Shown in pieces: positions 1-64,000 of a stretch of 64,000 nucleotides of DNA. Under the pieces are notes generated by a model. It did not search any database, had not been told where the DNA came from, and worked only from the letters and a program-made list of their open reading frames with translations. Both the position numbers and the translations under genes were made by a program. Where the stretch lies: contig CAVWVQ010000001.1 in assembly GCA_963758525.1 (NCBI GenBank), forward strand, positions 224,001-288,000, read 5' to 3'. The first letter of the stretch is position 1, and each line of letters begins with the position of its first letter. The DNA comes from an uncultured Phycisphaerales bacterium (GTDB lineage: Bacteria > Planctomycetota > Phycisphaerae > Tepidisphaerales > Tepidisphaeraceae).

Positions 1-5
1 AAGCC

Positions 6-1352
6 TTGACGCTCTTTTTTCGGTACATCGCGAACCTCGCCCGGCTCAAGCGCGGGCACTTTCACGTCGCCTGCATCATTCGCGGCGCGTCGCTGGTTGC
101 TCCGGCTTTGCAGGGTGGATTGAACTACGATCTCAATGCGCTGGCGCTGCTGATCCGCGACTGGTCGACCGATACGCTGCTGGCCGGCCATTCTCTGGCG
201 ACGTTCCTGGTGGCCGAGAACCTCAACGACCTGCATCCGCTGCTGGCAACCAACACCCGCGCGGCTCAGGTGAAGATTCCGCTGCCTCCGCCAAAAGAGC
301 TGGCCGACGCCTTTGGCATCATGTCCGCAGCGTATGTCACCGCGCTGCAGGGATACGCGAATCGAACTCCGGAACTGGCGGCGCAGCTTGCTGGCGCGAG
401 CACGGCTTCGATTGAGGCGATGTTGAAGACCGCCGAGTATCGCAAGCAGCCGCTGATCGATGACGATATTCTTCGATTGAAAAAACAGTTGGTTGAGCAG
501 GACTGCAACGGTCTGATCGAGTTCATCGAATCGAAACGGACGCTCGACGACCTGCACGGCCAGGAGAAAGTGAAGGCGTGGCTTCGGCAGGATTTTGCCC
601 TGTGGCGGAAGAATGATCTGCCCGCGATGCCAATGGGATACCTGCTGTGCGGCCCCGTCGGCACCGGGAAGACTTATACCGCAGAATGTCTGGCGGGCGA
701 TGCCGGCGCGCCGGTCGTGAAGCTCAAGAACTTTCGCGACAAGTGGGTGGGCAGCACGGAAGGCAATCTCGAGAAAATCTTCCGGCTTCTGCACGCGCTG
801 GGACGCTGCTTCGTCTTTATCGACGAAGCCGATCAGACGCTGGGCAAGCGCGACAGTCAGTCGGGGGACAGCGGCGTTTCCGGGCGGGTCTATTCGATGA
901 TGGCCGAGGAAATGAGCAACACCGCCAATCGCGGCAAAATCATCTGGGTGCTGGCCTCCAGCCGGCCTGATCTGATCGAGGTCGATTTGAAACGGCCGGG
1001 AAGAATCGACGTGAAGATTCCGCTGTTTCCCACGTCGACCGCCGGCGAGGGCCTCGCATTGATCCGCGCCTTGTGCAAGCGCAAGGGGCTCCAGATCGAG
1101 ACGGACGATGTTGCCGGGATCGAGCCGATGGTCCCGTCATTGCTGACCCCCGGAGCCGCGGAGACGCTGGCAACGAAAGTGTATCGGCTGTCGCGAACGC
1201 AATCGCTGACGGCGGCCCAGGCGATCAAGGCATGCCTGACGGATTACCGCAATCCGGTTCCGAAGGAAGTCATGGATTTTCAGATTGCCCTGGCCGTCCG
1301 AGAAGCCAGCGATGCGGAGTTCATCCCGCCCGCGTTTCGCGGTGTATTGTGA
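6..1352 (+). CDS. AAA+ ATPase (5' end lies outside the window)
   Basis: Walker A GPVGTGKT, Walker B FIDEAD, SRH with RPGRID; coiled segment before the AAA domain. Confidence 0.85.
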   Translation: MTLFFRYIANLARLKRGHFHVACIIRGASLVAPALQGGLNYDLNALALLIRDWSTDTLLAGHSLATFLVAENLNDLHPLLATNTRAAQVKIPLPPPKELADAFGIMSAAYVTALQGYANRTPELAAQLAGASTASIEAMLKTAEYRKQPLIDDDILRLKKQLVEQDCNGLIEFIESKRTLDDLHGQEKVKAWLRQDFALWRKNDLPAMPMGYLLCGPVGTGKTYTAECLAGDAGAPVVKLKNFRDKWVGSTEGNLEKIFRLLHALGRCFVFIDEADQTLGKRDSQSGDSGVSGRVYSMMAEEMSNTANRGKIIWVLASSRPDLIEVDLKRPGRIDVKIPLFPTSTAGEGLALIRALCKRKGLQIETDDVAGIEPMVPSLLTPGAAETLATKVYRLSRTQSLTAAQAIKACLTDYRNPVPKEVMDFQIALAVREASDAEFIPPAFRGVL

Positions 1353-1567
1353 GCATGGCGCCTACAACAGGGCGCGGCCCGCGCTTGTGAGCGTTGCTGC
1401 GCACGCATTGAGAATGCCCTCTCGGTAAACCGCGAGCAAGCTCCTCTTCGTCCTCACTCCACTCCTCGTCCTCACCCTTCGTGCCTCCGTGCCTACGTGC
1501 CTTCCCCAATGTTTGTTATTCAGGTCGCAGGGTTCTAAAATAATGACCGAACCTCCGGGGTGCCCGC

Positions 1568-2062
1568 ATGGATCGCAATGTTCATTACGAAGCCGCGTTC
1601 GAGGCGTTTTTGCGCGATCGGGGGATCCCTTGCGTGGCGGTGGATGAAGCCAAGAAGGCGCTGTTTGCCAATGCGCGGCTGAAGTCGTTCGACTTTGTCG
1701 TCTACAGCAAAAGCGGGCCGAACTTGCTGATCGACGTCAAGGGCCGGCAGCTTCGCAATCGATCGGCCATCAAGGGTTTCGAAACCTGGTCGACGGAGCA
1801 GGACGTGACGGACCTGATGCAATGGCAGCAGGTGTTCGGGGAGGGATATCGGGCGCTGCTCACGTTTGTCTACTGGATCGATCCGCCGTTGAACCCCGAG
1901 CCGGGGATGTATGCGTACCGCGGGCGGTGGTATCTGCTGCTGGGGATCGACCTGGAAGAATATCGAAAGCACATGCGGCGGCGGTCTGCCAAGTGGGAGA
2001 CGGTTTCTCTGCCGGCGCAGGAGTTCCGTTCTCTTGCCCGGCCGATTGAGAACTGGTTATGA
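1568..2062 (+). CDS. HYExAFE-motif family protein (PD-(D/E)xK-like fold)
   Basis: N-terminal HYEAAFEAFL motif, KSFDFVV and DVKGR nuclease-like motifs. Confidence 0.8.
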   Translation: MDRNVHYEAAFEAFLRDRGIPCVAVDEAKKALFANARLKSFDFVVYSKSGPNLLIDVKGRQLRNRSAIKGFETWSTEQDVTDLMQWQQVFGEGYRALLTFVYWIDPPLNPEPGMYAYRGRWYLLLGIDLEEYRKHMRRRSAKWETVSLPAQEFRSLARPIENWL

Positions 2063-2313
2063 TGATGGGCATGAAGTTTCGGCGGTTGCTGATTTGTCTG
2101 TGGCTTGCCTGGCTGGCAATTCCAACTGCCGTGGTGCGGGCCGACGACGACGAATTGCCGGATTTTGACGCACGCACGCAGGGATATCCCGCCGGCTTCA
2201 CAACACACCTGACAAGCAGCAGCACGCTGGGCGCGTGGTTTTTGTTTGTGGTGGTGGGCTCCGTAACGCTCTCGGTAATGTTGAAGAACTCAAACCGTTC
2301 ACACCTGGACTGA
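2062..2313 (+). CDS. small exported/membrane protein
   Basis: Signal peptide (VRA-DD), C-terminal TM helix with KNSNRSHLD tail; start coupled to the upstream stop. Confidence 0.6.
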   Translation: MMGMKFRRLLICLWLAWLAIPTAVVRADDDELPDFDARTQGYPAGFTTHLTSSSTLGAWFLFVVVGSVTLSVMLKNSNRSHLD

Positions 2314-2374
2314 CGACGCGCGGCGCCTGTCCGATCCGGGCGAACCGATCCCCTTTTTTCCGCTGGAGGACGAT

Positions 2375-2671
2375 ATGAAATCCAAGACTGTCGTGGCGCT
2401 GGTCGCCCTGAACTGTCTTCTGCTGGCTGCGCTGCTGATGCAGTGGTGGAAGCCGACGCCCGCATATGGTCAGGCGGCGGGGCGTGCATCGGACTACATC
2501 ATGATTCCCGGAAAAGTGGTCGGCGGAAATTCGTCGCTGGTCTACATGATCGACACGCAGAACGGTCTGCTCAGCGCCCGCACCTACGACGGGACGCAGA
2601 TCCAGGACAAGCGGCCGGCCATCGATCTGGATCGCGTGCTGGGCCGCAACGCAGGCGCCCCACGGCGTTAA
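2375..2671 (+). CDS. small membrane-anchored/exported protein
   Basis: GGAGGA RBS, N-terminal hydrophobic helix, DY..LVYMIDTQNGLL beta motif. Confidence 0.65.
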   Translation: MKSKTVVALVALNCLLLAALLMQWWKPTPAYGQAAGRASDYIMIPGKVVGGNSSLVYMIDTQNGLLSARTYDGTQIQDKRPAIDLDRVLGRNAGAPRR

Positions 2672-2709
2672 GCTGAATCTGACCAGGCGACCCGACGGGA
2701 GAAATCGTC

Positions 2710-3020
2710 ATGCAAGGAACTGTCATGCTCGACCGCAAAACATTCATCATCGGAATTCTGTCGCTCTCCGCAGTGCTGCTGCTTGCCGCCAACATCGTCA
2801 TGCCGCGCGCGCCATGGCCGATCAACTGGTGAAGGATCGTGACTACCAGGCCGTCACCGCGGGGATCAGCGTGCCGGGCGGAGATGCGCTGTACATCACC
2901 GACACGCACAGCGGGATGATGGCCATTTACATCTACGATCCCAACATCAAGGACCTCAAGCTCGTGGGCGTCAAGCCCGTGATGGAAGCGTTTCCGAATG
3001 CCGGGCGTCGGGGCGGATGA
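2710..3020 (+). CDS. small membrane-anchored protein, paralogue-like of upstream ORF (frameshift near 2810)
   Basis: MQGTVMLDRKTFIIGILSLSAVLLLAAN TM segment joins ORF 2814-3020 (DY..ALYITDTHSGMM) after a 1-nt shift. Confidence 0.5.
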
Positions 3021-3110
3021 ACTGAGAGTCCGTTTCACCCCCTCCCGAGTCTGAGGTACTCCGAAGGCTCGGATCCCGCGCGGGCTGGATTGACCGGAGG
3101 TTTTTGAGAA

Positions 3111-4139
3111 ATGCGCCACGATTGGACGCTGGACGAAATTCGCGAGTTGTTCTCCGCGCCGCTGCTGGATCTGGTGTTCAGAGCAGCCTGCGTGCATCGC
3201 GCGCACCACGAAGCGTCGGAGGTGCAGGTCTGCAAGCTGATCTCGATCAAGACCGGCGCGTGTCCCGAGGATTGCAGCTACTGCTCGCAATCTTCCCGCT
3301 ACCAGACCGAAGTGGAGCCCTCGCCTTTGATGCAGCGGGAGCAAGTCATGGAGATCGCGCGACGCGCGCAGTCTGCCGGCGTCACGCGCGTCTGCCTGGG
3401 CGCGGCATGGCGCGAAGTCCGCGACGGGCGGCAGTTTGATCGCGTTCTGGAAATCGTGAACGACGTCGCGTCGCTGGGCCTGGAAGTCTGCTGCACGCTC
3501 GGCATGCTCAATGAGCAACAGGCGGTCCGTCTCGAACAGGCCGGCCTGTATGCTTACAATCACAATCTCGACACATCGGAAAACTACTACTCGACGATCA
3601 TCACAACGCGAAAATATGCCGACCGGCTGGCGACGCTTGCCAACGTGCGCAAGACCAGCGTGACGCTCTGCACCGGCGGAATCATCGGCCTGGGCGAGAG
3701 CGAAGCAGACCGCATGTCGCTTCTGCACACGCTTGCCAACATGCATCCACATCCGGAGTCGGTGCCGATCAATGTGCTGGCAAAGGTGCCTGGCACGCCG
3801 CTGGAGAACCAACCTGACGTCCCCATCGAGCAGACCGTGCGGATGATCGCCGCCGCTCGGATTCTGATGCCGGGCTCCGTGGTGCGGCTGTCGGCCGGCA
3901 GGGCGTCCATGTCCGGCAGCGATCAGGCGCTCTGCTTTCTGGCCGGCGCCAACTCGATCTTCTCCAGCGACGATCGCCGGATGCTCACGCAGGCCGTCGA
4001 GTCGCCCGATTACGACGCCGACCGGCAACTCCTGGAGACGCTCGGCCTCAAACCGCGCCCGCCGCGAAAAACGGTGGCGGGGGGGATCGGGAACACTGAA
4101 ACGATCCACGGCGTTTCCCTCGAATCTCCCCGGGCGTGA
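3111..4139 (+). CDS. bioB: biotin synthase
   Basis: Radical [37 protein letters not shown] motifs. Confidence 0.97.
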
Positions 4140-5344
4140 TGACGGTGGCGTCCAGCGCGGAAAAGCTCGCCAGCGATCGCCCGGCCGACATTCCGACTTC
4201 GCCGCTTGATCCTTCCACGCCGGTCATCACTTCGGCGGGGCTCGTCACCGCACTGGGCCAGACCTCGGCCCAAACGTGGGCCGCACTGCTGGAAGGGCGA
4301 TTCATCTCCGATCACGCGCGCGTTCCCATCCCATCGTCCCAAGACGAACCGCGCGTTGTCTCTCTCGCCAGAGCCGCGGTCCGCGAAGCAAATAACAAAC
4401 AACAGACGCACAGCCCTCACGCGCCCGATCGCAGTGCGCTGGTCGTCGGCACCAGCAAAGGCCCAATTGAGCAGTGGCTCAAATCCCCTCGTCATATGGC
4501 GCAATCGCCATATGATGGCGAGGGCCTCGCGCCAACCGGCCTCGGTCAGATCGCCGAGCGGCTCGGCAGTGACTTGCTCCTTCGCGGCCCCCGCCTCACG
4601 GTCTCCGCCGCCTGTGCCAGCGGTCTGCTGGCACTGATCCGCGCCGCGATGCTCATCAAAAACGACCAAGCCGATCGCGTTCTCGTCGTTGCCGCCGAGG
4701 CGTCGGTTCACCCGCTCTTCATCGGCAGCTTTCAACGATTGGGCGTCCTCCCCAAGACAGGCGGCGGGTGCCGGCCTTTCGATCAGCATCGCGAAGGATT
4801 TCTGATGAGCGAAGCCGCCGCCGCGGTCTGGCTGCACCGCGCGGATTGCGTCTCCGCTCAGACGGATGGAGACGACGCTCCCATCCGTGTCGCGGTCGAT
4901 CGTTTCTCCTTCGGCGCCGACGCCGCGCATCTCACCGGGATGGATCCCAACGGCAGGGTGCTCCGACGTGTCATCACGGATGCCGTCGGCGGTCGCCCGC
5001 TCGATCTGATCCATGCCCACGGAACCGGCACAACCCTGAACGATCCCGTCGAACTGGCCGCGATCAACGAGGCCGTGGCGACCCACGCGACCGTTCCGGA
5101 AATCTACTCGCACAAAGGCGCGCTCGGCCACAGCCTCGGCGCCTCCGGCCTGGCGTCACTTGCAATCAACTATCTGATTCATTCGCAGGGAACCGTTCCG
5201 CCGAACGTGAAGACCACTTCGCCGATCCCCACAGGCCGATTGCGGATTCATCCTCACCTCGTCCAACGCCCCGTCCGGCGAAGCCTCGCAGTCGCCGCCG
5301 GTTTCGGCGGGACGATCGCGGCGGTTGCGCTGCAAACAATATGA
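4136..5344 (+). CDS. beta-ketoacyl-ACP synthase (FabF/FabB-like)
   Basis: Catalytic [30 protein letters not shown]. Confidence 0.88.
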
Positions 5345-5387
5345 AAGTCTGAACCGCATCCGTAATGAGCCACGGATTGCCGGGAGA

Positions 5388-5726
5388 TCACCCGGCTCTG
5401 CGCTGGTTCATGACTAGTCGCAACCCTTCCGCCACCATTTGGGACCGCTTGAGTTTGTGCCGTTTCGCGAACGAGTCCGCCTCCTTGAGGAGGGTGCGTT
5501 CGATGCTGACGGACATCACCTTCGCGCCGGCGCCGACGGTGGGGCGTCCGCGCACCTTCCGCTGGAAGCGCTTCCATATCTTGCGTTCCGCGGCATTGAG
5601 GGGACGGGACTCCGAAAGCGGAACTTCTCCGCGCTCAAATATCGCCAGCTCCGCAGCTTTCTCGGCCGGGGAAAGTGCCAGGAATTTTTCCACCGCATCC
5701 GGCTCGCGCCGCTTTGCCTTTTTCAT
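5388..5726 (-). CDS. antitoxin, C-terminal RHH/CopG DNA-binding domain
   Basis: RGRP..G..VMSVSIERTLLKEADSFAKRHKLKRSQMVAEGL; GAAAGG RBS; directly downstream of toxin-like ORF. Confidence 0.7.
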   Translation of the reverse strand: MKKAKRREPDAVEKFLALSPAEKAAELAIFERGEVPLSESRPLNAAERKIWKRFQRKVRGRPTVGAGAKVMSVSIERTLLKEADSFAKRHKLKRSQMVAEGLRLVMNQRRAG

Positions 5727-5749
5727 AAGAACGCCTTTCTTCGTTTGCA

Positions 5750-5998
5750 TCATCGCCGCCGCCGGCCGGTCATTGGCATCGCGTGAATGATGTAGTACAC
5801 CCCGTCGCGATCGATCACGTATGCCACCTGGACCCATCGATCGCCGACGCCACGGCCGATGACTTGCCATTTGTCATCCCTGACGCGCCGGGGATACGGG
5901 CGCGCGCCGCCCGCACGACGCGCTCCGCCTCCCAGACCGAACGCCGTGCCTGGCCGCATGTTCAAATTCCAGTCGTTCCAGCGGAATTCCGCTTTCAT
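5750..5998 (-). CDS. BrnT/RelE-fold toxin-like protein (probable internal compensating frameshifts)
   Basis: EFRWNDWNL..HAARHGV, QVIGRG..RWVQVAY..IIHAMP; paralogue of 6096-6359. Confidence 0.6.
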   Translation of the reverse strand: MKAEFRWNDWNLNMRPGTAFGLGGGARRAGGARPYPRRVRDDKWQVIGRGVGDRWVQVAYVIDRDGVYYIIHAMPMTGRRRR

Positions 5999-6095
5999 CT
6001 GATTTAATTATGGAGTTAATCCGCGTCGATGCAAACTTATTCCGACGGAAACTATTATTCTTGCGTCCACTCCGATTTTCGCATATATAATAATC

Positions 6096-6359
6096 GTGCG
6101 GCAAGCGGATGACTTCCGGTGGAACGATGCGAACTTGGAGCATGCGACGAAGCACGGCTGCACGATCGCTGAGATCGAGCATCTGCTGCTGAATATTCCG
6201 CACGGATTTCCGCGCAGGATTGATCGCCACAAACGGCTGGTCATAGGACGCGGGCAGGGCGGACGACTCATCAGGGTGATCTACCTGCTCGATCCGCCGC
6301 CCGATGCTGCTTACTACGTCCTCCACGCCATGCCGCTGACATCGCGGCGCAGGCGGTGA
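6096..6359 (+). CDS. BrnT/RelE-fold toxin-like protein
   Basis: FRWNDANLEHATKHG..EIE..LVIGRG..RLIRVIY..VLHAMP. Confidence 0.7.
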   Translation: MRQADDFRWNDANLEHATKHGCTIAEIEHLLLNIPHGFPRRIDRHKRLVIGRGQGGRLIRVIYLLDPPPDAAYYVLHAMPLTSRRRR

Positions 6360-6394
6360 GGATCAACACCCGGCAATGCCGGGGGAAAGGCCAC

Positions 6395-6742
6395 ATGGCT
6401 CGCAAAACTGAAAAGGAACCAGCGACAGGCCGTGACTTCGAAGCCCTGCCGCGCGCCCAACGGGAGCGGATCATGGCGGAGCTTGACGCGGCCTCGACAG
6501 AGGAGCTGCTGGCCCGCTCCAAGCCGCTCACTCGCTCGCAAGCCGCCGCCGAGCGACGTCTGTGCGATGCGGTGAACGATCGCCGGGGACGCGGACGCCC
6601 AAAAGTCGGCAAGGGATCAAAACTTGTGGCTGTCACGCTTGAACAAGGTCTGCTGGAGGAAGTCGACCGTTTCGCCAAGCGGAAGAAGATGAAGCGTTCA
6701 GAGATGATTGCCAGCGGACTGAGACTCCTGATGGCTTCATAG
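6395..6742 (+). CDS. antitoxin, C-terminal RHH/CopG DNA-binding domain
   Basis: GRGRPKVGKGSKLVAVTLEQGLLEEVDRFAKRKKMKRSEMIASGL; GGAAAGG RBS. Confidence 0.7.
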   Translation: MARKTEKEPATGRDFEALPRAQRERIMAELDAASTEELLARSKPLTRSQAAAERRLCDAVNDRRGRGRPKVGKGSKLVAVTLEQGLLEEVDRFAKRKKMKRSEMIASGLRLLMAS

Positions 6743-6854
6743 AGCGTTCGCGGATCTTTGAAACCACACTTTTTAGGCAAGCGGCCGCTGCATAACCAGC
6801 CAATGCTGTGGACGACCCGCGTTGAGACAACGCAAAGTATACCAGTACCTTGCA

Positions 6855-6882
6855 ACTTAACATAACATGGATTATCGGACGT
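6855..6882 (-). other. dif: dif site (XerC/XerD), prophage left junction
   Basis: Minus strand reads ACGTCCGATAA-TCCATG-TTATGTTAAGT: 11-6-11 layout with a near-canonical XerD arm (E. coli TTATGTTAAAT). Confidence 0.9.
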
Positions 6883-7444
6883 GCAGAAGGGCGGCCAGAG
6901 AGGCCTATAACCGGCGGACACCGTTGATAGGTGCCCGCCAGCTAGAAGCCCACGGACTCCGGCCTGATGATAAGAGCCGGGCCGTGGAGAGCCCAAGTGT
7001 ACGTCCGAATATGCCCCGAGGCAAGAAATCATCATATCACCATTGACTGACTGCTAGCGGCTTCTAACCCGCTGCGCCAGATACCACCGGTGGGCTTCTA
7101 CTCCACCAACGATACCACCTATTGAACCAAACCCCGGCCCGACGTCAAGTGCCCTGCCCAGCAAAAATTAATCTTTTTTCGTCCCCAGCGCCGATTTGAG
7201 AGCGTGCCCGCCACAAAACCATTCAACCTCGACGACGCCTACAAACTCCAAAACATCTGGCGCGGCATGCGCGTCCTATGGCTCCCAATCACATTCGCTT
7301 TTTTCGTCGGCATGGGGATAACCATCCTCAAGGCACTTTTCACGCGACGCCCTCCAAGACGCCGACGATAATTCTCGGATTACAACCCACCACCCCTTGA
7401 CAGCGATGCAATCGACCTGTAACGCGCCGCAGGCCTGCAGGCAG

Positions 7445-8482
7445 TCACCACAATTTTGCCCCCTTGCTGGCCAGCACCAACCGCCACGCCCGCAACCCCA
7501 CCAGAAACCCCAACCCCAACGCGCTCGACTCCCCATACAAATGCAGCGCGCCCTCCAACCCCGCCAGCTGCGACGACCACGGCGACAACTCCACCGCAGC
7601 GCGCGAGAGGCGCGGAGCCACTCCTCCCCCGGCCGAACCCCACGGCGCGATCGGCCAAGACGCCACGTCGTCCGCCACCACCGCCCCGCCCACGAACCGG
7701 TTATCGGACGCTCGACCACCCGCCGAATACATCCCGTTCAGGATGTTGGTTCCCCAACCCTCGCAATCATTTCCGGTTATCAAAACATTGCTCTCGCCCA
7801 TGATTTCAATAGCGGTCTTGGCCCACAACGACACGCCCGCATCCGGCCCGGTCTGCAATAACACATTATTGCTTATCGTAATGTTGCTGCCGAACCCCAC
7901 CCACTCGGACCCGTCCCAATATCCGCCCGTCGCGCACGAAATCCCGATGTGCGAATCAACCCCGGCCCCGTCAACATGCGGCAACCAAGAGGACATCGAA
8001 TTACCGTCGACCAAAAGATGCGTCATACCCTTTTGTAGCTCAATCCCGATCCGCGTCGCATGCGTGATCACGTTCCCTTGCACCGTCAGCCCGTCACAAG
8101 CGGCCGACAGATGCACCGGCTCGTAAACCGCATCAAACGTGTTGCCCACGATCCGGCCACCGTCCCCCGGGTAGCCATAAATACCGCTACCACTCACCCC
8201 CGAAAACGTGCAACCAACGATCGACCAGTCACGCGCCCCCGCCCCTATAAAGATTGCGTCCCCATCAATGCCACTGAAGCTCGACCCCTCCACCACCACC
8301 CCGACCGCCCCATCCGCAATCACGACCTGCACACCTGGTCCGGTCACACCCCGCAACGAATCGCCCGACCCCAGCCGCACAACCGACCCACACGCACCCG
8401 AGGCCCACAACAGCAGAAACACGCAACACCGCCGCTGAGTCACACCCAGGTCAGTCACCCCAATTCCAAGCAATCCACGCAT
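7445..8482 (-). CDS. right-handed beta-helix protein fused to a C-terminal minor-coat-like anchor
   Basis: Signal-like N-terminus, repeated GN-x-I/F beta-helix rungs (IVGNTF, VQGNVI, VDGNSM, ISNNVL, ITGNDC); last 35 aa are 22/35 identical to ORF 15560-15697. Confidence 0.72.
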   Translation of the reverse strand: MRGLLGIGVTDLGVTQRRCCVFLLLWASGACGSVVRLGSGDSLRGVTGPGVQVVIADGAVGVVVEGSSFSGIDGDAIFIGAGARDWSIVGCTFSGVSGSGIYGYPGDGGRIVGNTFDAVYEPVHLSAACDGLTVQGNVITHATRIGIELQKGMTHLLVDGNSMSSWLPHVDGAGVDSHIGISCATGGYWDGSEWVGFGSNITISNNVLLQTGPDAGVSLWAKTAIEIMGESNVLITGNDCEGWGTNILNGMYSAGGRASDNRFVGGAVVADDVASWPIAPWGSAGGGVAPRLSRAAVELSPWSSQLAGLEGALHLYGESSALGLGFLVGLRAWRLVLASKGAKLW

Positions 8483-8499
8483 TTCTCGTCGCACTCTTT

Positions 8500-8689
8500 T
8501 CCCTCCCTGACACGGCGACCCCCCAATGACCCCATCAAACCGTCCAGCAGCTGCATGAAAGCGCCGCACGTCCCCGCCCCACAGAAGATCGGGCCCACGA
8601 ACGACCGCGAACCCCGCCGCCTCAAACCCCCGATCCATCAGGCCAATGCCCGGAAACAACGAAAGCACGACGCCGGCACACTCACACAT
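8500..8689 (-). pseudogene. N-terminal fragment of a C5 cytosine DNA methyltransferase
   Basis: Motif I LSLFPGIG and motif IV DGVIGGSPCQ present; motifs VI (ENV), VIII and X absent. Confidence 0.7.
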
Positions 8690-8861
8690 CACGCACCACC
8701 TTCCCGGAGGGTCACACCACTCCACAAACAACACCAGCGGAAACACCCACAACCGATGCCACCGTGACACGCCCGGCCGAAACTCCAACCGCCACGCGAC
8801 GCCACACGCTCGACAAAAGCGCCCCATCACGCACCACCTTTCTCTATTACTTGCCGACACC

Positions 8862-9038
8862 TCATCCTGCGTACTCCTCATGCTCCCGGATCAAACGACG
8901 GGCAGACTCCTCGATCACTTCCCGCACCGAAGCGCCCCCGCCCAACTCGCGTCGCACGTCACCGACCATCCGCGCCCACGCCTCGACCAGCAAAGTAAAG
9001 ATCTCTCCCACCTCGCACACACACTTGTCACCTGCCAT
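8862..9038 (-). CDS. small phage hypothetical protein (58 aa, MAGDKCVCEV...)
   Basis: Translated by hand; GAAAGGA RBS; directly downstream of rep. Confidence 0.5.
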   Translation of the reverse strand: MAGDKCVCEVGEIFTLLVEAWARMVGDVRRELGGGASVREVIEESARRLIREHEEYAG

Positions 9039-9052
9039 AGCGCACGTCCTTT

Positions 9053-10080
9053 CTAAATCGGCAGCCGATCGCAGTGACGCACAGGAGCCGGAGCCGGCTC
9101 ATCTGGCAGAAGCTTGCGATCGCCGTCACTCATCCTCGAATGCCCCCTTGCAAGCAGATTCTGGAGAAACATTTCCGCCCAGGCGTCACCCTGTTCTCTC
9201 TTATGCCACTCATGAACCATCGCCAGACGCCGACTTACTGTTCTCTCCAACCATCGCTGCATCGCCTCAAGCTCCTCCACCTCCTTCGGGTAGACCTTCA
9301 CCGCCGCCACGCCGAAGCCACCCCCGGATCGTCTCCCAAAACGGAGCCCGCCGGCGGCGCTCGACATGCAACGCGCGATCCTGATAGAAGTCGATCGACC
9401 CAGCCACCAACTCCCCAATCCGCCGAACCAACTCAGCGCCGGTGTACACGCCAAGCAGCTTGTCCCACACCGCGTCGGCATGAGCCTTAAAAAACCGTGC
9501 CTCATACCTCACCGCGTTAATCTCGCCATCCGATTCCGCCGCCTTGTCATACACGCACACCACCCGCCCGCCTTCACGCTCACCGAAATAAATCGTGTTC
9601 CCCTGCCGCCCCCCCTTGCCATCCCCCTCCTGGTGATGGCGGTGGCGACCCGGCCCAAACAATCGCGGCTCTGCATACCGCTCCCACAAGTCCGCCACCT
9701 CAATCACGCGCTCGAAGTCATCGAACGCACAATCCACCCGCGTCGCCTTGACCCCATGCACCCCACGCAGCCGCAACAGAAACCCCGCCATCGTCTCCGC
9801 GTCCAGCTGCGCAAGCCTGGCCGGTCACGTTCAGACAGACATCCGGCCTCGAGAACTCATCAGGGCCGCCATCCTCACACGGCGAGAAATTCAGCGTCAC
9901 ACCCGCCGTAAAGGCGTAGTGGCACCGATACCCCCGCACAACGCCGAACCGTTCCTCATGCGGCCACCCGAACACCTCTTCCACGATGTGCAGCAACGCC
10001 CCAATCTCCGTTGCCGGCGTCACAAACGTCAGCCAATCCAAACGAAGGACAGAACGACGTACACCACTTGGCGCATCCAT
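9053..10080 (-). CDS. rolling-circle replication initiator, Rep_trans family (split by 2 frameshifts)
   Basis: LRLDWLTFV, TRVDCAFDD, TIYFGEREGG..CVYDKAAE, VRYEARF across ORFs 9718-10080, 9267-9791 and 9053-9505. Confidence 0.85.
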
Positions 10081-10102
10081 GCTTACTCCGACTTGTCAAT
10101 CT

Positions 10103-10128
10103 GGACCCCCTGTTAGAGGGTGGGGTCC
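10103..10128 (-). other. putative double-strand origin / nick hairpin
   Basis: Minus strand GGACCCC-ACCCTCTAACAG-GGGGTCC; loop resembles the pT181-family nick motif CTCT^AATAG; lies just upstream of rep. Confidence 0.6.
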
Positions 10129-10299
10129 CCACAGACCACCACCCGCCCCGCCCCACAACGACAACGCCTACTCTCACAACAGCGCCCGCCGTCGACATCC
10201 ACCGCCAACCGAATGCGTCCACCGAAGACGATCACGACGACCCCGCCGCCCGGCAACGTCACCAACTCGCGAACGCACTCGAACCGAGAGACATCAAAC

Positions 10300-10740
10300 C
10301 ACGCCTCAGAGTTTTCATTTTCCCGCCCGCTCGAGCCGGCCCGAGCTCCGCCAGCCGGTCCCCGCCTTTGCTCAGAAACGCATTTACACGACGTGCGCAT
10401 ATGTCCACCTCGTAAAGTGTCAGATCTGATTCAATCGCAGAGCAGGGGGCGGCCCCCCTGCAACCCCCGGAAGGCGGCTCCGCCTGAAGGAAGCCGGCAA
10501 CAGCACCGGCCACGCCGGCAGCAAGCCCACCACTCCCGCAACAGTGCTGCCGTCATGTCCGGTGCAGATGCCGGCAGAAAGTGAGCGCTGCGCACAAGGA
10601 CGCTGCGCGGCCAATCTTTTTCCACCGCTCGCTGGGACGGAAGCGAGCGGCGGAAAAAAAATGTGCGGGGGGATGTTCCTGCCCGCACTCTCACGATGCC
10701 GCCGCGCTTCGCTTACCACCCGGCCCGGCCGGAAAGGATC
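10300..10740. other. phage intergenic region with multiple hairpins (candidate packaging signal / single-strand origin)
   Basis: Inverted repeats such as GCAGGGGG..CCCCCTGC (~10442-10460) and TTTTTTCC..CGCTCGCT/AGCGAGCG..GGAAAAAA (~10617-10660); no credible ORF. Confidence 0.55.
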
Positions 10741-10744
10741 CACC

Positions 10745-11155
10745 ATGGCACGCCCCACCGAACTGATCGAGATAGACGGAGAAATCGAACACTTACGCCG
10801 ACGCATCAACGATCTCACGCAATCACTCGCCGTCACAGACGCAACGGCGGACCTCGCGCGAAAGGAACTCGCACGGCTCAACGCGTACATCGGCGGAGTG
10901 CACGGCGAACACGGCCGCGGTATCGGAGCGTTACAGCAGACTTGCGCGGACCTCATCAAGAGCCTCGACGCGGTCGCAACCGAAACACAAAAGCGGCTCG
11001 ACGAGATCCGCGCCAACCTCGACGAGCTCGACGACATCGTAGAGAGCCACCTCAAGGTCACGCAGAGACTCGACGCCCGCCAAAACCAAGCACACGACTG
11101 GCTAACAGCGTTAGAAGCTCGCATAGCGCAACTCGAGGCAGACGACAACCCCTGA
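10745..11155 (+). CDS. coiled-coil phage protein (only antisense gene of the prophage)
   Basis: GAAAGGA RBS, 136 aa with heptad periodicity. Confidence 0.7.
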   Translation: MARPTELIEIDGEIEHLRRRINDLTQSLAVTDATADLARKELARLNAYIGGVHGEHGRGIGALQQTCADLIKSLDAVATETQKRLDEIRANLDELDDIVESHLKVTQRLDARQNQAHDWLTALEARIAQLEADDNP

Positions 11156-11196
11156 TGGATCAACACGCCGGCGGCGCACCCGCGCCGCCGGCACAG

Positions 11197-11433
11197 TCAC
11201 ACGTCCCCCGCCGCCGAGTCACAGCCTGGCGAGTCACACATCCCCACCACCGGCGACGGCCCACCCCCGTCCCGCACCGCACGCCACACCCGCTGCGCAT
11301 CCGCCCCGTGCGCGAACTCCACGCGCCCGCCCACGAAGGAAATCACCAAGCGGTCCGAACCCTCCCACCGCACCGACGCCACGTAGCGCAGCACAATCAC
11401 CGTACGACCCAAGACCAACCGTTCGTCCGTCAC
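11197..11433 (-). CDS. small phage hypothetical protein
   Basis: GTG start overlapping the secretin stop (GTGA); 78 aa. Confidence 0.5.
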   Translation of the reverse strand: MTDERLVLGRTVIVLRYVASVRWEGSDRLVISFVGGRVEFAHGADAQRVWRAVRDGGGPSPVVGMCDSPGCDSAAGDV

Positions 11434-12902
11434 CGTCCACCTGCCTTTGCTACCGCTATCGCCGCCTCTGCCGCCGACAACCGATCCTGATCGGCCCGGT
11501 ACACGGCTTCCCACTCACGGCGAATCGCCAACACGTCACGCCCGACCTCCTCGACCGATCTATCCACCGGAGCCGGCCCCCGCCCAGGCACGTCTACCGG
11601 CCCCACCGGCTTGAGCGGCACGTCCGGCGACCCGCTCGGCCTAGGGGCCTCGCTCCCGCCGTCCGTCCGCTCCACCGGCCCGCCTGTACCCCGGCCCACG
11701 CGCGTCACGCTGGCCCACAGCTGGACGACCCGGCCGGAGCTCTCCGCGTCCGCCAACGATTGCAGCCCCAGCGTATGACTCAGCGTCCACGTGCGGCGCT
11801 CCACCTCGCCCACCAGCGCCGTCCCACCAACGTCGATCGGGGCCGAGGCGGCGAACTGGAAACCGGTCGTCGTCGGAACCCCCTGATCAGACAGCGCCAG
11901 CAACGACGTGCTGGAATAATCCACCGTCAACGCAGCACGATCCGTCCCGGCCGGACGAACAGTCAACGTCACGTCGAGGCCCACCCGATAAGGAACCAAC
12001 GTGCTTTGCGTTTGCGTCCCCTGATCATTCGTCGCCGACTGCGGCAACAGGTACGTCGTCCCATCCGACAACTTCCCCGGCACGCCGCCCGCCAGCACCA
12101 TCAGCGGCGACACCAGCGCCCGCACGTGATTGTTCTCATGGCTCGCCACAATCATGGCCTGCAACATCGCGCTTGCCACCGTCGTGACTCCACCGGTCGC
12201 GACATGGCCCAACACGCCCTGGAGCGTCACAGTCGCCGAACCGTCCCACCCCACCTTTTGCAGAAACTCGCGCGACACGTCGAACGCGTAGACGTGAATC
12301 AGCCACGCATCCGCCGGCGCCGCATCAAGCTGCGCCAACACATCGCCTATCTTCTGGTCGATTTCCACGCTGTCACCCACGACTACGATTCCGTCCTCGG
12401 TCACCGAAAGCCGCCCGGCGTCCGACAGATAGACCCGCAACAGCGCATCCAACTTATCCGGCGCGACCCGAGCACACCGACCAACGAGAACCGCGCGATC
12501 CTGCGGCCGCAATGAGCCGATAAACCACAACGACCCCAGGCGAGTCACATCCGCCCCAACGCGCCTCGCGACCGCCGCCAGCACGTCGCCCACCGGCACG
12601 CCCTGCACCCGAATATTCACTGTTGACTTATCCAACTTGGCCTCACAGATCGCCGACACGCCATCATCCACCGCCAGCCGCCCGAGGAACTGCTCGAGCG
12701 TTATGCCCTCCGCTGACAACGAAACGCGCGCCCCCGTGTCCCGTGTCTGCAGCGCCGACGCCACCGGCAGCGCTGCCGAGTACGCCGCCCGGAACTCCCG
12801 CTCCGCCCGCAACTCCGGCGCTTCTTGGCACCCAATCGCGACCGAGAGCCACATGCCGCACCACCCCGCGCCGATCGAACGTAGCAACGCCTTCAACATC
12901 AT
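11430..12902 (-). CDS. secretin (pIV-like), probable lipoprotein
   Basis: Lipobox-like VAIGC, N0 domain (VSLSAEGITLEQFL..VNIRVQGVPVGDVL), N3 domain, secretin beta domain (SPLMVLAGG..VGLDVTLTVRP). Confidence 0.8.
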   Translation of the reverse strand: MMLKALLRSIGAGWCGMWLSVAIGCQEAPELRAEREFRAAYSAALPVASALQTRDTGARVSLSAEGITLEQFLGRLAVDDGVSAICEAKLDKSTVNIRVQGVPVGDVLAAVARRVGADVTRLGSLWFIGSLRPQDRAVLVGRCARVAPDKLDALLRVYLSDAGRLSVTEDGIVVVGDSVEIDQKIGDVLAQLDAAPADAWLIHVYAFDVSREFLQKVGWDGSATVTLQGVLGHVATGGVTTVASAMLQAMIVASHENNHVRALVSPLMVLAGGVPGKLSDGTTYLLPQSATNDQGTQTQSTLVPYRVGLDVTLTVRPAGTDRAALTVDYSSTSLLALSDQGVPTTTGFQFAASAPIDVGGTALVGEVERRTWTLSHTLGLQSLADAESSGRVVQLWASVTRVGRGTGGPVERTDGGSEAPRPSGSPDVPLKPVGPVDVPGRGPAPVDRSVEEVGRDVLAIRREWEAVYRADQDRLSAAEAAIAVAKAGGR

Positions 12903-14100
12903 TCACCACCTCAAGCCGCCAACCCAACGCGGCACCACTCTCCACAGTTTCGCCCACACGCAACACGGCCCCATCCTCAAACACGACCTCTTCCCGACGC
13001 ACGAGCACCAGGCGAACAACCCCCACGCGATCGTCGACCAACGCCGGCCGACCAGCCGCTGCCCCCCCCCCCACACCACCTCCACCCCGATATCGCCCCC
13101 CGCCGAGCTCAGTCACACGATGCCCACCCACGCCCTGGTCGGTCACCCCCGCAGGCCCAGCGCCTTGTGACGCCGGCAACGCGGCCCGCATATTCTTCGC
13201 AGCAAACCCCCCGACCCCCGACACGATGCCGTGCACGAGGCACCCGCCGCCGCCACAGACGAAAAACAACGGCAACCACAAAAGCCAAGACCGCATCAAC
13301 AACGCATAAAAGTGCTTCGACACGAACCAATTGATCAGGCCCGGCCAAGACCGCCGCTCATACTCCCTCTTGCGCGGCCCGCCCGCCTGCCCGCCCCCCG
13401 ACTCCGGCTTGGAGTAGCTGTCGTAGAGCTCAAAGTACCGAGGCAGAAGGTAGTGAAACTTTTCGCGCTCGCGGATGAAGCGCGCATTAACTTCGCGCCC
13501 CAGTGTCTCCCAAACCGCCGCAAGATATGTCCCGGTAAGTTTTGCGCGTAATTCATACCAATCTCCGAGCTCGATGTGAAAAAACGGGTCGGGGCGCTCA
13601 TCACTATGAACGAGCTCACGACGGAGCCCGCTCTCATTCTTGATAACGCGCGCCACCTTCATCTCGTTCTGACTTAGAAATTCTATAGTCGCCCCCTGAT
13701 GCCGAATCGTCCCCAACCATTTCTGCCACTGCGCCAGATATGACATCTTCGCCCCGACCCCCGCATACTCATGGATTTCGTCAATGGCGATATGGGTATC
13801 GGCCAACGATTGCCCCTTGAAGAAATCCCACGGGCCGCGCTGCCCCAGCCGCCACGCCGCCAACTCCTCCTCCGGGAAACGATGCAGCCGCGCCTCATAC
13901 TCATCAGCATCGCCATTCTTATTCTTCGACCACTGCGCCGCCAAGACCGCCAACGTGCGCGGCTCATACGGAAAGTTGCTCCAATGATGCAAGTTCGTTT
14001 CCGGCAGCAACTCCTCCGAGAGGAATTTCGCACACCGCAGCAAACTCTTGCCGCTGCCGGCCCGCCCCACTGTGAATTGAACCGACGTCCTGACGGCCAT
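12664..14100 (-). CDS. Zot-like assembly ATPase (pI)
   Basis: N-terminal Walker A GRAGSGKS, Walker B IAIDEIH, RHQG..LSQ motif, central TM helix. Confidence 0.9.
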   Translation of the reverse strand: MAVRTSVQFTVGRAGSGKSLLRCAKFLSEELLPETNLHHWSNFPYEPRTLAVLAAQWSKNKNGDADEYEARLHRFPEEELAAWRLGQRGPWDFFKGQSLADTHIAIDEIHEYAGVGAKMSYLAQWQKWLGTIRHQGATIEFLSQNEMKVARVIKNESGLRRELVHSDERPDPFFHIELGDWYELRAKLTGTYLAAVWETLGREVNARFIREREKFHYLLPRYFELYDSYSKPESGGGQAGGPRKREYERRSWPGLINWFVSKHFYALLMRSWLLWLPLFFVCGGGGCLVHGIVSGVGGFAAKNMRAALPASQGAGPAGVTDQGVGGHRVTELGGGRYRGGGGVGGGAAAGRPALVDDRVGVVRLVLVRREEVVFEDGAVLRVGETVESGAALGWRLEVVNDVEGVATFDRRGVVRHVALGRDWVPRSAGVAGGAGVPGGVLGSAAGGVGAADTGHGGARFVVSGGHNARAVPRAAGGG

Positions 14101-14101
14101 A

Positions 14102-14200
14102 CTACTCCCAATCCTGCAACGCAACCCACAACAGCGCGGCCATCCCCCACCCGCAAAGCGCCAGCTTCACCAACAAGTCGACCACCACATCGGACCGCAT
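14102..14200 (-). CDS. 32-aa single-TM phage protein
   Basis: Hand-translated MRSDVVVDLLVKLALCGWGMAALLWVALQDWE; AGGGAG RBS; fills the pVI-pI gap. Confidence 0.5.
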   Translation of the reverse strand: MRSDVVVDLLVKLALCGWGMAALLWVALQDWE

Positions 14201-14226
14201 CGCGACTCCCTGGACAGTCACGCCCC

Positions 14227-14490
14227 TCAGAACAGCCGCACGACCAGCTTGACGCAAAAGTACACAATGAACGACACCAGAAACCCCGCGAGGAGCTCAC
14301 AAAGCGTATCCAGTGGAAACCACAGATTGAGCAGCGAGCAGTACGTCGCAAGCGTCGCCAGCGTTGCGTTAGTCGGGATCGTCGGCAGCGGCGCGACCGC
14401 CAGTTGCAGCAACGTGTACCCGAGCTCGCACGCCCAATTCTCGAGGTACCCCAAGAAGTTCAGCAGCGCCTGCAACACGTAATAAATCAT
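14227..14490 (-). CDS. minor coat protein pVI-like
   Basis: 87 aa, hydrophobic, LNLWFPLDT motif, located between the pIII-like gene and Zot. Confidence 0.75.
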   Translation of the reverse strand: MIYYVLQALLNFLGYLENWACELGYTLLQLAVAPLPTIPTNATLATLATYCSLLNLWFPLDTLCELLAGFLVSFIVYFCVKLVVRLF

Positions 14491-14493
14491 GGG

Positions 14494-15521
14494 TCACCAG
14501 TCCTTCAACGTCTTCCACAACAGCCAACAAAACGACATGACCAAAAAGAATGTCGCCACCCCACGAACCGTGCCCTGCGCCCCCGACACAGCCGAACCAT
14601 AAGGCGTACCGTTCAGCGTGAACGACCCCGACTGCGGGTTAACGTCGATGCGGATTTCCGACCCGCCAAGCACACTCGGCAGATGCCAATCGACCGGCTC
14701 CAACGTCATCTGTTCAGAGAGATTCGCCGAACTGAACTGCGCGGCGAATGGAAACTTCGTGGTCAGCAACGTCTCAATCTCCCCCATGCAACTGGGCGCC
14801 GTCGTCGCGGGTTGCGTTGTCGGAGAAGGGCTGGTCGTCGTCGACGTGTCAGACGCCCCGGTAGTCGGGGCCAGCCCCGTAATCGTGATCTGCGCGTACC
14901 CCGGCGGCACCGAGTGCGACGCCCACGCATTTTGCCCTCCATTCAACGCGGTGAACAACGGCGAGAATGCCATCGTCACGTAGTAATTCGTCGCCCCGCC
15001 ACCCGACGGATACGACACGGGATCTTCCCCAAAATCCCCATTCAGCTTCGTGGCCGACGAATACGGCTCGCGCCAGTAGAACGTGTTGACATCGGTCCCC
15101 TGATCCCCAGCGTACACCTGGACCCCACCAATCCAGACCTGATACCCCGTCGCGTCGAGCTCGATCTTAAAATCCACCTCGAGCCGATCCCCGTTCGGAA
15201 CGTACGCCGACCCGCTCCAGCGCCACAAATCCAAAGCAAACGTCCCCTCATAGACGCCATTACTCCCGCTAGACCCCAACCCGCACTGGACCGTCAGCAA
15301 GTTTTGAAATGAAGGGAACCCCGAATTAACTTGGCCCGGCGGCAAGAACACGTCCGGGAACCCCGCCCGTGGGTATTGCGTCAGCGCCCCGACAGGTCCC
15401 CGTAAAAGAGGCTGCTCCCGTATTGGTACGCTACCGTCGCTTCCGCCTGAAAATCCACCGGATTGCCAGCCGCCCCACCCGCCACGACCGACAAGGCCAG
15501 CGCCACGAAGGCAACCCGCAT
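14494..15521 (-). CDS. attachment protein pIII-like (frameshifted near 15350-15390)
   Basis: Signal peptide MRVAFVALALSVVAGGAAG, beta-rich domain, Thr/Pro linker, C-terminal TM anchor, upstream of pVI. Confidence 0.7.
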
Positions 15522-15559
15522 CGCACCCAGCTCAGTCACACCACCGCCCATCGCACGCC

Positions 15560-15697
15560 TCAAAAGAATTTGGACATCTTGGAGAGCATCACCAAGCGCC
15601 ACAGCTGCAACCCGACGAGGAAACCGACGCCGAGCGCTATCGCCTCACCATATAGATTGATGGCACCCATCAACTGGCTGAACTGGTCATCCGTCAT
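15560..15697 (-). CDS. small minor coat-like protein (pVII/pIX-like), 45 aa
   Basis: Acidic N-terminus, one TM helix, basic C-terminus (MTDDQFSQLMGAINLYGEAIALGVGFLVGLQLWRLVMLSKMSKFF). Confidence 0.65.
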   Translation of the reverse strand: MTDDQFSQLMGAINLYGEAIALGVGFLVGLQLWRLVMLSKMSKFF

Positions 15698-15830
15698 ACG
15701 CTTCCGACCCCGAGCACTCATGCTCAACCTTGCAATGCCAGTACGCGGCCGACATGGACTTGACAATGTCACCACACATCGGACACCGCAACGTCACACC
15801 AGTACCGTAAGACACGGCGACCTCCAATCA

Positions 15831-15872
15831 CAAAAGGGGAGCGGAGCGCCCGCAACGCAGGCGCCCCGCTCA
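15831..15872 (-). terminator. intrinsic terminator after major coat gene
   Basis: GAGCGGGGCGCC..GGCGCTCCGCTC hairpin followed by CCCTTTT; same position as the central terminator of Ff phages. Confidence 0.6.
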
Positions 15873-15887
15873 GGCGGAAAACCGGGA

Positions 15888-16130
15888 TCAGCCACCCTTG
15901 ACGCCGCGACGCGCCCACTTCCAGAACGCGGCGAAGATCACCAGCGCGATGAACACGCCGAACAAGACACCGAGAATGGTGCCCATGTTCGCCGCAGCCG
16001 CGGTGGTCAAGGAGCCAGCGTCAACGCCGAGATCAAACGGCGTGGAATCCGCGCGGGCCGTGGCCGACAGACCCACAAGAGCAGTGCACATCAACAGTGC
16101 ACCGACGATACGAGAACGGAACCGAGACAT
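15888..16130 (-). CDS. major coat protein (pVIII-like)
   Basis: GAGGAG RBS; signal peptide ending ARA; 53-aa mature protein with acidic N-terminus, TM helix and basic WKWARRGVKGG tail. Confidence 0.85.
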   Translation of the reverse strand: MSRFRSRIVGALLMCTALVGLSATARADSTPFDLGVDAGSLTTAAAANMGTILGVLFGVFIALVIFAAFWKWARRGVKGG

Positions 16131-16201
16131 AGAAACTCCTCATACATGACGACCACACCGGCCGTCCCTCTTACCGAGGCTTGACCCGCCAAACACCCTG
16201 G

Positions 16202-17379
16202 TCAGTCACCACCCACCATCCGACCTATCAACGCTTCCGCTTTTCCACGACACTCCACGCAGCGCGAGTTCCCCGCAATCACAGGAGCCCCACATTCCCA
16301 ACACGTAGGCGACTCCACCTCCTCCGCCTCACTCACAGCCCCCCCCGGCGAATTGTCCCCCAACTCGGAGCCCATCGACTCCAACGACTCTCCACCCGAC
16401 ACCTCCCCATACACATGATGCTCGACCGCCCCCACCACCGCGCCTTCGTTCGAGTCAATCACCATCCCCCCATCTTCGCCCGCCATCTGCCGCACGCACC
16501 GCCGACAAAAACCGCCGCCGTCACCATCGCGCTCAGCACGACTCAACCGAACCCCGCACCCGTCACACCGCCACGCATCAACCCCCGGCCCCTCCTCCAC
16601 CGCAGGCTCCGTCCCGCCTCCCACCGACCGCTTAGACCAAATCCAAAACGCGCCGAGGACCAAGAGCACAAGAACACACCGAAGATCAAACCCAGGTGAC
16701 CCCCCATCGCCGACGCCACGCTCGCCACCTTAGCCCCCACCGAACCCGAACCCGCCTTCCCCAAACCCGCCGAATCAAAGGTATAAGTGCCCGCCCCATC
16801 CCCCCCCCCACCGCCACCAGCCCCGCCACCCGAACCGCCACCACCCGAGCCACCACCGCCCGATCCGCCACCTGAACCACCGCCAGCACCGAAACCACTC
16901 CCAGGCGACGACCACAGGACCCCCGAGCCCGAAACCGTCCCATCCGTCCCCAGCGAAACGACATCGTCCACACCCGACGTCAGCACATCCGCCCCACTCA
17001 CCGCGTCCGCTTCTGCCGCAGCTAACGCCGACGAGTCACCCGCGAACCCACCGTCAAACACCACCCCACTCTCTGAATCGAAGCCCACACTCTCACGGGT
17101 CTCACCGGCGGAAACCGTATCGTAATAAAACGGCGAACCATCCACACTCACCAACTCAGTCACCCAAAACCCCTCATCATTAACGCCACCAACCAGGTTC
17201 GGAACCGAATCATCAGAAAAACTAATCGTCCGAGACTGCGCCCGACACACCCCCGGCAACACTAGAAATGCCAGCAGCCAAACCACAAGCACGGGTAGCG
17301 CACGACCAGTTGACCGCACCACACCACCCGCACCACCCACAGAACCAAGGTTACCGCAACAATCACGATCCGAGCACAT
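16202..17379 (-). CDS. passenger domain + Gly linker + major-coat paralogue + Cys-rich tail (1-nt frameshift at ~16670)
   Basis: Signal peptide (VCRA-Q), acidic beta domain, GGGS-type linker, coat-like helix 17/32 identical to pVIII, then CxxC x4. Confidence 0.65.
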
Positions 17380-17561
17380 ACACACCACCTTTCGACCGCG
17401 CACACTGACGACACGACCAAGCCTCGCATCGCGCCACCCCACACACACACGCGACCCACGACACGAGGCACCATGCGACTCCACCAAAACCAGACCACCA
17501 CGACTCACAGTCGCCCCAACCCAACAACCGCAGCTATCGCACAACGCCACCAACGAACACA

Positions 17562-17720
17562 TCACCCACCCCCCACAGCCCGAGCCGCATGCCTGGCCAG
17601 CGCCCCAAACACATTCAGCGCCACCTGAATCGACACCATCAAACCCACCACAAGCGCCAGCGTCGCCACGAGCTCACCCAACACTTCCAACGGCACAAAA
17701 CCCGGATCAGGAATAGTCAT
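17562..17720 (-). CDS. 52-aa single-TM phage protein (minor coat-like)
   Basis: Hand-translated MTIPDPGFVPLEVLGELVATLALVVGLMVSIQVALNVFGALARHAARAVGGG; TGATG coupling at both ends. Confidence 0.6.
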   Translation of the reverse strand: MTIPDPGFVPLEVLGELVATLALVVGLMVSIQVALNVFGALARHAARAVGGG

Positions 17721-17878
17721 CACTTGCCCTTAGAAAACGCCTTATCCACCCAACCCCAACCCCGCGCCGCCTGAATCAGCAGGTGGATCGTCAGGCCGCA
17801 CCCGAATCCCACCCCCACCCCGATCCGCAGGAGCTCCCACGCCGTCGCGACCTCGATCGTTGGCATTGTCGTAGGCAT
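17720..17878 (-). CDS. 52-aa single-TM phage protein (minor coat-like)
   Basis: Hand-translated MPTTMPTIEVATAWELLRIGVGVGFGCGLTIHLLIQAARGWGWVDKAFSKGK; GAAAGG RBS. Confidence 0.6.
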   Translation of the reverse strand: MPTTMPTIEVATAWELLRIGVGVGFGCGLTIHLLIQAARGWGWVDKAFSKGK

Positions 17879-18050
17879 CGCGCCGAACCTTTCTCACCCC
17901 CAACAACAACCCCAAAACCGACGCGAGCATCATCGCCAACACGAACCGCCCGAACGCACAGGACGCACACGCCAGCACCATGACAACTCCCAAAACACCC
18001 AGCGGGGTCGCTAGACCCCGCCGAGCGGACAGAAACACACCGACCAGCAA

Positions 18051-18431
18051 CTACCTCGCAGCCTGGGCAGTCACAGGCCCAGCACCATTTCCGGGAGCCT
18101 TCACCGCCGCAGGCATGCCGCGCTTGCGGATGCCCATCGCCGTCAGGTCACATTCCGCCAACAGCGCTTCCGGCTCAAAAGACACCACACGCAAAACCGT
18201 CGTGCGGCCGTACGTCTCCTCCTCCACGTCCACGTTGACCACGATCGGACCACCGGCAGCGATCGTCCCCGCAAAATCGGTCGCGATCGCCTTCGTCGTC
18301 CGATACGTCTTGGCCTCATAGCCAAAGGCGCCCGTCTTCTTGGTCACACTGCCCATGAGCGCCCACAACTCGCTGTAGTCACGCCCGTCATCTGCCACAC
18401 GCGGGTTCGCACCCGTAACAATCAGACGCAT
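18051..18431 (-). CDS. ssDNA-binding protein (pV / Pf1 gene-5-like)
   Basis: 126 aa beta-rich OB-like core (GAFGYEAKTY..GPIVVNV..YGRTT) with Ala/Pro-rich tail; first gene of the structural operon. Confidence 0.65.
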   Translation of the reverse strand: MRLIVTGANPRVADDGRDYSELWALMGSVTKKTGAFGYEAKTYRTTKAIATDFAGTIAAGGPIVVNVDVEEETYGRTTVLRVVSFEPEALLAECDLTAMGIRKRGMPAAVKAPGNGAGPVTAQAAR

Positions 18432-18583
18432 ACCGGCCTCTCTTTCTATTGCGAGCCTATCACTCGCCACCACACTCCAGACCGACAGCGCACGAGAACG
18501 CCCCGCCCGCTGGTCAGAGTTAAAAAGCGCAAAAATTGAAATAAACGTTAATGCCGCAAGAATCGGCAAAAACCCCTCTTTTT

Positions 18584-18611
18584 CAATTGCATAACATGGA
18601 TTATCGGACGT
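18584..18611 (-). other. prophage right junction, dif-like site with degenerate XerD arm
   Basis: Minus strand ACGTCCGATAA-TCCATG-TTATGCAATTG. Confidence 0.85.
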
Positions 18612-18700
18612 AGGGGGGCTAAGTCCTTATTTTCCGGGGATCTACGATCTGGCGTGATGGTTATTGCTTCAAACGCCGCCTACATGGCCGGCTTTGGGAG

Positions 18701-19780
18701 TCATTTCCCCGCGACATGAGCCTCGACGATTTGCTGCAGTCGTTCGTCAAACGCGCGGCAGGCGCCCAGAGCGTCAAAGCTGTGGAAGAGCTGGCGAAAC
18801 TCGGCGACCGGGGGTTGCGGGGACTCGCGCAAAACCTCTGTCAGGCGGCTGGACAGCGCGTCGGCGCTGAGCTCGTACAGATAATTGCCCTGAGTCTCGA
18901 AGTCGCCGGGGAGCAGTTCCAGATAGCAGCCGGCGGCGGGGAGCAGCGGCCAGCAGCCGGCGACCATGCCGCGGATGCCGAGGTAGTCGCTGGGGGCGAA
19001 TCGCTTGACGCTGAGGAAGATTCCGGCTTCGAGGAGGCCGATCATCTGGCCGTCTTCGTCGGTCTCGCTGATCGTCCGGCGATCGAACTGCTCGGCGAGG
19101 TGCTCGACCGGGCCGGTGGTGATCAATTTGAATTTTTCGCCGCGGCGGACGAGCCGTTCCAGCGAGTCGTTGAGCAACTCCATGTCGACATCACGCGTCT
19201 CTACGAAAATCGCCCGCGGGTTGCGAACCGGCTTGCGAGCCGGAGAGATCGCGTTGGCCGCGCCCAGGTCGATCGGCTCGAGCATCACCCGGGCCTTGCC
19301 GCGCACGTGCGGCAAGGGATTTCGGCTGGAAAGCTCGGCGTGCCTCGTGACGACCGCGGCGGCACGCTCGATGAAAGTTTCAAGGTGATAGGACGAGTTG
19401 AACCAGATTTCCGTCGCGGCGGCCGCGGTGTTGAGATTGACCAGCTCAAGCGCCCCGCCGTCGGCGCCGGGACGGGGAAGCTCGTTGGAATGGAAATAGA
19501 CGACCGACGGCTTCCTGGCCAGCACGGGCATCATGCGATTCAGATTGGCCAGGTTCAGCGCCTCGCTGGTGAAGAGCAGATCGACGCTGCCGGCCCAGTG
19601 ACGCGTGAGTTGTTCGGCAAACCAGTTGGCGGCGGCCGTGAGCCGGCGCTCGATTCGCCGCGGCGGAAGCTTCAGGAGCGTCCAGCGATGACGGCTGCAG
19701 CGGATGACGGTTTCGAGCATCGCGCGGTGCGCGCCGCCGTAGAACGGTTCCAGCGCCAGAATGTCCAGTTGCCGAGGCAT
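18701..19780 (-). CDS. GT-B glycosyltransferase with DUF3524-like N-terminal domain
   Basis: ILALEPFYGGAH, LLKLPPR..RL, YFHSNEL, LVNLNTAAAATEIWFNSSYH. Confidence 0.75.
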   Translation of the reverse strand: MPRQLDILALEPFYGGAHRAMLETVIRCSRHRWTLLKLPPRRIERRLTAAANWFAEQLTRHWAGSVDLLFTSEALNLANLNRMMPVLARKPSVVYFHSNELPRPGADGGALELVNLNTAAAATEIWFNSSYHLETFIERAAAVVTRHAELSSRNPLPHVRGKARVMLEPIDLGAANAISPARKPVRNPRAIFVETRDVDMELLNDSLERLVRRGEKFKLITTGPVEHLAEQFDRRTISETDEDGQMIGLLEAGIFLSVKRFAPSDYLGIRGMVAGCWPLLPAAGCYLELLPGDFETQGNYLYELSADALSSRLTEVLRESPQPPVAEFRQLFHSFDALGACRAFDERLQQIVEAHVAGK

Positions 19781-19952
19781 CGATCAGTGTTCCCCGTGGG
19801 CGGCCAGTATTTGCATGTGCCATGTGACGCGAATTGAACAAGGCTCCAATTGTGGTGCAGGCTTCCAGCCTGCCTTTCGACGATGGCAGGCCGGAAGCCC
19901 GCACCACCCCGGGGCACATACGATTGCCACGTTTGCACGGCTCGCTCGAATC

Positions 19953-21283
19953 TTAGTCGGTAAGCCGGTCCATGAGAAATCCCCTGATCTGGTCAATGCC
20001 GATCCGCTGCTGGCGCATCGAGTCACGTTCCCGGAGAGTGACTGTCTGATCTTCCGCAGTCTGGCCGTCCACAGTGATGCAAAAGGGCGTGCCGGCCTCG
20101 TCCTGACGGCGGTATCGCCGCCCCACCGCGCCCTTCTCATCGTAGAAAACGGGCCAGTGCTTTTGCAGATCGTGATAGATCGCCATCGCCCGCTCCGGCA
20201 TTCCCTCTTTTTTCACCAGCGGGAAGATCGCCGCTTTCATCGGCGCGAGGCGCGGCTTGAATCGCAGCACGGTTCGCATCTCCCCTTCGACCTGCTCCTC
20301 GGCATAGGCCTCGCACAAAAACGCCAGCGTCGCGCGCGTGGCCCCCGCCGCCGGCTCGATGACATGCGGAACGAATCGCTCCTTGGTTTCGTCGTCGAAG
20401 TAACTGAGGTCCTTGCCGCTGAATTTGATGTGCTGCTGCAGGTCGTAGTCGCCGCGGTGAGCGATGCCCTCCAGTTCGCCCCATCCCCAGGGGAATTTGT
20501 ATTCGATGTCGCTGGTGCCGCTGGAATAAAACGCCAGCTCGTTCTTTTCGTGCTCGCGGAGGCGCAGGTTTTCGCCGGCCAATCCCAATTGCTGATACCA
20601 GGCGAAACGCCGGTCGCGCCACTGGCGATAGGTGTCCTGGCTGTCCTGCGGCTTGCAGAAATATTCGATCTCCATCAACTCGAATTCGCGCGAGCGGAAG
20701 ATGAACTGCTTGGGCGTGATCTCGTTGCGGAAGGCCTTGCCGATCTGCGCGATGCCGAACGGCAGTTTCACGCGCGTCGAATCGCAGACGTTTCTGAAGT
20801 TGACGAACATCCCCTGCGCCGTCTCGGGCGCAGATAGACCGTCGCGGCATTCTCTTCCACCGGGCCGACAAACGTTTTGAACATCAAGTTGAACTTGCGG
20901 GCGTCGGTTAGCTGGCAGTCCGCGAACTGCCCGGGCGGCTTCGAGGGTTTTCGCGGGCAGGCGCTCTCGGCGATCTGATCGGCACGAAACCGCGCCTGGC
21001 AAGTCTTGCAATCCACCAGCGGATCGGTGAACGCCGCTTCGTGCCCGCTGGCCTGCCAGACGGTGCGGTTCATCAGAATAGCTGAGTCGAGGCCGACGAC
21101 ATCGTCGCGGGTGGTGACGTTGTCATGCCACCATGCGTTCTTGACGTTGCGCAGCAATTCGACGCCCAGGGGGCCGTAATCCCAGGTTCCGGTGAGTCCG
21201 CCGTAGATTTCGGAGCCGGGGTAGACAAAGCCGCGGCGTTTGCAAAGGGAGACGAGTTTGTCCAGCGTTCCAGCTTCAGCCAT
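19953..21283 (-). CDS. glyQS: glycine--tRNA ligase, homodimeric type (frameshift ~20830)
   Basis: [50 protein letters not shown]. Confidence 0.95.
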
Positions 21284-21608
21284 GATGAACGACCTCCGAC
21301 CCCGCGACAGCCGCGGTTGCCGCTCCGCAGCGCCTCGCGTGGCAAAATCCCGGGAGGACACCCTTCATTCCTCCCCTGGTGCGCCCGGGGAGGATTGAGG
21401 TCGGGACAGACGGTGCGGATCGCAAGATATGGCTCCGTTAGCCGTTTAGAGCCGGTTTCATTACCCCCTCTCCCGGATTGCCGGCAGAGGGAGTAGGTCG
21501 CTCGAAGTTCTGAAACGTCCTCTTGGCCCGCAGCAGGCCCAAAGGCGTATTTCACGATTTCAGCGCGCTCCGTGCGCGTCGCGGCTAAACAGGGATCTGA
21601 AGCTGCCT

Positions 21609-21938
21609 CTAAGCTTTCGCGGCCGCGGCTTTCGCGGCCTTTTTGCCGGTCGCTTTGGGTGCCACCGGCTTGGCGACGCGTGCCGCGTTGAGACGCAGGG
21701 CGAGCCGGCTGCGCTTGCGGGCGGCGGTGTTCTTATGAATGGTCCCCTTGGCAGCCACCTTGTCGAGTCGGCGCGTCACCTGCCGCAGTTCAGTCTCCGC
21801 CTTGGCAAAATCGCCCGCCGTGAGCGCTGCCGAGAAATTCTTCACCACCATTTTAATCGCTTCCTTGCGGGTGCGATTGCGGATGCGTCCCTTGATGTTC
21901 TGACGGACGCGCTTCTTTGCCGATAACGAATGGGCCAC
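21609..21938 (-). CDS. rpsT: 30S ribosomal protein S20
   Basis: AHSLSAKKRVRQ, KGTIHKNTAARKRSRL. Confidence 0.95.
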   Translation of the reverse strand: MAHSLSAKKRVRQNIKGRIRNRTRKEAIKMVVKNFSAALTAGDFAKAETELRQVTRRLDKVAAKGTIHKNTAARKRSRLALRLNAARVAKPVAPKATGKKAAKAAAAKA

Positions 21939-22034
21939 GGTTGCAGTCTCCTTCGATTTCCTCTAATTCCACCACGCTCGCAGCGCGGGCTCTCAAGCAT
22001 AAGGCGGAGGGGGGATTTGTCCAGTGAGGCGTCG

Positions 22035-22256
22035 GGGTTTCAGGGGGTCGAGAGGGTTCAGGGTGTCAGGGTTCAGGGTGTCAGGGTTCAGGAGTGTCAC
22101 GTATTTCCTGCATCGTGAGGTCGAGAACGTTCAGAGTTTCCGGTGCATTGAGTCCAGGGAGAGCACCCGTCTTTCCTGAACCCTGACACCCTGACACCCT
22201 GAACCCTGACACCCTGAACCCTGACACCCTGAACCCTCTCGATGCCCTGAACCCTC
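22035..22256. repeat. inverted pair of short tandem repeat tracts (CAGGGTT/CAGGGTGT units)
   Basis: Tract at ~22035-22090 and its reverse complement at ~22176-22256. Confidence 0.85.
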
Positions 22257-22283
22257 CCGGCATTCTGCAAGCCATCGGCAACC

Positions 22284-23699
22284 CTACGTCGCCGCAGCGG
22301 CTCGAAGCCGCTTGATGCGCGTCTGCACGTCCCGGTAATTGAAATCCCACTGCGCGATCTGACTGTAGGCTTTGATTGCCGTGGGAATTTCCTTCTGCTG
22401 TTCGAGCGCGCGGGCATACCAGTAATACATCTCGCGCGAGCGCTCGTCTCCCTTGGTCGGGTACTCGTCGATGATGGCCTTGAGCGTCTCGGACGCCTCG
22501 TCGACGAAGCCTGCTTCGAGGAACGCTTCGCCGAGCATCATCGAGGCGTTGATCTTGAACTTCGGATCGGACCGCACGCCCTGGAAAACCGGAATCGCTT
22601 CCTGGAATTGCTTGAGGGCAAACAGCCTGCGCCCGACCTGATAGCGCGCTGATGCATCGGTCGGGTAAGCCTCGGCCAACAGCCGATACTCTTCCAACTC
22701 CATCCTGGTCTTTTCCAGCACAAACTCGCGAAGGGTCTGCTGCACTTCGACGTCAGTCGGATCGGCGGCCAATTGCTCCCGCAGGCTGCGCTCCATGCGG
22801 GCCATCTGCGCCATGCGGATCTCGCCCACCTTCTGGCGATAGCGATACTGCTTGGTTTCCTCGAAGAATCCTTCGAGAATCTCGACCGCCCTTTCCTCGT
22901 ATTCGGCCTTCTCCGTGCGGCGCAGGGCATCGATGTATTTCGTGAGCTTCCCCGCGTCCTGCGGATCGCCGCGCCATTCCAATTCGGCGTCGTTGACCGC
23001 GCGAACCAGATGATCGACGCTCTGAACGTCCCGGTCGTTCTCCAGCAATTTATTCTGAAGACTCGCGTCCTTCATGCTCTCGCGGAAGCTCTTGGCTTCG
23101 CCGTAGCCGCCCTTGCTCATGGTGTGCTGCGCGCCGAGATTTTTCATCTCCGTCTGCAGGGCCATGTCGTTGGGCCGCATCTTCATGGCGTATTGGCAGG
23201 CGTCGGTCGCCAGCTTCCATTCGCCAAGCTGCTTGTAGATGTCCTTGAGGGTGATGAACTTGGCGACGTCGGGGCTCTTTGAGTCGGCGTTGGATTTCTG
23301 CAGGATCGGGCCGACCCACATCACCGTGTCGAAGTAGCCGGCGCGATGGGCATTTTGCAGGATCTGCAGCAGATAGTCGGTGTTGCCGGGGTCATACGAG
23401 ACAAGCATCTCGAAGTTGAGCATGTTCTGCTTGTCATCTTTGCTGACCTTCTGCAGCTTCATCCGATCCAGCATTCCCAGTGACTTGCCGCCGCTGGCCT
23501 TGCGCCGCATGGCAATCTCGCGCAGAGCTCGATGGGCCTCGATCTCTTCGGGGTCGAGCTTCAGCCCGGAAATATACATTTCGATCGCGTATTCGTAATT
23601 GCCGGTATCAGCGACGGTCTTTCCGCGATCGAAGAACGCCTTTGCCTTGCGGCGGTCCTCCTCGGGAATATTCGCATAGCCTTCGGGAAGTTGCGGCAC
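22284..23699 (-). CDS. tetratricopeptide repeat protein
   Basis: Multiple TPR motifs; C-terminal DFNYRDV. Confidence 0.85.
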   Translation of the reverse strand: MPQLPEGYANIPEEDRRKAKAFFDRGKTVADTGNYEYAIEMYISGLKLDPEEIEAHRALREIAMRRKASGGKSLGMLDRMKLQKVSKDDKQNMLNFEMLVSYDPGNTDYLLQILQNAHRAGYFDTVMWVGPILQKSNADSKSPDVAKFITLKDIYKQLGEWKLATDACQYAMKMRPNDMALQTEMKNLGAQHTMSKGGYGEAKSFRESMKDASLQNKLLENDRDVQSVDHLVRAVNDAELEWRGDPQDAGKLTKYIDALRRTEKAEYEERAVEILEGFFEETKQYRYRQKVGEIRMAQMARMERSLREQLAADPTDVEVQQTLREFVLEKTRMELEEYRLLAEAYPTDASARYQVGRRLFALKQFQEAIPVFQGVRSDPKFKINASMMLGEAFLEAGFVDEASETLKAIIDEYPTKGDERSREMYYWYARALEQQKEIPTAIKAYSQIAQWDFNYRDVQTRIKRLRAAAAT

Positions 23700-23870
23700 G
23701 GTACAATCCAGAAAAAGTTAACGGACTCAATGGCAGGCGTCCGGCGATACCAAACTCGGGAAGCGCAGTTTGCTCGCACGAATGTACGCGCTTTGCACAA
23801 ACCCTGTCAACAATTTGATCTGTCCATTAAACTCGCGTGCTAAATGGTAGGCCTCGACTCCCCCACCGTC

Positions 23871-24428
23871 ATGCCCGAACCGCTCCGGATCATCTTCTGG
23901 CCCGATCCCCGTCTGAAGCGCATCAGCCAGCCAGTGGAGGCCTTCGACCAGGAGCTGCGCGAGCTGACCGCGCGCATGTTTGAACTGATGCGCGAGAACA
24001 AAGGCGTCGGCCTCGCCGCGCCCCAGGTCGGGGTGAATCTCCGGCTTTTCGTCATGAACGCCACCGGCGACCCAGCCGACGATCGCGTGTATGCGAATCC
24101 CACCCTTTCCGACGCGGACGGTGAAGAGGAAGACGAAGAGGGCTGCCTCAGCCTCCCTGAAATCCGAATCCAGGTGCTGCGCAACAGGACCATGCGCATG
24201 GCGGCATTCGATCTGGAAGGCAAGCCGCTTGAGCAGACCGCGAGCGGATTTGTTGCCCGCGTCTGGCAGCACGAGTTCGACCATCTCAACGGCATCATGC
24301 TCGTCGATCGCATGGGCCCGGTGGCGCGGATGGCCAACCGCCGGCTCCTGAAGGATCTTGAAGACAAGTATGAACTGGAGCATCCCCGGCCGGCCCGCCC
24401 GGCTCCAAAGCGAAAGCCGCGCAAGTAA
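23871..24428 (+). CDS. def: peptide deformylase
   Basis: GVGLAAPQVG, EGCLS, QHEFDHLNG. Confidence 0.97.
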   Translation: MPEPLRIIFWPDPRLKRISQPVEAFDQELRELTARMFELMRENKGVGLAAPQVGVNLRLFVMNATGDPADDRVYANPTLSDADGEEEDEEGCLSLPEIRIQVLRNRTMRMAAFDLEGKPLEQTASGFVARVWQHEFDHLNGIMLVDRMGPVARMANRRLLKDLEDKYELEHPRPARPAPKRKPRK

Positions 24429-24434
24429 TCTGAC

Positions 24435-25373
24435 ATGGGCTCACTTCGCGTCATTTTTGCGGGAAGCGGCGAGTTCGGACTCCCCTCGCTGGCTGCGCTG
24501 ATCGAGTCGGAACACAAGCTGGTGCAGGTGATCACGCAACCCGACCGCCCCGCCGGTCGAGGACGTGCGCTCTTGCCGACTCCGATCGGGGCTGCTGCCA
24601 CCGCGGCGCACCTGCCGGTGCTGAAGACTGCCGACATCAATCGTGAAAGCCTGCCGCAAGCGGATCTCATGCTGGTCATCGCGTTCGGTCAGAAAATCGC
24701 GCCGGCGCAGGTCGATCACGCCCGGCTGGGGAGCATCAATCTTCACGCATCGCTCCTGCCCAAATATCGCGGCGCGGCCCCGATCAACTGGGCGATCATC
24801 CGGGGGGAAACGGTTGCCGGCAATTCAATCATCCGCTTGGCCGAGCGAATGGATGCCGGCGCGATCCTCGCGCAATCGTCGCTGGGCATCGGGCCAGTCG
24901 AAACCGCCGGCGAGTTGCACGATCGCCTGGCGGTCGATGGTGCTCTGCTGGTGCTCCGAACGCTTGCGGCATTATCTGACGGAAAGAGCAACGAGGTGGC
25001 GCAGGACGAATCGGCAAGGACGCTTGCGCCAAAGCTCTCGCGGGAAGCGGCGGCTCTCGATTTTAATCACCCCGCCGACGAGATAGCGCGCCGGATTCGC
25101 GGCCTCTACCCCTGGCCCGGCTGCCGGGTCGCTTTGCGGGACGGAGCCAACACGCAGATCGCCCGTCTGAGATTGGTCCGTGCCCGCCCCGCCGTCGATG
25201 ATGAAGGCGAGCGCTGGCAACCGGGCGAAGTGATGATGTCGGCAATGATCAGAACGCCGCAGGGCGCATTGGAAATTCTCGAAGTTCAACCCGAGGGCCG
25301 CACTCCGATGTCGCTTGCCGATTATCGTCGTGGACACCGCTGGGAGCCGGGAATGAATCTAACGCCGGTATAG
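24435..25373 (+). CDS. fmt: methionyl-tRNA formyltransferase
   Basis: TQPDRPAGRG, INLHASLLPKYRGAAPI, MDAG; follows def. Confidence 0.96.
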   Translation: MGSLRVIFAGSGEFGLPSLAALIESEHKLVQVITQPDRPAGRGRALLPTPIGAAATAAHLPVLKTADINRESLPQADLMLVIAFGQKIAPAQVDHARLGSINLHASLLPKYRGAAPINWAIIRGETVAGNSIIRLAERMDAGAILAQSSLGIGPVETAGELHDRLAVDGALLVLRTLAALSDGKSNEVAQDESARTLAPKLSREAAALDFNHPADEIARRIRGLYPWPGCRVALRDGANTQIARLRLVRARPAVDDEGERWQPGEVMMSAMIRTPQGALEILEVQPEGRTPMSLADYRRGHRWEPGMNLTPV

Positions 25374-25554
25374 GGGTGCCCGTGCCAGCGCAGCGCACGC
25401 CGTACCGCGTCGGAACGCGAAACGCCAGGCAGAAAATCATCAGGCCGCAGGAGAGAGTAAAGGGGACGTGGCAGAAGACAACCGGACGTAGCAGAAGACA
25501 ATCGAACGCGCAGGGAACGCGGCGATGGGTGTGACACTTTCGGGCGGACTCTCT

Positions 25555-25752
25555 TTTCCCCTCCCCTGGTATTCCGGGGGAGCGTTAGGGTGGGGGCTCG
25601 ATGGGAACGGCGTGGAGAGGCGATCGAGCGCTTGGGGACACCACCGCCCCCACCCCGAGTACCAGGGGAGGGGGAAAGGCCAGGCCCGCGGAAAGCATCG
25701 CGCACCCCGCGGAAAGTGTCGCGCACCCTGCGGAAAGCGTCGCGCACCCCGC
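25555..25752. repeat. GC-rich palindromic repeat pair plus 21-bp tandem repeat
   Basis: CCCCTCCCCTGGTA..GGG / TACCAGGGGAGGGG pair; GCGGAAAG(C/T)(A/G)TCGCGCACCC x3. Confidence 0.7.
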
Positions 25753-25788
25753 CGCGATCTTCGGTCGACGGCTGACTGATCAAAGGTA

Positions 25789-26634
25789 TCACGGCGTCGT
25801 CAGCCCGTAGGCTTCCACGGCGGTTTCGCCGAGAATCCTCTGCTGCTCGTCGGACGTCAACGTCGCGATGAAATCGCGCACCACGGCCTGCCAGCGGCCA
25901 TAGTCGCAGGCAAGCAGACACACCGGCCAGTCAGATCCCATCATCAATCGCTTGGGGCCGAACGCCTGCAACGCCACGTCAAGATAGGGGCGAAGCTGGG
26001 CTGGGGTCCAGTTGTGATGATCCGCCTCGGTGACCATGCCGGAGATTTTGCAGTAGACGTTGGGACGGCGGGCGAGGTCGATCAGCCTTTCGCGCCAGGG
26101 CGAAATTTCTCCTTGGGCAATTCTCGGCTTGGCGACATGATCGAGCACGAAAATCTGCCGGGGATGGCGATCGACCAGTTCGATGGCGGCTTGAAGCTGC
26201 CGCTCGTAGATCAGGATGTCGTAGCGCAGTCCGAACTGGCGGAGCAGGCCAATGCCGCGATTGAAGTCGTCGCGCGCGAGATATTCGTTGGGCTCGTCCT
26301 GCAGCACGTGCCGAACCGCGATGAGTTTTTTGCGATCGACCAGCCGGTCGAGCTCGGCGGCAATTCGATCCGAAATCAACGGCACCCAGCCGACGACGCC
26401 GCGAATGAAGCTCGCGTTTTCTTCCTGCTCCGCCAAGTCGAGCAGCCAGTCGGTTTCCGCCACGGTCTGGCGAGCCTGGACCGAAATCACGCCGTCAACT
26501 CCCGCGGCGTTGGCCGCCTCGCGCAGGTCCGGGGGAAGAAAATCCCGCCGAAGAACGCTCATCGCGTCGTTGATCCAACCGTATTCGAGGGCGGTGTATT
26601 TCCAAAAGTGATGATGGGAGTCGATTGTGGTCAT
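25789..26634 (-). CDS. amidohydrolase_2 family (L-fucono-lactonase-like)
   Basis: IDSHHHFW, VLDHVAKP, CKISG, GSDWPV. Confidence 0.88.
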   Translation of the reverse strand: MTTIDSHHHFWKYTALEYGWINDAMSVLRRDFLPPDLREAANAAGVDGVISVQARQTVAETDWLLDLAEQEENASFIRGVVGWVPLISDRIAAELDRLVDRKKLIAVRHVLQDEPNEYLARDDFNRGIGLLRQFGLRYDILIYERQLQAAIELVDRHPRQIFVLDHVAKPRIAQGEISPWRERLIDLARRPNVYCKISGMVTEADHHNWTPAQLRPYLDVALQAFGPKRLMMGSDWPVCLLACDYGRWQAVVRDFIATLTSDEQQRILGETAVEAYGLTTP

Positions 26635-26724
26635 GGCTGCGTTGAGAATCGGCTCACAATGCGAAAAACGCAAGGCGCGGGAAGCGTTTGCGGCTTCGAT
26701 GTCACTTGCGAGGTTCGGCGACGA

Positions 26725-27228
26725 TCACGCCGGCAGCTTCCTGTTATTCGACGTTGCCGGCGGCACGGGCGTCGGCGGGAGATGCAGCTCGATTCGGCCC
26801 ATCACTAGGCGGGCGGTCGGCTCGGACCCGAACAGCCCGACGTTCACACGGCAGCGGCACAGCGTCGGCGTCCGTCGCTCAAGATTCACTTCGATCCTTG
26901 ATTTCCAATCGTCTTCGAGCTGGAACAACCAGACGTCGCCGCGCTTGCTTTGGCTGCAGTCGTGAACAATCTTGAGGTGCAGGTCGGCCGCGGCGCGGCG
27001 GACGGCGTCTTCGACCTGGCTGGAGTCGGCCATGAAGGCGGTGTCGAGCTTGCCGGCGGCGTATACCGCCGGGCCGGTGGAAACGGCCGCGCCGGCGATG
27101 TCGAAGACGGCCCCGAGCGTCGCCACCGGGATCAGCGCACATCCGCCGCAGAACGGCGCAATCGCGACGGCGAGGGTGATCAGCCGCGCGAGTCGAAAAA
27201 CCGCCTGAGGCCTGCTTGCGAGAACCAT
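26725..27228 (-). CDS. DUF3568-like lipoprotein
   Basis: Lipobox-like GGC, YAAGKL, VNVGLFGSE. Confidence 0.6.
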   Translation of the reverse strand: MVLASRPQAVFRLARLITLAVAIAPFCGGCALIPVATLGAVFDIAGAAVSTGPAVYAAGKLDTAFMADSSQVEDAVRRAAADLHLKIVHDCSQSKRGDVWLFQLEDDWKSRIEVNLERRTPTLCRCRVNVGLFGSEPTARLVMGRIELHLPPTPVPPATSNNRKLPA

Positions 27229-27321
27229 GAGTTACGGAATGTACGGGCAGCTGCGTCGTTTGGCATCGTACAAATACGCCGATTGGGTGTGACGCTCAAT
27301 TGCGGCGATTGGCCGCTCTTG

Positions 27322-27440
27322 CCCCCTCTCCTGGTACGCCGGGAGAGGGTCGGGTTGAGGGTGATTTTGGTTCGTCGGACGCCGTCGGTGCTCGAAATCA
27401 CCCTCACCCTATCCCTCTCCCGGCGTACCGGGAGAGGGGA
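27322..27440. repeat. palindromic repeat doublet
   Basis: CCCTCTCCTGGTACGCCGGGAGAGGG ... CCCTCTCCCGGCGTACCGGGAGAGGG in inverted arrangement. Confidence 0.8.
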
Positions 27441-27515
27441 CCGGAGGGCGTTCGCCGCAAACAAGATGCATGAAGGATTGCACGGGTCACGTCTGTTACA
27501 CCGTGCCGATGGCGG

Positions 27516-28336
27516 CTATCGGGAGAGGTGCAGCGACTGCGGCAGTTCCAGCCGGCCGGCATGGACCGCGAACCAGATGCTCCCCGCGATCGCGAGCCCG
27601 ATGAAACCGACGACCGCGGCACCCAGCAATGCGCGCCGGCGGGGAGTGCGGGCGATCGAATCGGGAGCATCTTCCGGTTGAACGAGATCGCGCGATTCGA
27701 GAAAGGCCGCGAGCCTGCTGCCGAGGTCGCGCAGCGTGGTCTTCTGCTGCCTGGCGGTGGAAAAGATCCTGCCGAGGGGAGTGTCAGATTCCCCGCGCAT
27801 CTGCATGACATAACAGAGCAGGGCCATGACCGATTCGGCGTCAACCGCAGGTTCGCAATAGAGCAACGGGCTCACGTGCGTCAGCCGAATGCCCGCGCCG
27901 GGACGGACGATGATATTGCCGGCCACCAGCGCGCCGTGAATGATCCCCTGCAAATGGAGCGAGGCGGTCGCCAGGGCCAACTCGCGCACGGCAAACGCGA
28001 TCTCGCGGGCGCGCGGCCCGGCGCGGCAGCGTACTGGTCGAACGGAATGCCATCGACGAATTCCCAGATCAGATAGGCCGCCGGCCCATCGCGTCCGACG
28101 CCGTGCAGATTGGCGACGCCGCCGTGCGGAAGCTCGCGCACCCGGCAGAGTCTTTCGCGGATGCTCGGATGGAGCAGCCCGTGCAGCAGGCATTCTTCGT
28201 CGAGCTTCTTCAGGACGATCCCGCGCCCGCCGGGACCGATGGCGAGGTATGTCCTACCCGCCGCGAGGGTCGCGGCGACGCTGTAGCCGCACAGGTCGGT
28301 CGGCGCGTCCGCTGGGCTCTGGGCCGGAATTTCCAC
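27516..28336 (-). CDS. Ser/Thr kinase-like protein with degenerate catalytic motifs and C-terminal TM (frameshift ~28020)
   Basis: VLKKL, H..VANLHGV, YLIWEFVDG, LHLQGIIHGALVAGNII. Confidence 0.6.
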
Positions 28337-28466
28337 GCAACTCCCCGATCACGCGATGGTGATTCTTCGATTCAGAGAGATGTCCTGAACAAAACCACCC
28401 TTCGACGCGGCGGATGATCCATCGACAGCGGGCATGGGATTGCTCCTTTCAACAGGTGCGACGAGT

Positions 28467-29258
28467 CTAGCTCCTTCGCGAAGAGACGCTCGTTCCGACA
28501 TCGGGAGCGATGGATTCATACTCCGGGCGAGCAATACACTGATCTTTCTCGACACTCGTAACTTTCATTGGGACTGGCTGATTCTTCAGGGAGAGCCAAA
28601 GCCGCATCCCGACAAACACCCGGTTGTCCGTTCCCAAATCGATGGTCATTTCATGATCGGCGATGAACTGGCCGGCTTTGTTCGCTGCCGCCTTTTCCGC
28701 GGCGGAAATCTCTTTGACGCTTGTGACGTGCCCGGTGACCGGTGCGGGAAGCAGCATGCCAGCCCACTGGGCTGGAATCGCGGGCAAGCCTGAAACCGGC
28801 TTCTTCCAGTCATTGAGACGGAGCAGGGCGGTGGGATTCCAGTCATCAGTTCGCGGCTCAATTCCGCCGTTTACGTCATTGCAGAAGTCCACCATGTTTT
28901 CCTGATAAACCAGGTACGCCCTCTTGCCCCACTCGATCGGGATGAGCTTTGAATACGCCTTCTGGATGTCCACTCCGAGCTGCACCTGTCCATCGACCAC
29001 CCGCGCGGATCCGTCGGTGCGATCGGCGCCGGTGCACGTGCTGCACTCCAGCGAAAAGGTGTTGTCCGAATGAAGCTTCAGCAGGAGACCGCTGCCGCGA
29101 ATTCCGCCCTCTCCGGTGGTGAATGAGGCGTTCGGCAGAGTAATGTCCGGCTGGCGTCCGTTGGATGCCACTGCGCGATGCGAGCTTGCGGGAAGAGACG
29201 AGAGTGCAACGAGAAGTGCGAAACCGAACCTAACCCGTCGAAGCGGATCGAAACGCAT
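28467..29258 (-). CDS. exported hypothetical protein
   Basis: Signal peptide, 263-aa ORF, IDLGTDNRVFVGM C-terminal beta motif. Confidence 0.6.
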   Translation of the reverse strand: MRFDPLRRVRFGFALLVALSSLPASSHRAVASNGRQPDITLPNASFTTGEGGIRGSGLLLKLHSDNTFSLECSTCTGADRTDGSARVVDGQVQLGVDIQKAYSKLIPIEWGKRAYLVYQENMVDFCNDVNGGIEPRTDDWNPTALLRLNDWKKPVSGLPAIPAQWAGMLLPAPVTGHVTSVKEISAAEKAAANKAGQFIADHEMTIDLGTDNRVFVGMRLWLSLKNQPVPMKVTSVEKDQCIARPEYESIAPDVGTSVSSRRS

Positions 29259-29475
29259 TGCGTGATTATACCCTCGTCTCGGCGATTGCGTCGTCCTGCA
29301 CGGAAGGTTTCCGCGCCGACATTCTCGCTCCGGATGTTCTCTGTGGTTGGCGGCCTATCGATCGGATCGCGAGCGACATAACACGCGCAAAAACCGGCGC
29401 GTCGCATCCTCGCACAAATTGCGAGATGCGACGCGCCGGTTTAAAGCAGCACGATCCATTAAGGTCCTATCGCGA

Positions 29476-33900
<4,425 letters not shown>

Positions 33901-34003
33901 GATCGTTGTCTTTCCTATTGTGACCGGTCAAATGCCGATCCTGATTCCACTGGTAACTCTTGAACATTTATCGTGCACACTTCGCGACCCGATCGGCCCG
34001 GAT

Positions 34004-34219
34004 TTACCCGGGCACCGATGGAACGAGCAGCACGTTCAACTTCTCGTCGTCTTCCAATTTCTCTTCCGCCTGGGCGAGCAAGTCATAATAGTCATAGTTT
34101 CGCACTCCCTGCTTATCCGGTTGAACCACAACGTAGTAAGACTCCCCATCGGAGAACACATCAATCACATCCAGGTGATAAGCCTCGCCACGCTTGCTCT
34201 GATCAGTTAGTACTGTCAT
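34004..34219 (-). CDS. small acidic hypothetical protein (71 aa)
   Basis: GGAGG RBS, MTVLTDQ... to LLVPSVPG. Confidence 0.5.
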   Translation of the reverse strand: MTVLTDQSKRGEAYHLDVIDVFSDGESYYVVVQPDKQGVRNYDYYDLLAQAEEKLEDDEKLNVLLVPSVPG

Positions 34220-34317
34220 ACCGAACCTCCAGTATGCGAAACACTGCGGCGGAGTGCGATACCGTACATCATGTCCTCGTCCTCTTCGGTCGCCAGGCCC
34301 AGCCCATGGCCCGTTCA

Positions 34318-34638
34318 TTAGGCCGATCTTTTGCGAGCGCGGCCGCCGGACTGCGGCATCGCTTCCATTAGTTTCCGCAATGCGTTGTTCACCGCTTCGG
34401 CGTCCTTGAAAACCTTCGCGACGTCCGCATCGAGCACGATCTGCCGAATATCACGCGGTTTTGCAAACACATTTCCCGGCCCGCGACCGACAAACACAAA
34501 ATCAGACGTGTCGGCCGGAACGTCATACGCCATCTCCTCGGGCGTAAACTTGACGTAACTCACCTTAGTCTTGCCCGGCGTAACGGCGCGTCTCTGCTTT
34601 ATTCGCTCTGCGAGCACTGATGATACGGATCGCTTCAT
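34318..34638 (-). CDS. BrnA-like antitoxin
   Basis: IVLDADVAKVFKDAEAVNNALRKLM; downstream of and overlapping the toxin. Confidence 0.7.
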   Translation of the reverse strand: MKRSVSSVLAERIKQRRAVTPGKTKVSYVKFTPEEMAYDVPADTSDFVFVGRGPGNVFAKPRDIRQIVLDADVAKVFKDAEAVNNALRKLMEAMPQSGGRARKRSA

Positions 34639-34855
34639 TGCAGTTTCTGTAAATGACCGCCACTAATCGGCCTCGCACGGAGATTCCCAGCAACAGCCAT
34701 CGATCTTCGTCAACCGCGTGTTTTTCGTCATATTCGATCCATTGATTTGGATCGTCGAACGCGCTGCTTGCCTCCTCGAACGTCAGGCCATGCTTTTGGC
34801 GGTTAATTGCCGCCTTCTGCGACTCCCACTCAAATTGAAGATCGCTCAACGGCAC
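34565..34855 (-). CDS. BrnT family toxin
   Basis: FEWESQKAAINRQKHGLTFEEA..EDRWLLLG..IRIISARRA. Confidence 0.9.
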   Translation of the reverse strand: MPLSDLQFEWESQKAAINRQKHGLTFEEASSAFDDPNQWIEYDEKHAVDEDRWLLLGISVRGRLVAVIYRNCNEAIRIISARRANKAETRRYAGQD

Positions 34856-34876
34856 CTCTCCGGCTGTTTCCCTTCA

Positions 34877-38647
<3,771 letters not shown>

Positions 38648-39051
38648 CAGATTTTCCTTTTCCCGAATACGGAGGAGAGTGAGCCGTTGAGGTCATCCAA
38701 ACGCACATTGGCTGAAAAAAGAGACAAGTCTGACTCAGAGCGTGCCGATATAAAAATGCGGATCGAACACGCCATCAAGTCATCCATCAACGAAAAAAAT
38801 ACAGAACCTCCCCCTCCCGCCGGCGGGGTCGTTCTTTGCGACTGAGATTATTTTTAAGCTGCCTGCACCAATAGAAGCTCTCAAAGTTTAGCAATCTGCG
38901 GACCAGAGTCAAGGGGGAAACTTCTTTCGCTCCCCGCACTCTTCACTTCTTCGCACGCGAAAGGCAACTTCCGCAAAGGGCAAGCAACGCACTGCCCTTT
39001 CGGCGAACTCCAGCATGCGCACGCCGGGCGGTCCCTGGAACGCGGGCCCGG

Positions 39052-39125
39052 CCAGGGTTCAGGGTGTCAGGTTCAGCACGTCTGAATTGCATGAACCCTG
39101 AACCCTGAACCCTGAACCCTGAACC
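39052..39125. repeat. short tandem repeat hairpin (TGAACCC units)
   Basis: CAGGGTTCAGGGTGTCAGGTTCAG followed by (TGAACCC)x4-5. Confidence 0.8.
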
Positions 39126-39160
39126 GCTGCAAGATCTTTTGAGGCAGGCGATTGTCGTGC

Positions 39161-39556
39161 TTACTTGAGCTCGACAGTCGCGCCCTGATCTTCCAGCTCT
39201 TTCTTGAGCTTGTCGGCGTCGGCCTTGGGAAGGGCTTCCTTGACGGTCTTCGGAGCGCCTTCGACCAAATCCTTGGCTTCCTTCAGACCAAGTCCGGTCG
39301 CCGCGCGAACGACCTTGATGACGTTGATCTTCTTCTCGCCGGCAGCCTTGAGGATGACGTCGAAGTTGGTCTTGACCTCCGGCGCCTCGGCCGCGGCGGC
39401 CGGGCCAGCCGGACCAGCGGCAGCCATCACTGCGCCGGCGGCGGGTTCGATTCCGTGTGCTTCCTTGAGATAGGCAGCCAGATCGACCGCCTGCTTGAGG
39501 GTGAGACCGACGATCTTGTCGCCGAGTTCTTTGATTTCAGTTGCGAATTCTGCCAT
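39161..39556 (-). CDS. rplL: 50S ribosomal protein L7/L12
   Basis: [25 protein letters not shown]. Confidence 0.98.
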
Positions 39557-39756
39557 GACTTCTTCTCCGGGACGTGTCGTGTCCCAACCGTGTCGAGTTC
39601 AATCCCGCCCGAGAGCACGCCTCACATCGAGGCGATTTAATCCCGTGAAAGCCGGGAGCAGTCGGAGCCGTCGGATTTTTCTGAATCAGCTTCTTCGGGG
39701 TTCCCGTGAATACACGCTCCCTTCGGGTCGCGGTTCACCGGGAGATATCCTTCTCG

Positions 39757-40425
39757 TTATGTCGTGGGTGGCGCGGCGGGCGCCGTCGGCTCGGCCGCTG
39801 CTGCAGCAGGTTCCGCAGCGGGCGGCGCGACAGGAGCAGCTTCGGGAGCGGCGGCGGCCTCTGGAACCGATGCAGCTTCGGGCGCTGGAGCGGCCGATTC
39901 CTTTTCTTTTGCTTTCTCTTCGACCGTCTTGATGAGCGACGCAATCCGGCCGCCCTGGCTCTTGAGGATCCCGCCCAGCTTTTTGCCCGGCGAGAGAATC
40001 AGGGCCACCAGCGATCCGATCGCCTCTTCCCGCGTCGGCAGCTTGCTGACCTGCTCCACGCCCTTTTCGCCGGTGTAGATCTCACCGTCGAAGAAGATGC
40101 CGCGCAGCTCGAGCGTTTCCAGATTCTTCTTTTCATCGAGCAGGGCGCGGGCAACCGTCGAGATGCTCGCCTTGCCGAAGACGACGGCGCTGGGCCCGTC
40201 CAGGAGTTTATCGAAGCCCCATATCTTGCTCTTCTCGCCGACCGCGCGCTTCGCCAGCGTGTTTTTCACGACGACCATTTTCAGGCCTTTTTCGTGAAGC
40301 CGCCGGCGAATCAAATTGTTCTTGATCGCGTCGATGCCGCGCGGATTGATGACGGCCACACCGTCCACATCCTGGAACTTCGCGGTCATCTCGTTGGTGA
40401 TGCTTTCTTTGACTCTTTTGCTCAT
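39757..40425 (-). CDS. rplJ: 50S ribosomal protein L10 with Ala/Pro/Glu-rich tail
   Basis: VVKNTLAKRA, LPTREEAI; position in the operon. Confidence 0.93.
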   Translation of the reverse strand: MSKRVKESITNEMTAKFQDVDGVAVINPRGIDAIKNNLIRRRLHEKGLKMVVVKNTLAKRAVGEKSKIWGFDKLLDGPSAVVFGKASISTVARALLDEKKNLETLELRGIFFDGEIYTGEKGVEQVSKLPTREEAIGSLVALILSPGKKLGGILKSQGGRIASLIKTVEEKAKEKESAAPAPEAASVPEAAAAPEAAPVAPPAAEPAAAAAEPTAPAAPPTT

Positions 40426-40525
40426 CGGACACTTCCTCGCTCATCAGTCGATCGGGGTCGCTCGTTTGCTCGCGATCGCAGCCCCGGATGTACATCCGGG
40501 GCTTCTTCATTTATCGCTTCTTCAG

Positions 40526-41224
40526 TTATTGCACGGAAAGATAAACAGCGGGCGTCATCGTGCCCTTGAGCACGACCTTCTTAAAGTAGTGCCCCTTGCT
40601 GGTCGGCGGCTTCATTTTGCGAATCTGCGCAACCATCGCGTTGATGTTGTCGGTGAGCTTTTCCTTGGCAAAGCTCATCTTGCCCACGACGCTATGGATG
40701 TTGCCGCCGGTATCGTTGCGGAACTCGATTTTGCCGGCGGAGTATTCCTTGACGGCTGCCGCGACATCGGCCGTCACGGTGCCGGCTTTGGGCGAAGGCA
40801 TCAGCCCCTTGGGCCCCAGGACCTTACCGAGCCGGCCGACGAACCGCATCATGTCGGGCGTGGAAACCGCGACATCGAAGTCCGTGAAATTTTCCTTCTC
40901 AATCGCCTGGACGAGCTCCTGACCACCCGCGCGGATCGCGCCGGCGGCGGTCGCCAGCGGAGCGAGGTGATCGGGGCAGAACGCGACGACGCGCTTGGTC
41001 TTCCCCACGCCGTGCGGCAGGGAGAGCGATCCGCGAATCATCTGATCCGCCTGCTTCGCGTCGATGCCCAGCGAGAAAATCAGCTCAACCGACTGGTCGA
41101 ACTTGGTGGCGTCGAATGTCTTGAGGAGATCGATCCCCTTGTCGATGGAAACCAAGTCCGGAACCGCCTTCTTGGCGGCAGCCTTGTATCGCTTGGAACG
41201 TTCGATGACTACTGACTGGGCCAT
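40526..41224 (-). CDS. rplA: 50S ribosomal protein L1
   Basis: KFDQSVE, LPHGVGK, LGPKGLMPSPKAGTV. Confidence 0.98.
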   Translation of the reverse strand: MAQSVVIERSKRYKAAAKKAVPDLVSIDKGIDLLKTFDATKFDQSVELIFSLGIDAKQADQMIRGSLSLPHGVGKTKRVVAFCPDHLAPLATAAGAIRAGGQELVQAIEKENFTDFDVAVSTPDMMRFVGRLGKVLGPKGLMPSPKAGTVTADVAAAVKEYSAGKIEFRNDTGGNIHSVVGKMSFAKEKLTDNINAMVAQIRKMKPPTSKGHYFKKVVLKGTMTPAVYLSVQ

Positions 41225-41315
41225 TTTGCCCCGTCGCTTTCCGGGTCGAAATCAGCTTCGACCAAAGCTCCCACTGTTACTGCCCGTGGTGCGGCAACTG
41301 TTGTACTCCGCGGCG

Positions 41316-41795
41316 TTATGCCGCTCCTGCCTCAGACGCTCTGGCATTCTCGATCCCGGTGCTGATGCGTGTCACCAGAAGCAGATCGATCCATTGAGTC
41401 CGCTCGCCGCCAGTGGCGACGTATATCGTCCGTCCGCCTTGGGTCCGCGACGCGAACTCCGGACCGATCACGCCAATCTTCGAGCCATCGGCAACGTGAA
41501 TCGTAAATGGCTCGAAAGGCCGACGCTTTAGAAACTCGTCAAACTTTTCGACCGTCATCGGTTCGACCACCTCTCGCGCCTCGGCGGGGATCACTTCGTC
41601 AACGTCGGCGAGCAGAATCCGCGTGCGCATCTCGCCGTCCTCGCCGAACACTTCCAGCCATTGCATCCCAGGCGGAAACCATGCCTGGCGGGGAAGCGAA
41701 ATTCGCACCGTCGCGCCAGACCTTAAGCCAACGACGAACGGCAGAAAAGGGTCTCGCCGAAGGCACGATCGAATTCGCTCGCCCGGCGACATCAC
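41316..41795 (-). CDS. hypothetical protein with two tandem RxPFxPF domains
   Basis: LRRDPFLPFVVGLRSG and LKRRPFEPFTIHVADG repeats. Confidence 0.65.
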   Translation of the reverse strand: MMSPGERIRSCLRRDPFLPFVVGLRSGATVRISLPRQAWFPPGMQWLEVFGEDGEMRTRILLADVDEVIPAEAREVVEPMTVEKFDEFLKRRPFEPFTIHVADGSKIGVIGPEFASRTQGGRTIYVATGGERTQWIDLLLVTRISTGIENARASEAGAA

Positions 41796-42224
41796 TCATC
41801 CTTCAACCGTGATTCCCATCGACCGCGCGGTTCCCGCAATCACGCGGGCAGCCTTCTCTTCGTCGAAGGCGTTGATCTCCTTGCCCTTCTCCTTGGCGAT
41901 CGCCTTGCACTGAGCCATGGTGATCTTGCCGATCTTATTTTTGTTTGGCTCGCCGCTGCCCTTCTCGGCCTTGACCAGATCCTTGAGCATGACGCTGGCC
42001 GGGGGGCTCTTCAGCTCGAAGCTGAACGTGCGGTCCTTATAGACGGTCACGAGCACGCCGATCACTTTGCCCTTGAGATGGGCCGAGGCGGCGTTGAACT
42101 GCTGGATAAACTGGCCGGGGTTCACGCCGTGCTGGCCAAGAGCCGGTCCGATCGGCGGCGCGGGGGTCGCAGTGCCACCGGGCGCCTGCAGCTTAAACTG
42201 AACTGTGATTTCCTTCTTCGCCAT
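41796..42224 (-). CDS. rplK: 50S ribosomal protein L11
   Basis: ATPAPPIGPALGQHGVN, IAGTARSMGI. Confidence 0.98.
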   Translation of the reverse strand: MAKKEITVQFKLQAPGGTATPAPPIGPALGQHGVNPGQFIQQFNAASAHLKGKVIGVLVTVYKDRTFSFELKSPPASVMLKDLVKAEKGSGEPNKNKIGKITMAQCKAIAKEKGKEINAFDEEKAARVIAGTARSMGITVEG

Positions 42225-42342
42225 GGGACCGTCTGCCTCTCTGCTGTGCGGACGCTTGCTCCGCTCTAAAAAGTCACGGCGAGCAAACTCGCCGGCTAAA
42301 TGTTCTGCGGAACGAAGCCGCAACGGCCACGCCGCAGTTGAG

Positions 42343-42639
42343 CTATTCCACCTCTGTATCGATCACTCGGGCGCTGGCTTGCCGTCGCTCGCTAGATCCG
42401 CCTGTCACTTGCACTTCACTGCCGGCCGGCCGGGTCAACTGCTTCAAAAAGCTGTAGATCGGCGCCGCCAACAGTAAAAGGGCGAGGATACTAATCAGAA
42501 ACATCGCAATTGACAAGGCCGCGACAATCAAACCCGGAATCGCGGCAACAAAAACCAGCAGCCGCGCCCATCCCGGCAGCCCCACGACTCCGCCGCGAAC
42601 GCCGTCAATCCTGCCAACATATGCCGAAAAGCGCGACAC
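42343..42639 (-). CDS. small two-TM membrane protein
   Basis: GGAGGCTGAAAGG RBS; hydrophobic hairpin. Confidence 0.6.
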   Translation of the reverse strand: MSRFSAYVGRIDGVRGGVVGLPGWARLLVFVAAIPGLIVAALSIAMFLISILALLLLAAPIYSFLKQLTRPAGSEVQVTGGSSERRQASARVIDTEVE

Positions 42640-42700
42640 GTCATCCTTTCAGCCTCCGTCTTACGCCTCAATGCAGGGCACTCAGAACCGTATGCGAATC

Positions 42701-43474
42701 CTACAGCGCCGCGGCAATTAATGATTTCGCCCATTCCTGGTCGGCATCGCTCAGTTGCAGATCGCACGGTTGATCGTAGCGAATTCGCCGCCGGTACCGC
42801 CCCGCCTCATACGCGTGGGAAACGGCCGCTTCCAACTCCAGGCCAACATCTGCGTCACCTTCCGCAAGCGGGATGTTCACAACCGGCAATGCATCGCGCA
42901 GTGTCGTTTGATACAGCTCGAATCGATTACGTCGCGGCCAGCGGCTCACGCACGTTATGTAGTCAAACGGTTGAAACTCTTCCAGCCGCCACTGCGGAAT
43001 GCTCAGGCTCCGGCTGCCGCTTCGCAAGAGATCAATTTCCACCAGATGACAGTCGCGAGCCAGCAACTCCTCCTGTTTCCGGAGGTAAGACGCCTGTCCT
43101 GGCCCGGGTCGTTTGTTGGTGGGGCTGAGGACTTCGATGGCACATACCAACTTTAGCTGGTCGTATGAATCGAGCACCTCGACGCGCCCCTCGCTCAACT
43201 CCAACTCTTCAACCTCAACTATGACTGCGCTGCCACCGTGGTGGAGCGAGCGCGGCGACAGTGGGCCAGGCTCCTTCGTGCGCGTTACCCAGACATCCGG
43301 CACACGTCGTTGCGGGCCTTCAATGAACACGCGCTCTTCAATCGATGTCACGTAGCGGGGATCGAGCTTTGGCTGAAGATGCTCGGCGATCGCGTTGATC
43401 AGCCGTGCGTGAAAGCCCTCCCAAAGGACGGGATGCTCCAGGGATGGATCCATGCCAGGAAAGGGGCTCTTCAC
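42701..43474 (-). CDS. DUF4058 family protein (PD-(D/E)xK-like)
   Basis: KSPFPGMDPSLE, PDV, IEVLSPTNK, HLVEIDLLR. Confidence 0.88.
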   Translation of the reverse strand: MKSPFPGMDPSLEHPVLWEGFHARLINAIAEHLQPKLDPRYVTSIEERVFIEGPQRRVPDVWVTRTKEPGPLSPRSLHHGGSAVIVEVEELELSEGRVEVLDSYDQLKLVCAIEVLSPTNKRPGPGQASYLRKQEELLARDCHLVEIDLLRSGSRSLSIPQWRLEEFQPFDYITCVSRWPRRNRFELYQTTLRDALPVVNIPLAEGDADVGLELEAAVSHAYEAGRYRRRIRYDQPCDLQLSDADQEWAKSLIAAAL

Positions 43475-43495
43475 CCGCTCATTGTACCAGCAGGA

Positions 43496-44037
43496 TCACA
43501 TTCTTTCGATCTGCCAGTATTCGAGCTCCAGCGGCGTCGGGCGGCCGAAGATCGTGGTGATGATCCGCACCATTCCCTTGTCGGAAATGACCTCGTCAAC
43601 GTCGCCCTCGAAGTTGATGAATGCTCCGTTGGTGACTTTGATCCGCTCGCCCTTCTTGAACTGTGCCTCGAAACGCGGGCCTTCATCCGGGCGCTCGGCT
43701 TCCTCGAGCATCTTGGCCTGGTCCTTGGGGGACATCGGCGTGGGCTTCCCGTTGGACCCGATGAAGTCCCCGACTCCGTCGGTTTCCTTGATCAGGAACC
43801 AGACTTTTTCCGGGATGGTCCCGTTTTTGTCCAACTCCAGCTCGATAAACACGTAGCCGGGGTAAAGCTTGCGTTCGGTGTCGCGGCGCTTGCCGTCCTT
43901 CATGGAGCGGACCCGCTCGGTGGGCACCAGGATCCGGTTGACGACACCTTCGAGCCCTTCGATCTTGACCTTGCGCACAGCGCCTCCCGGACACGGTCCT
44001 CTTTATTGCTCGCCACTCTCAAAACGAAAAATTGCAT
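43496..44037 (-). CDS. nusG: transcription factor NusG (frameshift ~43980)
   Basis: MQFFVLRVASNKE, KLYPGYVF, KOW motif, IFGRPTPLEL. Confidence 0.95.
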
Positions 44038-44061
44038 GATGTTGCTCAGCCTTGGGACCGA

Positions 44062-44643
44062 TCAGCTGCCAAACGGGCCGGCCTTCAGGACGCCGATGAT
44101 GTGAAAAAGGTAATGGAACAGAATATCAACCACGAACAAAAAGACGGCCACCGAGAACATGAAGATGATGACGATCTTCGTCGACGCGATCAGATCGCGC
44201 CGGCTCGTCCAATTCACCTTCTTCATCTCACTGTCGGTCGCGATCAGGAACTCCACGTTGTCGGGCTTGTTGGTGATCCAGAATCCCAACAATGAAAAAC
44301 CCACCAGAAAAACTGCGGCGGAAATCAGGGCGATCCGGAAATGCAGCGTCTCAGAGGCCCTTGAAACCGCTTCCGCATCCGCCGGGGACAATGTCGAGAG
44401 ATACGCCTGCGATGGCGACGGCAGCAGGCTCGGCAGATTGACGAAGATGTTGTACGCCGTGAACAGGGCGAGCAGCCCGATTCCGATTGCCGTCCCCATC
44501 CGCGTCCAATAGCCATGGCCCTTCTTCTGGATGGTGAAGAAGCCGTCGGCGCCAGGCTTGCGCCTGAAGCCCTCATCCTGTTTGGGGACCTCCGCTTCGG
44601 CCATCGCCTTGCTCTCTTGTTCTGTTTTGGTCACTGAGGCCAT
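44062..44643 (-). CDS. secE: preprotein translocase SecE
   Basis: FLIATDSEMKKVNWTSR; upstream of nusG. Confidence 0.9.
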   Translation of the reverse strand: MASVTKTEQESKAMAEAEVPKQDEGFRRKPGADGFFTIQKKGHGYWTRMGTAIGIGLLALFTAYNIFVNLPSLLPSPSQAYLSTLSPADAEAVSRASETLHFRIALISAAVFLVGFSLLGFWITNKPDNVEFLIATDSEMKKVNWTSRRDLIASTKIVIIFMFSVAVFLFVVDILFHYLFHIIGVLKAGPFGS

Positions 44644-44707
44644 GAGCTCCGCCGATCACCTCGGAAGCACCGATGCGACGATTTCGCGCGCCGAGCCTTT
44701 TCGCTCA

Positions 44708-44780
44708 CACGCCAGGAGGGAATCGAACCCCCAACCTGCCGCTTTGGAGACGGCCGCTCTGCCAATTGAGCTACTGGCGT
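44708..44780 (-). tRNA. tRNA-Trp(CCA)
   Basis: Cloverleaf; anticodon arm GCCGT-CTCCAAA-GCGGC; GGTTCGATT; CCA end not encoded. Confidence 0.95.
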
Positions 44781-44787
44781 AGGGGAG

Positions 44788-44957
44788 GAAGGCACGAAGG
44801 CACGGAGGCACGAAGGCACGAAGGTAGAAAACCGCCGTGCCTCCGTTAGTCCTGCTATGCCATCCTGCCTTTCTTCCAGTCAATATCGCCAGAGGCCCGC
44901 CGCACTCGGCACGATGCACTTCACTTCGTGCCTTCGTGCCTTGGTGCCTTCGTGCCT
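44788..44957. repeat. inverted pair of 8-mer tandem repeats (GGCACGAA / TTCGTGCC)
   Basis: Tracts at ~44788-44824 and ~44924-44957; same unit also at ~1477-1503. Confidence 0.8.
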
Positions 44958-44963
44958 CTCTTA

Positions 44964-45128
44964 TTACTTTCTCTTGACCTTGTGCATCGTATGGCGGCGC
45001 AGCCGTGGGGAGTATTTCTTCACTTCCACTTTCTGCGGCCCGCCAGCGACCTTGATCTCCGTGCGATAGTTGAGGTCGCCCGTCTCGGTGCACTGCAGCC
45101 AGACCATTTCTCGGCTCTCTTTAGCCAT
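44964..45128 (-). CDS. rpmG: 50S ribosomal protein L33 (non-Zn-ribbon type)
   Basis: Hand-translated MAKESREMVWLQCTETGDLNYRTEIK..KKYSPRLRRHTMHKVKRK; between tuf and tRNA-Trp. Confidence 0.93.
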   Translation of the reverse strand: MAKESREMVWLQCTETGDLNYRTEIKVAGGPQKVEVKKYSPRLRRHTMHKVKRK

Positions 45129-45136
45129 GGAACACC

Positions 45137-46336
45137 TTACTCAAGGATCTTGACGACCACACCCGAGCCGACGGTCTTGCCGCCTTCACGAACGGCAAAT
45201 CGCAGCTTCTCTTCCATGGCGATCGGCGACTGCAGCTCGACCTCCATGGTGACGTTGTCGCCCGGCATGACCATTTCCGCGCCGCCCAGCAGCTTGGCAG
45301 AACCCGTCACGTCGGTGGTGCGGAAGTAAAACTGCGGACGATACCCGGTGAAGAACGGGGTATGACGCCCGCCCTCTTCCTTGGTCAGCACATAGACTTC
45401 CGCCTGGAACTTCTTGTGCGGCGTGATCGACTTGGGAAGCGCCAGCACCTGCCCGCGCTCCAGATCTTCCTTTTCAATGCCGCGGAGCAGCAACCCGGCG
45501 TTGTCGCCGGCGATGCCCTCGTCCATGCTCTTGTTGAACTGCTCGATGTCGGTGACCGTCGTGCTGCGCGTGTCCTTGAGGCCGACGATTTCGATGGTGT
45601 CGCCCTTGCGGATCTTGCCGCGCTCGATACGGCCGGTGCCGACCGTGCCGCGACCCTTGATGCTGAAGACGTCTTCGATCGGCATCAGGAACGGCTTGTC
45701 GATTTCGCGCTGCGGGATCGGAACGTACGCGTCCAGCGCCTTGATGAGTTCATCAATGCACTTGTTGGCCGTGTCGTCGGTGGGGTTCTGCACCGCCGGG
45801 AGCGACGAGCCGCGGATCACCGGCGTGTCATCGCCCGGGAATCCGTACTTGGTCAGCAGCTCGCGGATTTCCATGTCCACCAGCTCCAGCAACTCCGGAT
45901 CATCGACCAGATCGATCTTATTGAGGAAGACGACGATCTTCGGCACGCCCACCTGGCGAGCCAGGAGAATGTGCTCGCGCGTCTGCGGCATCGGGCCGTC
46001 GGCGGCGGAGACCACCAGAATCGCGCCGTCCATCTGGGCGGCGCCGGTGATCATGTTCTTGATGTAGTCGGCATGGCCCGGACAGTCGACGTGAGCGTAG
46101 TGCCGGCTCTCCGACTCATACTCCACATGCGCAGCCGCGATCGTCACGGTCTTGGTCGCGTCACGCTCGGTGCCGCCCTTGGCAATGTCCTTGTAGGCCT
46201 TTGCGGTCACGGACGTGAACTTCGCCGCCGAGCGGGCGCTCAGCGCCGCCGTCAGCGTGGTCTTGCCGTGGTCGATGTGACCAATGGTGCCGACGTTCAC
46301 GTGCGGCTTTTTCCGTTCGAATACTCCCTTTGCCAT
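45137..46336 (-). CDS. tuf: elongation factor Tu
   Basis: [29 protein letters not shown]. Confidence 0.99.
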
Positions 46337-46485
46337 GGTTGCTAACCTCCAGAAATCATTTGCTGTGACAATCAACCGGCGACTTGTGATCGAGTCCGCG
46401 ACCCGGCGTGCATCAGAAATCGCAATTCAGAAATCGTTTCGTATCCACCTGACTGCTTGCCTGCCTGTGTCTGTCCAGGTGCTCA

Positions 46486-46557
46486 AGCTGGCACAGGGGC
46501 TTGAACCCTGGACCTCCACCTTACCAAGGTGGCGCTCTACCACTGAGCTATGCCAGC
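46486..46557 (-). tRNA. tRNA-Thr(GGT)
   Basis: Anticodon arm CCACC-TTGGTAA-GGTGG; upstream of tuf. Confidence 0.95.
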
Positions 46558-46745
46558 GATAACGCTCTGTCATCGGCGACACGACTCGACTTCAACGGCG
46601 GAATCAACACCGCGTCCGTGCGCACCGGAAGCGTTGAAGGGGGAGAAGTATAAGTGGCACTCAGGCAATGTCAATTCAGTCAGCCGGCTCATTTTAGCAC
46701 GGCCGCGCACGAATTTCCGCAGAGTGACTTCTTGCCTCCTCCCCT

Positions 46746-46888
46746 GGGTGTGGCGCTCGAAAGTGGCGATCGGCTCCGAGTAGGGCGGGATTCATCCCGC
46801 CGATTTGTTGGCCGGCTGAGAAAACGGCGGGATGAATCCCGCCCTACGATCGCAAAATCTGCAATCGCCACAAATAAAAGTTACACCC
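46746..46888. mobile_element. 143-bp MITE, copy 1
   Basis: GGGTGT..ACACCC ends; 8-bp target duplication CCTCCCCT; identical to 60294-60436. Confidence 0.88.
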
Positions 46889-47145
46889 CCTCCCCTCGTA
46901 CCCGGGGGGAGGACTGAGGTGGGGGGAATCGTTCATTTGACGCGGCCCACTGAACGGACGAACCCCCACCCCAACCCTCCAGTAATAGGGGAGGGGGCAA
47001 GAGCGGGATATCGCCGCGAACAGGTTTCACCGAGACTTCGCGCCACTTCGCGCTCGACCGAGTCCCGGCCGCTCGACGTGGTGAAATCAGAAATCGCCGG
47101 CTATTATTCGAACGCGTTCGACGGATCTAACAGAGCGAGCTGCTT

Positions 47146-47568
47146 ATGCGTTTTTCCGTTTTCATCCTGTTTCCCGTCGCGGCGCTCCTCACGGGCGGGT
47201 GCGTGACAGCGCATTACCGGTACGCCATCGAAGTGCCGGGGGCTGATGCGGCAACGCCCGCGACGGTGGAGCTTCGCTGGAAGGGCGGAAGCCGAGCCTT
47301 TACCGTCAAGTCGAATGAGTGTGTGGCGACGCGGTTCACGGAGCTCATGCAGCCGGCGGGATGCGTCTTTGCGGATATTCCGCGCGGGCTCAGCGTGCGC
47401 GTGACGCGCGACGGGTATCAGCCGTGGGAGCACGATTACCAGTATGTGGACGAAGACTTCCGCACGAAAAAGTGGGACAGTTTCGTCCGGCAGGACGTGA
47501 TTCAGTTGGAGTCGATCTACAGCAAGGGGGACTCCAAGCAGATTGATGGCACGCCGGTTTATCGGTGA
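47146..47568 (+). CDS. hypothetical lipoprotein
   Basis: Lipobox LLTGGC. Confidence 0.6.
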   Translation: MRFSVFILFPVAALLTGGCVTAHYRYAIEVPGADAATPATVELRWKGGSRAFTVKSNECVATRFTELMQPAGCVFADIPRGLSVRVTRDGYQPWEHDYQYVDEDFRTKKWDSFVRQDVIQLESIYSKGDSKQIDGTPVYR

Positions 47569-47633
47569 GCGTTGCCCGTCACGACTGCACGCGCCGACGA
47601 CGGAGCGGGAAAGACCGCGATCAAACTCGGAGG

Positions 47634-50600
47634 CTACACGTTGGGAGTTTGCGCCTGGCGCGTGCTGAGCGATGCCTGCAGGCGCGCGAGCCAGTCTTTG
47701 TTCAAGAGCGCATAGGGCCGGAACTTCTCCATGGTGCCCTGTTCTTCGCTGTAAGCAAGGGCGCGGTAGGCGCCGAGCTTGTTGCCGGCGGGGCTGTCGA
47801 TCAGGGCGCCCGAATCGTTGGCACTCATCTGGAACAGCACGCGGTGATCGAACTCGCGCATGATGCCGCGCTCGAATGTCCGGTCGATCGACACCGGCGT
47901 ATCGACCCAGATCAGGACATGCATCCCGTAAGTCGGGCCTTCGCGAATCACGTCGCTGAAAATTTTGTCTGGCGCGGCGGGCTTGTCGGGATCGGCGGCA
48001 GAGAAGCTGAAACCTGCGTCTTCGGTCTTTCGTAGAACGCGATAGCGCTGCAGCCCGTAGACGATTACGAAAACAAACGGGGCGGCGGTGAGGCCTTCAT
48101 CCTGCCGGCGCTTCAGTTCGACGCCAAGCTCGTTCATCGCTTCCCCGGCAAGGCGATACTCTACAAGCTTTATCTGGTGCGGCAGGGCTTCCTTCACTTT
48201 GGCGAAGACCTGCGCCAGCGGGGAATCAGCGGGGGTTCCATCAAAGATGACGAAACTTGCGGCCGAGGGCGGAAGCTGCAGCGTGAGGCTTGCGATGGAC
48301 GCGGCCATCAGGGCCATCGATCCCTCTTCGGCCTGACCGACGAGCATGGCGTTGGAGCCGCTTTGACGTCGGAAGGTGAGGGCGGTGGGATCCTTGATGG
48401 CAACCGGATCGCCCAGCCACGCCAGGGGGACGTTACCGGTTGGCGGCCAGACGGGGGAGGCGATGAGGGACTCCATCACGCGATTTTTGGTGATGTCGGC
48501 CGGGGCGTTTCCTTCGAAGACCAGCGGCTCGGGCTGCGAGACGCCCGCCTTTTTCGAAAGAGCCTGCACCTTGTCGAGGTAGCTATCCTTCTTTTCATCG
48601 GAGAGATAGGCGATTTGAAAAGGACTGTTGTTTTCGACGAGCCCGCCGGCGTCGTTGTAGATCGCTTCGCCGGGACGCGTGAGAAGCCGCGCGGCGGAGT
48701 TGTTGTCGCCGAGAATCAGTTGCGAGTCGGCTTCGGAGAGCTGCAGCGCGATGCGAACCGCCATCTGCCCCAGCGTGCTGCGGGAGAGCCCGCCCGCGCC
48801 GCCGATGGTTTGCGATCCGAGCAGGACGTGCATTCCGAAGGCACGGCCCTGCCGCACCAGGCGTTCGATGAGCAGATTCGAATCCTGCGAGAGCTTGTCA
48901 TCTTCGGAGAAGAATTCCTGGAATTCGTCCACCATCAGCAGCGTTCGCGGCATTTTTTCGGAGTCGGGTGTCTTGCGATAGGAGCTGAGGTCCTGCACTC
49001 CGGCTTTGCGAAAAAGATTGCCGCGGCGAGTCAGTTCCGCGTCGAGGCGCTGCAGCACGCTGATGCCAAACTCGCGGTCGCTCTCCACGGCGATCACCCG
49101 CGCATGGGGCAGTTCGTGGGTGGCGTACGTTTTGAACTCGACGCCCTTCTTGAAGTCGATCAGGTAAAACTCGACCTCGTCGGGGTTGTACCACATCGCG
49201 AGGTTGGTGATCATCGCGTGCAGCAGCGTTGATTTGCCCGAGCCGGTCTTGCCCGCGATCAGCGCGTGCTGGGCGACGCCTTTGCCCAGGCGAAGCATCT
49301 GCAGGCGGGTTGCGCCCATGCGCCCGATGGGAACCCGCAGCTCGTCGCGGGTGCTGAGCGTCCAGAATTCCTCGGGCTTGGGCGCGATGGTCTCAAACGC
49401 GAGCTCGACGCGCTTCGATTCCTTGGCGAGCTTGCCCACTTCATTGAGGATCTTGGTGAGAAACTCTTCGCTGGGGGGCGGATCGAGCGTCAGCGGGAAC
49501 TGGCTGAAGACCTCGTCCTTCCAGATAAACCGCGCCGGCGTTCCCGCCGGCGCCTCCGGCGCTTGGGCGCCTCGACGATGCTGATGCTCCGCGACTCCAC
49601 GTCGTCCATGTGCGTCCCGGCGGGCAATGCCACGCGCATGTCGCGCATCATGAGGATGAAGACGCCGCAGCGGGCCCCGCTGCTGGCGATGCTGTTGAGC
49701 CGGCGATAACTCTCCCCCTCGAACCGCACGGGAAAATCCGCGATCACCAGATACCGATACGGCTCGGCAAGCTCGCCGGCCTGCGCGTTGTATTCGTCGA
49801 TCGTTTCGTATTCGTTTCGCAGGTATTTCTGAATGACCGTTTCCATGTGCTCGGTCAGATCGCCCAGCCGCTGCTCGATCTGCTCGGCATCGGTCCAGAT
49901 GCGGGTGCCGACCAGCGCCTCGTCGTAATCGGCAAGATGCATGAAGCCCGCGAAATTTTCGCCCAGCCCCACAGGATCGATGATGGTGAACTGCACGCGA
50001 CCCGGCGGCACCGTGGTCAGCAGGCGCACCATCACCATCTGCAGCGCCCGCACGGCTTCGTCACGCCCGCCGCGCGATGCTTCGATCAGCAGCGATGCGT
50101 GATTGGGATACGTGAGCAGCGCCGGCAGAATGAACGACTCGGGCAGCGGCAGCGTGAACTGCGAATCGCGCGGCAACGTGTCGATGATCTTCTTCGGATC
50201 GACGTGCAGTTCGCCAAAGCGGACGGCCGGAGGAAAAAGCCTGGGGGCTTTCCAGTTTTGCCAGATCCGATCGTCCCAGCCGGGAAAGCTGGGCGTGCCT
50301 TGCGATTCACCCATGGGGGCGTTGATGCGCGTCAGGCCCTGCGACCACTTCTCTTCCAAAGCTTTGCGAGCATCGGCGAATTGCTGCTGCGACTTGCAGA
50401 CCTGCTCGTCATACCTGGCCTTGTGCGCCGCGATTTCCTGCCGCTGGCGCTCGGCAAGATCGGCGGTTTCCTGCTCGATGGTCTTGCGCGCCTCGGCGCG
50501 GGCCCGTTGGATGTTCCCGCTGATTCGGGCAAGCTTCGCCTGCACCTGCGAATCAATCGACGCGATGTCCGCCGCCCGCTGCTTTTCCGTGTTCGCCAAA

Positions 50601-51605
50601 ACCGGGGCAATCTTCTCCTTGGCTTTGGCGACCTCGGCATTGCGCTTTTGCGTGGCCTCTTCGAGGTTCCGGCTCTGCTCGGCGTTGATCCGCTCGAGCC
50701 GCAAGGCGGCGGCCTTCTGGGCGACCGCCTTGGCATTGAGAAATTCCAGATATGTTTTGCGCGACTGCTTGCTCCCAAGCGAGAACATGAGAAATCCGAG
50801 TATCGCGCCCAGGACGATCGCGATGGCAATTGCCGTACACGCCCCGGTGATGTCGTCGTAGAGATATCCGCCGATCCCGGCAAGGACCAGGAACAACCCC
50901 AGCGCGAGGTAGGGCCACGCACCGACGAAAAAGCTCGGCAGTGTTAGCTTGCGCAAATCCGCAACATATTGCTCGGTGACTACCGCCGCGTGCGTGAATA
51001 CCGTTTCCACATCCCCCGGCACCGGCGGGTCAACTTCCGGGGCCTCGGGAACCTTGTGGTGGTATCGTTCCAGCAGCGCCTCGGGCGCGACTTTCCATCT
51101 CCGCGAGCGTGTCCAGGAGCTTGTCGTTCTCCGCCTTGGCCTTCTTCAGATTGGCCTTGACCTGATTCTGGCTGACCTCGAAAACGCTGTCAGCCAGCCA
51201 GATGTCCTGGTTGAGCTTTTCCTTGATCTTGCGGACGATCGGATCGTGACCCGCCTGCACTTTCTGACGGGAGTTCTCCTCCGCATTCCGCAGCGCCGCG
51301 GAGTCTGACTGGTGCTTTGCCTCGACCGCGCCGAGGCTGGCCTGATGCTGCTGCGCAAGCTCGCTGGTTTCTGCCTGCTGACGCTGCTGGATCTGGTTGA
51401 GGCCCTTGTCGAACTGTCTTTTGGCAGTCTCCAGCTCGGTCTGACGCCGGCGAGCGATCTCCGATTCTTCCGCCGCACATTGCGTCGCCAGCTCAACCAG
51501 CTCCCGCAGCGCCTCGCGCTGGCGATCGCGATGCGTGGGGGCTTCGCCTTCCGGAGAGCCGTTGGTTTCCATTTCATTGCGAACTTGAGTCGTCATGTTC
51601 ATCAT
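47634..51605 (-). CDS. FtsK/SpoIIIE (EssC/EccC-like) membrane ATPase, split by frameshifts at ~51040 and ~49550
   Basis: Coiled-coil N-terminus, 2 TMs, three FtsK-like domains; HALIAGKTGSGKS, LIDFKKG, VDEFQE, QGRAFGMHVLLGSQ. Confidence 0.85.
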
Positions 51606-51826
51606 CCTGCGTCGTCGCTGCAGTCCCGCCGCACGGTGGTCAGGATCTGGGCCATCGTGTCCATCGCGGAAGTGGCGGCGCGAACATCCATTTCCAACGC
51701 GACCAGAAATCGCTTCTCAAAATTCTGACTCACCGAATCGTCCCAATCCCCCTTGGTTTCCGCCCAGCACGCCAACAGCTCTTTCGTGGCCTTGGCAAGT
51801 TGCCCGCGTCCTTCGTAAACACCCAT
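51602..51826 (-). CDS. small WXG100-like helical protein
   Basis: Helix-WDD-helix (TKGDWDDSVSQNFE). Confidence 0.65.
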   Translation of the reverse strand: MGVYEGRGQLAKATKELLACWAETKGDWDDSVSQNFEKRFLVALEMDVRAATSAMDTMAQILTTVRRDCSDDAG

Positions 51827-51915
51827 GAGACACCGTCCTCACTCGTTCATCTTTGTGGTGCGGGCTTCCAGCCTGCATCAGGGACTAGCAGGCAGAAAGC
51901 CTCCATCATAAATAC

Positions 51916-53061
51916 TCATTGCCCGCCGGGAGAAGGAACCAGAACTTGAGCATGGGCCGCCTCCCCGGAAGTTGTGCCCTCGGCCGTGGGCGCGGCGCTA
52001 TCGGTCGCTTGCGCCGGCGCTGCTCCCGCCGGCGCGGCCGGCTTCCAAAGGTCCTCGTCGCGCGGGCCGAGGACGGCGACCACGCCGCCTCCGTCGAGCA
52101 CCACGAGAAATCCCTTTGGGAAAGCGAGCACGTCGGCAAGGTCGGGCCGTGGCGTAAGCAAATCCGACACGTTTAAACCGCCGCCGGCCGCAAAAATCCC
52201 ATCATCGGCGCGGCCCAGATACCAGCCGCTGTCTCCCGGAAACGCGATATCGAGTCGTTCGAGATAAATCCGGCTGGCAGTGTCGAGGTCCTTCGCCACC
52301 ACAATCTTGGCCTGCGGATCGGCAGGAGTTACTTCCGTCGACAGCTTGCGCAGTGAGTCCAGCTCAACGTTGGACAGACGCGCAGCCCGCAGTTGCACGG
52401 CCGAAGGATTGGAAGACGCGGCGCTGCGGCCCGCGCCGTCGGGAGTGCGGGAGCGCAGATGTGCCCATTGGCTGCGCCCTGCGCCGGCGTCGCCGCCGCC
52501 GCGAGACATCGACAGCTCGGCGCCGATGGCCGAACTCACGAGCCTTTCGCTGTCACCGACGCCCGCGACGCTCGGCGCGGAGACCGCGGCATACGCCTCG
52601 AGCATCGCGATGATCCGGCTCAACTGCGCCCCGGCCGTCGGCACTTCCGATTGCAGCGCCGTCGCAAGCCGTTGCGCCTGGCCCTTGTAGAGCAGAATGT
52701 CCTTGGGAAGCTTGCGGCTGTGCGACATCACCAGCTTGCATTTTTCCTCCCCCTGCGCGAGCCGCCTCAAGGCAACCACCAACGCCTTCTCTTCGTCCAC
52801 CGCCGATCCCGGGCGTCCGTCGGCGCCCTTGAAAAGCTTCTTCATCCGCACGGCTTCCTTGGCGCGCGTGACCTCTTCCTGCCGCTTGCGCATCTGAAAC
52901 GTCCAGTAGCTTTGCTGATCGCGCTCGAGCCATCCCATAATGCGCGACATCTCCCCCTCGGCGTCGGCCAGCGCCACGTCCGCCGTCTCGGCAAATTTAT
53001 AGAGTGCTGTCCGAAATGCCCGAAGGGCATCAAACGAACCCACTTTCGCGCCAACGGCCAT
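51916..53061 (-). CDS. helical-hairpin (WXG100-like) protein with C-terminal Imm33/DUF2185-like domain
   Basis: N-terminal coiled helices; C-terminal DSGWYLG..LLTPRPDLADVLAFPKGF. Confidence 0.6.
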   Translation of the reverse strand: MAVGAKVGSFDALRAFRTALYKFAETADVALADAEGEMSRIMGWLERDQQSYWTFQMRKRQEEVTRAKEAVRMKKLFKGADGRPGSAVDEEKALVVALRRLAQGEEKCKLVMSHSRKLPKDILLYKGQAQRLATALQSEVPTAGAQLSRIIAMLEAYAAVSAPSVAGVGDSERLVSSAIGAELSMSRGGGDAGAGRSQWAHLRSRTPDGAGRSAASSNPSAVQLRAARLSNVELDSLRKLSTEVTPADPQAKIVVAKDLDTASRIYLERLDIAFPGDSGWYLGRADDGIFAAGGGLNVSDLLTPRPDLADVLAFPKGFLVVLDGGGVVAVLGPRDEDLWKPAAPAGAAPAQATDSAAPTAEGTTSGEAAHAQVLVPSPGGQ

Positions 53062-53069
53062 AATCTGCC

Positions 53070-53342
53070 CTACCGCTGCTTAAGGTAATCTTCGATCAAC
53101 CCGGCCTTCTTGGCGAGGCTTGACGCATGCTGGTGCGACGCCTCGATAAAGGTCCCCAGAGTCTTCATCGTCTGGTCGAAGAACTCGGAAAACTTCCGCT
53201 GCTCCTGGTCGCGCCATGTGCTCTCGAGCGAGCGCATGCGGGAGTTGAGCCCGCCGACCAGCGACTGCAACTCGGTGTTGAAACGATTCAGATCCTGCGC
53301 GAAACGCCGAAGCTCCGCCGGATCGACATGCGCTTTGCCCAT
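53070..53342 (-). CDS. WXG100 family protein
   Basis: AHVDPAELRRFA, central TWRD turn, C-terminal IEDYL; 90 aa. Confidence 0.85.
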   Translation of the reverse strand: MGKAHVDPAELRRFAQDLNRFNTELQSLVGGLNSRMRSLESTWRDQEQRKFSEFFDQTMKTLGTFIEASHQHASSLAKKAGLIEDYLKQR

Positions 53343-53728
53343 AACCACTCCAATCGTTCAGCCGCCAACGAGCGAACCGCCATCGCGGGTGCTCCATAAG
53401 TATACCCATGCAGGCTCGCTTGCGAAGGTAAATTGAATGTCGGAACAGGATAATCTTTGCGACAGCCCTGGGTATGAGCAGCTTCCATGAGGTTGCGCCT
53501 GCCATCTGGTGGCATGCGTCACATGTGGACGTCTCGTTTTAAAGCAGAAATGTCCAAGGCCCAATGGCCAACAGAGCACCAGACCCCAAGGCCCAAGGTC
53601 GGCTCTCCCTTTGGTCATGGCGGCTTGGGATTTTGTTGGCCATTGGGCATTGGGCATTTCTTCGTCTTCGTCGTCTGGTAACCCCGGCAGTTTCTTTGCA
53701 GAGTCGTTCGCGATTATGATCCCCCGCA

Positions 53729-54696
53729 ATGACCCAGGGGCCCCAGCCGAGCGAATTGCTTGCACTTGACGGCATCTACGTTGCGTTTCCGAATCTGGTG
53801 GCCGTGCGGAATGTGTCATTCGCTCTGCATGGGGGCGAACTGCTGGGATTGATTGGCGCCAACGGGGCGGGCAAGACGACGCTGCTGCGTGCCGCTGCGG
53901 CGATTCAGCCGGTCGCGCGCGGAGCGGTCCGCGTTCTCGGCGAGCGTCTGGTCACCGCCGACAGCGAATTGCGACATCACCTGGGTTTCACGCCCGACAC
54001 CCCGCCGCTGTACGAGGCGCTGACCGTGCGCGATTTCCTCATGTTCATCGCCATGGGGTACAACCTCTCCACCGCCGAGGCGAACGAACGGATCGACTTC
54101 TGGCTGGAAAAAGTCTGGCTCACGGAGAAGGCGGGGCAGAAGATTTCCGGACTGTCGCGCGGCATGCGCCAACGCGTCGGGCTGGCGCGCACCCTACTCC
54201 CCAATCCGCACGTCGTTCTGCTCGACGAGCCGGCGGCGGGACTCGATCCGGCCGGTCGCGTGCAATTCCGCGAATTGCTCCGCACGCTGCGCGAGCAGGG
54301 CAAGGCAATTATCGTTTCTTCGCACATTCTTTCGGACATGGCCGAGTATTGCACGCATATCGCGATCATGGCGAAGGGGTCGCTGGTGCAGTACGGGACC
54401 ATCAGTGAAATTACCGGCGCGCTCACGGCCGACAGCGGCGCGCGACGGCGTCGATATTTCCTTCAGCTTGCCTGTGGCGCGCCCGGGCGCGGGATATTTT
54501 GGCGGCGATGGAGGGCGTGGATCAAATCGACGCCAATCATCAATCGATCAGCTTTGACTTCAGCGCCGAGCCCCCGAAAGCGGCGGCGCTGCTGGGGCAA
54601 TTGATTGCCAGGGGGATGCCGATCGCGGCGTTCGCGCCTGCGTCGCATGATCTGGAAGCCGCGTATCTGCGAGCCGGCGTCGCACAGGTGGATTGA
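53729..54696 (+). CDS. ABC transporter ATP-binding protein (frameshift ~54480)
   Basis: GANGAGKTT, LSRGMRQR, LLDEPAAGLDP, SSH. Confidence 0.9.
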
Positions 54697-54714
54697 TCAG
54701 TCCGGGAGGTGTCC

Positions 54715-56166
54715 ATGTCACAGATGCTGGTGATCGACAATGCGATCGGGTGGGCTCATCTGCGTTTGCGGGGAGGATGGCGCAACCTGCTGGCCGTCGG
54801 CGGCGTTGCCGCGGCGCTCGCGGCGGCGCTGTGGCTGCTGGTCCCGCGCATCTTTGGCATATCGCAATGGAACTTTGCCACCGTCATGCTCAATGGAACG
54901 CTCGGGCTGGAAATACTTCTGTGGGTCATCCTGATCCCCCACCGCATTGGCGCGGCCGTCAAGGCAGACGTTGCCTCGCGGATGATGGAGTCGCATCGGC
55001 TCATGCCGATCACCGCAGTCGAGGCGATCGTCGGCTATCTGCTGGGGCCGCCCAGCGTGCTGCTGGCAACCGCGCTGGTGGCCGCCGCCGCGGGCGCGTT
55101 CGCGGCCGCGTCGCTGGGAATCGCAGTCGATCGTTATCTGCTGGCACTCTTTCTGATCGCATCCCTGGGAGGTCTGGTCGCAGTCGTCTCGCTCTTCTGC
55201 TCGTTCGTCGGAAAAATCGGCGCTGCGGTTGGCCTGATTATTTTCGTCCCGATGCTGTTTGCTCATCAGGTGATCGGGACGGTGCTTCCGCCGCTGGTGG
55301 TGCTCAGCGGGCCGTTCATGCGCAAGACCGTCTTCTCGATGCAGGCTGGCTCCGACCTGCTGCGTCCTTACGTCATCTGCGAAATCGCGCAGTTCTCCAT
55401 CGGCGCTCTCTTTTTCGCGGCCGCCGCCCGGCGCTACCGGCGGCCCGAGCGAGCCGGATTCACGCCGCTGATGGGACTGTTGCTGCTGCTCATCTGGCTG
55501 GCCATCTCATGGACGGGAATCGTGCACTGGTCGGAATTCGCCTGGCGACGCATGTATTTTGAGGAGGCCGACGCCATCGCCCAGTGGCTGGCCTGCGGCA
55601 TCTCAGGATTGATGCTCGCCCTGCTTCCGCTGGCCGCGACGGCACGACTCGAAAACGCCGCCGCTCTCGCGCGCAGGCTTCAAACCGCCGCCCCATCCCG
55701 GCGAACGGTCCCCGGCCCGCTGCTCGCGCTCCTCGCGGCGGCGGCAATCGCCGCCCTCCCGGTCTTGTGCTTGCACATCACTGCCTCCGACCGGCGCGTT
55801 CCAATGACATTCCTCATCTTCGCGGCATTCCTGCTGCAGATGTACTTTCTCCTTCGCATCACCACCCGTCTCGGTTCCGGTTCGATTCTGCTGACTGTTT
55901 GGGTTCTCATCGTCCTTGCCGGCCCGGTCATCGCGGGATTGATCGCCATCGCAATGGCCGACAATTCCCCCCGGCTCGACGAAGCCCTTCCCGGAGCGCT
56001 GTGCGCCGGCAGCCCACTCGGCGCATTGATCCAGCTATGGACCGGCGGGACCGCAAATCGGCAGCCTGGCATCGCTTTTCTGATTGCGCTGACCGTCGCA
56101 GCCGCGGGTTTGTTCCTGGGGAGTCTGCGAAAGAAACGGACGACCGCCCAAGCGCACGCAGCATAA
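54715..56166 (+). CDS. ABC-2-type permease / polytopic membrane protein
   Basis: About 12 TM helices; GGAGG RBS; follows the ABC ATPase. Confidence 0.7.
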   Translation: MSQMLVIDNAIGWAHLRLRGGWRNLLAVGGVAAALAAALWLLVPRIFGISQWNFATVMLNGTLGLEILLWVILIPHRIGAAVKADVASRMMESHRLMPITAVEAIVGYLLGPPSVLLATALVAAAAGAFAAASLGIAVDRYLLALFLIASLGGLVAVVSLFCSFVGKIGAAVGLIIFVPMLFAHQVIGTVLPPLVVLSGPFMRKTVFSMQAGSDLLRPYVICEIAQFSIGALFFAAAARRYRRPERAGFTPLMGLLLLLIWLAISWTGIVHWSEFAWRRMYFEEADAIAQWLACGISGLMLALLPLAATARLENAAALARRLQTAAPSRRTVPGPLLALLAAAAIAALPVLCLHITASDRRVPMTFLIFAAFLLQMYFLLRITTRLGSGSILLTVWVLIVLAGPVIAGLIAIAMADNSPRLDEALPGALCAGSPLGALIQLWTGGTANRQPGIAFLIALTVAAAGLFLGSLRKKRTTAQAHAA

Positions 56167-56249
56167 AGGTCCTTAGGTATATTCCGCCCGCGTCCCAATC
56201 CCGCTAAGCATTGGCCCCCGGCACTCTCCGATCGTATATTCCCCCACCT

Positions 56250-57343
56250 ATGGCACTGGAAGTCGGTATCGTCGGACTGCCCAACGTGGGCAAAAGCACC
56301 ATCTTTAACGCGCTCACCGCGGCCGGTGCGCTGGCGGCAAATTATCCGTTTGCAACCATCGAGCCCAACGTCGGCGTCGTGCCCGTCCCGGATGCACGAT
56401 TGAGCATCATCAACGAATTTCAGAAAACAGAGAAGATCATCCCGGCCGCGCTGCGCGTGGTGGATATTGCCGGCATCGTCCGCGGCGCCAGCACCGGGGA
56501 AGGACTGGGCAACAAGTTTCTCTCCCACATTCGCGAGGTCGATGCCGTTCTGCATGTCGTGCGCTGCTTCGCCGGCGGCGACGTCATTCATGTGGAAGGT
56601 TCCGTCGAGCCGATCCGCGACATCGAAACGATTGACACGGAGCTGATGCTCGCCGATCTGGAAACGGTGGAATCATCGCTGGATAAAGTGATCCGGCTCG
56701 CCAAGAGCGGAGACAAGGACGCGATCGTTCGCGCCGATATTCTCAAGCGGCGCAGTCGAGCCTCAATGCCGGCACGCCCGTTCGCGAACTCGAATTTTCT
56801 CCTGAAGAACGAAAGCTGCTTCGGCCGTTGGGTCTGATCACGGCAAAGAAAGTGCTGTACGTGGCGAATGTCGACGAGACAGATCTTCACGGTCAGGGGC
56901 CGCTCGTCGCCGCGGTCCGCGAACGAGCCGCCAAGGAAGGCGGCGGCGTGGTCCCGGTCTGCGGCAAGCTCGAGAGCGAGCTGGCCGAGCTGGACGCCGC
57001 CGATCGCGCCGAGATGCTCTCCAGCATGGGGCTGACGGAGCCCGCGCTGGCGGCGCTGGCCCGGGAGGCGTACCGCCTTCTCGGTTTGCACAGCTATTTC
57101 ACCGCCGGCCCCAAGGAAATCCGCGCCTGGACCATTCCGATCGGCGCCACCGCGCCGCAAGCCGCCGGCGTCATCCACACCGATTTTGAGCGCGGGTTCA
57201 TCCGCGCCGAAATCTACACGCTCGACGATCTGCGGCAATACAAGACCGAGGCGGCGATCAAAGCCGCCGGGAAGCTGCGGGCGGAAGGGAAGAGCTATGT
57301 GATGAAGGACGGGGATATCACGCATTTCCTTTTCAATGTCTGA
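56250..57343 (+). CDS. ychF: redox-regulated ATPase YchF (frameshifted ~56750-56830)
   Basis: [41 protein letters not shown]. Confidence 0.95.
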
Positions 57344-57413
57344 TGGAGATGGGGCAAGGAGTCAGAAGCCAGAAGTCAGAAGCAAGAAGGACAAAGGAAA
57401 GCCTTCTGTTGAT

Positions 57414-57487
57414 CGCAGCCGGCAGGATTCGAACCTGCGACCGGCGGATTAGAAATCCGCTGCTCTATCCAACTGAGCTACGGCTGC
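57414..57487 (-). tRNA. tRNA-Arg(TCT)
   Basis: Anticodon arm GCGGA-TTTCTAA-TCCGC; GGTTCGAATCC. Confidence 0.95.
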
Positions 57488-57597
57488 CGCGGGCCGGATT
57501 GTATTGAAATGGCAATACAGAGCCAGAAGCGCCAACTCGCCTGAGCTTCTGCGAGCACCACGCATCCGATCCAATTCTTGCTCCTGACTTCTCCCAG

Positions 57598-59790
57598 CTA
57601 GAACGTCACCTTAAACCCTCCATACACCGCGAACCCTGGCTCGCCGAAGCCGTCGACTTCCTCGTAGTGCTGATTGAACAGATTATCCATCCGTAGCGTG
57701 AGCGTCGCATAATCGGTAACGCGGTAGGCGGTCGCCAGGTTGACCACGACGTACCCCGGCACGTTGGTATTGGCGAACGTCGTCGGGTTGATATCCGGCC
57801 GTTCACTTTCATAGACGACGCCGACGGTGATCTGCCCCTTGCGCGAGTAATCCCAACTTACCTGCGCCGACGCGGCATTGGGCGGACGACGAAGCAGCTT
57901 GGTGTCGGTGTCGGTGTCACGCGCGTCGGTATAGGTATAGTTGATGCTCGCGCTGACCGTCTCCCATGGCCGGGCCGTCAGCCCCAGTTCGACGCCCTGG
58001 CTTTCGGCATGGCCGATGTTGTCTTCCTTGAACGTGGCGTTGTTGAAGTCGATCAGATCCCGGTAGCGATTGTAAAAGTACGTCGCGCTGGCCGTCAGTC
58101 GATCGTGCAGAAAGCTCTGCTCGACGCCGCCGTCGAATCCGTCGCTCTTTTCGGGCTTGAGATTCGGAGACCCGAATGAGGAATACAGATCCGACAGTGT
58201 CGGCACTTTGAAGCCGGTGCCGTAGCTTCCGCGGATCGTGGTATGGGTCGGCAAAATGTAAGCGCCGGTGAACCGCCAGGTGAGATCTTCGCCGCCGATC
58301 CTGAAGTCGTCGTAGCGTACGCCGCCGGTGAGGAACAAGCTTTTGTTGAAGCTGACGGCATCCTGCAGATAGACCGCTGTCTGATCGTTGGTCTTGTGCG
58401 GCGTCGTCGTCGCATTGAGATTCTCCTGACCGAGCACCAGGCCCGCCGTGAGAATCTGGTTTTCCGACACCTCAACGTCGTTCTGCCAATCGAGCTTCGC
58501 AAGGCCTCCATTGAGATGGCTGGGAAAGCTGCGCTCGGTGTCCTGCCGATCGTAATAGGTGTAGGAGAGTTTGTAAGTCTCGATCAATTTGCCGTCCAGC
58601 AGCTTCAGATGCGGCTGGATTCCGAAGAAGGCTTCGTTGTTGCGAAGCTGTGCCCCGATCTCGTCTCCGCCCGGCCCGCCGCCTTTGTCGATGTCGATGT
58701 CGCCGTACTGGTAGCGGGCGATGAAATCGACATCCAGCTCGGGGCTGATGTTCCACCCGAATTTCTCCGCAACGGAGCTGATGCCGTAACCGTCGGACTC
58801 AGGATTATCGAACTTGCTGTCGGCCGCGGAGATCCCCTGCGAGTTCTGCTGTGAGAGACTCAACGAATAATTGATCGTTTTGTTGCCTCCGCTGATGCCG
58901 ACTCCTTCCCGATAGGTGTTGAAAGATCCGTCTTCGGAATAGAAATATCCGCTCGGCGGCCCCTCGCCGCGTTTGCTCACGATGTTAATGACGCCGCCGA
59001 CGGCGTTGGAGCCCCAGAGCGTGCTCTGAGGGCCGCGGATGACTTCGATGCGATCGATATCGTCGACGGTAAGCGTGGAAAAATCGAAGGCGCGGGACGG
59101 CGAGGTCGGATCATTTGCTTCGATGCCATCGATCAGCACGAGCGTGTGATCCGAGTTGGCTCCGCGCGTGAAGACCGATGTGATCTGCCCCGGCCCGCCC
59201 GACCGCGTCACGTTCACGCTCGGCACATACCGCAGCGCATCAGACACCAGCGGCACCTGCTCGCGGTCGAGGTCTTCGCTTGTGATGACACTGACCGAGC
59301 TTCCCACTTCCGACGCCGGCGTAGGAACGCGGTTGGCCGTGACGACGACGGGAGCCACTTCTACCGTGGACGCCGGGGCGGTTGTTGGAGCGTCGTCGGC
59401 TAAGCCCCGCCGTCCGGTGAGGGTTGAGAGCAGGACGAATGTGAGAAGTGCTGGAAGAAGAGACGATTGAGGATTGCAAATTGCAAATTGCAAATTGCAA
59501 ATTCGGGGGAAAGTCGTCCAGCGCGGCCAAGGCGTAAAGGGAGAAGAGCCGCGAAGGCGCGAAGGCGCGAAGACAGCCGCGAAGGAAGAGCGGAAAAATC
59601 GCGTGCTTCCCCTCCTTTCTCGAAAATTTTCAATTTGCAATCCCCAATTTGCAATTTCCAATTCTCCCTCCCCGCCGCGCGATCGCAGCCCACCTGCTGC
59701 TCCAGGCTCCCCGCTTCCTGCTTCCGACTTCTGACTTCTTGCTTCCGGCTTCTCCCCTTCGTGTCTGTATTTCCCTAATCGCATTGCCAT
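57598..59790 (-). CDS. btuB: TonB-dependent cobalamin receptor (start uncertain)
   Basis: TonB box VVVTANR, plug RGANSDHTLVLIDG..RIEVIRGPQS, NLFNQHYE, terminal F; B12 riboswitch upstream. Confidence 0.88.
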   Translation of the reverse strand: MAMRLGKYRHEGEKPEARSQKSEAGSGEPGAAGGLRSRGGEGELEIANWGLQIENFRERRGSTRFFRSSFAAVFAPSRLRGSSPFTPWPRWTTFPRICNLQFAICNPQSSLLPALLTFVLLSTLTGRRGLADDAPTTAPASTVEVAPVVVTANRVPTPASEVGSSVSVITSEDLDREQVPLVSDALRYVPSVNVTRSGGPGQITSVFTRGANSDHTLVLIDGIEANDPTSPSRAFDFSTLTVDDIDRIEVIRGPQSTLWGSNAVGGVINIVSKRGEGPPSGYFYSEDGSFNTYREGVGISGGNKTINYSLSLSQQNSQGISAADSKFDNPESDGYGISSVAEKFGWNISPELDVDFIARYQYGDIDIDKGGGPGGDEIGAQLRNNEAFFGIQPHLKLLDGKLIETYKLSYTYYDRQDTERSFPSHLNGGLAKLDWQNDVEVSENQILTAGLVLGQENLNATTTPHKTNDQTAVYLQDAVSFNKSLFLTGGVRYDDFRIGGEDLTWRFTGAYILPTHTTIRGSYGTGFKVPTLSDLYSSFGSPNLKPEKSDGFDGGVEQSFLHDRLTASATYFYNRYRDLIDFNNATFKEDNIGHAESQGVELGLTARPWETVSASINYTYTDARDTDTDTKLLRRPPNAASAQVSWDYSRKGQITVGVVYESERPDINPTTFANTNVPGYVVVNLATAYRVTDYATLTLRMDNLFNQHYEEVDGFGEPGFAVYGGFKVTF

Positions 59791-60004
59791 TCCCTTCAGC
59801 CCCAATCGCGTGGGGCAAAAGACGATCGGCCTCGCGGTGTGCTCATCGAGCACAGGGCAAGGCCGAAGGGCAAGCGATCAGCATGGCAGGCGGCGGGCGA
59901 ACGGCCCCGCGCAAATGCCAGAAGGTGGCTGTGGCCCCGGCCGTCCCGAGTCGCGAGGACGAATCCGAAACGAGCGGGCGCACAGTGCGCCGGTGCTCAA
60001 AAGC

Positions 60005-60240
60005 CCACAGGCCGGTCTTCTGGCTCAGGGAGGTGGTCTGCGTTTTCTCAACGCCGACCGTCGCCAGCCGCCTTCCGAAAAGGCCCTGTCCCAACGGACA
60101 AAGGCCAAATCGTGGCGTCTGACTGGCTCAAACCTCTCCATTACAGCGGCGCGTCCGCGGCGGAATTTCACCGCCTTCCCATCACAAGGTCTGCCTTTAA
60201 ACAGACCCCGAAGGCTTCGCAGCCGCCCGAGGGCATCGGT
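60005..60240 (-). promoter_or_regulatory. cobalamin riboswitch
   Basis: GGGAAGGCGGTGAAATTCCGCCGCGGACGCGCCGCTGTAA, GCCAC..GGAAGGC, B12 box GAGCCAGAAGACCGGCC. Confidence 0.9.
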
Positions 60241-60293
60241 ACAGTAGCTATGTCGATTCGGATTGCAATCAAACGAAGATTCGAGTCCGTCCC

Positions 60294-60436
60294 GGGTGTG
60301 GCGCTCGAAAGTGGCGATCGGCTCCGAGTAGGGCGGGATTCATCCCGCCGATTTGTTGGCCGGCTGAGAAAACGGCGGGATGAATCCCGCCCTACGATCG
60401 CAAAATCTGCAATCGCCACAAATAAAAGTTACACCC
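60294..60436. mobile_element. 143-bp MITE, copy 2
   Basis: 8-bp target duplication TCCGTCCC; identical to 46746-46888. Confidence 0.88.
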
Positions 60437-60611
60437 TCCGTCCCCCCTTCTCCGAGCGTGCTCGCGATGATTCATTCCTTCCCGCGTGCGCAGCACTCCG
60501 CAACCCGCGAGCCCTGTCGCTTTCCCATTACCCGCATTGACACAAATCCCCCATTTTCATACCCTTTCTTCAAGAGAGTCCCATCCTTCGGCGTACATCA
60601 TCGAGGTTCCT

Positions 60612-61604
60612 GTGGAAAAGCGTCATTTCCCGCTCTTTGTCTGGTACGGCGTCACCTCGATCTTCGCACTCATCATCTTTGGGATCGGAATTTACCTGGC
60701 GGCAATGCCGCCGCATAACTGGGGGATGCTCTCCGCAGGGGCGGCCAGTCTCGTAGCATTGGGAGTGACCTGGCCAATTGCCCGCATTCTCTCTTCGGCC
60801 AAGGTGTTGGATACGGCCGGCACCGAAGAGTTGCTCCAGCCGCTGACGGATCGGATCGATCAGATGTCGATCTTGCTGAACCTCATGAGCGAACAGCAAT
60901 TGCTCAGCGACCGGGCGAAGGTGGTTGCGTTTCGTGAGAAGGACCGCGAGGCCCTGCGGCGTGCGATCAACGAGGAAATGGCCAAGGGGGATTACGAAGC
61001 CGCCTTCGCGCTGGCCGACGACGTCGAACGGACATTCGGCTACCGCGCCGAAGCCGAGCGGCTCCGCAACGAAATCCGCAACAAGCGCCAGGAAGGCGTC
61101 CGCAAACAGATCAACGAAGTCGTGGCGATCATCGACCGCCACACGCGCATCGAACAGTGGAACGGCGCCATGCGTGAAGCCGAGCGGCTCATGGGCATGT
61201 TCCCCGACAACGAGCAGGTCAAGAACCTCCCGCACGAAATCGATGCCCGCCGCCAAGCGCACAAAAAGCAGCTCTTGCAAAGCTGGCAGGAAGCCGTCGC
61301 CCGTCACGATGTGGACGGGAGCATTGAAATTCTCCGTCAGCTCGATCCCTATTTGACCCCCGCCGAGGCCGAGGGAATGCAGGAGACCGCCCGCGGCGTG
61401 TTTAAGGAAAAGCTGAACAACCTGGGCGCGCAGTTCTCCAATTCCATCCGCGATCACAAGTGGCTCGACGCCATCAAAACCGGCGAGCAGATCATGCGCG
61501 ACTTCCCCAACTCGCGTGCTTCGCAGGAAGTCAAAGAAAAGATGGATGCGTTACGCCAGCGGTCCGCAGAACCCGCTTCGACCGCCGCTGCCGTGACGGC
61601 ATAG
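60612..61604 (+). CDS. membrane-anchored helical-repeat hypothetical protein
   Basis: GAGG RBS + GTG, two N-terminal TMs, TPR-like helices. Confidence 0.7.
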   Translation: MEKRHFPLFVWYGVTSIFALIIFGIGIYLAAMPPHNWGMLSAGAASLVALGVTWPIARILSSAKVLDTAGTEELLQPLTDRIDQMSILLNLMSEQQLLSDRAKVVAFREKDREALRRAINEEMAKGDYEAAFALADDVERTFGYRAEAERLRNEIRNKRQEGVRKQINEVVAIIDRHTRIEQWNGAMREAERLMGMFPDNEQVKNLPHEIDARRQAHKKQLLQSWQEAVARHDVDGSIEILRQLDPYLTPAEAEGMQETARGVFKEKLNNLGAQFSNSIRDHKWLDAIKTGEQIMRDFPNSRASQEVKEKMDALRQRSAEPASTAAAVTA

Positions 61605-61609
61605 AACTG

Positions 61610-61822
61610 ATGGTAGCCCCAGGAGCCACATCACAGCCCCCGAACATACCGCCGGCAAGCGCACCGGTGCGCATCGCCGGCTACGGCCCGGTGCGGTTCA
61701 CCGTGAAAGACACGCTCTGCATGGTGGCTCAGGGAATTCTTCCAGAAGATTCCACGATCGAACTACTCGATGGATCGCTGGTCTACCGCGATCGCTTTGG
61801 GCTGTGTGGAGGGGAGAGGTGA
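61610..61822 (+). pseudogene. truncated Uma2/DUF820-like endonuclease N-terminus
   Basis: RFTVKD..MVAQGILPEDSTIELLDG then premature end. Confidence 0.55.
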
Positions 61823-61941
61823 GGTTTGGCCCGTTCTGCCAGTGGGAAAACCAAACAGGTCTATCTGTGGCCGCCACGCTCGTGGAAATGTGCCGCTGAG
61901 CGGTGCAACGGGTTGGCTTGGGCGGGTGCTATACTTTCCGC

Positions 61942-63041
61942 GTGAACGACGCGATCGTCATCGGCGCGGGCCCGGCGGGAAGTCTCAGCGCGCTGCTGCT
62001 GGCGCGAGCGGGTTGGCAAGTCACCATTCTCGAACAGCATGCATTCCCGCGCGACAAAGTGTGCGGGGAATGCTTGAGCGCGCGCGGGACCGATGTCTTG
62101 CGTCGGGTCGGACTCGCCGACGCCCTGCAGGCGATGCGGCCGATTGCGCTGGCCGGTGTCGCATTGCACGCGAGTAATGGACGGTCCGCCGCGCTGTCGC
62201 TGCCGCGGCCGATGACGGGGGTTTCGCGGCAACTGCTCGACGGCTTCCTGCTGGACGCGGCCGCGCGGGCGGGAGCGACGGTTCGCCATCGCGTGCGGTG
62301 CGAGCGCATTGAGCCTGCTGCGCGCCCCGCCGTTCGCGTGCGCGACCTTTCCAACAATGAGGTTCAGACGCTGGCGGCCTCGCACGTGATCCTCGCCGAT
62401 GGGAAAGGCTCGCTGCTGGGGAAGCCTCCGCCGCATACCGGCGACTTTGGGATTAAATCGCATTATGAAGGGATCGACGGACCGCGCGACGCCATCGAGA
62501 TGTTTGGATGCGCGGATTGCTATGGCGGCATCGCTGCCATCGAAAAGGATCGCTGGAACGTTTCGTTCTCCGTGCCGCGGACGCGCCTTGCGAGCGCCCG
62601 CAACGGGATCGATGTTCTGTTCGCGCAGCTCGTCGCGGAAAACCCGACGCTGCGCCGGCGCGTTGCCGCGCGCGGCGAGTCTCGCCCTGGGCGGCCTCGC
62701 CTGTCGCACGATTTGGCTCGCAACCGCCGATTGCCGCGAATCTGATTCGCGTCGGCAACGGCGCCGCGGCCATGGAGCCGATCTGCGGCGAGGGAATGGG
62801 CAACGCGCTGTGCAGCGCGGAGATTGCCGTTGAGGCGCTGCTGAATCCAAAGGGAGGAGCAAACCGCGATGGCCTTTCGCTGGACGCGCTGTCGCGCAGC
62901 GTAATCTGGTCTCTCCGAAGCGCTGCCTGCCGCGCGGGGGGCATTGTTGCAGCGTCGCCATCCGCATCCCGAGTGGCGCTGTCCGGGCTGCAACACTTCA
63001 GGCTCGGCGCCGTCATGCTCTGGGTTGTCGGCAAGAACTAG
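61942..63041 (+). CDS. FAD-dependent oxidoreductase, geranylgeranyl-reductase-like (frameshift ~62690)
   Basis: IGAGPAG, FPRDKVCGECL, LADG, VGNGAAAMEPICGEGMGNAL. Confidence 0.85.
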
Positions 63042-63125
63042 CCGTCCGGCTTGCATTCTTCGCGGCAATGTTGACCCTTCCCAAACGGATTGGTTTGACC
63101 CACAAGCAAGGAAGCGGGCAGGTTG

Positions 63126-64000
63126 ATGTTCAGGAAACGCCTTCGGTTGATGATGCTGACGTTCGGGCTCCTCATCGGAGCGGTCATCGTGCACGGGGAT
63201 AACGCGCCCTCTGATCCCAGCGATGTCATTCTTAAATATCTGGGAGACACCATCGATTGGTATCGGCGGGTGACGTCGTTCGCCCAGGCGCCGGTGAATA
63301 CCGACGAGGTGCTCTTCCGCGACACGGTGGCGCAGGGAGCGTTGCAGACACTGAAGCTCGGGTTCACCTTCGCGCACGCCGATGCCGGTCTGCTGGCGGC
63401 CACCCGGAAGGCTTCGCCCATGACCGCGCCCACCACCAACGGGAGTTCCCTGCACAATGTTCAGCAGGCGGTCGATGCAGCGGCCGCGCGCGTGGCGCAG
63501 TTCCAATCTGAGTTGAACGAGATCGATCAGCAGTGGCAAACCGCGCCGCCGACCTCGCAGCCCGCGCTGCACTCCCGAAGAGAGAAAGTCTCGGCGGAGC
63601 TGGAACTGGCGATCCTTCGCCAGCACGTGCTGCAGGGATTTGCGGCCTTTTCAAGCGACCAGGGCGCTCGGGCGCCGGCACGCTCTGGCAGAAAGTGGAC
63701 GACTTGCAGCGCGCCGTGCCGGAGTCTTCCGGCGATGGCGCGGCCACCCCGCCGCTCTCCGCCACGCAGCAGACCATCGTTCCCGAATCGCTGGGCGTGC
63801 TCGGGCTTGTCGGGCAGCTTTTCACGCTTTCGCATCGCATGAGCGAAGTGAATCGCCTGATCGAGGAGACCGAGACGCTTGCCGACCGCAACAAAGCGCT
63901 GCGCGACCCGCTGCGAACGAGCCTGCTGGACGCGGTGCATCGCAGCGAGACGCTGATGAAGTCGCGCGATTCGGAAGATCCCAAGGTGCTCGATGCCGAA
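63126..64000 (+). CDS. exported coiled-coil protein, possibly N-terminus of an MscS-family channel (partial, frameshifted)
   Basis: Signal peptide, LKYLGDTIDWYR, long coiled coils; runs off the window. Confidence 0.45.

Follow-up and report, generated by a model that had tools for sequence, protein, structure and literature searches.

The closest described counterparts of the element reported here are TLCphi of Vibrio cholerae and the gonococcal genetic island. Neither relies on an integrase, a full dif is restored on one side of each, and the passages that treat their attP sites describe an XerC arm and overlap homologous to dif next to a divergent XerD arm (PMC5357621, PMC9226527). GGI1 differs in its six outermost XerD bases, and the passage concerned names the fifth innermost base as the one that matters most (PMC9226527). 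The filamentous phages VGJphi and CTXphi, with Rep_trans, a pV-like gene, coat genes and pI, likewise insert at dif without an integrase. Partial dif-like attP sites are also present in PM2/dif-type double jelly-roll (DJR) prophages (PMC12715192) and in enterogokushoviruses, whose sites vary in the XerD arm (PMC7062461). However, these belong to other virus groups with proteobacterial hosts, and the DJR elements carry a homologue of XafT, which has been linked to DUF3653 (PMC6744903).

For planctomycetes, genome-wide dif prediction failed in the one genome included (Kono 2011). Inoviruses had been predicted in the phylum: the work of Roux et al. (2019) lists five Planctomycetes inovirus species in its supplements and inovirus-like sequences from Pirellula, Planctomyces and Brocadiales. 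A text search of those supplements returned no Phycisphaerae or Tepidisphaeraceae, the att types given are DR, tRNA and integrase, and XerC is absent from the searched text and supplements (PMC6813254). An earlier note on this DNA, which knew of no characterised example in Planctomycetota, therefore overstated the novelty of the host. In the literature searched, we found no report of dif use by planctomycete inoviruses. Two other candidates for comparison were set aside: Phage-ZRK32 of Poriferisphaera, described in the relevant part of its report as hexagonal, 21.9 kb long and extrachromosomal (PMC10945688), and the Lentisphaerae inovirus of PMC11361711, reported outside the chromosome.

The analysis supports an 11.7-kb inovirus-type (filamentous) prophage without an integrase, lying in the predicted dif of a planctomycete (Table 1). 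All positions refer to the window, the whole 64,000-nucleotide stretch of DNA that was analysed. That an inovirus reached dif by way of Xer is, in our judgement, highly probable.

Table 1. Features of the element and its junctions, in window coordinates
Feature	Position	Strand	Evidence or remark
Full dif site (predicted), presumably restored at left junction	6855..6882	-	sole full site in genome; 28-mer identical at empty G001 site
Parts of left site: XerC-type arm, overlap, XerD-type arm	6882-6872 (XerC-type), 6865-6855 (XerD-type)	-	arm names follow resemblance to published dif sites
Right junction: host XerC-type arm, same overlap, phage XerD-type arm	18584..18611	-	host DNA upstream agrees with G001
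AT-richer intergenic stretch with hairpins; inverted partial XerC-arm look-alike at 7001-7011	6883..7200		sequence
55-aa predicted membrane protein with host paralogue	7204..7371	+	40% identity to G000:C3:4325847
Beta-helix domain and second copy of small coat protein, one open frame	7445..8482	-	PF13229 E 5e-12
C5 DNA methyltransferase gene fragment, about 60 codons, in frame upstream of beta-helix gene	8500..8689	-	
58-aa ORF after rep	8862..9038	-	no family at useful E
Rep_trans rolling-circle initiator, split over three frames (breaks near 9815 and 9315)	9053..10080	-	PF02486
C-run/TAACA/G-run palindrome at 5' end of rep	10102..10131	-	sequence
135-aa coiled-coil protein, opposite strand	10748..11155	+	generic coiled-coil matches only
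79-aa ORF, coupled to secretin stop	11197..11436	-	no family match
pIV-like secretin	11430..12902	-	phrog_1012 E 1.1e-6; start overlaps pI tail, likewise in relative L059
pI (Zot-like) morphogenesis ATPase, Walker A and B intact	12664..14100	-	phrog_197 E 1.6e-7
pVI-like minor coat protein	14227..14490	-	clade profile E 3e-13
pIII-like adsorption protein; signal-like start in other frame, break near 15390	14494..15521	-	C-terminal match, clade pIII profile E 6e-4
45-aa small coat protein, clade-wide family following pVIII	15560..15697	-	clade profile E 8e-9
46-aa Cys/His-rich ORF	15687..15827	-	
Terminator-like hairpin, strong (15 pairs, 12 G-C), directly 3' of major coat gene	15839..15871	-	
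Major coat protein pVIII with signal peptide	15888..16130	-	clade profile E 8e-12
pVIII fusion	16202..17320	-	signal-like stretch, passenger of about 120 aa, linker rich in Gly, second copy of pVIII and tail rich in Cys
53-aa short pVIII-like membrane protein	17562..17723	-	clade pVIII profile E 0.043, weak
52-aa small coat-like protein	17720..17878	-	clade profile E 0.003
Likely pV-type single-stranded DNA binding protein, first gene inside right junction	18051..18431	-	Atlas features

Insertion at the predicted dif site

The longest exact match between the ends of the element is 22 nt (6861-6882 and 18590-18611), as long as the att duplication first described. The repeat holds the XerC arm and the spacer (the 6-bp overlap) given in that description, and in addition five inner XerD bases of the dif-like site. 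On the minus strand, 6882-6855 reads as a complete 11-6-11 site, while the right-hand XerD-type arm retains its five innermost bases and has five of its six outer bases altered relative to the left site, in keeping with the intact left and degenerate right arms that had been proposed. Repeats of 22 nt at a distance of 10-13.5 kb are not rare as such, with 82 pairs across the genome; the present one matters because it coincides with the sole dif-like site, not because of its length. Within six mismatches of the dif-like motif, the 6.47-Mb genome contains the two junction copies only. Excision is predicted to yield a circle of 11,729 nt that joins 18611, and not 18590 as formerly stated, to 6883. 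No 25-mer of the element was found elsewhere in the host genome, and its G+T strand skew is the genome maximum (0.64 vs at most 0.56 in windows off its contig region).

The site is, by comparison among genomes, the predicted dif of the host. The motif is present in 116 of 141 family genomes, as a single copy in 104, and a reversed-motif control gave 0 matches in the same set; the same neighbouring gene adjoins it in 8/14 family loci checked. KOPS-type (GGGNAGGG-type) motifs converge on the site (21/17 to its left vs 9/35 to its right, Fisher p 0.0014), whereas neither GC nor keto skew turns at dif. The order bioB-fabF-dif-glycosyltransferase is contiguous in G001, G010 and G018, and in G001, of the same genus, both flanks of the element adjoin across an empty dif with an identical 28-mer, the kind of empty site in a relative for which the earlier note had called. 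Host XerC and XerD score over the NCBIfam cut-offs, and FtsK-gamma is present. The element itself gave no Xer-like integrase match at E<1, in agreement with the earlier claim; insertion at a predicted dif with a dif-like attP, no recombinase of its own and a host with both XerC and XerD make it a probable IMEX.

The host, called planctomycete-like in the earlier note, is most likely a member of the Tepidisphaeraceae. Its genome (G000) is metagenome-assembled, 90.9% complete, 6.07% contaminated and indel-prone. Contig C6 was considered as a free form of the phage and rejected, being a duplicate of chromosomal DNA. Such an assembly, with its contamination, could in principle have joined foreign DNA to this host, or the locus could be a resident secretion system; we regard either as extremely improbable. 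The att duplication is exact and falls on the host's own dif, the flanks are contiguous in relatives, G001 speaks against a chimera at the junctions, and the host carries paralogues of two element genes, in one case with 69-76% DNA identity. Nor did the comparisons made group the locus with chromosomal secretion systems or show it as constitutive in relatives: tblastn gave no match between the phage secretin and any of the four secretins on the host chromosome, the fold modelled for pI is that of inovirus pI, and pI and the secretin were each found in only 2/141 family genomes.

Phage gene content

The gene order is att-SSB-coat-pI-pIV-rep-accessory-att, which puts the att site between the rep/accessory module and the SSB-coat operon, as had been noted. 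Unlike VGJphi and CTXphi, the element encodes its own secretin and has its attP between accessory genes and an SSB-like gene. A full inovirus gene set had been proposed; pI, the secretin, Rep_trans and the coat genes stand, while the SSB is only weakly identified and the pIII match is weak. The SSB candidate resembles (Atlas features 0.91) a cluster with 25% PF07459 CTX_RstB, which is a lead only, and its single-sequence fold model has a pLDDT of 37. For pI, PF05707 was detected in 39/52 family members, and the model (pLDDT 81.6) has its best fold matches in Inoviridae Zot and 2r2a. Secretin relatives are present at 43/58 pI loci.

The short single-TM structural proteins expected of an inovirus, including a major coat protein, are present. 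The pVIII, pVI, small coat and pIII genes were searched with profiles built from relatives (clade profiles in Table 1), and membrane segments and signal peptides of coat proteins were judged by eye. The pVIII family has 486 representatives, two of which match PHROG major coat profiles (E 1e-3 to 2e-3). The small coat protein family was found in 30/41 elements, and its member at 15560..15697 would be pVII- or pIX-like.

The Rep pieces match PF02486 with E 3e-18 (middle) and 0.067 (last), full-length relatives having 336-377 aa. The palindrome at the 5' end of rep, whose pattern recurs near the same place in 5/8 relatives checked, is judging from sequence the likely plus-strand origin, and the stretch 6883..7200 is a possible packaging or minus-strand origin region. 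The methyltransferase fragment matches PADLOC DruM2/MTase_II (E 4e-4 to 5e-3) and PHROG 363 (E 0.017). A sigma-70 promoter scan stayed at chance level.

That the prophage is complete, as first reported, is unproven because rep, pIII and the coat fusion are frameshifted. There are four frameshifts (two in rep, near 9315 and 9815; one in pIII, near 15390; one in the coat fusion, near 16670), where 1.5 would be expected at the host rate (P(4 or more) = 0.06, or 0.34 if the rate is doubled for homopolymer density), a number compatible with the indel rate of the assembly. Whatever the entry route, the element may be a decayed remnant that makes no virions, with real frameshifts in these genes and a methyltransferase fragment, a reading we hold to be possible rather than probable. 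Four breaks within about 10 kb, two in rep and one of these outside any homopolymer, point that way, as does the truncated methyltransferase gene. However, 21 of 123 conserved host genes, plus glyS, also appear frameshifted (not inspected singly), the element has twice the density of homopolymers of 5 or more, pI, secretin and pVIII were seen to be without in-frame stops, and the palindrome that resembles an origin is intact, as are both att sites.

Coat-gene copies fused to passenger domains

Neither coat fusions nor frameshifts figured in the earlier note. The open frame at 7445..8482 begins with a signal-like stretch (by eye), and its C-terminal 41 aa are 59% identical to the small coat protein (15563-15697, E 4e-14). 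Its beta-helix is 43-58% identical to 7 host genes, with 69-76% DNA identity to three, and on sequence comparison this passenger is host-derived. The pVIII fusion has a single frame break, near 16670 and within the pVIII copy; read through the break with X, it is 45% identical to pVIII over 42 aa (E 1e-11). Its passenger of about 120 aa had no usable Atlas match. Unrelated passengers on coat copies recur in five relatives; those seen outside this element include a LamG domain and unknown folds. The pVIII profile search gives no support for common fusions, because the 10 longer sequences inspected, from 150 listed of 486, included no passenger fusion, their extra length coming from mis-called starts, a tandem repeat or tails at the C-terminus.

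Two-gene phage-display vectors (type 88, pIX display) combine a wild-type coat gene with a second copy bearing a signal peptide, passenger and linker. The present arrangement is similar, with a plain coat gene beside a copy with signal, passenger and linker; it differs in being natural, with putative incorporation into the virion, and in the C-terminal tail and frame break of the pVIII fusion. Tentatively, the element may stand as type member for a PVC inovirus clade not described before, one that both switches att designs and practises natural phage display. As to display, extra coat copies with interchangeable passengers would be incorporated in the virion, where they would act as variable adhesins or decoys, the beta-helix here having been captured from exported proteins of the host. 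As to att designs, the clade would switch freely, with the same Xer system and without a known Xer activator, between XerD-degenerate, mirror-image XerC-degenerate and CTX-like hairpin sites, or an integrase at tRNA/tmRNA.

Route of integration

Starting from what is directly observed (the att duplication, a relative with an empty site, the genes of the element, xerC, xerD and ftsK in the host, and no XafT domain), we favour the following pathway as reasonably probable. The phage attP would be double-stranded, and host XerC and XerD would carry out the two strand exchanges in the manner of TLCphi and the gonococcal island. The circular form would carry an attP whose XerC arm and overlap are identical to dif and whose outer XerD arm is altered; the crossover would restore a full dif on the left and leave the altered site on the right. 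Host FtsK would most likely trigger XerD, because no known activator is on board: XafT/DUF3653 (PF12375) was not found in the host genome (90.9% complete, with the element fully covered), in which the element differs from TLCphi-type IMEX, and by eye no conserved att-adjacent gene stood out as an activator candidate in arm-degenerate relatives. Excision driven by FtsK would be slower because of the altered XerD arm. Should the four frameshifts be artefacts of assembly, Rep is expected to nick the palindrome that lies upstream of its gene, with the phage then leaving the cell by a channel made of its own pI and pIV. Unlike TLCphi and the gonococcal island, the element would be a filamentous phage in full rather than a satellite or a conjugative island, in a planctomycete host, and its pathway is putative. 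Of the XerD-first, FtsK-independent reaction that marks TLCphi-type IMEX, the involvement of XerD alone is predicted here.

At the two ends of the element the overlaps agree in 6/6 positions, and so they do in all 10 relatives with either arm-degenerate design, even though the overlap sequence itself differs between elements; this supports the two-step pathway because two-step exchange requires overlap identity. Identical overlaps are, however, also compatible with an XerC-only exchange resolved by replication. FtsK-driven entry is possibly inefficient, since five of six outer XerD bases differ vs four in GGI1, and the element may carry an unrecognised activator.

In the VGJphi route, XerC alone would exchange one strand pair on a dsDNA attP and replication would resolve the junction. 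The XerC arm, 11/11 identical to that of the host, beside an altered XerD arm would suit this route, as would the lack of XafT, and VGJphi is described in the passages concerned as a filamentous phage with one dsDNA attP. The same passages, however, define the VGJ attP by XerD-side overlap mismatches, of which there are none here or in the 10 arm-degenerate relatives, nine of them having lost the XerC arm instead; we consider this route unlikely. The CTXphi route, in which folding of the ssDNA genome would bring attP together with an inverted partner and XerC would irreversibly recombine the resulting hairpin, is very improbable. An inverted 9/11 XerC-arm look-alike (7001-7011) does form a stem with attP in the predicted lowest-energy fold, and Victivallales-clade relatives do have inverted pairs. 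But this partner lies on the XerC side, is mismatched at inner arm bases and lacks a matching XerD half, and a pair of inverted att sites, separated by about 90 nt and folding into a hairpin attP as in CTXphi, was not found. The best partner scores 15/22, matched by 14 of 200 shuffles (of this element's flanks only), while 8/10 hairpin-clade relatives score 16-19 at 32-70 nt and L059, with the same att design, has none (12/22). The CTXphi/VGJphi type initially assigned is thus not supported: full overlap identity and a degenerate XerD arm correspond to the TLCphi/GGI layout in the passages on those sites, and no hairpin partner scored above shuffle level.

Relatives and implications

Relatives were placed with a quick version of a pI tree. 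The clade includes XerD-degenerate, XerC-degenerate, hairpin and tRNA/tmRNA att designs, a mix for which we found no report in the literature searched. In nine relatives the XerD arm is intact and the XerC arm degenerate, a design resembled by the 17-bp "left-armed" PM2 site (PMC12715192). The pI query had no match in viral_contigs or among 50,697 phage records, and the 22-nt core had no exact match in viral_contigs. A looser dif pattern matched at least 120 viral stretches, and this pI family is absent from the 80 of them examined; the arm sequence is therefore not restricted to planctomycetes.

Insertion at dif is well known among inoviruses, their presence in planctomycetes had been predicted, and the present copy may be defective. 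Nevertheless, the element extends Xer-exploiting filamentous phages to Planctomycetota and Lentisphaerota, and the nine XerC-degenerate relatives, taken with the missing XafT, suggest an entry route outside the three Vibrio classes. If virions carry the coat fusions, these would parallel two-gene phage display in nature. Tools for integrating DNA into planctomycetes could be based on such an attP. Finally, the element exposes a dif consensus, open to test, for the Tepidisphaeraceae and for further planctomycetes, where earlier prediction had failed. As planctomycetes, to our knowledge, divide without FtsZ, this consensus makes the coupling of Xer and FtsK directly testable in them.

The Insertion Site

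The two ends of the element share an exact 22-nt repeat; excision would yield a circle of 11,729 nt. Length and spacing alone do not make such a repeat rare, as 82 pairs of 22-nt repeats at comparable spacing occur genome-wide. It is significant because it lies on the genome's sole dif-like site; no third match with six or fewer mismatches is found in the whole 6.47 Mb. Allowing one mismatch, a scan with the dif pattern gave matches in 116 of 141 family genomes (including the unpublished G004), in a single copy in 104 of these, while the reversed control gave 0. The site lies directly downstream of the same glycosyltransferase gene at 8 of the 14 family loci examined. A genome of the same genus (G001) carries the identical 28-mer between fabF and this gene, free of any insertion, and the same gene order is seen in two other genomes (G010 and G018); in a third (G002), about 2.8 kb of other DNA occupies the corresponding position.

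The host encodes XerC and XerD scoring over the NCBIfam cut-offs, together with an FtsK-gamma domain. The KOPS octamer converges on dif from both sides of the host contig C1 (21/17 vs 9/35, p 0.0014); no GC-skew turn was seen at dif. The TPR protein flanking the element has 692 relatives, and the taxon-named matches listed come from Tepidisphaeraceae (5/6) and Phycisphaerales (1/6), which makes a tepidisphaeracean planctomycete the most likely host. Prediction of dif failed in the single planctomycete tried by Kono et al. (2011; PMC3025954), and no later description of a planctomycete dif appeared among the papers listed in our literature search.

Across the family the arms of dif are conserved and the 6-bp overlap is highly variable, which could reflect escape from dif-targeting elements. 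Seven genomes (G057, G102, G113, G115-G117 and G007) have 3-5 dif-like matches each, which may represent plasmids, additional replicons or dif modules. The stretch between fabF and dif (5388-6742 of the window) holds two gene pairs resembling toxin-antitoxin systems, each with weak matches to DUF4258 and ribbon-helix-helix proteins; neither pair gave a tblastn match in the dif regions of four relatives checked.

Phage Genes and Intactness

The G+T strand skew of the element, 0.64, is the highest in the genome (3,205 windows). Its pI matches phrog_197, and the pI structure model (pLDDT 81.6) has inovirus pI and the N-terminal domain of Neisseria Zot as nearest folds; Pfam Zot is matched by 39 of 52 aligned pI relatives. 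The secretin matches the PHROG of M13 pIV and has no tblastn match to any of four host secretins. Profiles built from relatives identify pVIII, pVI and a 45-aa coat protein. A strong terminator lies 3' of pVIII, and in Ff phages a terminator likewise follows this gene. The SSB assignment is a lead from gene position and the Atlas. Rep belongs to the Rep_trans family, and its gene is preceded by an origin-like palindrome, as in five of eight relatives checked. No Xer-like gene was found in the element, and no DUF3653 in the genome. Both pI and the secretin occur in 2/141 family genomes; counting the host's own, strong pI matches were found in 7/401 class and 5/401 phylum genomes sampled. Within the clade, Rep_1, REP_ORF2-G2P and Rep_trans are exchanged next to the same morphogenesis module. 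Tandem arrays or double inovirus copies also occur (L146 with L310 in G154; L100; L064/L065), one array at dif having three att sites.

Four frame breaks interrupt the element: two in rep, one between the signal-like start and body of pIII, and one in a coat fusion. The assembly is indel-prone, since glyS (19953-21361) is split over two frames and an automated comparison of 123 conserved host genes (148 kb) with G001 found frame changes in 21 of them. At this rate 1.5 breaks would be expected in the element (P of four or more, 0.06); doubling the rate for its twofold homopolymer density raises P to 0.34. The two nearest pI relatives (76% and 81%) also have a shortened pI, and their contigs of 11.1 and 10.9 kb may be whole elements. 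On balance, we lean towards the element being intact. Elsewhere in the assembly, an 8.2-kb contig (C6) duplicates C3:52517-60748 (suf operon) at 99.9% identity, and a long inverted repeat of 7-8-nt units, a REP-like host repeat, lies at 22036-22254 between rpsT and the TPR gene.

Coordinates of att sites, coat fusions and related loci
Feature	Locus	Position	Strand	Remarks
Left att copy	Element	6861-6882	minus-strand reading	Full 11-6-11 site
Right att copy	Element	18590-18611	minus-strand reading	XerC-type arm, overlap and 5 inner XerD-type arm bases kept; 5/6 outer bases changed
Beta-helix + second small-coat copy	Element	ORF 8482-7445	minus	Single open frame
Passenger + Gly-rich linker + second pVIII copy + Cys-rich tail	Element	about 17320-16202	minus	
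Swapped Rep	L059; L053; L102	5704-7146; 1127-2440; 5472-6788		
Mirror-design prophages (n=9)	L155; L063; L084; L102; L148; L150; L146; L073; L147 with L309	8458/17919; 3827/20429; 14170/2586; 13113/4589; 14711/5450; 7023/16555; 4243/12765; 10848/2499; 7730 with 5900		
CTX-like inverted att pairs	L075; L082; L070; L092, L095-L098, L100, L103	25/122; 440/503; 3774/3908		Victivallales-containing clade
Viral contigs ending in dif	L157, L163, L164, L176, L178, L196, L207, L209, L224, L227			

Integration and att Designs

Xer-dependent elements are described (PMC5357621; PMC9226527; bioRxiv 2026.06.12.731946) as falling into a CTX class, whose attP is a hairpin from two inverted sites, a VGJ class, with a dsDNA site mismatched in the overlap, and TLC and the GGI, in which the XerC arm and the overlap are homologous and the XerD arm diverges. 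The element shares the TLC/GGI layout, so its assignment to the CTXphi/VGJphi type in the earlier note is not borne out. An inverted partial XerC arm (7001-7011) base-pairs in the predicted fold; the best two-arm inverted partner of attP scores 15/22, equalled in 14 of 200 shuffles. The full overlap homology argues for insertion by XerC/XerD through both strand exchanges. As no XafT was found, our best guess is that FtsK would activate recombination, as for the GGI. The altered XerD arm may protect against excision, a role reported for the GGI.

Among 19 pI-bearing loci with a full dif, the XerD-degenerate design recurs once (L059). Eight show the mirror design (overlap and XerD arm intact, XerC arm altered), four keep the XerC arm alone with a different overlap, and six have no second att site in the DNA examined, although one of these, L147, proved to be of mirror design on longer DNA. 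All ten arm-degenerate relatives share the overlap of the host at 6/6 positions. The loci that keep the XerC arm alone fall in a clade that includes Victivallales. Of 10 sites tested in this clade, 8 have an inverted partner with a score of 16-19/22 at a distance of 32-70 nt; overlaps of these CTX-like pairs are often 9-12 nt, and several come from gut metagenomes. Further relatives bear an integrase or have an end in tmRNA or tRNA-Gly. In a quick 42-row tree of pI, the various designs are interspersed. A full dif with these same arms also lies at the end of many viral contigs of 4-5.5 kb that do not belong to this pI family.

Coat-Gene Fusions

Two coat fusions, which the earlier note does not mention, add to the gene set. 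In the first, the beta-helix is 43-58% identical to seven host proteins, and the small-coat part is 59% identical to the element's own small coat protein (41 aa aligned, E 4e-14). In the second, the pVIII copy is 45% identical to pVIII over 42 aa (E 1e-11, frame break bridged with X), and the Cys-rich tail would be hard to fit into the filament lumen. A screen of 41 elements revealed unrelated passengers ahead of a pVIII-like end (L102, E 9e-4; L155, E 8e-5; L081, E 2e-3) or a small-coat end (L148, LamG, E 0.014; L073, E 0.0025), with L085 a weaker case; none of 777 host ORFs gave a match. No passenger fusion appeared among the 10 longer matches examined from a library-wide pVIII search. The coat-like domains of the fusions may be mere membrane anchors. 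Nothing on natural coat-gene duplicates appeared among the papers listed in a literature search. Extra passenger-free pVIII-like paralogues are present in L061, L064, L081, L084, L091 and L147, several with acidic C-terminal tails.

Relation to Known Elements

Planctomycete inoviruses had already been predicted: supplements 4 and 5 of Roux et al. (2019; PMC6813254) hold five Planctomycetes species, none from Phycisphaerae, and XerC is not mentioned in the parts of that paper searched. The host novelty suggested in the earlier note is therefore overstated. No planctomycete inovirus inserted at dif appeared among the papers listed from the literature open to search without subscription. Partial dif-like attP sites are known for DJR prophages and PM2 (PMC12715192) and for gokushoviruses (PMC7062461). 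At its core, the finding is a known kind of element in a new host phylum. It departs from that kind in its missing activator, in the range of att designs within the clade, and in the coat fusions.

Follow-up and report, generated by a model that had tools for sequence, protein, structure and literature searches.

Attachment sites (attP) of elements that hijack the Xer recombinases of their host (IMEX) fall into three classes, established in Vibrio, and folding of the site has been linked to irreversibility. In the CTX type the fork stands on the XerD side and belongs to the junction opposite the new dif. In CTXphi of Vibrio cholerae (and also in RS1, Ypf and CUS-1) the folded site, attP(+), consists of two inverted dif-like sites with both arms each; from the attP1/attP2 table in the excerpted text of PMC3089051 we infer the XerD side for its fork, and in excerpts of PMC4246890 the duplex sites of the CTX type are unusable, with an over-long or incompatible centre, and irreversible. 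Another signature, that of attP-TLC (TLCphi) and dif-GGI (the gonococcal island), is an XerC arm and centre equal to those of dif beside a divergent XerD arm (excerpts of PMC4246890 and PMC5357621); phiLf and Cf1c are placed in this XerD-first class in the same excerpts of PMC4246890. The attP-VGJ of VGJphi is a single duplex dif-like site in an inovirus, with two usable junctions. Here we describe a planctomycete prophage whose single strand is predicted to fold back, immediately inward of the left junction, onto the XerC arm. The resulting hairpin is genuine, comes back in related prophages and is linked to the XerC arm; the mechanism that we propose for it is hypothetical.

The window, a 64,000-nucleotide stretch of a contig from an uncultured Phycisphaerales bacterium, holds an 11.7-kb filamentous phage inserted at the host dif (Table 1). 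It has the genes that mark an inovirus, a pI-like ATPase, a rolling-circle Rep and small membrane proteins, all on one strand, and the profile scores of the prophage genes are 1.6e-7 (phrog_197), 1.1e-6 (phrog_1012) and 3e-18 (PF02486). Of 21 pI matches, the 17 listed are 28-81% identical, and Pfam Zot is present in 12 of the 21; the nearest homologues among those listed (P0002 and P0004) are 76-81% identical. No tyrosine recombinase (PF00589) match occurs within the prophage, and the models for host XerC and XerD have one match each above the curated cut-off, both outside it. With no integrase of its own, dif-like junctions at both ends and XerC and XerD encoded by the host, the element is an IMEX, and to this extent the interpretation in the earlier note is supported. 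Searches for free or circular close relatives gave no match to a 20-nt junction pattern in viral contigs, and none of the 26 matches to a 15-nt pattern came with inovirus markers; a single pI query for relatives gave no confirmed locus, and comparison of pI with annotated phages gave no match.

Some of the genes in and around the prophage have features of their own. Rep is split over two overlapping frames (9267-10080), by real inactivation or assembly error. The final phage ORF (7445-8881) carries a beta-helix/tail-spike-like domain and a weak DNA-methyltransferase-like stretch near its N-terminus, and may be a fused or broken gene. Outside the prophage and adjoining dif, two similar two-gene modules stand back to back (5388-5998 on the minus strand, 6096-6742 on the plus strand), resembling toxin-antitoxin pairs by weak antitoxin-like/repressor matches.

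We name the arms by their likeness to the dif arms in the excerpted text of PMC3089051. Within 7 mismatches, the two junctions are the only dif-like sites genome-wide, and a dif query finds matches in 21 of 24 same-family genomes, mostly to this very 28-mer and mostly in single copy. In a genome of the same genus the empty site carries this 28-mer too, and the G-run behind it equals the one at window position 18612. From this uniqueness, the conservation in relatives, the empty site and the host XerC and XerD, we conclude that the left junction is the full dif. Since neither GC skew nor a KOPS-like 8-mer shows a clear polarity at the site, the identity of dif rests on sequence, uniqueness and conservation. 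At most host dif sites a G-rich run lies 3' of the XerC arm (window 18612-18618); it is partly retained phage-side and is possibly an accessory or FtsK-related signal. Centre and XerC arm are the same at both junctions, and 5 of 11 positions of the phage XerD arm are changed, all of them outer, with the inner 5 kept, which is the sequence signature of the TLC/GGI sites.

Table 1. Features of the prophage, its junctions and the predicted folds (window coordinates).
Feature	Position	Strand	Remark
Left junction, complete host dif	6855-6882	+	XerD arm 6855-6865, centre 6866-6871, XerC arm 6872-6882
Outer stem, 5' half	6875-6892		outer 8 nt of XerC arm plus phage flank; pairing probability 0.8-1.0
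Inovirus prophage body	6883-18583	-	genes on minus strand; strong minus-strand G/T skew
Extra small hairpin in multibranch loop	6893-6905		predicted folds
Inner stem-loop 1	6911-6941		two G-T pairs on minus strand
Inner stem-loop 2	6950-6987		predicted folds
Outer stem, 3' half	6991-7008		includes inverted partial XerC arm (7001-7011; 9/11)
Small hairpin and possible weak partner	7012-7045	-	hairpin 7012-7023; candidate partner 7027-7045 in circular viral strand
Rep_trans gene	9267-9791	-	profile matches
pIV/secretin-like gene	11430-12902	-	profile matches
pI/Zot-like gene	12664-14124	-	profile matches
XerD-side hairpin	18528-18590	-	pairs outer 7-8 nt of phage XerD arm
Right junction	18584-18611	+	phage XerD arm, then identical centre, then XerC arm

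In the intergenic stretch beyond the last phage gene lies the forked hairpin of the earlier note, with its outer stem and two inner stem-loops. All of these stems are present in the sequence and in the minimum-free-energy (MFE) and centroid folds of both strands. The hairpin has energies of -41.7 and -41.5 kcal/mol on the two strands (z -5.9 and -5.6), is matched by none of 200 shuffles and has the lowest z among 124 sliding windows over the element. We rejected a host repeat or IS end as its origin, the hairpin having no second copy in the genome or the fetched loci; between 6700 and 7500 there is no Rfam match at E<=1. The fork is less simple than two branches: both inner stem-loops are there, but further hairpins form inside it (6893-6905) and just outside (7012-7023). 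The inverted copy of the XerC arm, likewise, matches at 9 of 11 positions with the outer 8 contiguous, but the inner TTA beside the cleavage point is absent. As had been claimed, the mismatches of the first inner stem (6912/6940 and 6918/6934) become G-T pairs on the minus strand. The outer-stem mismatch 6883/7000, however, is a G-T pair on the plus strand, and both strands fold equally well (-37.4 versus -37.7), so that the case for the minus strand is weaker than it had seemed.

Does the fold recur? Among 141 family genomes, strong pI matches were found in G000, G015, G072, G092, G119 and G122, with a partial prophage in G020. Counting as evaluable those with both junctions present gives five prophages; G122, whose contig has no att, and G020, which lacks the left junction on its phage side, were left out, as were many pI loci without a recognisable dif. 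Across three pI lineages, every one of the five prophages has one centre shared by its two ends (three variants overall), a degenerate right XerD arm and an XerC-arm fold-back just inside the left junction, which supports the recurrence in related prophages. In each of the five, 7-9 XerC-arm bases are paired at p>0.8, while the flanks of empty dif sites reach at most 6 (none of 44 has 7 or more); the Fisher value of 5e-7 for 5/5 versus 0/44 is, like our other Fisher values, overstated, related elements not being independent, and omitting control L115 (from G004) from the 44 alters nothing. The right-junction host flanks of the same five prophages pair 0-6 arm bases. Per-element shuffles separate the folds modestly, the arm-base count being reached by 0-5 of 60 and the summed XerC-arm pairing by 0-9 of 60. 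Loop length varies between 8 and about 120 nt, the inner sequences are unlike one another, and in G015 and G119 the hairpin is scarcely more than the XerC arm and its complement. In G000 and G119 the wobble pairs of the outer stem speak for the plus strand. The partner strand often distorts the inner XerC arm by a bulge, a deletion or an extruded hairpin.

These numbers bear on the idea that we are looking at a chance fold, or at the decaying relic of an old inverted duplication. GC-rich DNA does fold readily, and a shuffled flank will on average pair some 4-5 arm bases, but with z about -5.7, recurrence over three pI lineages and 0/44 controls we think this very improbable. A different suggestion is that the inverted copy, acting in the duplex or in transient single strands, is a regulator (an extra XerC half-site, an arm-masking cruciform or a promoter element) and tunes excision or transcription instead of creating a substrate. 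Host genomes are rich in intergenic copies of the 9-mer GTCCGATAA, a part of the XerC arm (55 of 72 lie between genes in G000, genome-wide; 66 versus 7 for the control in G020). The motif is mildly biased in both genomes to positions upstream of starts and resembles the sigma-28 -10 element. Moreover, the partner in G015 fits the host-type XerD arm of the left junction better than it fits the phage arm, and in G382, an element of the wider sample below, the inverted copy stands directly before a ribosome-binding-like site and start codon. Yet the copies in G000, G119, G072 and G338 have no intact inner ATAA, which is common to Xer arms and needed by the motif, the nested stems keep the register of the XerC arm, and no sigma-70 promoter or terminator match occurs between 6700 and 7500. 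On balance we judge a regulatory role unlikely, if less so than chance.

Now we consider the layout of the site, which the earlier note had called CTXphi-like. As with attP(+), the site belongs to an integrase-less inovirus at dif, it folds back into a fork of similar size (about 135 nt) with an inverted copy of an Xer arm, and the top strand cleaved by XerC is the coding, likely viral, strand. The layout itself does not hold up. The fork here is on the XerC side and adjoins the full, regenerated dif, and a part of one arm is copied where CTX has both arms twice. Within 260 nt no inverted phage XerD arm reaches 8/11, and the inverted host XerD arm has a single 8/11 match, located inside inner stem 2. 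The duplex site is a normal 28-bp site with a 6-bp centre identical to that of dif, a property that attP1 and attP2 of CTX lack, so irreversibility is not predicted, unlike in CTXphi. The CTX feature of two duplex arms is approached at a cost: the MFE structure pairs 8 arm bases, and pairing can be extended to 24 of 28 site bases in a structure that lies 1.4-1.5 kcal/mol higher and is borderline against shuffles.

This extension emerged when we folded the rebuilt circle junction, as the earlier note had proposed. The XerC arm is mostly reconstituted, its outer 8 bases firmly, but no clean two-arm site results, and in the MFE structure the inner TTA, the centre and the XerD arm are unpaired with the partner strand. 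The candidate partner at 7027-7045 can pair with the inner XerC arm, the centre and the phage XerD arm, and does so in 10-20% of the ensemble; with the host XerD arm in place of the phage arm, 8 site bases are paired instead of 24/28. Shuffles equal the extension in 4 of 100 and 2 of 25 cases, and three other constraints in 29-64 of 100. The XerD-side hairpin at the other end pairs 7.8 nt versus a shuffled mean of 3.3 (0/60), is not general among relatives and, with flank added, engages the outer XerD arm with 18528-18538 in competition with the 7027-7045 extension. In G072 the partner pairs the phage XerD arm across 9.9 kb, best on the viral strand (9.4/11; 0/30 shuffles), and such cognate pairing is strong only in G072 and G347. 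The covariation check finds no general backing for the XerD arm, with a permutation p of 0.22 and the cognate ranked first in 2 of 10. With a pairing bonus, shuffles match the ten elements in 2, 20, 0, 10, 1, 10, 13, 3, 2 and 4 of 25 cases, at best a weak trend. Pairing over the cleavage site and XerD arm is weak in the window and not general.

Six further elements whose XerD arm is degenerate came from scans of the class, the phylum and the collection (G032, G338, G347, G382, L071 and G030). An XerC-side fold is present in G338 and in G032, in the latter only without its XerD-side flank; it is absent from the G338 dif element that has no inovirus marker match. G347 and G382 have the inverted copy with genes in the opposite orientation, and there it may be a promoter-like motif of the host. 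No clear fold is seen in L071, the closest pI relative among these elements, and G030 folds from the XerD side. An inverted match of at least 15 to arm plus centre occurs in 8 of the 10 elements scored (G030 left out) versus 3 of 44 controls (p 6e-6), and in 9 of 11 elements the top strand, the one cleaved by XerC, is also the coding strand. The centre is identical at both ends in 11/11 (7 variants, XerD-proximal bases included), a result that is partly ascertainment, as the two ends of G015, G072, G119 and G030 were matched to each other by way of the centre.

A few other arrangements turned up at dif. G338 (C1) has a tandem array of three sites with the same centre (L175: 100 and 11254; L152: 16702), in which an 11-kb element without inovirus marker matches is placed before an inovirus. 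In L018 (G005) a stretch of 2.5 kb (4439-6950) runs from a full dif to a dif-like site that is highly degenerate and whose centre differs. The two ends of contig L166 each carry a dif-like site, the one at the start being inverted, and these would make an XerC-side pair if the contig were circular; it was left out, no terminal overlap supporting joined ends. In seven inoviruses (L075, L084, L147, L151, L157, L167 and L170) the polarity is the opposite one, XerD arm and centre being kept and the XerC arm degenerate. The XerD arm is shared in G185, G270, G332, L075, L084, G850 and G732, of which 5 were folded and show no consistent fold.

More distant relatives contain fold-back sites that do look like CTX, in L083 (3822 region), L093 (1721 region), L090 (5023), L095 (175) and L069 (3470-3535). 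In all five, both arms are paired from the XerD side, the XerD arms being unrecognisable by sequence and yet fully paired, and in L083 and L093 the XerD-side fork is seen directly. Where both ends are available, the centre is unlike that of the host (2/2). By their records L083 is from Victivallales and L093 from Lentisphaeria, far outside the proteobacterial examples. Because these five show full CTX-like folds, related inoviruses do carry folded attP-like sites; they are a positive control, and the window site is clearly another layout. A canonical CTXphi-type attP, for which the forked fold of about 135 nt, the inverted arm copy and the inovirus at dif would speak, thus retains next to no credibility, given an opposite fork side, a normal identical centre, no inverted XerD arm and true CTX-like relatives that differ so clearly. 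The site may still work like CTX despite failing its layout.

Could the duplex site alone do the work? Entry and exit might both use the double-stranded 28-bp attP along the TLC/GGI route, XerD acting first and XerC second with FtsK or an unrecognised phage activator, and the hairpin would then be a separate packaging or complementary-strand-origin signal that borrows the XerC arm. We regard this as a serious possibility. The published attP-TLC/dif-GGI signature is matched (excerpts of PMC4246890 and PMC5357621), as are their two Xer-like junctions, FtsK-family genes are found in the host genome, and the centres, identical in 11/11 partly through ascertainment, differ in 2/2 true CTX-like elements with both ends. 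An intergenic hairpin after the last gene is also where a packaging signal or origin could sit, those of inoviruses being stem-loops (10.1101/2023.12.30.573655, in excerpt); the packaging-signal/origin stem-loops of Ff and Xanthomonas phiLf are likewise intergenic and single-stranded, but here the stem closes on an Xer arm. That closure in 5/5 with loops of 8 to 120 nt is left unexplained by the TLC/GGI route, as is the cross-junction XerD-arm pairing in G072. Nor did an Xer activator of the XafT-like family appear among 23 ORFs, 4 of these flanking the prophage, or a small protein common to the dif elements emerge as a potential one. TLC and GGI sites are described with no fold-back in the excerpts cited, and they belong to a satellite or an island, whereas this is a complete inovirus. 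The site also resembles attP-VGJ, whose centre, however, departs from dif on the XerD side (excerpts of PMC4246890 and PMC5357621), whereas the divergence from dif is here in the XerD arm and the centre is unchanged.

Our own preference, tentative and close to an even call, is for a mirror-image single-strand attP for XerC with the duplex site kept for excision, or "fold in, duplex out". In this model the incoming viral single strand, folded back, would likely become the substrate of host XerC, with the CTXphi layout mirrored. The coding strand of the rebuilt circle reads, in order, partner strand, fork, XerC arm, centre and degenerate XerD arm. Folding of the strand is predicted to make the XerC arm duplex, and protein binding to carry the pairing on into the centre and XerD arm, at a cost of about 1.5 kcal/mol here and almost none in G072. 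XerC would then cut the top strand at the border of arm and centre and exchange it with dif, and replication would complete the insertion. A single XerC exchange of this kind would leave the host XerD arm and centre with the fork on the left and the phage centre and XerD arm on the right, as is observed. Given the perfect 6-bp duplex centre, a full XerD and XerC crossover between the junctions would excise the phage, and the identity of the centres implies that a second exchange, by XerD, has been selected for at some stage, as in TLC/GGI. An arm on a single strand cannot be bound in any case, so there is no gain in masking it; what the fold plainly does is supply a duplex XerC arm. Duplex entry is nearly as good a reading, given a partner that often distorts the inner arm and an extension that is weak in the window.

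We find no XerC-side fold described in the abstracts and text passages covered here (among them those of PMC4246890, PMC3089051, PMC5357621 and PMC9226527, and likewise PMC12715192, PMC7307601, PMC3025954, 10.64898/2026.06.12.731946 and 10.1101/2023.12.30.573655). It is possible, if rather doubtful, that a fourth kind of Xer-hijacking site exists, with folded-ssDNA entry by XerC, duplex exit by full crossover and a bulged, loosely paired partner, and that it is usual in this family of planctomycete-like hosts beside CTX-type and XerD-arm-sharing layouts in related inoviruses.

An earlier genome-wide dif prediction failed for its single planctomycete (excerpts of PMC3025954), and the element set assembled here also yields a dif consensus for that lineage. 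Five natural variants with small hairpins are available. If the proposed reading is true, fold-back and a reversible duplex centre in one site would break the link between folding and irreversibility, it would show how little single-strand duplex XerC and XerD require, and related phages would hold natural intermediates between the CTX and TLC strategies.

Follow-up and report, generated by a model that had tools for sequence, protein, structure and literature searches.

A pVIII paralogue with an acidic passenger domain in a planctomycete inovirus prophage: a candidate natural counterpart of two-gene phage display

In the usual picture of the inovirus capsid, a single major coat protein is joined by four tip proteins, and large fusions to pVIII are known from the laboratory, among them the engineered two-gene display format labelled "type 88" or "8+8." As described in the available parts of the sources, pVIII of the Ff phages is exported through a type I signal and anchored by the helix at its C terminus, and its C-terminal lysines, which line a narrow lumen, bind the DNA (PMC4823517, PMC10175506); in f1, this lysine-lined lumen measures 20 Å at its widest, at the pIII tip (PMC10175506). 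N-terminal insertions into pVIII beyond about six residues require wild-type pVIII alongside, as stated in the accessible portion of PMC11082904. Planctomycete inoviruses are already known, with five species in supplement file 5 of the study by Roux et al. 2019 (PMC6813254), which, in its available sections, defines structural proteins as 30 to 90 amino acids (aa) long after signal removal. A fusion of the size reported here would fall outside that filter because of this limit, and the same sections make no mention of pVIII duplicates with passengers. Likewise, no description of natural passenger-bearing pVIII duplicates was found in the literature searched (titles and abstract openings, with subscription journals thinly covered). 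The passenger-bearing pVIII would thus be a new form of inovirus coat in a host group whose inoviruses as such are known.

Judged against the accessible descriptions of Ff pVIII (f1, fd and M13; PMC10175506, PMC4823517, PMC11082904), the gene reported here is alike in its predicted type I signal, its amphipathic-then-hydrophobic helix with a basic C-terminal end and its place in a pV-to-pVIII block before a terminator. Unlike Ff pVIII, it is a second copy beside an intact pVIII gene, with about 150 extra passenger and linker residues predicted to lie outside, two basic residues versus four and, in this assembly, a 136-aa Zn-ribbon tail at the pVIII stop. A signal followed by a foreign domain, a Gly/Ser linker and the pVIII helix, with wild-type pVIII alongside, also makes up engineered two-gene display, as far as it is set out in the available part of PMC11082904; here, however, the arrangement evolved naturally, the helix now shares about 53% identity with pVIII and incorporation is a prediction. 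An exported domain, a glycine-rich linker and a coat-helix anchor are found in minor coat protein pIII as well, but the anchor of the present gene is pVIII derived and the element has its own pIII-like and pVI-like genes. With the planctomycete inoviruses of Roux et al. 2019, in the parts of that study available, the element shares the pI marker, short single-transmembrane structural genes and integration in planctomycete hosts. A natural passenger-linker-pVIII gene would show filament surfaces decorated by evolved accessory subunits, would point to a class of structural genes skipped by size-based inovirus annotation and would put evolved anchor helices and linkers on offer for display technology.

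The stretch analyzed (the window; 64,000 nucleotides, G000:C1:224001-288000) belongs to a host genome of 6.47 Mb in six contigs. Judged by its gene content and att sites, the 11.75-kb element at about 6.9 to 18.6 kb of the window, in a dif-like integration site, is an inovirus prophage. It encodes the inovirus marker pI, a Zot-like morphogenesis ATPase (12664 to 14124, minus strand; phrog_197, E = 1.6e-7; 52 homologues, many with PF05707), a pIV secretin (phrog_1012, E = 1e-6), a rolling-circle initiator of the Rep_trans type (E = 3e-18) and short single-helix structural genes, with separate pIII-like and pVI-like genes at about 14227 to 15600. Its 22-bp att cores (left, 6861 to 6882, dif-like on the minus strand; right, 18590 to 18611; both given for the plus strand) are exact direct repeats, which was the case in 0 of 100 shuffles, and the empty site of a genome of the same genus, G095, holds a single copy. 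The core resembles dif sequences printed in the available part of a 2011 survey (PMC3025954), and integration by host XerCD is likely; in that survey, dif prediction failed in the one planctomycete tested. The dif-like site at 6853 to 6882, with its empty copy in G095, may mark dif for the host lineage.

Throughout the element, the minus strand shows a strong G/T skew (47% G, 26% T), a composition that favors Gly, Val, Cys and Trp and in which stops are rare. The major coat protein pVIII, with a signal peptide, is encoded at 15888 to 16130 (minus strand) and reaches 41.2 bits with a profile built from 13 related pVIII sequences; the full profile consists of 14 sequences picked by eye, the phage's own being left out here. 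A strong hairpin terminator follows 3' of pVIII (15839 to 15871), and the passenger-coat gene lies upstream of both. Named pI relatives are mostly from planctomycetes, with some from Verrucomicrobiota and Lentisphaeria, a distribution that makes a planctomycete the likely host, and matches to the pI profile are rare (7/401 genomes of the class, 4/401 of the phylum). No relatives were found in viral contigs (queries pVIII, pI, the pI of the related contig L040, the homologue P0056 and the tail), in metagenome contigs searched with a single pI or in GenBank phages searched with pI, and the PDB searched with pVIII gave nothing significant. Between the secretin and Rep genes, an opposite-strand ORF (10544 to 11155, plus strand) encodes a 203-aa coiled-coil protein with no family above the cutoff. 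Additionally, two small gene pairs on opposite strands lie just outside the left att (5388 to 6742), which we take to resemble toxin-antitoxin pairs of the BrnT/ribbon-helix-helix type.

The passenger-coat gene is present as two minus-strand ORFs, one frame apart (17565/17562 to 16543 and 16669 to 16202), in which the order given in the preliminary description, namely, a putative signal segment, an acidic domain, a Gly/Ser linker and a pVIII-like helix directly upstream of pVIII, could be confirmed. The upstream frame is open for 61 codons beyond the extent recognized there, up to an ATG at 17562, and this extension holds a previously missed zinc-finger-like motif, CxxC-H-CxGS (17452 to 17541, minus strand), ahead of the signal segment. 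The motif is in frame with the passenger both here and in P0056, with which it is shared (15/25 identical, pairwise E = 3e-5), while the spacer between motif and signal differs between the two; the ATG at 17562 and an internal GTG near 17322 are the candidate starts. The putative signal peptide (17239 to 17322, minus strand; hydropathy, 2.54), called from its hydropathy and an AxA-type motif, has a predicted cleavage site after CRA, and similarity to P0056 turns continuous directly after this presumed site.

The passenger domain itself (16903 to 17238, minus strand) consists of 112 aa, with 19 D/E versus 2 K/R, an acidity that suggests cation or surface binding or an altered filament charge. 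It has no Pfam or PHROG family match, its ORF found no usable match in the ESM Atlas, and single-sequence AlphaFold2 models are of low confidence, with pLDDT values of 39.9 for P0056 and 56.4 for the downstream ORF. The beta fold ascribed to the domain in the preliminary description is thus putative. A Gly/Ser linker (16789 to 16902), read directly and shorter in P0056, leads into the pVIII-paralogue helix (16613 to 16782), which aligns with pVIII at the protein and DNA levels and whose reading frame is offset by one base at 16671-16670. The frame of the latter half of the helix continues into an acidic tail of 136 aa (16202 to 16612; all on the minus strand) with two candidate CxxC/CxxC zinc ribbons (16567 and 16507; 16303 and 16261). 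As assembled, with its tail, the mature product would have about 345 aa, compared with the about 50 aa and short basic end of a pVIII; P0056 has the short end but exceeds that length. Going by its predicted domain order, it is a pVIII-derived fusion and not a major coat protein.

Read with an X at the break, the helix is identical to the phage's own pVIII at 17/32 positions (about 53%; local score, 108), which bears out the identity previously reported after frame repair near 16670. None of 20,000 shuffles reached this score (maximum, 58), and the 2,805 hydrophobic stretches taken from host ORFs in all six frames, some of which may be noncoding, stayed below it as well (maximum, 56). The alignment to pVIII is thus significant against shuffled transmembrane controls, a comparison on which the preliminary description had staked its claim. 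Taken separately, the parts of the helix on either side of the break each score above 10,000/10,000 shuffles, and at the DNA level the helix is collinear with the pVIII gene except for one gap of a single base, located at the break. Frame 0 as assembled is identical at just 11/32 positions and lacks a full transmembrane segment (peak hydropathy, 1.66 versus 2.56). Against the family profile without the phage's own pVIII, the helix scores weakly (8.6 bits, rank 28 among controls). This weak score, next to the high score against its own pVIII, marks the helix as a copy of the coat gene of its own lineage rather than a conserved family member; of the four basic DNA-facing residues of pVIII, it retains two.

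One could also take the two ORFs for unrelated genes that resemble pVIII because they are G/T-rich and hydrophobic in composition, and both the strand composition given above and the weak profile score are in keeping with that idea. We give it next to no credence, since none of the 20,000 shuffles or 2,805 controls reaches the score, the likeness is significant on each side of the break and collinear with pVIII in the DNA, and the homologue P0056, a single ORF, already contradicts it. A third, weaker pVIII-like helix of 53 aa lies at 17562 to 17723 (minus strand), scores 57 against the phage's own pVIII (0/2,805 host controls, 1/10,000 shuffles) and has a stop that overlaps the next ATG (TGATG).

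A homologue search for the coat-fusion architecture, covering proteins of 129 to 413 aa, returned one true relative, P0056 (247 aa), with a passenger 65% identical to that described here (E = 2.8e-35). In P0056, the Cys/His motif, signal segment, passenger, Gly/Ser linker and coat-like helix form one ORF, so that the outcome named earlier as fatal to the fusion, homologues consisting of two independent genes without coat likeness, is not what was observed. The protein stops one residue before the position at which pVIII does, without Zn ribbons, and when its last 19 residues are compared with the two frames at the break, the -1 frame scores +21 and frame 0 scores -11. Its C-terminal part exceeds 10,000/10,000 shuffles against this phage's own pVIII, narrowly (58 versus 57), and P0056 scores 3.5 bits against the family profile without that pVIII. 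Among the relatives of the present pI, P0004, P0005, P0006 and P0007 span identities of 53 to 81%. P0006, a pI with 81% identity that putatively comes from the same source, itself looks frameshifted, and the end of P0056, which is known here from the protein alone, could therefore also be an error. Two other candidates, P0057 and P0058, were rejected as homologues since they match mostly via the Gly-rich linker, and two weak matches to the N-terminal part and passenger among 140 family genomes contain internal stops and were rejected as chance.

The frame break at 16671-16670 is likely an assembly error, to judge from comparison of the host genome with G095. Over 400 kb of G095, 20/114 matched genes change frame, or about 1 per 7 kb, and by DNA alignment these changes comprise 10 1-bp deletions and 7 2-bp deletions in G000, with 1 insertion, 1 unclear case and 1 without a gap making up the remainder. 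At this rate, a one-base loss in a 1.3-kb gene is expected roughly one time in six. Only 4 kb from the passenger-coat gene, glyQS (19953 to 21361) is split by a one-base offset near 20810 to 20828; it is whole in 2/2 same-genus genomes (G095 and G096).

Further apparent breaks were seen by eye in the element, in which Rep (9053 to 10080) is spread over three frames with two breaks and the signal segment of pIII (14494 to 15602) does not share a frame with the protein body. Together with the present gene, this makes about four apparent breaks, versus about 1.6 expected from the host rate, an excess that speaks for a decayed prophage in which the frameshift and the lost stop would be real mutations, leaving a pseudogene in this strain and a functional gene in relatives. 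We regard such decay as improbable, given that pI and the secretin are whole, that both att repeats are perfect and that essential host genes such as glyQS carry the same deletion-type breaks.

A programmed shift had been raised as a possibility; as a -1 frameshift, it would yield a short product that is released and a longer one that stays anchored. An X XXY YYZ heptamer does stand in phase at 16693, with frame 0 open to 16543. However, this heptamer, the only one of slippery pattern nearby, lies about 15 nucleotides upstream of the switch required by homology, the likeness to pVIII running on for five codons in frame 0, and a slip there would insert Asp and Arg into the hydrophobic helix. 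Since, moreover, 22 such heptamers occur across the element and P0056 is a single ORF that needs no shift, the suggestion of programming is not supported, and we hold it to be very unlikely.

As for the tail, all eight Cys residues of the downstream ORF fall into four CxxC pairs, an arrangement produced by 0 of 100,000 residue shuffles; the four motifs reported before are therefore real and nonrandom. The match of the tail to Pfam DZR (PF12773; E = 0.0025) stays below the curated cutoff (18.4 versus 27.3 bits), the two ribbons being about 65 aa apart, and the ESM Atlas gave leads at 0.75 to 0.77, one of them a named zinc ribbon. No tail homologues were found among proteins of 85 to 272 aa, a range outside which fused tail-only relatives of about 390 to 450 aa would fall, or in viral contigs.

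The first codon of the tail occupies the position of the pVIII stop codon, and a coat helix is followed by a Zn-finger frame twice more in the element: the third helix (17723 to 17562) is TGATG coupled to such a frame, and a stand-alone small CxxC-H-CxGS zinc-finger ORF (15827 to 15687, minus strand), recognized by its motif, lies 3' of pVIII. The CxxC-H-CxGS motif occurs four times in the whole genome, two of them in this element, and 0 of 500 simulations of the element gave two. Most simply, a block consisting of a coat helix and a Zn finger would have been duplicated more than once, the stop of the middle helix being lost in evolution or in assembly; the double Zn ribbon is likely a neighboring small Zn-finger gene joined via stop loss. 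We rate a genuine helix-tail fusion in this strain as slightly more probable than not. Both that Zn-ribbon fusion and the frameshift are probably peculiar to the strain or assembly at hand, and the more exotic idea of a coat subunit bearing Zn ribbons at its DNA-facing end derives from a single error-prone assembly. With P0056 lacking the tail and no tail relative found in the searches above, the inner double Zn ribbon proposed earlier is not supported as a conserved design.

Duplicated coat helices are not confined to this phage. Among 40 loci obtained from pI searches, 26 had a pVIII and 14, many of them short or cut, had none; the 26 represent 22 different pVIII sequences. In 9 of these 22 related phages, a second helix scores higher against its cognate pVIII than any of the 2,805 controls, and at most 1/10,000 shuffles reach these scores. 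Five of the nine paralogues carry tails: L009 (12086-12382; tail of 51 aa), L018 (5165-5587; 54 aa), L019 (7611-7973; 68 aa), L030 (7605-7964; 49 aa) and L066 (10167-10478; 25 aa). A further one, in L027 (2-409; 74 aa), was detected by profile only. Tails of 25 to 68 aa in 5/9 relatives suggest that many paralogues never enter the filament, and the tailed copies may form a family of membrane-retained coat mimics. Tailed paralogues, with charged C-terminal extensions of 25 to 74 aa, are sited before pVIII or between pVI and pI. Short copies directly after pVIII are found in L024, L066, L068 and L069.

L040, a circular inovirus contig of 7.6 kb, contains after pVIII a gene (7368-7623 joined by terminal overlap to 3-800) in whose product a signal and a passenger are followed by a long linker of Gly, Ser, Asp and Pro and then by a helix identical at 16/35 positions to the pVIII of L040; the protein ends seven residues after this helix. 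By composition-adjusted BLASTP, the helix matches that pVIII at E = 0.23 only; two CxxC motifs of the passenger lie on the predicted outer side. Because the passenger of L040 is unrelated to that of P0056, the passenger-linker-pVIII design appears to have arisen at least twice. On the strength of the present gene, P0056 and the distant L040, we conclude from the predicted proteins that this fusion is real and recurrent.

We propose that the two ORFs of the passenger-coat gene form a single gene, interrupted by what is likely an error of assembly, and that its pVIII duplicate with an acidic passenger serves as a low-copy decorated coat subunit, that is, a natural two-gene display, a reading to which we assign a probability of roughly 0.5. 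Sec export and signal cleavage would bring the passenger into the periplasm, the paralogue helix would anchor in the inner membrane as pVIII does, and pI would pack occasional copies among normal pVIII, with the passenger outside. It is from the tailless P0056 and L040, which match the layout of two-gene display, that we infer such occasional incorporation; relatives without a tail would assemble into the filament. If the tail join is real in this strain, its 136 aa would be too large for a lumen of ~20 Å, and the copy would stay in the membrane. What stands of the interpretation given in the preliminary description, then, is one gene with a signal, passenger, linker and pVIII paralogue, as seen in P0056; the inner Zn ribbon, as a conserved design, and the programmed shift are not supported.

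As the main alternative, retention in the membrane might also be the normal fate of a full-length product, Zn ribbons included, acting as a pVIII mimic with a periplasmic passenger and cytoplasmic Zn domains that throttles assembly at pI or blocks superinfection. As the sequence stands, helix and tail share a frame and the tail is clearly coding, tailed pVIII paralogues recur (L009, L018, L019, L030 and L066, with L027 by profile only), the paralogue has half of the basic residues of pVIII, and the f1 lumen is 20 Å at its widest, according to the accessible part of PMC10175506. Yet P0056 and L040 carry passengers without a tail, a CxxC pair was present in 0/6 of the other tails read, and a cleavable signal with a long flexible linker would fit display better than signaling, which makes the mimic, in our estimation, an unlikely though not a far-fetched explanation.

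In addition to the pVIII-based fusions, passengers were found on pVII/pIX-like helices: a beta-helix in this element, a LamG domain in L011 and an unknown domain in L003. We speculate, with slightly less than even confidence, that planctomycete inoviruses and their relatives have repeatedly invented display, duplicating pVIII and pVII/pIX-like helices and placing unrelated exported domains on them through Gly-rich linkers, so that mosaic filaments with swappable passengers would set surface chemistry or binding range. If so, the present phage would carry two such displays and a third coat helix.

The right-handed beta-helix ORF of this element (7445 to 8881, minus strand; PF13229, E = 5e-12) ends in a copy of a pVII/pIX-like helix that is 58% identical to that at 15563 to 15694, and its 5' part is a DNA methyltransferase-like fragment. 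Seven related beta-helix stretches lie elsewhere in the host genome, which suggests that this passenger may be host derived. Similarly, a minor-coat gene with a signal and a passenger follows pVIII in L011 (11446-12375; LamG, E = 2.7e-14) and in L003 (2990-3457). Finally, two genomes contain two pI copies 11 to 19 kb apart (L017/L018; G751:C1, near 686 kb and 705 kb), which suggests tandem prophages.
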